A DNA stretch of 41,116 nucleotides from Candidatus Woesearchaeota archaeon (GTDB lineage: Archaea > Nanobdellota > Nanobdellia > Woesearchaeales > GCA-2687795): positions 1 to 41,116 of the forward strand of contig JASMCJ010000061.1 in NCBI GenBank assembly GCA_030753365.1, given 5' to 3'. The notes under the pieces were generated by a model. It had not been told where the DNA came from. It worked only from the letters and a program-made list of their open reading frames with translations, and did no database searches. The first letter of the stretch is position 1; every line of letters starts with the position of its first letter. Positions 1 to 41,116 of this stretch are shown one piece after another. A program made the translations under genes and the position numbers.

Positions 1-157
1 TTCGTAATATGCTCCAGCAACTATCGAGTCAAGACAATAGACCTAAATCAAATAAAAAGGTATGTCACTGAAGCAAAATCATTCATCAATGAAACCGGCA
101 ACGTCATAAGCAGAAACGAACAAATATTTAGTCAGAAAGAATCATTTCATTTATAAA

Positions 158-628
158 ATGTTAGAAACACTAGAAGAAGCAAGAAAAGAACTAATCCGTG
201 TAGACCACTTAGTTTATGTTAGCTTAAAATATACAAGAACTGTGGACATGATTAAGCATGCAATTAAAAGGATCATAAGCTCTTATGATTTCTTAAATGA
301 AGCACTTTTGCTCTACTCCAAGGAAAATAAGAAAATCCTTGAAATACCTTCTACACCGGTCTCAAAAAGAGAAACTCTTATGGATTTATTCAAAGAAGAT
401 GAATTTATAATAAAGAATGTTATGCTTCATACTTGGTTAAGGAAAGTAGACAAAATAGAAAAATCCCAAGCATCCAGAGAATTCAGGAAACATGTAACCA
501 TGACACTTGAAGTTGAAGGAAAAGAAGTTAAAGTAGACATTGAAAAGATTTATGAATACTACAATCTTTTACAGGAATATAATGATTATGTAAACAAGAT
601 GATCATTGGTGAAAAAGAAGAGGAATAA
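158..628 (+). CDS. hypothetical protein (156 aa, helical, charged)
   Basis: Intact ORF in the track, followed 5 nt later by the next ORF. No motif recognised. Confidence 0.5.
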   Translation: MLETLEEARKELIRVDHLVYVSLKYTRTVDMIKHAIKRIISSYDFLNEALLLYSKENKKILEIPSTPVSKRETLMDLFKEDEFIIKNVMLHTWLRKVDKIEKSQASREFRKHVTMTLEVEGKEVKVDIEKIYEYYNLLQEYNDYVNKMIIGEKEEE

Positions 629-633
629 AATAA

Positions 634-1146
634 ATGTCTGAAAGATTAACAAAAAAACTCCTAAAAAAAGGCTGGAAGCATCAGGATATCACTAAGACTT
701 TAAAAATAATTGAAGCAGGAAAACAAAAGAAGCCTAAGCATATCAAACTCCTTGATGCATCAGTTTACTGGATCGCTTTAATTGTTGCAATTATTGGAAA
801 CATAGCAATACTATTTACATTACTACCTCTCTTACTATTCTTAAAAGGTTGGGGATACTACCTTATAATTGGAATCTTAGGCTTCTCTTTCGGTTTACTA
901 TTCGAAATACTAATCAGAGACATAGAAAACCTTGAAACGCATCATCACAGACTAATCAGCTCATTACTACCTGCTGTAACCATCATCAACTTCTTTATAA
1001 TAACCAGAGTCCTCAACAACTTCCTAACCAGGTTTAATCTTAGTCTTCAGGTGCCACTCTTCATGGGAATATTCTACACAGTAATATTCCTTCTGCCATA
1101 CATCCTTTATCACACTGTATACAAGCACAGGCAGCAAAGCTTTTAA
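634..1146 (+). CDS. hypothetical membrane protein (about 4 TM segments)
   Basis: Basic N-terminus followed by several long hydrophobic stretches. Confidence 0.5.
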   Translation: MSERLTKKLLKKGWKHQDITKTLKIIEAGKQKKPKHIKLLDASVYWIALIVAIIGNIAILFTLLPLLLFLKGWGYYLIIGILGFSFGLLFEILIRDIENLETHHHRLISSLLPAVTIINFFIITRVLNNFLTRFNLSLQVPLFMGIFYTVIFLLPYILYHTVYKHRQQSF

Positions 1147-1149
1147 ATA
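1141..1149 (+). promoter_or_regulatory. TATA-box-like element upstream of the tRNA locus
   Basis: TTTTAAATA is centred about 30 nt upstream of position 1175, the canonical archaeal spacing. The genome is AT-rich, so this is weak evidence. Confidence 0.3.
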
Positions 1150-1174
1150 GCAAAGATTTCTTTGGTTTATATAT

Positions 1175-1472
1175 GGCGGTAGTAGTTTAATGGCAACTGG
1201 TTACGCTCAGTTGACACGCAATAATGGGTTTTCAACCCATTGCCGTGGCTCTATTAACTCCTACAAGGCCCCGGAGAAATCAATTTTGTTCATAATCATC
1301 AAATTGGCGGTAGTAGTTTAATGGTAGAATATACGGTTGTGGTCCGTATGAAGGGAGTTCGATTCTCCCCTATCGCCTTTTTCAATTCGTGGGACTTCCG
1401 AACGTAGTGAGGGAGTCGCACAAGGTGTCAACTGACTTTGCAGTTGAGGGAGTTCGATTCTCCCCTATCGCC
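1175..1472 (+). tRNA. putative composite/split tRNA locus: 5' module 1175-1193, UUC anticodon module about 1219-1244, 3' module 1447-1472, enclosing tRNA-His
   Basis: Positions 1175-1193 are identical to the 5' end of tRNA-His and 1447-1478 are identical to its 3' end. A perfect 5-bp/7-nt anticodon arm, ATGGG-TTTTCAA-CCCAT, lies at 1224-1240. A BHB-like fold joins 1244 to 1447. See findings. Confidence 0.3.
1306..1377 (+). tRNA. tRNA-His (anticodon GUG) with genomically encoded G-1
   Basis: Cloverleaf by eye: G-1 at 1306, acceptor GCGGTAG/CTATCGC, anticodon arm TACGG-TTGTGGT-CCGTA (GTG at 1339-1341), T arm GGGAG-TTCGATT-CTCCC, and C73 pairing with G-1. No encoded CCA. A T5 run follows. Confidence 0.9.
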
Positions 1473-1520
1473 TTTTTCTTAACCGCTACCCTTATAAACC
1501 TCTTCCCCATTCTAACCCTC

Positions 1521-2501
1521 ATGATATGCTTAGGAATAGAATCAACAGCCCACACCTTTGGTGTAGGCATAATAACAGAAGAAGGAAAGCCTTTAGCCAA
1601 TGTTAAAGATAGTTACACCTCTGAAAAAGAAGGCATCCATCCAACCAAAGCCAAAGAGCATCACATAGAAGTAGCAGACAAAGTAATAAAAGACGCTCTA
1701 ACAGAAGCAAACCTCACATTAAAAGACATAGACTTAATCTCTTTTAGTCAAGGCCCTGGACTACCACCATGTTTAGTAGTAGGCATGGAAAAAGCCAAAG
1801 AGCTTTCTAAAAAACATAACCTTCCTTTAGTAGGCGTCAACCACTGCATAGCCCATCTAAGCATAGGAGAGCTAACAACAGGCTGCAAAGATCCAGTCCT
1901 ATTATACGTAAGCGGCGCTAACACTCAAATCATAGCTTATGAAGGAAAAAAGTACAGAATCTTCGGTGAAACATTAGACATGGGCATAGGCAACTTCATA
2001 GATTCCTTTGCAAGGTTAATTGGCATAGGCTTCCCTGGCGGCCCTAAGATCCAGGAATTAGCAGAAAAAACAACCAACTACATAGAACTTCCCTACTCCG
2101 TAAAAGGCATGGACATCTCAGTAGGCGGCATCTTCACCAACCTTAAAAACAAAGTAGACAGCAACAACTACTCAAACGAGGAACTCTCATACTCTTTACA
2201 GGAAACAGTCTTTGCAATGCTAACAGAAGTAGCAGAGCGTGCAATGGCCCACTGCCAAAAGAATGAACTTTTGCTAGGCGGCGGAGTAGCCTGCAACACA
2301 AGACTCCAGGAAATGACAAAAATCATGTGCAAAGACAGAAAAGCAGAATGCTTCATCCCCTCAAACGGTGTCCTAACCGACAACGCCTTAATGATAGCCT
2401 GGCAAGGCATCTTAGAAAAGGATAAAGCCTCTAAACACATAGAACAAATTGACATAAAACCTCATTGGAGAACGGATCAAGTCAATGTAAATTGGAAATA
2501 G
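1521..2501 (+). CDS. kae1: tRNA N6-threonylcarbamoyladenosine synthesis protein Kae1 (TsaD/Kae1 family)
   Basis: The N-terminus MICLGIESTAHTFGVGII and the rest of the protein match the Kae1/OSGEP pattern. The track ORF start at 1389 runs through a tRNA fragment. The ATG at 1521 sits about 25 nt after the TATA-like TTATAAA at 1491-1497. Confidence 0.9.
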   Translation: MICLGIESTAHTFGVGIITEEGKPLANVKDSYTSEKEGIHPTKAKEHHIEVADKVIKDALTEANLTLKDIDLISFSQGPGLPPCLVVGMEKAKELSKKHNLPLVGVNHCIAHLSIGELTTGCKDPVLLYVSGANTQIIAYEGKKYRIFGETLDMGIGNFIDSFARLIGIGFPGGPKIQELAEKTTNYIELPYSVKGMDISVGGIFTNLKNKVDSNNYSNEELSYSLQETVFAMLTEVAERAMAHCQKNELLLGGGVACNTRLQEMTKIMCKDRKAECFIPSNGVLTDNALMIAWQGILEKDKASKHIEQIDIKPHWRTDQVNVNWK

Positions 2502-2538
2502 AGCAATATTTCTATCAAAGAATTAAACTATACATCAT

Positions 2539-2706
2539 TTATTTCATGCCATGCGCTTTCTCAAACTTCTTCTCATCATTTGGCGATAACGGCTCAAAAA
2601 TAAGACCGCAATCCTTGCAGATAACCTGCTGCTTTCTGTCGTTATGTATAATGTTTGAGCTGCCGCAATCAGGGCAAGCATTCACTTCATGTATATCTTT
2701 AATCAT
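2539..2706 (-). CDS. small zinc-ribbon protein (55 aa), TFIIB-type N-terminal ribbon-like
   Basis: Hand translation: MIKDIHEVNACPDCGSSNIIHNDRKQQVICKDCGLIFEPLSPNDEKKFEKAHGMK. It has a CxxC-x15-CxxC pattern and is below the ORF-track size cutoff. Confidence 0.55.
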   Translation of the reverse strand: MIKDIHEVNACPDCGSSNIIHNDRKQQVICKDCGLIFEPLSPNDEKKFEKAHGMK

Positions 2707-2790
2707 ATTATGAGCATTATTCTGCTTTATTTATAAAATTTTTGCTCAGATTAAGAAAGGTTTTTAAACTGATAATCAATTATCTAGAAT

Positions 2791-3048
2791 ATGAAAGCAG
2801 TAATAGCAAATTTCAGAAGAGGAAGGCACACACAGACCTGCAACCAGATGATAATCAAGGTTACAGATGTAAATAATAAAGACAAAGCCAAAGAATTAAT
2901 AGGCAAAACAGTAACCTGGAAAAGCCCTGCAGGAAAAGAAATCAAGGGCAAAATCACAAAAGAGCACGGAAACTCAGGTGCTGTGAAAGTTCTATTTGAG
3001 AAAGGCATGCCTGGTCAGAGTATAGGAACTTCTATTGAAATTCAGTGA
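2791..3048 (+). CDS. rpl35ae: 50S ribosomal protein L35Ae (eL33)
   Basis: RRGRHTQ...WKSPAGKEIKGKI...GAVKVLFEKGMPGQSIG is the characteristic L35Ae pattern. Confidence 0.9.
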   Translation: MKAVIANFRRGRHTQTCNQMIIKVTDVNNKDKAKELIGKTVTWKSPAGKEIKGKITKEHGNSGAVKVLFEKGMPGQSIGTSIEIQ

Positions 3049-3049
3049 T

Positions 3050-3802
3050 TCATTCTACATGCACATATTCTCCATGCGTAAAAAATCCCACAGCTTGCTT
3101 TATCCCTGCAACCTTAGAAAACAAATCTCTCTCAAGCGAAACCGTATTCTTATCAAACAAGCTAAAAATCTCAGGCTTAAAAACATAAATGCCAGCATTC
3201 ACAACATTTGAAACGCTCTCCTTTGGCTTCTCCTTAAAATCAACAACCAGGTCACCATCCAGCACAACATTACCATACTCTGCAGTCTTCTCCCTAGTCA
3301 TCAGCCCCAAAGTCATTAACTTATCATTCTCAAGATGCTTCTTAACCATCTTCTTCAACTCAAACTCATTATAAGTATCACCGCTAATAACCACAAAACT
3401 CTTCTTCAGCTTATCCCTAATTGCGCCCAAAGCTTCAGCATTCCCTTTAGCTTCCTTTTCAAAAACCCTAACCTCAATCCCCAATTCCTTAGTCAAATCA
3501 ATCACATCATTAATCAATGGGCTATGCTGTGTAACAATAAACACTTCCTTTATTCCATTACTCTTAAAAAACTCAAGATGTCTTGTAATTAATTCTTTGC
3601 CATTAACATCCTTCAGCAAAACATTATGCTGATCTTTCCTTATAAGAATAACCGCTGTTGTAATACTCTGCTCTCTCAACCCTTTTCCAAGAAACAATTC
3701 AATAGCCTGGCTCCTTGACCTGATAAACGAGCCATCCACTTTACCATCTACATCATCCAGCAAATCCTTATCCATTGAAATAGCAATCTTAACCTTCTTC
3801 AT
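3050..3802 (-). CDS. ribbon-helix-helix domain fused to a sugar-phosphate nucleotidyltransferase-like domain (G-rich loop degenerate)
   Basis: The N-terminal KVKIAISMDKDLLDDVD...RSRSQAIELFL looks like a CopG/NikR-type RHH. The body resembles NTP_transferase (GNAEALG, ISGD, NAGIYVF), but AVILIRKDQHNV replaces the LAGGxGxRL loop. Confidence 0.65.
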   Translation of the reverse strand: MKKVKIAISMDKDLLDDVDGKVDGSFIRSRSQAIELFLGKGLREQSITTAVILIRKDQHNVLLKDVNGKELITRHLEFFKSNGIKEVFIVTQHSPLINDVIDLTKELGIEVRVFEKEAKGNAEALGAIRDKLKKSFVVISGDTYNEFELKKMVKKHLENDKLMTLGLMTREKTAEYGNVVLDGDLVVDFKEKPKESVSNVVNAGIYVFKPEIFSLFDKNTVSLERDLFSKVAGIKQAVGFFTHGEYVHVE

Positions 3803-3891
3803 CAGTATGAATATAGAATACCATCTTTATTTATATTTATCTATTATTTATAAGAAATTTTATAAACAAAACAGGGATAATAACCATTAAA

Positions 3892-5079
3892 ATGAACATT
3901 AACTCTATGCGCAAAATAGACAAATACATAGGCGTGCCTATCTGCTATTTACTCTCAGGAATAAACCTTCTGATAAAACCCTTCAAAAGAAAGCCAAAGA
4001 AAATAGAAAAGGTCCTATTCATACAAATCTCTGAAATGGGAAGCGCTGTCTCAGTTGCCCCTTCAATAATAGAACTAAAAAAAAGGCATCCTAAGGCAGA
4101 AATCCATTATTTAATGTTCAAGGAGATGTCAGAAATAGTTGAAATAATGGGCTTAATAAAAAAGGAAAACATTCATACAATCACTAACAAATCTTTCTTC
4201 GCAATGATCTTAGACGTCTTAAAAGCTACATTCAGCCTAAAAAAGTTTGACGTAATCATCGATTTAGAGCTATTCTCAAGGTTCAGCTCAATTCTATCCT
4301 ACATGATAAGCGCAAAAGACATAATCGGCTTCAACAAATTCCACATGGAAGGGCTATATAGAGGCAATTTCCAGACAAAAAGCATGCTCTACAATCACAC
4401 AAAGCATATCGCCCTCAACTTCTTAGCTTGTGTTCATGCAATTGACCAGCCAAGAACCGAAATTCCTCTGCTAAAAGAGAAATTGGAGCTAAAAGACCTC
4501 TACCCTCCTTTAATCAGCTCTGACAAACTCTCAAAAGATAACATCATAAAGAAAATAAAAGAAATAAACCCAGAATTTGATGAAACCAAAAAACTAATCA
4601 TCCTAAACCCAAACGGAAGCATGCTGCTGCCATTAAGAAGATGGCCTCTAACAAGCTACACAGAGCTTGCAAAGCGGATAATTAAGGATACAAATGCTTA
4701 CATCATCTTAACAGGCATAAAATCCGAAGAAAAAGACACAAAAGTGATAAGCAACACACTAAACAGCAAAAGATGCATAAACCTCACAGGCAAAACAACC
4801 ATAAAAGAGCTCATTGACCTATACAACCTCTCAGATACCTTAATAAGCAATGATTCAGGCCCTCCTAACTTTGCAGCATTAACTAAAATCAAAGTAATCG
4901 TGCTCTTTGGTCCTGAAACCCCAGTATGCTATCTGCCAAGAAGCAGGAACATAACCGTACTCCATTCAGGCTTAATCTGCAGCCCTTGTGTCTCTGCTTA
5001 CAACCACAGGAAATCTCCCTGTAATGACAACAAATGCATGAAATCTATAACAGTTGATGACGTGTATAATCTCCTCTAA
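3892..5079 (+). CDS. glycosyltransferase family 9 (heptosyltransferase-like)
   Basis: C-terminal half pattern: ILNPNGS..RRWP...ILTG...LTGKTTIKELIDLYNLSDTLISNDSGPPNFAA. Confidence 0.7.
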   Translation: MNINSMRKIDKYIGVPICYLLSGINLLIKPFKRKPKKIEKVLFIQISEMGSAVSVAPSIIELKKRHPKAEIHYLMFKEMSEIVEIMGLIKKENIHTITNKSFFAMILDVLKATFSLKKFDVIIDLELFSRFSSILSYMISAKDIIGFNKFHMEGLYRGNFQTKSMLYNHTKHIALNFLACVHAIDQPRTEIPLLKEKLELKDLYPPLISSDKLSKDNIIKKIKEINPEFDETKKLIILNPNGSMLLPLRRWPLTSYTELAKRIIKDTNAYIILTGIKSEEKDTKVISNTLNSKRCINLTGKTTIKELIDLYNLSDTLISNDSGPPNFAALTKIKVIVLFGPETPVCYLPRSRNITVLHSGLICSPCVSAYNHRKSPCNDNKCMKSITVDDVYNLL

Positions 5080-5145
5080 TTTCACTACTTTTAAGAGATA
5101 AAAATAGAAACATTTAAAAAGGGATTTCGCTTTCTTCTATATAAA

Positions 5146-5730
5146 ATGGACACATTAGAACAAATAGCAGAGAAAAGGGAAAAGCTGTATATAGTTCCTA
5201 AGCCAAGGGTTAATTATACCTATTCAGACTCTAGAATTGATAAAGATGCATACTTTGCTGCTAAAAGTAAGGAAGAAAGAGCAAGGGTAAGAGAATCAAT
5301 ATATGATCCTTCCTATGAACTAAGTCCTGTCTATAAAGAATTTATCCCTCCTAAAGGCTTCTCTAAAGGTTCAGTTGAGCAATGTAAGAATCCTAACATA
5401 TACAAAATCACTTATGGAAATAAAACAATCTACAGAGCAATGATTAATGATAAGGCAGTTGCATTTAGTATCGATAAAGAAGGAAACTTTCGTTATGTCA
5501 GCAAAATAATTGATGAAAGTCTTAGAAATCAACAGCACCTTAGAGACATTCTTGTAGAAGGTGATTTAGCTAAAGTAAAAAATTATGTTCAAAGGGAGCG
5601 TAACTTGATACCTGAAAATGATATTCCTTATGATATTTCTACACATAAACCTGAAAAGGAAGAATTCAAGCCAGGATTAGTAAACATTCCTCATTATAGA
5701 ACTAAAGAATATCTTGAAGCAGCAGCATAA
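5146..5730 (+). CDS. hypothetical protein (194 aa)
   Basis: Intact ORF. No motif recognised. Confidence 0.45.
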   Translation: MDTLEQIAEKREKLYIVPKPRVNYTYSDSRIDKDAYFAAKSKEERARVRESIYDPSYELSPVYKEFIPPKGFSKGSVEQCKNPNIYKITYGNKTIYRAMINDKAVAFSIDKEGNFRYVSKIIDESLRNQQHLRDILVEGDLAKVKNYVQRERNLIPENDIPYDISTHKPEKEEFKPGLVNIPHYRTKEYLEAAA

Positions 5731-6387
5731 TCAAACTTCATACTCAAAATAGTCATCCCATGGATTCTCAAGCTTCATCATCTGCTTTATAGTTAATTTC
5801 TCAAAATACTTTCTAAACGGTCTCATAGAATTCCCATGCGCAGAGATAGCAACATTCACCTTTTCCTTCTTCATCTTCTTAAGCAAATCTTTGACAAAAG
5901 AATTAACTCTTTTTTCAACCATCTTAACACTCTCACCATTAGGCGGAGGAATATTATAGCTTCTCCTTATAATCTGAAGCTCTGCCTCTCCAGTCTTTCT
6001 AATAAACTCCTTCCTCTCAGCACCATTCAAATGATCAATCTTATGCCAATGCAATAATGTCTTATACGAATCAGTTCCTTCTCTCTTAACAAACTGCTTA
6101 TGCGACTTTCCCTGCAGCTTCCCATAACTCCTCTCAATCATCCTGTCATCAGTAATAACCTCTTTACACTCAGGATGAAACTTCATCACAAACTTCAATG
6201 TATCCTTAGAACGTGACAGCCTTGAATGATAAGCAACCTGAAACTTTTTACTCTTTAACTTCTTTGCAACCTTCTTAGCATCCCTAATCCCTCTAGAAGT
6301 AAGCTTAGAATCTTTCCATCCTGTAAACCTATGATCTCTATTAAAATAAGTCTGCCCATGCCTGAATAAATAAATATGAAGTTTCAT
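5731..6387 (-). CDS. histidine phosphatase family protein (phosphoglycerate-mutase-like)
   Basis: LFRHGQT (RHG motif) lies near the N-terminus, with SAHGNS later. The likely start is the MKLHIYLFRHG Met at 6387; the track start is 6402. Confidence 0.8.
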   Translation of the reverse strand: MKLHIYLFRHGQTYFNRDHRFTGWKDSKLTSRGIRDAKKVAKKLKSKKFQVAYHSRLSRSKDTLKFVMKFHPECKEVITDDRMIERSYGKLQGKSHKQFVKREGTDSYKTLLHWHKIDHLNGAERKEFIRKTGEAELQIIRRSYNIPPPNGESVKMVEKRVNSFVKDLLKKMKKEKVNVAISAHGNSMRPFRKYFEKLTIKQMMKLENPWDDYFEYEV

Positions 6388-6545
6388 ATAACACAAAATC
6401 ATTTTTTATTAATATAAATCTTTTGTCAGTTCTCAAATGTAGTATCAAAAAGTATATATAGGAGGATATAGAAGAATAGAACTAAATATATGTACTAATC
6501 TAAAAATCGATTAGAAATTAGTTAAAAAAAGGAGGTGTTTAAAGA

Positions 6546-6908
6546 ATGCAGAAAAAAATAGGACATTATTCTTTCGTTGTAGGAGTTGTGTTAGCACTGT
6601 TGTTGGGTTTAGCTTCCCAGTTTTTAGCAGGCACCGGTTTAATCCCTTGGCTAGCTTCTTTATTAGTTGTATGCGGCTTAACTGTGGGATTCTTGAACGT
6701 TACAGGAAAGGAAACAAAAGAATTTTTGGTTGTTTCAACAGTCCTTGTAATTATAGCCGGACTTGGTGGAGCTTCTAGTTCCTTAGCAGGTGTTGAGATT
6801 GTTGGACCATACCTAAGCGGTGTATTCCTTCAGGTACTAGCTTTTATTGTACCAGCAGTTGTTGTTGTTGCACTAAAGGATATCTGGAATCTAACCAAAA
6901 TAAGTTAA
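6546..6908 (+). CDS. small integral membrane protein (120 aa)
   Basis: Preceded by AAGGAGGTG 8 nt upstream of the ATG. The protein is almost entirely hydrophobic. Confidence 0.6.
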   Translation: MQKKIGHYSFVVGVVLALLLGLASQFLAGTGLIPWLASLLVVCGLTVGFLNVTGKETKEFLVVSTVLVIIAGLGGASSSLAGVEIVGPYLSGVFLQVLAFIVPAVVVVALKDIWNLTKIS

Positions 6909-6977
6909 TTTTTTTTCTTTTTTTTTCAAAAGTTATATATCAAAAGTTATATATATATCTAACAACAAAAAAATACT

Positions 6978-7829
6978 ATGGTTCTTGAATCATTACTCAA
7001 CCCTTTAAAAGCTGAAAAAAAGCCCTGGGAAGTTTTCCTTTTAGGATTCTTATATTCTTCAATAGCAGTATTCCTCTCACTATGGATATTTGAGAGATAT
7101 GCAAGCTTAGTGTTGGTATTCCTAACAGTAATCTCTTGCATCCCTCTCATCTATGGCGTTATACGAGCAGAAGAAAAGAAAGATCTCATTATAGAAAAAG
7201 AATCAAAATTATTAAAAGAGCATGGCAAAGCGCTTTTATTCTTCATAGTTCTCTTTTTAGGCATAACATTATCTCTCACCGTATGGTATGTTTTCCTGCC
7301 AACAGATGTCTCCTCAAGATTATTTGAAATACAGCAGCAGACAATACTAGACATAAACAATCAAATCACCGGCAATATCTCCATGCAGGCAAACTTATTC
7401 TTAAAAATCTTCCTTAACAATATGAAAGTAATGACCTTTGCAATATTATTTGCTTTTATTTACGGCTTTGGAGCAATGTTTATCTTAACCTGGAACGCAT
7501 CTGTAATCAGTGTAGCCATCGGCAACTTCATAAGATTCCACCTAAGCAACATAGCGAACACAGTAGGCTTCGTCAGCATAGGCTCTTATTTTCAAATATT
7601 CTCATTAGGAATCTTAAGATACATGGCACATGGCATATTCGAGATTCTGGCATATTTCACTGCAGGCCTTGCAGGAGGCATAATATCTGTAGCAGTAATA
7701 CGGCACGACTTCAGGACAAAGAAGTTTGAGCACATTGTTCTTGACTCAGCAGATTTATTGATAATATCCATCTTTATATTAGTACTAGCAGCGTTTATAG
7801 AAGTCTTTGTAACCCCTTATTTATTCTAA
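6978..7829 (+). CDS. SpoIIM/DUF95-like membrane protein
   Basis: Multi-TM protein with the HGIFEILAYFTAGLAGG segment typical of this family. Confidence 0.6.
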   Translation: MVLESLLNPLKAEKKPWEVFLLGFLYSSIAVFLSLWIFERYASLVLVFLTVISCIPLIYGVIRAEEKKDLIIEKESKLLKEHGKALLFFIVLFLGITLSLTVWYVFLPTDVSSRLFEIQQQTILDINNQITGNISMQANLFLKIFLNNMKVMTFAILFAFIYGFGAMFILTWNASVISVAIGNFIRFHLSNIANTVGFVSIGSYFQIFSLGILRYMAHGIFEILAYFTAGLAGGIISVAVIRHDFRTKKFEHIVLDSADLLIISIFILVLAAFIEVFVTPYLF

Positions 7830-8476
7830 GCATTCATAATTATAAGCTTCCCTGCCCGAGGCTCAAATATTTCTCCCTGCTTGATTAAGCTGTCAATCAC
7901 TTCATCAGTATTATTTTCATTCACTATCCTTAAAACATCATCAAAATTAGCGCCCTCTCCCTTATCAAGCTGCTTAATAGCAGAAAGCACCCTTTCCGCC
8001 ACATCTTCTTTTTTCTCAGACTTTCCTTCTTTAATCTCCTCTATTTCAACATCCTTACTTTTTACATCCTCTCCATCAGACATATTTAATTCAAGCTTCC
8101 TCACCATAATCCATTTTGGGTCACTCAACTCTTTAATAATCTCTGGAATAATATAAGTCTCAGAGCCATACTCTCTTGGCCTGCCAATCAGCAGCACCGC
8201 ACTCCCCACACTTACACCATCTGCACGCGACATATCCTCAAAAATCTTCACAGAAATCCTGCCAGTGCTATCATCCAATGTAAAACTCTTATAACTTGGA
8301 CTCTCTTCAACAGAAATAACAACCCCTATAAGATTTATCCTTGACACTTTAAGGCTATCCGACGTAATTATATAATTCGGCTGCCAGCCTTCATTCTTAA
8401 CATACTTCCCTTCAACAATATCCTTAATCCTAACCTTATATGCAATCTCCCTCTTCTGAAAAGTTTTCTCTTCCAT
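7826..8476 (-). CDS. OB-fold ssDNA-binding protein, RPA32/Stn1-like, with C-terminal winged helix
   Basis: OB-like core (RINLIGVVISVEE..FTLDDSTGRISVKIF) plus a C-terminal wH (IDSLIKQGEIFEPRAGK). The gene lies immediately downstream of mcm. Confidence 0.6.
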   Translation of the reverse strand: MEEKTFQKREIAYKVRIKDIVEGKYVKNEGWQPNYIITSDSLKVSRINLIGVVISVEESPSYKSFTLDDSTGRISVKIFEDMSRADGVSVGSAVLLIGRPREYGSETYIIPEIIKELSDPKWIMVRKLELNMSDGEDVKSKDVEIEEIKEGKSEKKEDVAERVLSAIKQLDKGEGANFDDVLRIVNENNTDEVIDSLIKQGEIFEPRAGKLIIMNA

Positions 8477-8479
8477 TTT

Positions 8480-10498
8480 TTATATCTTAGACACAAACCC
8501 TCTTCTTGGCTCAAAAATATCCCCGCTCCTTCTAAGCTTCTCAATAACCTCTTCCACCTTCTCCTCTTTAATGTTCTTCTCTTTTGCCATAGCAGTAATA
8601 TCTTCTATAGGGATAGTCTTCCCAATTGTGCTTTCAAGCTCATTTATAATCTCCTTAACAACAATAATAGCATTCCTTTGTGATGCAGGAATCCCTGTAG
8701 TAATCCTGTCAATATCAATCTTACCAGTCTCCTTATCAAAGCCAACCTGCATCAAACAATACTCAAGCAGTTCAACAGCTCTCAAAGCATCATTCTTAGT
8801 AACTCTATTAGACAATCTCACCTTTGCAGAAGCCTCTGAAAGTCTCACCAAAGCTTCCAACTGCCTTGGTGAAATAGGAATAGTCTTAATATTTCCTTCT
8901 GAACCGCCGCTTGCTCTCATCTTAAGATAATATCCTCTAATCTCATCCATTGCAGCATTTGTAAGCTTCGGCTTAATCTTTTGTTTTGCATAAGCGATAT
9001 ACTTCTTAAGCAATTTAGTCTTAATCTCAGGCACTATCTTATTTGGCTTCTGATGAAGGCTTAATATATGGGAAGCCATCAGTTCATCCTTCTTTTTATC
9101 AGGCAGATCCTTAACAGGAAAAATCAAGTCAAACCTGTTAATCAAAGCAGGAGGAAGATCTATCTGGTTAGCAATAAGGTCATACGGGTCAAACCTCCCT
9201 AACTTTGGATTAGCCGCTGCCAAAACAGTAGTCCTTGCAAGCAAAGTTGCCTGAATATTAGCCTTGTTAATACTAATAGTCTGCTGCTCAAGCGCTTCAT
9301 GCATAGCGCTCCTATCCTCTTTAGTCATCTTATCCATCTCATCAATACAGCAAATCCCATTAGATGCCAACACCAAAGCCCCGGCTTCAAGGCTCCATCC
9401 CTTAAGAAACTCATCCTTAACGACTGCTGCAGTAAGTCCAGCGCCAGAAACTCCCCTGCCGCTCACATACCTTCCCTTTGGCGCAATAACACCAATTCTC
9501 TTAAGCATTTGACTTTTGCCCGCGCCCGGGTCACCAATAAGCAGAACATGCATATCCCCTCTTGACATTGCCCCATCAGCTCTAGTCTTATGCACTCCTC
9601 CCATCAACTGCAGGAGAAGCGCTTCCTTAATCTTTTCATGCCCATAAATAGAAGGCGCCAATGAATCCACAATCTTTTTGAACACATTCTTATCCTTTGC
9701 AATATCTTTTATCAATTTCTCTTCCTTCTCTGAAATGTCTAACTCATAAAACGTTTCTTCCGTTGCAGTCAGGCTATTAGCTTCCACAAGCAGGTCAAAC
9801 CTTGTAGACTTGCCTCCAGACTTAAGAATAATAGGCACCTCCTTAGTAATCCCTACAATGTTTATCTTTGAGCCAGGCGAACTCTTAACTTCGCTTATTG
9901 GGCTCACAAGATCTCCTTTAAGAAAAATATTCATCCTTTTCGGCTGCGCACCTCCCATCATATTCTCTGGAGCTTCCTCCAGCACAATCCCTTGGGCATC
10001 TATCAACTCTTTGCTAATCAGCTTAAACTTACCCTTCCTTCCGCATCCGCACCTTGAAGGCTCTTTAAACTGTGTATCCAGTTGCAAAATTGCCAAAATA
10101 TTGCCGCATGACGGGCACTCAAATCTTGCAGACGTAACCTGCGGCCTCACATCACTCTTCTGCCTAACAACTCCCTCTATAACTATCATCTTTTCTATAT
10201 GCTTACTTCTAATGTCTTTAATCATAACCTTCTGTGATTCTGGAAGATTCTCCAGCCTAATATTAAAATCCTTAGCTTCAGTAGGCAGGTCAAACTGCTG
10301 CACAGCAAGATCCGCAGACTTAATAACCTCCTCCGGCTGCTCCAGCAGCATATCTGCAAGTTCATGGTCAAACTTAGAAAGCTCAGTAAAATCAATAAGC
10401 ATAGATTTAGCGCCCATCCTAACACTCTCTAATAGGCCAGCCTGATAGACCTCTTCAAAGAATTGATGAAACTTCTTAATCTGCTCTGCTGCTTCCAT
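8480..10498 (-). CDS. mcm: minichromosome maintenance (MCM) replicative helicase
   Basis: Zn motif CPSCG...CGCG, Walker A GDPGAGKSQ, Walker B CCIDEMDKM, arginine-finger region and a C-terminal wH. The start is taken at MEAAEQIKKF (10498); the track ORF extends to 10576. Confidence 0.95.
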   Translation of the reverse strand: MEAAEQIKKFHQFFEEVYQAGLLESVRMGAKSMLIDFTELSKFDHELADMLLEQPEEVIKSADLAVQQFDLPTEAKDFNIRLENLPESQKVMIKDIRSKHIEKMIVIEGVVRQKSDVRPQVTSARFECPSCGNILAILQLDTQFKEPSRCGCGRKGKFKLISKELIDAQGIVLEEAPENMMGGAQPKRMNIFLKGDLVSPISEVKSSPGSKINIVGITKEVPIILKSGGKSTRFDLLVEANSLTATEETFYELDISEKEEKLIKDIAKDKNVFKKIVDSLAPSIYGHEKIKEALLLQLMGGVHKTRADGAMSRGDMHVLLIGDPGAGKSQMLKRIGVIAPKGRYVSGRGVSGAGLTAAVVKDEFLKGWSLEAGALVLASNGICCIDEMDKMTKEDRSAMHEALEQQTISINKANIQATLLARTTVLAAANPKLGRFDPYDLIANQIDLPPALINRFDLIFPVKDLPDKKKDELMASHILSLHQKPNKIVPEIKTKLLKKYIAYAKQKIKPKLTNAAMDEIRGYYLKMRASGGSEGNIKTIPISPRQLEALVRLSEASAKVRLSNRVTKNDALRAVELLEYCLMQVGFDKETGKIDIDRITTGIPASQRNAIIVVKEIINELESTIGKTIPIEDITAMAKEKNIKEEKVEEVIEKLRRSGDIFEPRRGFVSKI

Positions 10499-10603
10499 TT
10501 TACCCCCAAAACTTGAAAGTAGAACTTCTTTATATTCTTTTATCTTTTCTGGAGTATAGTAAATGAGTAGAAACAAAAAATAAGAAATAAAAAAGGCTTA
10601 AAT

Positions 10604-11218
10604 CTAAGCCTTAACCTTCTTAAGATTCTCAATCAACTGGTCAAGCGCCTCATGCACTTCTTCTTCGCTCTTAGTTCCAGTGCAAACAACCTTTCCATTG
10701 CTAAACAACAAGAAAGTAGCCTTTGCCTTTGGTAATTTATAAACCAATCCTGGAAACTGTTCAGGCTCATACTCTGTGTTATCCAGCTTCATAGTCAATG
10801 TATTAAGATTAAGGTCCATGCCAATTGATCCGCTTGCTACAATATTCTGAATCTTTATCTTAGGCTCAACAGTAATCTTAATATTAATCTTCTCAAGGCT
10901 CTTTATAATCTTCTTAATAGATTCATGAACCTTCTCCAATGACCTTGCTCCTGTGCAAACAACCTTTCCAGAGCTGAAAATCAATGCAGATGTCTTAGGT
11001 TCTTTAATTCTTATAACCAATCCAGGAAACTGTTCAGGATTATACTCAGTATTAGAAAGCGTGGCAGCCATCTTTTCCAATGGTATATCATGCTCTAATG
11101 ACGTTGAAACGACTATATTTACTACTTTTATTTCAACTACTGCTGGTTTAGCTTCCTTCTTTGGAGCTTTTTTAGCTTTAGTAATCTTTGCTTTTTTAGG
11201 CATTTTATAGACCCCCAA
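10604..11218 (-). CDS. tbp: TATA-box binding protein with Lys-rich N-terminal tail
   Basis: Two direct TBP repeats (NIVVS...EQFPGLVIR...SGKVVCTG and NIVAS...EQFPGLVYK..NGKVVCTG). Confidence 0.92.
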   Translation of the reverse strand: MGVYKMPKKAKITKAKKAPKKEAKPAVVEIKVVNIVVSTSLEHDIPLEKMAATLSNTEYNPEQFPGLVIRIKEPKTSALIFSSGKVVCTGARSLEKVHESIKKIIKSLEKINIKITVEPKIKIQNIVASGSIGMDLNLNTLTMKLDNTEYEPEQFPGLVYKLPKAKATFLLFSNGKVVCTGTKSEEEVHEALDQLIENLKKVKA

Positions 11219-11364
11219 ATAGTTAATTTTTCTTAAACTAACTCCCCCAAAATATACACTCTATTTATATACTAAATACATAACCCTTTATAAATGCTCT
11301 TATTTTTAACCCCTTAAATAGCTCTTTTTTCTGACATATAAACCTTTTAACTAGAAATCAACAT

Positions 11365-12648
11365 TTACTTACCATTATTTTTCTTCTTTCTCCATCTCCT
11401 ATATACAAACAAGCCTATTCCTACTATAATAACCACAATAATAATTCCTGTCTTTTGGCTACTCTTCTTAAATCCAAACTTCTTTGCCTCAGCTTTAGAA
11501 TAAAGGTTAAGGTTAAGGCTAATATCCTCATCATATTCATTATTATTAGCATCCCTATACTCTATCGAAAGCGGCAGCTGCACAACCATATTTGATGTTT
11601 GTATATAAAGCTTAAAATCAGTAGTCTCATAATCATCAGAATCTATATTTCCAATATAAACATCATCATTGGAAAGAATCTTATAATCATTGCTCTCTTT
11701 CAGCTTAACATTAAGGAACTTAAGATCTGTCACTCCCTTATTAACAAACTTTACCACAACATCTCCCATATCTCCAGTAGTATACACTTCAGAACTGTCC
11801 AGCACAAGAGAAAGCTTAGGCTTTTCACCCACCACTAACCCAATAATATTATTCTTGCTATAATCACTCTCAGATTCATCTTGATATTCTATTAATAAAG
11901 GAAACTTATAAATCTTTGATTCTGCATCAGATTCAGCAGTAAGGCTAAACTTCAATATTGATTGTTTGCCTGAATCAAGCATAATTATCTCTTTCTCATT
12001 AGTAGACCCAATCGGCACAAAAGGTACATTACTAAGATCCAGCTTAACCTTAATATCCTTAAGAAGAGAATCTGCCATATTCTTTATCTTAATCTGCACT
12101 TCCGCATCTTTCCCTGGAACTATCTGGCTTGGCACTGATTTAACAGACACCACACTTAAAATCGCATCATGACTCTTAATCCTTATATTAAAAGGCTCCA
12201 CCTTTATCCATGTATTACCTTTATCATTGCTATACCTCAGCATAATCGCATTTTCCCCTTCCACAGCATTCTTATCAATTCTTAATTTATAATAAACCAT
12301 CATACCTTCATCGCCCATCTGGTTGCCCCAGACAGTGCCAATCTTCCTTATAGCAGAATCTCCTGACTCAAGCGAGAAAGGATAAACAGGAATCAATTCA
12401 ACCCTTAAATCTTTCACTGCAGTGCCCCCAAAATTCTCAATTTTCCATCTGACTTCCACATACTTGCCCGGCTCTGCAGGATCAGGGTTCTGGTTCACAA
12501 TCACATTATTCACATTATACTGGTTAGTATTAGAAGCATTAGAAAACCTTAATCTTGCTTGGTCAATAGCTCCATCATTAACCACTGCAATAACATTTAG
12601 AGAAACCGCTACAAAAAACACTATCCAAATCAAAACACTCTTTTTCAT
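11365..12648 (-). CDS. secreted CARDB/S-layer-domain-like surface protein with C-terminal TM anchor
   Basis: N-terminal signal/TM segment, repeated beta-rich modules, and a C-terminal hydrophobic anchor followed by RRWRKKK. Confidence 0.6.
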   Translation of the reverse strand: MKKSVLIWIVFFVAVSLNVIAVVNDGAIDQARLRFSNASNTNQYNVNNVIVNQNPDPAEPGKYVEVRWKIENFGGTAVKDLRVELIPVYPFSLESGDSAIRKIGTVWGNQMGDEGMMVYYKLRIDKNAVEGENAIMLRYSNDKGNTWIKVEPFNIRIKSHDAILSVVSVKSVPSQIVPGKDAEVQIKIKNMADSLLKDIKVKLDLSNVPFVPIGSTNEKEIIMLDSGKQSILKFSLTAESDAESKIYKFPLLIEYQDESESDYSKNNIIGLVVGEKPKLSLVLDSSEVYTTGDMGDVVVKFVNKGVTDLKFLNVKLKESNDYKILSNDDVYIGNIDSDDYETTDFKLYIQTSNMVVQLPLSIEYRDANNNEYDEDISLNLNLYSKAEAKKFGFKKSSQKTGIIIVVIIVGIGLFVYRRWRKKKNNGK

Positions 12649-12860
12649 ATTGTAAATTAAAAGTAATTACTTATATATAAGAGTTTTGAAATATTTTATT
12701 CCACTCGTCTATGACTTGTAGTTTAGAACGGAATAAAATGTGCTCAAAAACCACCTTATTTATATCGCCTATTGTATAATCATACCACTTTTCTTTGAGA
12801 GTGGTTTTTGACAAAGCAGAATGGATAAAATTAAATATTACCCCTTCCCCATTTTAAAAT

Positions 12861-13085
12861 ATGTCAGGTCCAGGCGAAGGAAAACTTGAAATCAAAGGTG
12901 TAAAAGCTTATATCCATGTAAAAGGCAAAAGCGGAGCAAGGGTTACGCATGTTGATATAGAGGGGAATATATCTAATATTATCAAAGAAGGAGAAATAAC
13001 CTTTGTCAAAGGTAAAAATGGCGGTGTATTTATTGCTCTTAAGAAGCCAATGATCAACCGTGCAGAGAGAATGGTCAAAGAATAA
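12861..13085 (+). CDS. hypothetical small protein (74 aa)
   Basis: ORF only. No motif recognised. Confidence 0.35.
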   Translation: MSGPGEGKLEIKGVKAYIHVKGKSGARVTHVDIEGNISNIIKEGEITFVKGKNGGVFIALKKPMINRAERMVKE

Positions 13086-13224
13086 TTATAATTATTTATT
13101 TTTTGATATTCTTTTACTTAAAATCACATAGCAAATGTTAGTTATTCAAATTATAATTTTAGTTTGTGAAACTTAAAACTATTTAGGAACAATTTACTAA
13201 AAATAAAAAGAATAGTGATTTTAA

Positions 13225-14520
13225 ATGAATAATCAAAAAATAATGATTGAATTAATTAAGAAAGATCCTTTGAAATACCTCCCTAAATCATTTTTAGGTT
13301 CTAAGAGAGTAAATATCGCCAAGAAGACAATAAGAGAGGAGTTAAATATTCTAAAAGAATATTCTGAAAATAAGATTAGTTATTCCAAATTAGCGGAGAA
13401 ATATAATTTTTCTCAAAAAATGGTTTTTAGAATAATGAAAAGATGGGGTAAAACTTATCCGCCTAATCTTGATAAAGTTTTTAGATGTAATAATAAATCA
13501 ACTCAAAGCATCTTACAGGATTTAAAAATCTGTAAGTTTTATCTCAGTGGGAATTCAATCTATAAAACAGCTAAAGAATTTAATCTTTCTCCGAAAGGAG
13601 TTCAGGGAATCATTGAAAGATATGGTTCTAGATTAAGAAATTCTTATAGAGCCGCAATATTACTTCATAAAACAAAACAATTGAATTTTCCTTTAACTCC
13701 TTATGTTCAGGAATTGGTTGAAAAGAACCTTAAAAAATATTCTCCAAAGTTTATTGCTGTCTTGACTTTAACAGATGGTTGCTGTTATCCTGCTGGGAAA
13801 TCAGCTTTAAAAGTAAGAAGACCCAAATTATCTTATTGTGGAGACAAAATTCTATGTAAAATTTATGCAGATTTGGTTTATGAACATTACAATATCATTC
13901 CTTCAACTTTTACTCAAAGAAAAGATGGAACTTTTCTTGTTTTGTATGAAAGAAAAGATATAAAAAGAATCATTAGAGATTTACTTTCACTAACACCTAA
14001 CTTTAAAACATCTTTAGCTCATGGAGAAAAGATTAGGGATTATCTTAAAACAGACCAGCCAACATTAAGATTTTTATTAAATGATAATAAAAAAGTTCTA
14101 TTAGAAGCATTTAGATTAGGAATGTCAGCGGAGGGATCTTGTAGCATTTGTTTTAATGGTAAATATTTAAGATTTAGTTTGGATTTTTCTTGTGCTCACC
14201 CAATACTTCTAGAACAATGGAGGGAAGTTGCTTATAAAATAGGTATTAACTTTAACTTGAAAGGTTTAAGTGGCTGGTTTAATTATAGTGGCTTATCTAG
14301 TGGCAATATAGAGGCTTTAAAGACATTTATGGAAACTGGAGGATTTATTGATAATGTTAAGATTACAAGACAAAGTAAATATTATAATGGATTAGAAAAG
14401 AATAAATTAATATATAATGTTTTAAGATGGAATAAAGAGAATAGAAGAATTAATTCAGAATTGTCTAATGGTGAGAAGCATAAAACATTTTATGATTTCA
14501 TAGAAGAATCGGAATATTAA
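13225..14520 (+). CDS. free-standing double-motif LAGLIDADG endonuclease-like protein with N-terminal tandem HTH modules
   Basis: Two HTH-like units (YSKLAEKYNFSQKMVFRIMKRWG and IYKTAKEFNLSPKGVQGIIERYG). Two LAGLIDADG-like motifs (AVLTLTDGCC and FRLGMSAEGS) retain the acidic residue. Confidence 0.65.
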   Translation: MNNQKIMIELIKKDPLKYLPKSFLGSKRVNIAKKTIREELNILKEYSENKISYSKLAEKYNFSQKMVFRIMKRWGKTYPPNLDKVFRCNNKSTQSILQDLKICKFYLSGNSIYKTAKEFNLSPKGVQGIIERYGSRLRNSYRAAILLHKTKQLNFPLTPYVQELVEKNLKKYSPKFIAVLTLTDGCCYPAGKSALKVRRPKLSYCGDKILCKIYADLVYEHYNIIPSTFTQRKDGTFLVLYERKDIKRIIRDLLSLTPNFKTSLAHGEKIRDYLKTDQPTLRFLLNDNKKVLLEAFRLGMSAEGSCSICFNGKYLRFSLDFSCAHPILLEQWREVAYKIGINFNLKGLSGWFNYSGLSSGNIEALKTFMETGGFIDNVKITRQSKYYNGLEKNKLIYNVLRWNKENRRINSELSNGEKHKTFYDFIEESEY

Positions 14521-14616
14521 AACCCAAAGAAGCAACCTACTGCGCAGGCAAGCCAGGCGGCTGCTTTATTGGATTAAAGAAACAAATGATAAAAAGAGCA
14601 GAAAAATTTATTTAAA

Positions 14617-15303
14617 ATGAAAGACAAAGACACCATCATCAAACTTGAAAACGTCTGGAAAATCTATCAAATGGGCAACGTAAAAGTAAATGCATTAAGA
14701 GGCATAAACTTCCATGTAAAAAGAGGAGAATTTGTTGCAATCCAGGGCCCCAGCGGATCCGGCAAAAGTACAGCTGTCAACATGGTAGGCTGCCTTGACA
14801 TTCCCACAAAAGGAGAAATCTTCTTAGACCAGGAAAACATAGCCCATCTGTCAGAATCAGACCTTGCCCAAATAAGAGGCAGGGAAATTGGCTTCATCTT
14901 CCAGACCTTCAACCTTATACCCACACTCTCAGCAATAGAAAACGTAATGCTGCCTATGGTCTTTCAGGAAACAGTCAAAGAAAAAAGATTAGAAAGAGCC
15001 AACTATCTCCTTGGCCTTATGGAACTTGGAGACAGAAAAAATCATAAGCCCACAGAGCTAAGCGGCGGCCAGCAGCAAAGAGTAGCAATCGCAAGAGCCC
15101 TTGCCAATGACCCTGCAGTTATACTAGCTGATGAGCCAACAGGCAACCTTGACTCAAAAACAGGAAGAACAGTCATGAACTTTTTAAACAAGCTCCACAA
15201 AGAAGAAAACAAAACCATAATCATGGTAACCCATGATGATAAGCTTGCAAAAGAAGCTGACAGGGTTGCTTTCTTAAAAGATGGTCATATAATAAAAACT
15301 TAA
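14617..15303 (+). CDS. ABC transporter ATP-binding protein (MacB/LolD/FtsE-like)
   Basis: Walker [10 protein letters not shown], signature [15 protein letters not shown], Walker [12 protein letters not shown]. Confidence 0.9.
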
Positions 15304-15311
15304 AAATAATT

Positions 15312-16577
15312 TCAGTCAACAAACTCAATTCCAAGCTCATTCTCAATCTCTTTCTGTCTCTTATCTCCCATGCCCTTCCCTGGCCCGAATATCTGCGTTG
15401 ACTTAACCCCTGTAACAATCAGCATAGTTCTGATAGTCTTATCCATATCCTCAGAAATCTGCGCTCCCCAAATAATCCTTGCATCCTCATTAAGCTTCTC
15501 AGAAACCGTTTCCACAACTTTCCTTGCCTCATCAAGCGTCATATCAGAGCCTCCGCACACATTAATCAAAGCTCCATTAGCATTAGAAATATCAACATCC
15601 AGTAAAGGATTTGCAATAGCCTTCTCAACAGCTTCAACAGCCCTGTTATCAGTATCAGACTCACCAACACCAATCAATGCAACCCCTCCTTTGCTCATCA
15701 CAGTCTTAATATCCGCAAAATCAAGGTTAACCAATCCTGCTTTAGTAACAAGCTCAGCAATCCCTTTAACAGCATTCGTCAAGATCTCATCAGCAACTCT
15801 AAAAGCAGTATGAAGCGGTAAATCCGGAGCAAGCTCCAGCAATTTATCATTAGGAATAACAATCAATGTATCAACAGTATTCTCCATCTTCTCAAGGCCA
15901 ATCATAGCATTCTCATACCTTCTATTGCCTTCCATAACAAAAGGTATAGTAACAATCCCCACAGTCAACGCGCCAATCTTCTTTGCCACATCAGCAATCA
16001 CTGGAGCAGACCCAGTACCAGTTCCTCCTCCAAGCCCACAGGTAATAAAAACCATATCAGCATTCTGTAATGAAGCCTTAATCTCATGTTCACTCTCCCT
16101 TGCAGCCTCTTCACCAACCTTTGGGTCAGAGCCAGCACCCAATCCCTGAGTAAGCTCTCTTCCAATCAAAATCTTTTTAGAAGCATTAGTATAAAGCAAA
16201 TCCTGCGCATCCGTGTTCACAGCAATAGTCTCAGCGCCTGTTATCCCAACCTCACTAATCCTATTAATAGTATTATTCCCCCCTCCACCAGAACCTACAA
16301 CCTTAATTGCAGCCTTTTGTTTGGCTAAAAGCATCTCAAGCTCAGCATCAATATCATTTGGATTTCTCTCAGACTTTTCAGGCTCTGTGAAAGGAACATT
16401 AGATTCAGGAACAACTATCTTTGGCTCTTCTGGAGGAGCAGACTCAGAATTATCTTCTGCTGGCCTAACCTCTTCTCTCTGCTCTTCAGGATACCTTTGA
16501 TTAGTCTCCTGATTATCATCTTGAACATTATTATTTTCTTCCGAATTATGTGCTGGTATCTCTACAAAATCATCCAC
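15312..16577 (-). CDS. ftsZ: cell division protein FtsZ with acidic N-terminal extension
   Basis: [11 protein letters not shown] tubulin signature and NTDAQDL. Confidence 0.95.
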
Positions 16578-16668
16578 TTTTACCCACCTCTACCTTTCAT
16601 TTGAAAGTAGCACTCATATTTAAATATATGTTTACACAAAAATCTATATTAGAGTAAGGAAATTAAGC

Positions 16669-17562
16669 CTACAGCCTGACACATGTCTCTTCAAGCTTCT
16701 TCAGTTTCTCATAATTCTTATCCAAATGTAACTGAACCTCATTAACTTCTTCACCTGTCATATGCTTAAACCTTCCTTGTGTCTTTAGATGTTCTATAAC
16801 AGGAACAAAAGAAGAAGGCTCTTTAGTAAACTTCAACACACCATTCTCTATCTCATACAAAGGTGTAACCTTGCTCTTAAAAGCAACCTTCGCAACCTCA
16901 ACAGTCTGACTGGGAGAAATCTTCCATCCAGGCGGGCATGGGCAGTACACCTCTATATAAGCCGGCCCTTTTTTAGCCAGGCCTTTCTTAACCTTATCAA
17001 TATAATCCTGCACAAAAGCAATATTAGCTGTAGCCACATAAACACCCTCATTATGCGCAGCAACAATCAAAGGCATATGCTTCTTCCATTCCATTTTGCC
17101 ATGCACAACCTTCCCTGCAGGAGACGTAGTAGTAGATGCATACTTAGGCGTTGCCCCGCTCCTTTGAATGCCAGTATTCATATAAGCATTATTCTCATAA
17201 CAAATATAACAAAAATTCTGCTGCCTCTCAATAGCAGCGCTCAAAGCCTGAAACCCAATATCAAACGTGCTTCCATCCCCTCCAATAACCAGCAAATTAA
17301 CATTCTCTCTCTTCCCCTGCCTCTTCAATGCCCTGTCAATCCCTGAGCCAACTGCAGCAGCATTCTCAAAAGCCGCATGAATCCATGGAACCCTCCATGC
17401 AGTCTCAGGATAAGGACTGCTCACAACCTCCATGCACCCAGTCGCATGGCTAATAATAGTATTCTTTCCCGCAGCCTTCAATGCATGTCTCATTGCCAGC
17501 GCAGAGCCGCACCCAGCGCATGCCCTATGCCCCTTTGCAAACAATTCTTCTTCAGGTATCAT
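16669..17562 (-). CDS. porB: pyruvate/2-oxoacid:ferredoxin oxidoreductase beta subunit (TPP-binding)
   Basis: N-terminal CAGCG cysteine motif and GDGSTFDIG TPP-binding motif. Confidence 0.9.
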   Translation of the reverse strand: MIPEEELFAKGHRACAGCGSALAMRHALKAAGKNTIISHATGCMEVVSSPYPETAWRVPWIHAAFENAAAVGSGIDRALKRQGKRENVNLLVIGGDGSTFDIGFQALSAAIERQQNFCYICYENNAYMNTGIQRSGATPKYASTTTSPAGKVVHGKMEWKKHMPLIVAAHNEGVYVATANIAFVQDYIDKVKKGLAKKGPAYIEVYCPCPPGWKISPSQTVEVAKVAFKSKVTPLYEIENGVLKFTKEPSSFVPVIEHLKTQGRFKHMTGEEVNEVQLHLDKNYEKLKKLEETCVRL

Positions 17563-17565
17563 TTT

Positions 17566-17871
17566 TTACTTACCAAACGTATCTACTCTTTCACAAACCT
17601 TAATCTTATCTTCAAGCGAATGAACCTTTCCATCCTTCTTCTTCCCATTAAACTCCTTCTTCCATGCATGAGTGCCATCCCAGCCGTCATGCCCTGAACC
17701 ATGAAAATCAACCTTAACCCTGTTTTCTTTACTACACTTCCTGCACTCAATCACTTTGTAATGATGCAACACTTCAAACGCTGACTTCCATTTCTCTCCT
17801 TTCAGCTCATGATTGCAGTAAATACAGTTGCTCTTCTGATGTTCCTCCTTCAGTAAATGATGCTTTGTCAC
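17566..17871 (-). CDS. small CxxC...CxxC zinc-ribbon/rubredoxin-like, His-rich protein inside the por operon
   Basis: CIYC-x23-CRKC plus FHGSGHDGWDGTH. Tightly packed between porA (23-nt gap) and porB (3-nt gap). Confidence 0.5.
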   Translation of the reverse strand: MTKHHLLKEEHQKSNCIYCNHELKGEKWKSAFEVLHHYKVIECRKCSKENRVKVDFHGSGHDGWDGTHAWKKEFNGKKKDGKVHSLEDKIKVCERVDTFGK

Positions 17872-17894
17872 TTGTAATCACTCATTTAGTTATC

Positions 17895-18938
17895 TCAGTA
17901 AACCCATTCAATATCCTTTTTGCTTCCTATCTTACCAACCACTTCTTCAACATGTTTAACAGTAATATCCCTTCCTCCAAGTCCAATAATAAAATTATTC
18001 ATCTTGATTTTATCAGATAAAACCGCTTTTAAATCAGTAAACAATGCACCATAATTTCCAAACGATATATTCTTATCCAATACAGCCATCCCTTTTAAGC
18101 CTTTTGAAACTTCAACCAGCCTTTTCTTTGGAAACGGCCTATACGTCTTAAGCTTAATCATCCCAACCTTCTTGCCATCCTTCCTCATCTTATCCACAGC
18201 AACTCTCACAGTGCCGCACACAGAACCCATGCACACAACAGCCTGCTTAGCATCATTCATCTTATAACCTTCAAGGATACCATCCCCATAATCCCTTCCA
18301 AACTGCTGCTTAAACTCAGTATTAACCTTCTTTATAACCTGCAACGCACTCTCCATTGCCTTCTGCTGCGCATGCTTAAAATACATAAAAGAATCAGGAA
18401 ATCCAACCGGTCCCATAGTCAAAGGTTTCTCTGGGTCAAGCTTATAAACCGGCTTATACGGTGAAAGGAACCTATCAACACTCTTCTGCTCAGGAATATC
18501 CACTGGCTCATAAACATGCGACAAAGTAAACCCGTCAATGCAAACCATTGCAGGCAGCAGCACATCTTTATTCTCTGCAATCTTATAAGCAATTATCATC
18601 GTATCCAGTGCTTCCTGTGAAGACTCCGCATAAAACTGCATCCAGCCTGAATCTCTTGCAGAAATGCTATCCTGATGATCATTCCAAATATTAATAGGAG
18701 CGCTCAATGATCTATTAGCAATAGACATCACAACCGGCAGCCTCATCCCTGAAACCACAAAAAGAATCTCATGCATTAATGCTAATCCTTGTGATGCAGT
18801 GGCACTAAACGTCCTAACTCCAGTAGCTGAAGCACCCAAAGCAGCAGACAATGCAGAATGCTCTGACTCCATATGAATCATCTCACTATCTAGTATGCCA
18901 TCATTAATAAAACTCGCAAGCTTTTCAACAATGTGAGT
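17895..18938 (-). CDS. porA: pyruvate/2-oxoacid:ferredoxin oxidoreductase alpha subunit, downstream part (exon 2)
   Basis: THIVEKLASF...ESEHSALSAALGASATGVRTFSATASQGLALMHE matches the PorA/KorA N-terminal domain from the conserved IVE onward. The first roughly 32 residues are missing from this frame. Confidence 0.85.
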   Translation of the reverse strand, partial: THIVEKLASFINDGILDSEMIHMESEHSALSAALGASATGVRTFSATASQGLALMHEILFVVSGMRLPVVMSIANRSLSAPINIWNDHQDSISARDSGWMQFYAESSQEALDTMIIAYKIAENKDVLLPAMVCIDGFTLSHVYEPVDIPEQKSVDRFLSPYKPVYKLDPEKPLTMGPVGFPDSFMYFKHAQQKAMESALQVIKKVNTEFKQQFGRDYGDGILEGYKMNDAKQAVVCMGSVCGTVRVAVDKMRKDGKKVGMIKLKTYRPFPKKRLVEVSKGLKGMAVLDKNISFGNYGALFTDLKAVLSDKIKMNNFIIGLGGRDITVKHVEEVVGKIGSKKDIEWVY

Positions 18939-18970
18939 CTCCACTAGGAGAAGTGTTTAACTTCTTCCTA
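18939..18970 (-). other. 32-nt intervening sequence in porA (candidate BHB-type mRNA intron)
   Basis: Sense strand: CAA|UAGGAAGAAGUUAAACACUUCUCCUAGUGGAG|ACU. Its length is not a multiple of 3 and it begins with an in-frame UAG. The fold has a hairpin plus a 4-bp CCAC/GUGG helix flanked by bulges. Confidence 0.55.
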
Positions 18971-19066
18971 TTGTGGCGTAATCGGATACATTGGAATAAC
19001 AGCTGGCCTGCAAAGTTTTACGCCGATGGCAACAGCCACTGAGGCTTCAATTACTTTTTTTGCCAT
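18971..19066 (-). CDS. porA: porA upstream part (exon 1, 32 codons)
   Basis: ATG at 19066. It encodes MAKKVIEASVAVAIGVKLCRPAVIPMYPITPQ, ending in the conserved YPITPQ, then a TAG. Confidence 0.7.
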
Positions 19067-19120
19067 ATTAAATTCTTTCTAAAGGAAATATTTAAATATA
19101 TCTATTTTTACCGTACAATA

Positions 19121-20317
19121 ATGGGTAGTAAAATGGTAAAAATGCATCTAACTCAAATTCCTTCTGAAAGAATTTACTTAAAACTAAACAAGAAAGTAAT
19201 AAGATTAATTACTACTTTGGTTAAAAAAACTAATCTGGTTTTAAGTCAGGAGATAACAGAACAACTATACCGTTTTAAGATTGGCAAAAAGGTTTCGATA
19301 CATTTCATTAAGAAAATTTCAAGAATGCTTGAAATAGGGAACAAATTTATTGAGGATAATACTGACTTAATAACAAGTTGTAAAAGTACCAATGTAGGAA
19401 TAAAAAAACCGAGATTCCCATTTGACTTTACAAACAAAAATGGAGTAAGATTAATTTCAGCAATAATGGGCGATGGAGAGATAAATAGCCAGATAATAGT
19501 AAGATATAATAACCAGAAGAAAGTGTTAATTGATGGTATCTTAAATTGCTTCAAAGAGGTTTTTGGGGATGTAGATTATAAACTCTATTTAAGAGACGAT
19601 CAAACATACCAACTAGTTTTTCCTAAAATAGTAGGATTAGTTTTATTAAAAGTTGGCTTAAAAGAAGGCTATAAGTCAATAACAAATTATTCTATTCCTT
19701 ATTTTATTTTTAATTTGGATATAGATAAAAAAGGAATCTTTATTAAACAGTTTTTTACTGATGAAGGAAATGTTAGATTAAAAGATAGGAGACTCCAAGT
19801 AAAACAAACCTTAAAAATTGATTCAACCAAGAAGACACTTAGGCTTGAACCTGAAGAATACGCACCAAATTCCCTAAAAGGAATTAAACGGTTATTATTG
19901 GATCTTGAGATAACTTCAAAAATCTCTTTAGGTGCTTATAGGGAAAATGAAAAAAAGGCTGATTGGGAACTTTCTATTTATGGTAAAGAAAATCTAGTAA
20001 AGTTTCAAGAAAAAATAGGATTCTATTTAGAGTATAAGAATAAACTTTTAGAGAATGCAATAAAAAGCTATAAATTTCCTTCTGCTCCTAGAAACGGAAG
20101 GATTGAGTTTGCTTTGGAAAAATTTAAAATTGTTCAAACCAAATATGGTTTTGTTACAAAATACCTTCTGTCAGAAGAAAGCAGAAGGTCTATAAAAACA
20201 GCTATCTATTTTTTAATTGATTTAAAGAAAAAAGGTTTTATAAATGAAATTGAGAGGCCAAGAGACAAAAAAGGGCATCCAAAGGCTAGGAAGTATAGCT
20301 TGAATAATAACCTGTAA
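19121..20317 (+). CDS. free-standing double-motif LAGLIDADG endonuclease-like protein with N-terminal HTH-like module
   Basis: Motifs LISAIMGDGE and FIKQFFTDEGN. Divergently transcribed, 55 bp from porA exon 1. Confidence 0.65.
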   Translation: MGSKMVKMHLTQIPSERIYLKLNKKVIRLITTLVKKTNLVLSQEITEQLYRFKIGKKVSIHFIKKISRMLEIGNKFIEDNTDLITSCKSTNVGIKKPRFPFDFTNKNGVRLISAIMGDGEINSQIIVRYNNQKKVLIDGILNCFKEVFGDVDYKLYLRDDQTYQLVFPKIVGLVLLKVGLKEGYKSITNYSIPYFIFNLDIDKKGIFIKQFFTDEGNVRLKDRRLQVKQTLKIDSTKKTLRLEPEEYAPNSLKGIKRLLLDLEITSKISLGAYRENEKKADWELSIYGKENLVKFQEKIGFYLEYKNKLLENAIKSYKFPSAPRNGRIEFALEKFKIVQTKYGFVTKYLLSEESRRSIKTAIYFLIDLKKKGFINEIERPRDKKGHPKARKYSLNNNL

Positions 20318-20399
20318 AGTTATCAGCTTGTTTTTAGAAATAGCTTTATATGTATAATTTGAAAAGGTTTTTATAAAAAAGAAGGTTTCTCTGCATTAA

Positions 20400-20960
20400 A
20401 TGGACAGAAAACAGATTAAGTTATTTAAAATAAGACCGCAAAGGTTTGATGACATTAAAAATGATAGAAAAAAGGCTGGAGAGCCATCATTCATACTTAA
20501 TAACACACTTAATCATCTAGGGGTAAGAAATTATTGTCTTATTAAAAAAACTATAGGATTCAAGGATATGCCTGAATTCTATAATAACATTGAAGGAGAA
20601 TTAAAGCGGAGTTTATTCCATTCTATAGAGTTTAGTGGTATTAAAGAAATTATCCGCCCAGGAGAAGCACTTGAATACATTCAGGATTTATTCTCTTCAT
20701 CTGAATCTGCTGATAAATCTACTGTAATAAGAATTAAATATTGCAGTCCTAACCATAGCCTGAGAAGAAGAGATCAATTGGTTTTTAAGTGGAAGGATGA
20801 TATTATTCGTTGTGAAGAAGCCTTTATAGGCCATAATAATTTAGGAGATTATAGCACGGAATTAAACTTAGAAGGCGAGAGAAGCCCAGCATTAGCAGTA
20901 TACCTTGATAAACTTCCAGATTTTATTCAGGCTATAATAGATGACCCTTCTATCAGATGA
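20400..20960 (+). CDS. hypothetical protein (186 aa), translationally coupled to apbE
   Basis: ATGA overlap with the next gene. No motif recognised. Confidence 0.45.
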   Translation: MDRKQIKLFKIRPQRFDDIKNDRKKAGEPSFILNNTLNHLGVRNYCLIKKTIGFKDMPEFYNNIEGELKRSLFHSIEFSGIKEIIRPGEALEYIQDLFSSSESADKSTVIRIKYCSPNHSLRRRDQLVFKWKDDIIRCEEAFIGHNNLGDYSTELNLEGERSPALAVYLDKLPDFIQAIIDDPSIR

Positions 20961-21919
20961 AAAAAAAAAAATTAGGAATCATTATACTTCTGCTTTTAAT
21001 CACAACAGGCTGTGTACAAGAAACCAACCTAACCAAAACAAGAGAACTAATGGGCACAATAGTTTCTATAACAGTAATCGACAAAGACACAGTAAAAGCC
21101 AGTCAATCAATTGACCTAGCTTTCACTGAAATAGAAAGAATAAACTCTTTAATGAGCCATTATAATAACCAGACTCAGGTTGGCATCCTAAACAATGAAG
21201 GCATTCTTAAAAACCCAGACACAGAGCTAATCAACATTCTAAGGCAGTCAGAATACTACTCTGCCCTAAGCAACGGCGCCTTTGACATCACAGTCCAGCC
21301 ATTATTAGAGCTTTACACTAATTCATTCCAAAAGACAGGCAAGCCGCCTTCAGAAAAAGAAATAAAAACTACATTAAGTCTTGTAAACTATCAAGACATC
21401 CTAATCGAGGAAACCAGCATAAGCTTTGATAAAACAGGAATGAGAATAACTTTGGGTGGCATTGCCAAAGGCTATGCAGTTGACAAAGCAATAGGAGTAT
21501 TAAAAGCAAACAACATAGACTCTGCCTTAATCAACGCTGGCGGAGACATAAGAGCAATAGGAAACAAAGGAAAAGAAGATTGGAGCATTGCATTAAGAAA
21601 CCCAAGAGATGAACAAGACTACATAACCATAATCAACCTCAACAATAAAGCAGTAGCAACCTCAGGAGACTATGAAAGATATTTTGTTGACAAAAGCCAG
21701 CATCATATCATCAATCCTAAAACTGGAAAATCAGCATTAGACCTAATCAGTGTAACAATATTAGCAGAAAAAGCAGTAGATGCAGATGCGCTAGCAACTT
21801 CTGTGTTTGTATTAGGCGCAGACAAAGGTTTAGCATTAATCGAAAGTTTAAGTGGTGTAGAAGGATTATTGATAACAGAAGAAAAAGAGGTAATAAAAAG
21901 TAAAGGATTTGAACCTTAA
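20957..21919 (+). CDS. apbE: ApbE-family FAD:protein FMN transferase, lipoprotein
   Basis: Lipobox LITTGC, then MGT..ITV, GGIAKGYAVD, INAGGDI and ATSGDYERYF..HHIINPKTG. Confidence 0.85.
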   Translation: MKKKKLGIIILLLLITTGCVQETNLTKTRELMGTIVSITVIDKDTVKASQSIDLAFTEIERINSLMSHYNNQTQVGILNNEGILKNPDTELINILRQSEYYSALSNGAFDITVQPLLELYTNSFQKTGKPPSEKEIKTTLSLVNYQDILIEETSISFDKTGMRITLGGIAKGYAVDKAIGVLKANNIDSALINAGGDIRAIGNKGKEDWSIALRNPRDEQDYITIINLNNKAVATSGDYERYFVDKSQHHIINPKTGKSALDLISVTILAEKAVDADALATSVFVLGADKGLALIESLSGVEGLLITEEKEVIKSKGFEP

Positions 21920-22875
21920 CTAACAATCTTCATAGCCTTCTCCATATTATAAGCATTAAAAGCATATCCAATCCCTCTTCCCACAAAGAAAGAATTCTTG
22001 CTAAACACTCCGCTCATTGCCTCAAGGAAACCTTTCCTGCTTTCTATCTTTTTAAGCTCAACAGGCATCTCCAATATTTTCTCAAGATAAGCCTTAACCT
22101 CTTCCTCTCCTCCAAGCTCATCCACCAAATCCAGCTCTTTTGCCTGTGAACCCATATAATAAATCCCTGTAGCAAGCTCTCTAACCTTATCATTCTCCAA
22201 CCCTCTATTCTCTGCAACACCTTCTATAAAATAATCATGAATAAGATTAATCCTTTCACTAAGCAACTTCTCTTCCATAGGCGTCAACTGTTTCATAGGA
22301 CTACCTATATCCTTAAACTCTCCTGCAACAAGCCTTTGATAAGTAATATTATGATCACCTAAAAACCCTGAAAAATCCAGATAAGAAGAAATAACACCAA
22401 TTGAACCAGTAACACTCATCCTGTTTGCAATAATATGGTCAGTAGCAGACGCAACCCAATAAGCTCCTGACGCGCCAATCTCTCTAATCCAGGCAACCTT
22501 AGGCTTCTTAATCCTCTTCACTCTTCTCACAATCTCTTCAGTAGCAACCGGCGAGCCTCCTCCAGAATTAATCTCAAACACAATCGCCTTAACATTAGGA
22601 TTCTTTTCAGCCCTGTCAATAAGCTTAATAATATTTGAAGAAGTTGCAGCCTCTTCACCAAACGAAAGAATGCTAGGCTCAACCGTAATAATACCCTTTA
22701 AAGGAATAATAGCAGCATTCCCTAATGTAGTTGGCGTACCATCACTAATCACCGAAGAAAGAATCCCTGCAATAAACATGCTGATAAAAGCCAGTATAAC
22801 TAGAACAACAATAACTAATAACCATTCCCTGCTAATCTTAGGTCTTTCTTTCTCTGATTTCATTAACAACTTCAA
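21916..22875 (-). CDS. sppA: signal peptide peptidase SppA (S49 family, 36K type)
   Basis: N-terminal TM segment, INSGGGSPVA, and GASGAYWVASA with the catalytic Ser context. Confidence 0.85.
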   Translation of the reverse strand: MKLLMKSEKERPKISREWLLVIVVLVILAFISMFIAGILSSVISDGTPTTLGNAAIIPLKGIITVEPSILSFGEEAATSSNIIKLIDRAEKNPNVKAIVFEINSGGGSPVATEEIVRRVKRIKKPKVAWIREIGASGAYWVASATDHIIANRMSVTGSIGVISSYLDFSGFLGDHNITYQRLVAGEFKDIGSPMKQLTPMEEKLLSERINLIHDYFIEGVAENRGLENDKVRELATGIYYMGSQAKELDLVDELGGEEEVKAYLEKILEMPVELKKIESRKGFLEAMSGVFSKNSFFVGRGIGYAFNAYNMEKAMKIVS

Positions 22876-22935
22876 TAAGAACTATGTTTATAAATCTTTC
22901 TTTAGAGCAAAACATAAAAAAAGAATAAGAAAACT

Positions 22936-23766
22936 TTACTCAAGCTTCACATCATCAACAGCTTTCATATGTTTCCATGAACTGCTAAACAAGTCATCAA
23001 GTGCTTTAGCAAAGAACGGTGTGGTAACCCATATTCCAATATCATAAGTAGGATGAACATCCTTATCATCCAAAGCCATAAACACAAGCTCTTTCCCATC
23101 AACAATACAGAACCTTGCATTGCTATTAGTATGCCTAACCTCTGCAATATCTCTCATCTCTTTTATAGCACTCATGCTCTCCTTTGTAATCGGCGCAGCA
23201 ATCCTAATGTTAACACCTCTCTTACTAATCTTCTCAAAAGTAGGCTTAAGCCCTTCAACTTTTCTCATTATGCCTTGAGCAGTAGTCATAAGGGTAACAG
23301 ACTCATTAGCATTCTTAATCATCATCTCAAGATGATTATACAGGTTATGTCTTCCTCTTAACGAGCCAGACAAGTCAGACGGTTCTATTAACTCAACACC
23401 CTGCGTATGCAATGTGCTCAATTCATTCAAAACATCCGAGCCTTCAAGCTTATTCAATCTGTTAACCTTTTCTTCAGCTTCTGTCCTCATATTCTTTTTA
23501 ACTCTTCCAACAACTTCAGTAGGAGGAACAGCAATATATTTAATTGGCTTACCCAACTTCATTATAACAAAACCCTTCTTTTCCAGGCTTTCAAGAACAT
23601 CATAACTTCTTGACCTTGGAACATTAGCAATATCAGACAACTCACCTGCAGTGCTCACACCTCTTGACAATAAGGCTGCCCAGATTTTTACTTCGTATAA
23701 GTTCAAAGAAAAATATCTTCTCAGTTTGCTTAAAAATTCTTCTTTTACAATCATTTTACCCTTCAC
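22936..23766 (-). CDS. TrmB-family transcriptional regulator
   Basis: N-terminal wHTH YEVKIWAALLSRGVSTAGELSDIANVPRSRSYDVLESLEKKGFV plus a C-terminal TrmB-like sensing domain. Confidence 0.8.
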   Translation of the reverse strand: MKGKMIVKEEFLSKLRRYFSLNLYEVKIWAALLSRGVSTAGELSDIANVPRSRSYDVLESLEKKGFVIMKLGKPIKYIAVPPTEVVGRVKKNMRTEAEEKVNRLNKLEGSDVLNELSTLHTQGVELIEPSDLSGSLRGRHNLYNHLEMMIKNANESVTLMTTAQGIMRKVEGLKPTFEKISKRGVNIRIAAPITKESMSAIKEMRDIAEVRHTNSNARFCIVDGKELVFMALDDKDVHPTYDIGIWVTTPFFAKALDDLFSSSWKHMKAVDDVKLE

Positions 23767-23886
23767 CCTTTTTTATTTATAATTGTATAGTTATTACACT
23801 TTATTTCTTAAGTAACAACTTATATATAAATATATAGGTAGTAAAAAATATGGGAAAAACAAAAATTTATGATTTTCCAGACGGTA

Positions 23887-25851
23887 TTACTTCTCTTTTT
23901 CTCTTATCAGTGTCTTAACCACTGAAGCATCTGCCAATGTAGTAGTATCTCCAACATCTTTCTTTCCTTCAACAATTGCTTTCAAAATCCTTCTCATGAT
24001 TTTTCCAGACCTTGTCTTAGGAAGCGCATCAGCAAACTGAACCTTCTCAGGCTTTGCAATATGCCCAATCACTCTTGCAACATGTTTAACCAATTCAATC
24101 TTAAGCTTATCACTCTTCTTAACCCCTCTCTTCAAAGTCACGAACGCATACAGGCACTGGCCTTTTATCTCATGCGACATCGGAACAACCGCAGACTCTG
24201 CAACAGTCTTATGGCTAACCAATGCACTCTCCACTTCCGCTGTCCCAATCCTATGCCCTGAAACATTAACAACATCATCAATCCTACCCATTATCCAGAA
24301 ATAGCCATCCTTATCCTTCTTAGCAGCATCGCCTGCAAGATAGTAATCTGGAAACTTGCTGAAATAAACATCAATATATCTCTTAGGATTCTTCCATACA
24401 GTCCTTCCAATCCCAGGCCATGATTTTTTAATAACAAGATCCCCTCCCTCATTTGCAGCAGCCTCGCTCCCATCCTCCTTCAAAATAGCCGGCACCACAC
24501 CAGGGAACGGCATAGTAGCTGATCCAGGCTTCAAAGGCATAGCGCCAGGCAAAGGAGTAATCAAAATACCTCCAGTCTCAGTCTGCCACCATGTATCAAC
24601 AATCGGACACTTTCTCTTGCCAATAACATTATAATACCAATTCCATGCATCCGGATTAATCGGCTCTCCCACAGAACCCAGCAACCTTAACGAACTAAGG
24701 TCATGCTTATCCACCCACTTCTTACCCTCTCTCTCTAAAGCTCTCACAACAGTAGGCGCAGTATAAAACACATTAACCTTATACTTCTCAACAATCTGCC
24801 AAAACCTATCAGGCTCAGGATAAGTAGGAACACCTTCAAACATAAGAGAAGTTGCGCCATTAGCCAAAGGTCCATAAACAATATAACTATGCCCAGTAAT
24901 CCATCCAACATCAGCAGTGCACCAGTAAGTATCATCATCCTTCAAATCAAACACCCATTTAGTAGTCTGATAAACATAAACAAGATACCCTCCCGTAGTA
25001 TGCAACACACCCTTAGGAGTTCCAGTTGTGCCGCTAGTATAAAGAATAAACAAAGGATCTTCTGCATCCATCTCAACTGCCTTGCAAAACGGACTGGCAT
25101 CCTTCATCTCCTCATGCCACCAGAAATCTCTTCTCTTATTCATCTTCACCTTTATATTAGCCCTCTTGCAAACTATAACATTCTTAACAGACCGACATTT
25201 TCCTAACACAGAATCAGCCTTGTCTTTCAGAGGCATTGGTTTTCCTTTTCTCAAGCTGCCATCAGCTGTAATCAACATCTTAGCTTCACTATCCTTAATC
25301 CTCTTCCTAAGTGACTCTGCGCTATAACCACCAAACACAATAGAATGAATAGCTCCTATTCTTGTACAGGCAAGCATTGCAATCGCAATCTCAGGTATCA
25401 TAGGCATATAAAGGCAAACTCTGTCACCCTTTCTAATCCCCTTCCTCTTCAAAACATTTGCAAACTTGCAAACCTCTCTATGAAGCTCAACATAAGTATA
25501 AGTCCTGCTATCCTCTTCAGGCTCACCCTGCCAAATCAATGCAGCCTTATTCTTTCTCCATGTAGTAAGATGCCTATCAAGGCAGTTATAAGAAACATTT
25601 ATTTTTCCGCCTTCAAACCATTTAACAAACGGTTTCTTACTATACTTAAAAACAGTCTTCCATTTCTTAAACCAATGCAATTGCTTTGCCTTCTCTCCCC
25701 AGAACTTCGCAGGATTCTTAACAGACTCATTATAAATCTTATTATACTCTCTAAGACTCTTAACATAAGCACTCTTAACAAACTTCTTAGAAGGATTAAC
25801 CTTCCTTCTCTCTGCTCTCTCAGAACTAACAGACAAAATTGATTCTTCCAA
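23887..25851 (-). CDS. acs: acetyl-CoA synthetase (AMP-forming)
   Basis: [14 protein letters not shown]-binding motif, WWQTETGG, and a C-terminal [11 protein letters not shown]. Confidence 0.95.
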
Positions 25852-25937
25852 AATACCACCTCTTTTTACACTTAACTTTAGAACAAAGAATATTTAAATG
25901 TTTGTTTTGTGAAAAAACAAGAAATAAAATAATTTCT

Positions 25938-26336
25938 CTACCTGTAAGACTTCTGTCTTTTAGACCTTGCCTTACCTTGCCTATTCGGCTTTGAAGCTTC
26001 CTTCCTTCTCACATCAGCAACCAGAAGATGCCTGTCATACTCCAAGAAAGGTTTCTCTAACTTCTTATCAAACTGTAATAAGGCTCTTGCTATAGCAAGT
26101 CTTGCAGCCTCAGTCTGGCTGTTATATCCACCGCCTTTGATAGTAACATAAATGTCAACATCCTTGCTGCCTAAGCTCTTAGCAATCAGCAAAGGCTCTT
26201 GAATCTTCAGCCTATTCATCTTTGGTTGATAAATACTTAAAGGCTTATTATTAACCATAACATTACCTTTACCAGGCTTCAAAGTAGCTCTTGCAATTGC
26301 TCTCTTTCTCTTTCCGGATGAATTTATAACTTTCAT
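25938..26336 (-). CDS. rps9: 30S ribosomal protein S9 (uS9)
   Basis: GKRKRAIARATL start and a C-terminal ...RQKSYR. Confidence 0.95.
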   Translation of the reverse strand: MKVINSSGKRKRAIARATLKPGKGNVMVNNKPLSIYQPKMNRLKIQEPLLIAKSLGSKDVDIYVTIKGGGYNSQTEAARLAIARALLQFDKKLEKPFLEYDRHLLVADVRRKEASKPNRQGKARSKRQKSYR

Positions 26337-26340
26337 TATT

Positions 26341-26748
26341 TTAAACCAGTTTGCATAAATCTTTCAATACCATATACTTATAATTAGGAAGCTTTGAAAC
26401 ATTAGTTTTGTTTGAAGTAATAAGCTTTTCTTTTTCATACTTCTCAGGAACACCCATATAACACATAATATTCTTAAAAGCATCCCTTCCTCTGCCCTGT
26501 TTATATGACAGCATACCTCTAATAGTTCTTCTAACAACCCTATCCGGCTGCCTTGGGAAGAAAGGTCCAGTCATTGGGCCTCCAATTTCTCTCCTCATCT
26601 TATACTTTGAAATAATTGAACTCTTATTACCTGATATAATAGCATTCTCACAATTAACAACAACTATCTTTTCACCTAGCAAAGCTGTCTTAGCTACAAA
26701 ACTAGCCATTCTTCCTACGATTTGATTAGTTGCATCAATTACTATCAT
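26341..26748 (-). CDS. rpl13: 50S ribosomal protein L13 (uL13)
   Basis: IVIDATNQIVGRMAS..VVVNCE pattern and its position in the conserved cluster. Confidence 0.93.
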   Translation of the reverse strand: MIVIDATNQIVGRMASFVAKTALLGEKIVVVNCENAIISGNKSSIISKYKMRREIGGPMTGPFFPRQPDRVVRRTIRGMLSYKQGRGRDAFKNIMCYMGVPEKYEKEKLITSNKTNVSKLPNYKYMVLKDLCKLV

Positions 26749-26756
26749 TTTAATCT

Positions 26757-27122
26757 TTATCCTATTATTCTGATTCTTTTACCTTTAATATCCATACCCA
26801 TAAAATCTTTAATAAGCATTGCTTTAGCCTGCGCTTTATTAATCTTCTCCAAAGCGCTCTTTGAATATGAAAACGCTCCAATAGTAAGCTTATGCTCCAA
26901 AACACCATCACCTAACACTTTGCCTGGAACAATAATAACTTCATCTTCTTTAGTATACTTATTAATCTTTGAAAGGTTAACAGCCCTTGCATTCCTTCTA
27001 GGCTTTTCTAGCTCCTTTGCAATCCTTTTCCATAATGGAACATTGTTCTCACTACCTAAAGCCTTAAGACTTTCTATCAAGCTTATCAAGCTTGAGTTTG
27101 TAGGACCTGTTCTTTTTACCAT
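26757..27122 (-). CDS. rpl18e: 50S ribosomal protein L18e
   Basis: MVKRTGPTN... N-terminus and its position between rpoD/tRNA and L13. Confidence 0.85.
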   Translation of the reverse strand: MVKRTGPTNSSLISLIESLKALGSENNVPLWKRIAKELEKPRRNARAVNLSKINKYTKEDEVIIVPGKVLGDGVLEHKLTIGAFSYSKSALEKINKAQAKAMLIKDFMGMDIKGKRIRIIG

Positions 27123-27123
27123 T

Positions 27124-27675
27124 TTATAATTTATCCAATGTTTTTCCTATCCTTTGTTGTGTACTTACTTGTGAATATAATCTTGTTTTGAAATTTCTGA
27201 GCATATTTTGAAAATAATTGCTTACTTGATCTATATTTTCAACATAATCAATAGTTACCTTATTTTCTTCCATGCCAGTCAATTCAATGCTCATTGAACC
27301 TGTTTTTAATATTTTATTTTCAATACCTGACTTATTTAAGTTTATTTTCAAAATGTTCTTATATGATATCTCTTTTCCATTAGCATCCAGTTTGTTATCA
27401 TAAAACATATATTTCTTGCTGGTTATTGTTATATACTTGAAAGCTAACATAACAATTGTTGCTACAACAGCTGTCAGTATGATTCCAAACAATATCTTAT
27501 CTGCGCTTATCTCTAAGCCAAATGAATCAAATGTCTCTGCAAAAATATTCAATATCCCTGCAAACTTGAAAGCCATTGTACTCCCTGTAATAAACAATAG
27601 TATTACAAAAGTCTTGCTTAGGTTAAACAAAAGCAATTTCTTTTTGTTTGGTTCTATTTTCATTACCTTATCCAT
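27124..27675 (-). CDS. membrane protein (2 TM + bPH/YdbS-like soluble domain) inserted in the r-protein cluster
   Basis: Two hydrophobic helices followed by a beta-rich domain. The family assignment is tentative. Confidence 0.5.
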   Translation of the reverse strand: MDKVMKIEPNKKKLLLFNLSKTFVILLFITGSTMAFKFAGILNIFAETFDSFGLEISADKILFGIILTAVVATIVMLAFKYITITSKKYMFYDNKLDANGKEISYKNILKINLNKSGIENKILKTGSMSIELTGMEENKVTIDYVENIDQVSNYFQNMLRNFKTRLYSQVSTQQRIGKTLDKL

Positions 27676-27737
27676 TTTATGGGAGTAAAATCATTTATTA
27701 ACCGAATCCAAGCGTTTACTTTGGACTCGCTGCAAAG

Positions 27738-27836
27738 TGCGGAGGACGTGATTCGAACACGCGCACCCACTAAGGGACAAGGCTTTTGCTCAACGACCTC
27801 AACCTTGCACATTTGACCAGACTCTGTCACCTCCGC
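27738..27836 (-). tRNA. tRNA-Leu (anticodon GAG), class II, with a 13-nt intron at 37/38 (27784-27796)
   Basis: Minus strand: acceptor GCGGAGG/CCTCCGC+A73, long D loop with GG, CAAGG-UUGAGG[UCGUUGAGCAAAA]G-CCUUG, variable arm CCC-UUAGU-GGG, T arm GCGUG-UUCGAAU-CACGU. Confidence 0.85.
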
Positions 27837-27846
27837 AGTGAGCGTA

Positions 27847-27901
27847 GCGAACAAGGAGGCCAGTGAATTTGTCCCAAAGACAAATTTTAGCGCGCCTCCG
27901 C
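27847..27901 (-). repeat. 55-nt structured repeat, copy E1 (adjacent to tRNA-Leu)
   Basis: Minus strand: GCGGAGGCGCGCTAAAATTTGTCTTTGGGACAAATTCACTGGCCTCCTTGTTCGC. Internal hairpin AATTTGTC/GACAAATT, closing GGAGG/CCTCC. Confidence 0.8.
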
Positions 27902-27912
27902 AATGATTATAA

Positions 27913-41116: not shown

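What the first reader, a model, noticed from the sequence alone, without database searches (positions are those of the whole stretch)
18939..18970. 32-nt BHB-like intervening sequence splits porA: candidate mRNA intron in a metabolic gene
Seen in the sequence:
- Upstream frame: an ORF with its own ATG (19066) encodes MAKKVIEASVAVAIGVKLCRPAVIPMYPITPQ and then hits TAG.
- Downstream frame: 32 nt later, in a different frame (32 is not divisible by 3), the protein continues THIVEKLASF...ESEHSA...
- Fold of the sense RNA ...CCACAA|UAGGAAGAAGUUAAACACUUCUCCUAGUGGAG|ACUCAC...: a hairpin AGGA(A)GAAGU-UAAAC-ACUUCUCCU, plus a 4-bp helix between exon nucleotides CCAC and intron nucleotides GUGG. That helix is flanked on opposite strands by AAU and AGA.

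Established knowledge:
- 2-oxoacid:ferredoxin oxidoreductase alpha subunits carry a contiguous YPITPQT-IVE segment here.
- Archaeal splicing endonuclease cuts BHB motifs (two 3-nt bulges separated by 4 bp) after the second bulge nucleotide.
- It is known to splice the cbf5 mRNA in Crenarchaeota.

Inference: applying that cleavage rule gives CAA|ACU, which restores the frame and the conserved motif with no free parameters.

Deviations: one extra unpaired A is present (or a U-A pair shortens the 5' bulge to 2 nt), and the outer helix is minimal, so this is a relaxed BHB. Other explanations are a pseudogene, a two-piece protein starting at the GTG, or ribosomal bypassing.
Basis: partly seen in the sequence, partly recalled or inferred. 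Interest (0 to 1): 0.9.

Follow-up and report, generated by a model that had tools for sequence, protein, structure and literature searches.

The report
Mini-intron in archaeal porA with partner endonuclease
A 32-base insert that breaks a core metabolic gene (porA) of a tiny DPANN archaeon belongs to a previously undescribed, widespread family of tRNA-style mini-introns in a protein-coding gene, and a homing-endonuclease gene is found next to porA only when the intron is present.

Summary
On the minus strand, porA is split after codon 32 (…YPITPQ) by 32 nt (18970..18939). Removing exactly these bases restores YPITPQTHIVE, which is identical to a solved PFOR alpha subunit.

The insert is not a one-off. 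Forty-three further loci, all DPANN archaea, carry a 20-38-nt insert at the same codon boundary, and every one has a stop codon in the exon-1 frame.

All of them fold the same way:
- a 4-bp helix between exon bases CCNC and intron bases GNGG, which covaries (CCAC/GUGG, CCUC/GAGG, CCGC/GCGG);
- a 3-nt bulge;
- a 5-14-bp hairpin full of compensatory changes;
- a 3' cut two bases after the helix.

The outer helix is not adjacent to the bulge. A distal exon-exon helix takes its place, and synonymous sites are tuned for it only in intron-bearing genes. This is therefore a relaxed bulge-helix-bulge (HBh'-type) pre-mRNA intron.

New finding: the divergent neighbour ORF (19121-20317) is an intact double-motif LAGLIDADG endonuclease. 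Homologues were found beside 21 intron-bearing porA loci and beside none of 33 intronless ones. This points to phage-style "collaborative homing".

No transcript evidence could be obtained. Splicing and DNA cleavage are both inferred.

The parts
18971..19066 (-). porA exon 1 (32 codons, ends ...YPITPQ)
   Evidence: ORF list and translation. tblastn HSP 1-32 at 100%.
18939..18970 (-). 32-nt mini-intron UAGGAAGAAGUUAAACACUUCUCCUAGUGGAG
   Evidence: Removing it restores YPITPQTHIVE. It is matched by covariance model R1 at 18930-18982, 37 bits, E = 1.8e-7. Same-site inserts occur in 43 other loci.
18973..18976 (-). 5' strand of the central 4-bp helix H (exon bases CCAC = Pro31 codon + first base of Gln32 codon)
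   Evidence: Pairs with 18941-18944. The third position covaries across loci: A-U 33, G-C 6, U-A 2.
18970..18972 (-). 5' bulge A-A|U; inferred 5' cut between 18971 and 18970
   Evidence: A 3-nt bulge between H and the inner hairpin is seen in almost all family members. The cut position is inferred from the restored reading frame.
18946..18969 (-). Inner hairpin h' (9 bp with A18965 bulged, loop UAAAC); A18945 is left unpaired next to it
   Evidence: Fold. All 9 model pairs show double-sided compensatory changes across the family. A same-species variant (L155/L156) differs only by one loop base.
18941..18944 (-). 3' strand of helix H (intron bases GUGG)
   Evidence: It is GAGG, GCGG or GCAG in 9 loci, which rules out a conserved GUG start codon.
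18938..18940 (-). 3' splice-site trinucleotide A-G|A; inferred 3' cut between 18939 and 18938
   Evidence: The pattern A-N|A lies two nucleotides after H in the matching loci. It sits in an internal loop because the adjacent outer helix is only 0-2 bp.
17895..18938 (-). porA exon 2 (347 codons + stop)
18988..18993 (-). Exon-1 arm (CAAUGU) of the distal exon-exon helix
   Evidence: MFE fold. Family-wide, this duplex is stronger in intron-bearing genes: median -17.7 vs -9.6 kcal/mol, p = 1e-8. Mean synonymous-recoding z is -2.35 vs +0.08. It is weak in the window's species (identical L155 sequence, z = -0.67).
18929..18934 (-). Exon-2 arm (ACAUUG) of the distal exon-exon helix
19121..20317 (+). 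Free-standing double-motif LAGLIDADG endonuclease gene (398 aa), divergent from porA, start codons 55 nt apart
   Evidence: Pfam LAGLIDADG_3. Matches the endonuclease parts of intein models. GDG117-119 and DEGN214-217 are invariant in 41 homologues. AF2 pLDDT is 92.9. Foldseek hits include the TliVMA intein endonuclease, PI-PfuI, I-Tsp061I and I-DmoI. Homologues were found only next to intron-bearing porA.
19067..19120 (.). 54-nt shared intergenic region between porA and the endonuclease gene; contains an A/T-rich palindrome ATATATTTAAATAT
   Evidence: Sequence. Promoter function is inferred only.
16669..17562 (-). porB (TPP-binding beta subunit), downstream partner of porA
   Evidence: Pfam TPP_enzyme_C.

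Best explanation
The 32 nt are a relaxed bulge-helix-bulge (HBh'-type) intron in the porA pre-mRNA.

Structure. Exon bases CCAC pair with intron bases GUGG to form the 4-bp central helix. On the 5' strand a 3-nt bulge (A-A|U) separates this helix from a 9-bp intron hairpin. On the 3' strand the helix is followed by A-G|A in an internal loop, which is closed further out by an exon1:exon2 helix.

Splicing (inferred). The archaeal splicing endonuclease EndA cuts two nucleotides 3' of the central helix on each strand. An RtcB-type ligase joins CAA to ACU, which restores ...YPITPQTHIVE... and a full-length PFOR alpha subunit. Unspliced mRNA stops after 32 codons.

Partner gene. The intron belongs to a family found at this one site in porA of many DPANN archaea. 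It is genetically coupled to the divergent neighbour gene, an apparently active free-standing LAGLIDADG homing endonuclease.

Most likely mode (inferred). The endonuclease cuts intronless porA DNA at or near the insertion site, and the intron splits that site and so protects its own genome. Repair from an intron-plus-endonuclease donor then co-converts both elements, which lie about 150 bp apart. This is collaborative homing, and it also gives an addiction-like reason to keep the intron while the endonuclease is present.

My estimates: RNA-level removal by a BHB-type mechanism about 0.85; the endonuclease acting as mobility and immunity partner about 0.6.
For: Shown by tool results.

(1) The junction restores a contiguous, identical YPITPQTHIVE, and all intronless homologues are contiguous at this point.

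(2) Forty-four loci carry a 20-38-nt insert at the same codon boundary: 13 of 80 GTDB representatives, about 24 metagenome contigs found with a pattern that did not require the helix, and loci reached from the endonuclease side.

(3) Insert lengths fall in all three classes mod 3, and every insert has a stop in the exon-1 frame within 0-12 codons.

(4) Structure. 97.3% of helix cells are paired, against 68% in shuffles and 31-43% in slid controls. There are 146 double-sided changes, and the covariation score is 0.677 against 0.168. The central helix covaries A-U / G-C / U-A.

(5) The exon1:exon2 duplex is stronger in intron-bearing than in intronless orthologues (p = 1e-8). It is also stronger than synonymous recodings only when the intron is present (mean z -2.35 vs +0.08, p = 1e-7).

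(6) A relative about 90% identical in nucleotides lacks exactly the intron. Intron-bearing and intronless genes are interleaved on the PorA tree.

(7) Endonuclease. The catalytic GDG and DEGN motifs are invariant, and the predicted fold matches LAGLIDADG enzymes such as I-DmoI and PI-PfuI. Counts are intron+/HEG+ 21, intron+/HEG- 12, intron-/HEG- 33 and intron-/HEG+ 0, Fisher p = 8e-9. Four of four distant homologues sampled from the protein side sit next to an intron-bearing porA. The gene is always divergent, with start codons 45-90 nt apart, except in one locus (L096), where a paralogue lies between porA and porB.

From the literature. Relaxed HBh'/hBH motifs exist, and DPANN EndA enzymes carry an L3 loop associated with disrupted tRNA genes (PMC5829648). 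cbf5 pre-mRNA introns are 16-44 bp and have relaxed motifs (PMC2738675). Collaborative homing is defined for F-CphI/psbA (PMC6083498).
Against: - No RNA evidence. The exact spliced proteins of 10 loci are absent from a 15-billion-protein collection, and no near-identical full-length form appeared in the homologue search. These collections are mostly DNA-derived, so this is uninformative rather than negative.
- The helix expected next to the 3' bulge is only 0-2 bp, so the motif fails the canonical hBHBh' definition.
- The window's own copy has an extra unpaired A, and its species has a weak distal helix (z = -0.67 for the identical L155 sequence).
- Four loci have one mismatch in the central helix: C.A in L136, L159 and L161; U.U in L043.
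- EndA and RtcB genes are not in this 41-kb window.
- For the homing model: endonuclease and PorA identities co-vary (r = 0.80) and the endonuclease evolves only slightly faster (mean identity 0.50 vs 0.56). That looks like long vertical retention and could mean a domesticated role.
- No decayed endonuclease remnants were found in intron+/HEG- loci.
- The cleavage target is untested.
Confidence: 0.78

Rival explanations
1. The intron is spliced as described, but the LAGLIDADG protein is not a mobility partner. It would instead be a domesticated factor, such as a maturase that helps the pre-mRNA fold, or a WhiA-like regulator of the por genes acting from the shared 54-nt intergenic region.
For: Endonuclease and PorA divergence correlate (r = 0.80) and the rates are similar, which suggests long-term vertical retention under purifying selection. 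Foldseek also hits WhiA, a LAGLIDADG-derived transcription factor. The protein has extra N- and C-terminal domains, the latter resembling a winged helix. No decayed copies were seen.
Against: Both catalytic acidic residues (GDG, DEGN) are invariant in 41 homologues. That is expected for DNA cleavage and is not needed by a maturase or regulator (my understanding is that WhiA lacks them). Twelve intron-bearing loci with enough flank lack the gene and still keep an intact porA, so splicing does not need it. The distribution on the PorA tree is patchy.
Confidence: 0.2
2. Split gene: PorA is made as two polypeptides, a 32-35-aa N-terminal peptide and a 349-aa protein that restarts at the GUG inside GUGGAG.
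For: In 35 of 44 loci an in-frame GUG lies two codons before Thr33. Gene callers annotate a 349-aa ORF.
Against: Nine loci have GAG, GCG or GCA there and no in-frame start codon at all between the preceding stop and Thr33. That base covaries with the third position of the Pro31 codon, as a base pair would. The break falls inside the invariant YPITPQ|THIVE motif. A restart would not explain the hairpin covariation or the selection on the exon-exon helix.
Confidence: 0.03
3. Translational bypassing (a ribosome hop as in phage T4 gene 60, which I recall from general knowledge) or another recoding event carries the ribosome across the insert.
For: A stop codon lies at or near the start of the gap, followed by a stable hairpin, which superficially resembles gene 60.
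Against: There are no matched take-off and landing codons: CAR (Gln) against GAN before Thr33 in every locus. The stop lies anywhere from 0 to 12 codons into the gap, and gap length varies from 20 to 38 nt. The conserved feature is a covarying helix between exon and gap bases in BHB geometry. Inserts of length 0 mod 3 still carry stops, so frameshifting cannot help.
Confidence: 0.04
4. Decay: the insert is a scar or selfish insertion that has inactivated porA (a pseudogene).
For: The frame is broken and annotators call a truncated gene.
Against: Both exons are intact and conserved in 44 loci spanning about 40-80% protein identity. No second frameshift was found, and porB is intact. The structure is under selection.
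Confidence: 0.03
5. The insert is removed at the RNA level, but by a nuclease other than EndA; the BHB-like shape is recognised by a different enzyme.
For: The motif is not canonical because there is no adjacent outer helix. The EndA type of this organism is unknown.
Against: The 4-bp helix, the 3-nt bulge and the symmetric cut positions two nucleotides 3' of the helix are the defining geometry of EndA substrates. Relaxed forms are known to be cut by broad-specificity EndAs, and DPANN lineages carry L3-loop EndAs (PMC5829648).
Confidence: 0.06

Closest known systems
cbf5 pre-mRNA intron of Crenarchaeota (Watanabe 2002; Yoshinari 2006; Yokobori 2009, PMC2738675)
   Same: A short (16-44 bp) intervening sequence in a protein-coding gene, bounded by a BHB motif that is often relaxed. 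It sits at a codon in a catalytically important, highly conserved motif. Some lengths are multiples of three. Gain and loss are patchy among relatives.
   Different: The gene differs (porA, a central metabolic enzyme, rather than an RNA-modification enzyme), and so does the lineage (DPANN rather than Crenarchaeota). The paper states that no endonuclease partner is known for cbf5 and that the intron is too short to encode one. Here a free-standing LAGLIDADG gene is strictly linked to the intron. Splicing of cbf5 is experimentally confirmed; splicing here is not.
Archaeal rRNA BHB introns that encode LAGLIDADG homing endonucleases (I-DmoI, I-Tsp061I, I-PorI)
   Same: A BHB-bounded intron combined with a double-motif LAGLIDADG endonuclease. 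The predicted structure matches I-DmoI and I-Tsp061I (TM normalised to target 0.63-0.69).
   Different: In those elements the endonuclease ORF lies inside a long intron of an rRNA gene. Here the intron is 20-38 nt, lies in an mRNA, and the endonuclease gene is outside it, on the opposite strand about 150 bp away.
Collaborative homing: free-standing F-CphI next to the intron-containing psbA of cyanophage S-PM2 (Zeng, Bonocora & Shub 2009; PMC6083498)
   Same: A free-standing endonuclease gene sits next to an intron-containing conserved gene. The intron is thought to protect the host allele while the endonuclease gives the ORF-less intron mobility. The nested distribution seen here (endonuclease only where the intron is present) fits that logic.
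   Different: That system involves a phage, a self-splicing group I intron and an Endo VII-type enzyme. This one involves a cellular archaeal chromosome, a protein-spliced BHB mini-intron and a LAGLIDADG enzyme. Cleavage specificity is shown for F-CphI and untested here.
Non-canonical tRNA introns with relaxed HBh'/hBH motifs (Marck & Grosjean 2003; Fujishima/Kanai work, PMC5829648)
   Same: One canonical bulge flanked by the 4-bp helix and an inner helix, with the other splice site in a loop. They are associated with broad-specificity EndA variants, including the L3-loop enzymes of DPANN.
   Different: The host RNA is an mRNA. The outer helix is replaced by a distal exon-exon helix built from synonymous codon choices.
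IRE1/RtcB splicing of XBP1 or HAC1 mRNA in eukaryotes
   Same: A short intron (26 nt in XBP1, from my own knowledge) is removed by a protein endonuclease that cuts stem-loop structures, and the ends are joined by an RtcB-type ligase (RtcB's role in XBP1 splicing: PMC8718801). My understanding is that splicing changes the reading frame.
   Different: The endonuclease and the recognition motif are unrelated, and that system is regulated by ER stress. This is a functional analogy only; there is no evidence of regulation here.

Membership tests
Archaeal bulge-helix-bulge (BHB) intron / EndA substrate | Central helix of exactly 4 bp between the two splice sites | tested here: met
   CCAC:GUGG in the window. 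The helix is perfect in 40 of 44 loci and covaries A-U 33, G-C 6, U-A 2 at its third pair.
Archaeal bulge-helix-bulge (BHB) intron / EndA substrate | 3-nt bulge at the 5' splice site, flanked by the central helix and an inner helix, with the cut after the second bulge nucleotide | tested here: met
   The bulge is A-R|W, followed directly by a 5-14-bp hairpin in nearly all loci. The window itself has an extra unpaired A18945, or alternatively a 2-nt bulge. The cut position is inferred from frame restoration.
Archaeal bulge-helix-bulge (BHB) intron / EndA substrate | 3-nt bulge at the 3' splice site, closed by an adjacent outer helix (canonical hBHBh') | tested here: not met
   Only 0-2 adjacent base pairs are possible. 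The site A-N|A lies in an internal loop closed by a distal exon-exon helix. This fits the relaxed HBh' class, not the canonical motif.
Archaeal bulge-helix-bulge (BHB) intron / EndA substrate | Cut positions related by two-fold symmetry (each two nucleotides 3' of the central helix), and excision that gives a functional product | tested here: met
   This holds at both sites in all 44 loci. Excision restores the invariant YPITPQTHIVE.
Archaeal bulge-helix-bulge (BHB) intron / EndA substrate | Cleavage by EndA and ligation by RtcB; spliced RNA and circular or linear intron detectable | not testable with these tools
   No transcript data were available. Exact spliced proteins are absent from the protein collection, which is uninformative. 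EndA and RtcB are not in the window.
LAGLIDADG homing endonuclease (ORF 19121-20317) | Two LAGLIDADG motifs, each ending in a catalytic acidic residue, in one chain | tested here: met
   AIMGDGE (D118) and FFTDEGN (E215). GDG and DEGN are invariant in 41 homologues.
LAGLIDADG homing endonuclease (ORF 19121-20317) | LAGLIDADG alpha-beta-beta-alpha-beta-beta-alpha double-domain fold | tested here: met
   AF2 pLDDT 92.9. Foldseek probability is 1.0 to the TliVMA intein endonuclease, PI-PfuI, I-Tsp061I, I-DmoI and PI-SceI. Pfam LAGLIDADG_3 matches.
LAGLIDADG homing endonuclease (ORF 19121-20317) | Site-specific cleavage of the allele that lacks the element | not testable with these tools
   This needs a biochemical assay on intronless porA DNA.
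LAGLIDADG homing endonuclease (ORF 19121-20317) | Sporadic presence or absence among close relatives at a fixed genomic site | tested here: met
   The gene is always divergent and 45-90 nt upstream of porA. It is absent from the syntenic 79%-identical relative L157. Its distribution on the PorA tree is patchy.
Collaborative homing (free-standing endonuclease + ORF-less intron) | The endonuclease gene lies outside the intron but next to the intron-containing gene | tested here: met
Collaborative homing (free-standing endonuclease + ORF-less intron) | The endonuclease never coexists with an unprotected (intronless) allele | tested here: met
   0 of 33 intronless loci against 21 of 33 intron-bearing loci with enough flank, Fisher p = 8e-9. 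Within GTDB representatives alone: 5 of 13 intron-bearing loci carry it, and none of the intronless loci do.
Collaborative homing (free-standing endonuclease + ORF-less intron) | The endonuclease cuts at or near the intron insertion site, and the intron blocks cleavage | not testable with these tools
   Inferred only.
Programmed translational bypass (T4 gene 60 type) | Matching take-off and landing codons flank the coding gap | tested here: not met
   The take-off codon would be CAR (Gln). The codon before Thr33 is GAN in all loci, and no CAR landing site exists.

The most novel reading that the evidence does not exclude
DPANN archaea carry a two-part mobile cassette made of a free-standing LAGLIDADG endonuclease and a 20-38-nt BHB mini-intron that the host tRNA-splicing machinery removes from a protein-coding mRNA. 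The intron acts as the immunity element for the endonuclease, and loss of the intron in an endonuclease-bearing genome would be self-destructive. If so, this would be the first collaborative-homing system in cellular archaea and the first one built on a BHB intron. It would also offer a live example of how ORF-less archaeal mRNA introns such as cbf5 can arise, spread and persist.
Probability: 0.5. Interest if true: 0.9.

Novelty: new variant of a known kind. Interest (0 to 1): 0.85.

Why it matters
Splicing of protein-coding transcripts by the archaeal tRNA-splicing enzymes has been documented inside only one coding sequence, cbf5 in Crenarchaeota. One further BHB intron lies in a 5' UTR in Haloferax (PMC7714728).

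A second coding-region family, in a central metabolic gene and in a different superphylum, would show that such introns are not a crenarchaeal curiosity. It also means automated annotation truncates porA in these genomes: 349 aa is called instead of 379, which distorts metabolic reconstructions of DPANN organisms.

The strict linkage to an external homing endonuclease suggests how introns too short to encode anything can still be mobile and be kept. That question was left open for cbf5 (PMC2738675).

The family also provides many natural sequence variants of a relaxed BHB substrate. These can be used to test the specificity of DPANN splicing endonucleases.

Tried and rejected
- **Other introns in the window.** A crude structural scan (4-bp helix, 3 nt, hairpin, complementary 4 nt) gave 75 hits against 52-71 in shuffles. 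Only one hit joined ORFs, an in-frame 27-nt stretch that is probably chance. The scan was too permissive, and it missed the window's own intron because of the extra A. Covariance model R1 found nothing else in the window or in 52 loci. That model is porA-specific, so this is not a general negative.
- **Rfam.** Only the tRNA-His was found. It has no intron.
- **Spliced form in protein databases.** Neither the homologue search nor an exact look-up of 10 spliced proteins found one.
- **Decayed endonuclease copies.** tblastn with 41 family members at E ≤ 1 found no remnants upstream of porA in intron+/HEG- loci beyond the noise seen in intronless controls.
- **PDB sequence search with the endonuclease.** It gave nothing. 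The fold search was needed.
- **EndA, RtcB, porG and porD.** None was found in the window by Pfam annotation of 33 ORFs.
- **Explanations rejected.** GUG restart, ribosome hop and frameshift, pseudogene, and assembly artefact, since the insert occurs in 44 independent assemblies including two other samples of the same species.
- **Script errors corrected.** An early identity computation had a bug for L122, corrected. An odd flank length for L011 was not resolved, but it does not affect the counts.
Full report
**1. The observation**

On the minus strand, an ATG at 19066 opens a 32-codon ORF (MAKKVIEASVAVAIGVKLCRPAVIPMYPITPQ) that ends at a TAG (18970-18968). Thirty-two nucleotides after the Gln codon, in another frame, the sequence continues THIVEKLASF... 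down to a stop at 17895. Deleting 18970..18939 gives a 379-aa protein. It matches Pfam POR_N + PFOR_II. It also aligns without a gap to the solved PFOR alpha subunit 9bt4_B (E = 6e-122) through an identical YPITPQTHIVE.

The local RNA fold contains three elements: CCAC:GUGG, the AGGA(A)GAAGU/ACUUCUCCU hairpin, and a more distal CAAUGU:ACAUUG exon-exon helix. The z-score is only -2.48. The single sequence is therefore suggestive, not decisive.

The window is a chromosomal segment of a DPANN archaeon. It encodes MCM, TBP, Kae1, ribosomal proteins, RNA polymerase subunit D, GluRS, ProRS and FtsZ. The best PorA matches are Woesearchaeota and Nanoarchaeota MAGs at 69% identity or less among species representatives.

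**2. The insert is a conserved family**

Among the 80 best PorA loci from one genome per species, five showed a frame change exactly at Q32/T33. Eight more had in-frame inserts with stop codons at the same place. All 13 lie in the DPANN part of the set. All 67 remaining loci read PITPQT or PITPST without interruption.

A metagenome scan used a pattern that fixed only the flanking codons (YPITPQ ... THI, gap 15-45 nt). It returned about 24 further interrupted porA genes. The other hits were ordinary in-frame coding in other oxidoreductase families or unrelated genes. Counting loci reached later from the endonuclease side and two other samples of the window's own species, 44 loci carry the insert.

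Insert lengths run from 20 to 38 nt and fall in all three classes mod 3. Every insert puts a stop in the exon-1 frame within 0-12 codons, most often a TAA as the third codon. The insert can therefore never simply be translated. Yet both exons stay intact across roughly 40-80% protein identity.

**3. The structure**

In essentially every member the layout is the same:
- Exon bases CCNC (the Pro31 codon plus the first base of the Gln32 codon) pair with intron bases GNGG, which lie six to three nucleotides from the intron's 3' end.
- On the 5' strand this 4-bp helix is followed by three unpaired bases, A-R|W.
- Next comes a 5-14-bp hairpin whose closing pair abuts both the bulge and GNGG.
- On the 3' strand GNGG is followed by A-N|A.

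The central helix covaries: CCAC/GUGG in most loci, CCUC/GAGG in L096 and L124, and CCGC/GCGG in L121, L158 and L160. Four loci have a single mismatch.

I built a covariance model from six members. It recovered all 43 sites searched and nothing else in 396 kb. On the resulting alignment:
- 97.3% of cells are paired, against 68% after shuffling and 31-43% when partners are slid by 1-3 columns;
- all nine hairpin pairs show compensatory double changes, 146 cells in total;
- the covariation score is 0.677 against 0.168.

That alignment is fitted to the model, which inflates pairing somewhat. The raw per-sequence folds show the same picture.

Both inferred cut sites lie two nucleotides 3' of the 4-bp helix on their own strand.

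**4. Where it departs from the canonical motif**

The helix that should close the 3' bulge directly is missing. Only 0-2 adjacent pairs are possible. Many members instead have a long exon1:exon2 helix further out. In L042, for example, UUCCGGUGUAU pairs with AUAUACCGGAA (sequence, fold).

Two tests show that this distal helix is selected:
- The best exon-exon duplex has a median of -17.7 kcal/mol in intron-bearing genes against -9.6 in intronless DPANN orthologues (Mann-Whitney p = 1e-8).
- Compared with 150 synonymous recodings of each gene, intron-bearing genes have a mean z of -2.35 (62% below -1.64). Intronless genes sit at +0.08 (6% below -1.64); p = 1e-7.

Synonymous sites are therefore tuned for RNA pairing only where the intron is present. 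Phylogenetic non-independence is a caveat for the p-values, but intron-bearing and intronless genes are interleaved on the tree.

The motif thus belongs to the relaxed HBh' class. The literature attributes cleavage of such motifs to broad-specificity endonucleases, and DPANN lineages carry alpha4 EndAs with an L3 loop associated with disrupted tRNA genes (PMC5829648).

The window's own copy is a slightly imperfect member. It has an extra unpaired A18945, or alternatively a U-A pair that shortens the bulge to 2 nt. Its species also has a weak distal helix (z = -0.67 for the identical L155 sequence). The two other samples of the same species differ from the window only by one base in the hairpin loop.

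**5. Rivals**

- **Restart at the GUG.** Excluded. Nine of 44 loci have GAG, GCG or GCA there and no in-frame start codon between the preceding stop and Thr33. That base behaves as a pairing partner of the third position of the Pro codon.
- **Ribosome hop.** No matched take-off and landing codons exist, and the stop codon sits at variable positions.
- **Frameshifting.** It cannot cross inserts whose length is a multiple of three and which still contain stops.
- **Pseudogene.** Contradicted by exon conservation and by selection on the structure.
- **Assembly artefact.** Excluded by 44 independent assemblies.

What remains unproven is the chemistry. I found no transcript evidence. The exact spliced proteins of ten loci are not in the 15-billion-protein collection, and no full-length near-identical form turned up. 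These resources are largely DNA-derived, so this neither supports nor refutes splicing.

**6. The neighbouring gene**

The start codon of a 398-aa ORF (19121-20317) lies 55 nt upstream of the porA start codon, on the other strand. Several lines identify it as a LAGLIDADG endonuclease:
- It matches Pfam LAGLIDADG_3 and the endonuclease parts of intein models.
- It has two LAGLIDADG motifs whose catalytic residues (GDG117-119, DEGN214-217) are invariant across 41 homologues.
- It folds with pLDDT 92.9 into a structure matching the TliVMA intein endonuclease, PI-PfuI, PI-SceI and the archaeal intron-encoded I-Tsp061I and I-DmoI.

The closest relative of the window's PorA, L157 at 79% identity, has the same synteny (ApbE, hypothetical ORF, porA, 101-aa ORF, porB). 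It lacks both the intron and this gene.

tblastn of the protein against all loci hit only intron-bearing ones. The counts are intron+/HEG+ 21, intron+/HEG- 12, intron+ with too little flank 11, intron-/HEG- 33 and intron-/HEG+ 0. Fisher p is 8e-9.

The reverse test gave the same answer. I picked four distant homologues (39-45% identity) from the protein database without regard to context. All four sit between porD and a porA that carries the mini-intron.

The gene is always divergent from porA, with 45-90 nt between the start codons. The one exception is L096, where a paralogue lies between porA and porB. The intron lies 96 nt inside porA, so endonuclease gene and intron are about 150 bp apart, well within a plausible co-conversion tract.

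**7. Mechanism proposed**

- **Shown:** a conserved, covarying HBh'-type structure whose symmetric excision restores PorA; and a nested distribution in which the endonuclease occurs only where the intron is present, while the intron also occurs without it.
- **Inferred:** EndA cuts, RtcB ligates, and the intron is released. The endonuclease recognises the uninterrupted YPITPQ|THIVE coding DNA and the intron splits that site. A break in an intronless allele is repaired from an intron+/HEG+ donor, which copies both elements.

This is the collaborative-homing logic described for F-CphI and the psbA group I intron in cyanophage (PMC6083498). It also explains why the intron is retained wherever the endonuclease is present.

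Patchy presence among close relatives fits this picture: L092 against L157, L044 against L024 and L162, L090 against L006, L043 against L034. So does the exact absence of the 29-nt intron in L162, which is about 90% identical to L044 at the nucleotide level.

Two points argue against a purely selfish reading:
- Endonuclease and PorA identities are correlated (r = 0.80), and the endonuclease evolves only a little faster (mean identity 0.50 vs 0.56).
- No decayed copies were found.

A domesticated role as maturase or regulator therefore remains a live alternative, which I put at about 0.2. Against it, the catalytic residues are invariant, and 12 intron-bearing loci keep an intact porA without the gene.

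**8. Comparison with what is known, and novelty**

Searches of the paper library found no report of a BHB intron in porA or in any DPANN protein-coding gene. Reviews and primary papers up to 2025 cite only cbf5, plus a 5'-UTR intron in Haloferax HVO_1309. The cbf5 paper explicitly notes that its intron is too short to encode a nuclease and that its origin is unclear.

The intron alone would be a new member of a known kind. Combining a BHB mini-intron in an mRNA with an external, strictly linked LAGLIDADG endonuclease is a new variant of known systems, namely rRNA BHB introns with internal endonucleases and phage collaborative homing.

**9. Verdict**

I put the probability that the insert is removed from the RNA by a BHB-type mechanism at about 0.85. 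I put the probability that the endonuclease is its mobility and immunity partner at about 0.6. Interest is 0.85.

Noticed in passing
L135:1723-3774 (minus strand): This porA carries the mini-intron and also an in-frame insertion of about 320 aa with intein hallmarks (...PINIW|C...VHN|C...) and two LAGLIDADG motifs. It is inserted at the conserved NIWNDHQD segment.
   Followed up: partly
L092, L044, L085, L025, L001, L134 (porB): porB in six loci has a same-frame insertion of about 1.0-1.1 kb at the position of window PorB residue ~129, probably an intein. The window's porB (16669-17562) has none. The por genes of DPANN seem to be a hotspot for selfish elements.
   Followed up: no
L096:2553-3878 (minus strand): A 442-aa paralogue of the LAGLIDADG protein (33% identity) lies on the same strand between porA and porB, rather than divergently upstream. 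Its porA carries the CCUC/GAGG intron variant.
   Followed up: partly
window 17566-17871 (-): A 101-aa CxxC zinc-ribbon-like ORF sits between porA and porB. It is conserved at that position in about 36 DPANN loci, with or without the intron. The window has no porG or porD next to porAB, whereas distant relatives (L158-L161) have porG-porD-[endonuclease]-porA-porB.
   Followed up: partly
L162:1-420 compared with L044:2380-2880: The intronless L162 contig ends 93 nt upstream of porA, exactly where the endonuclease gene begins in its ~90%-identical relative. This may be an assembly break at a presence/absence polymorphism. Five synonymous differences cluster in the 24 nt around the insertion site.
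   Followed up: partly
intron positions 7-9 in most loci (e.g. L003, L030, L044, L084): A recurrent UUUAAG in the 5' arm of the hairpin places a TAA as the third codon in the exon-1 frame in the majority of introns. The window instead has TAG as the first codon. This could be shared ancestry or selection for early termination of unspliced mRNA.
   Followed up: no
L136, L159, L161 (central helix): Three loci share CCGC paired with GCAG, a C.A mismatch at the same position of the 4-bp helix. L043 has a U.U mismatch. Whether these are tolerated or are non-functional copies is unknown.
   Followed up: no
window 19067-19120: The 54-nt region between the divergent porA and endonuclease start codons contains an A/T-rich palindrome (ATATATTTAAATAT). 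It could serve as a TATA element in both directions.
   Followed up: no
window 15312-16577 (-): The FtsZ homologue has a long acidic N-terminal extension of about 90 residues before the tubulin domain.
   Followed up: no
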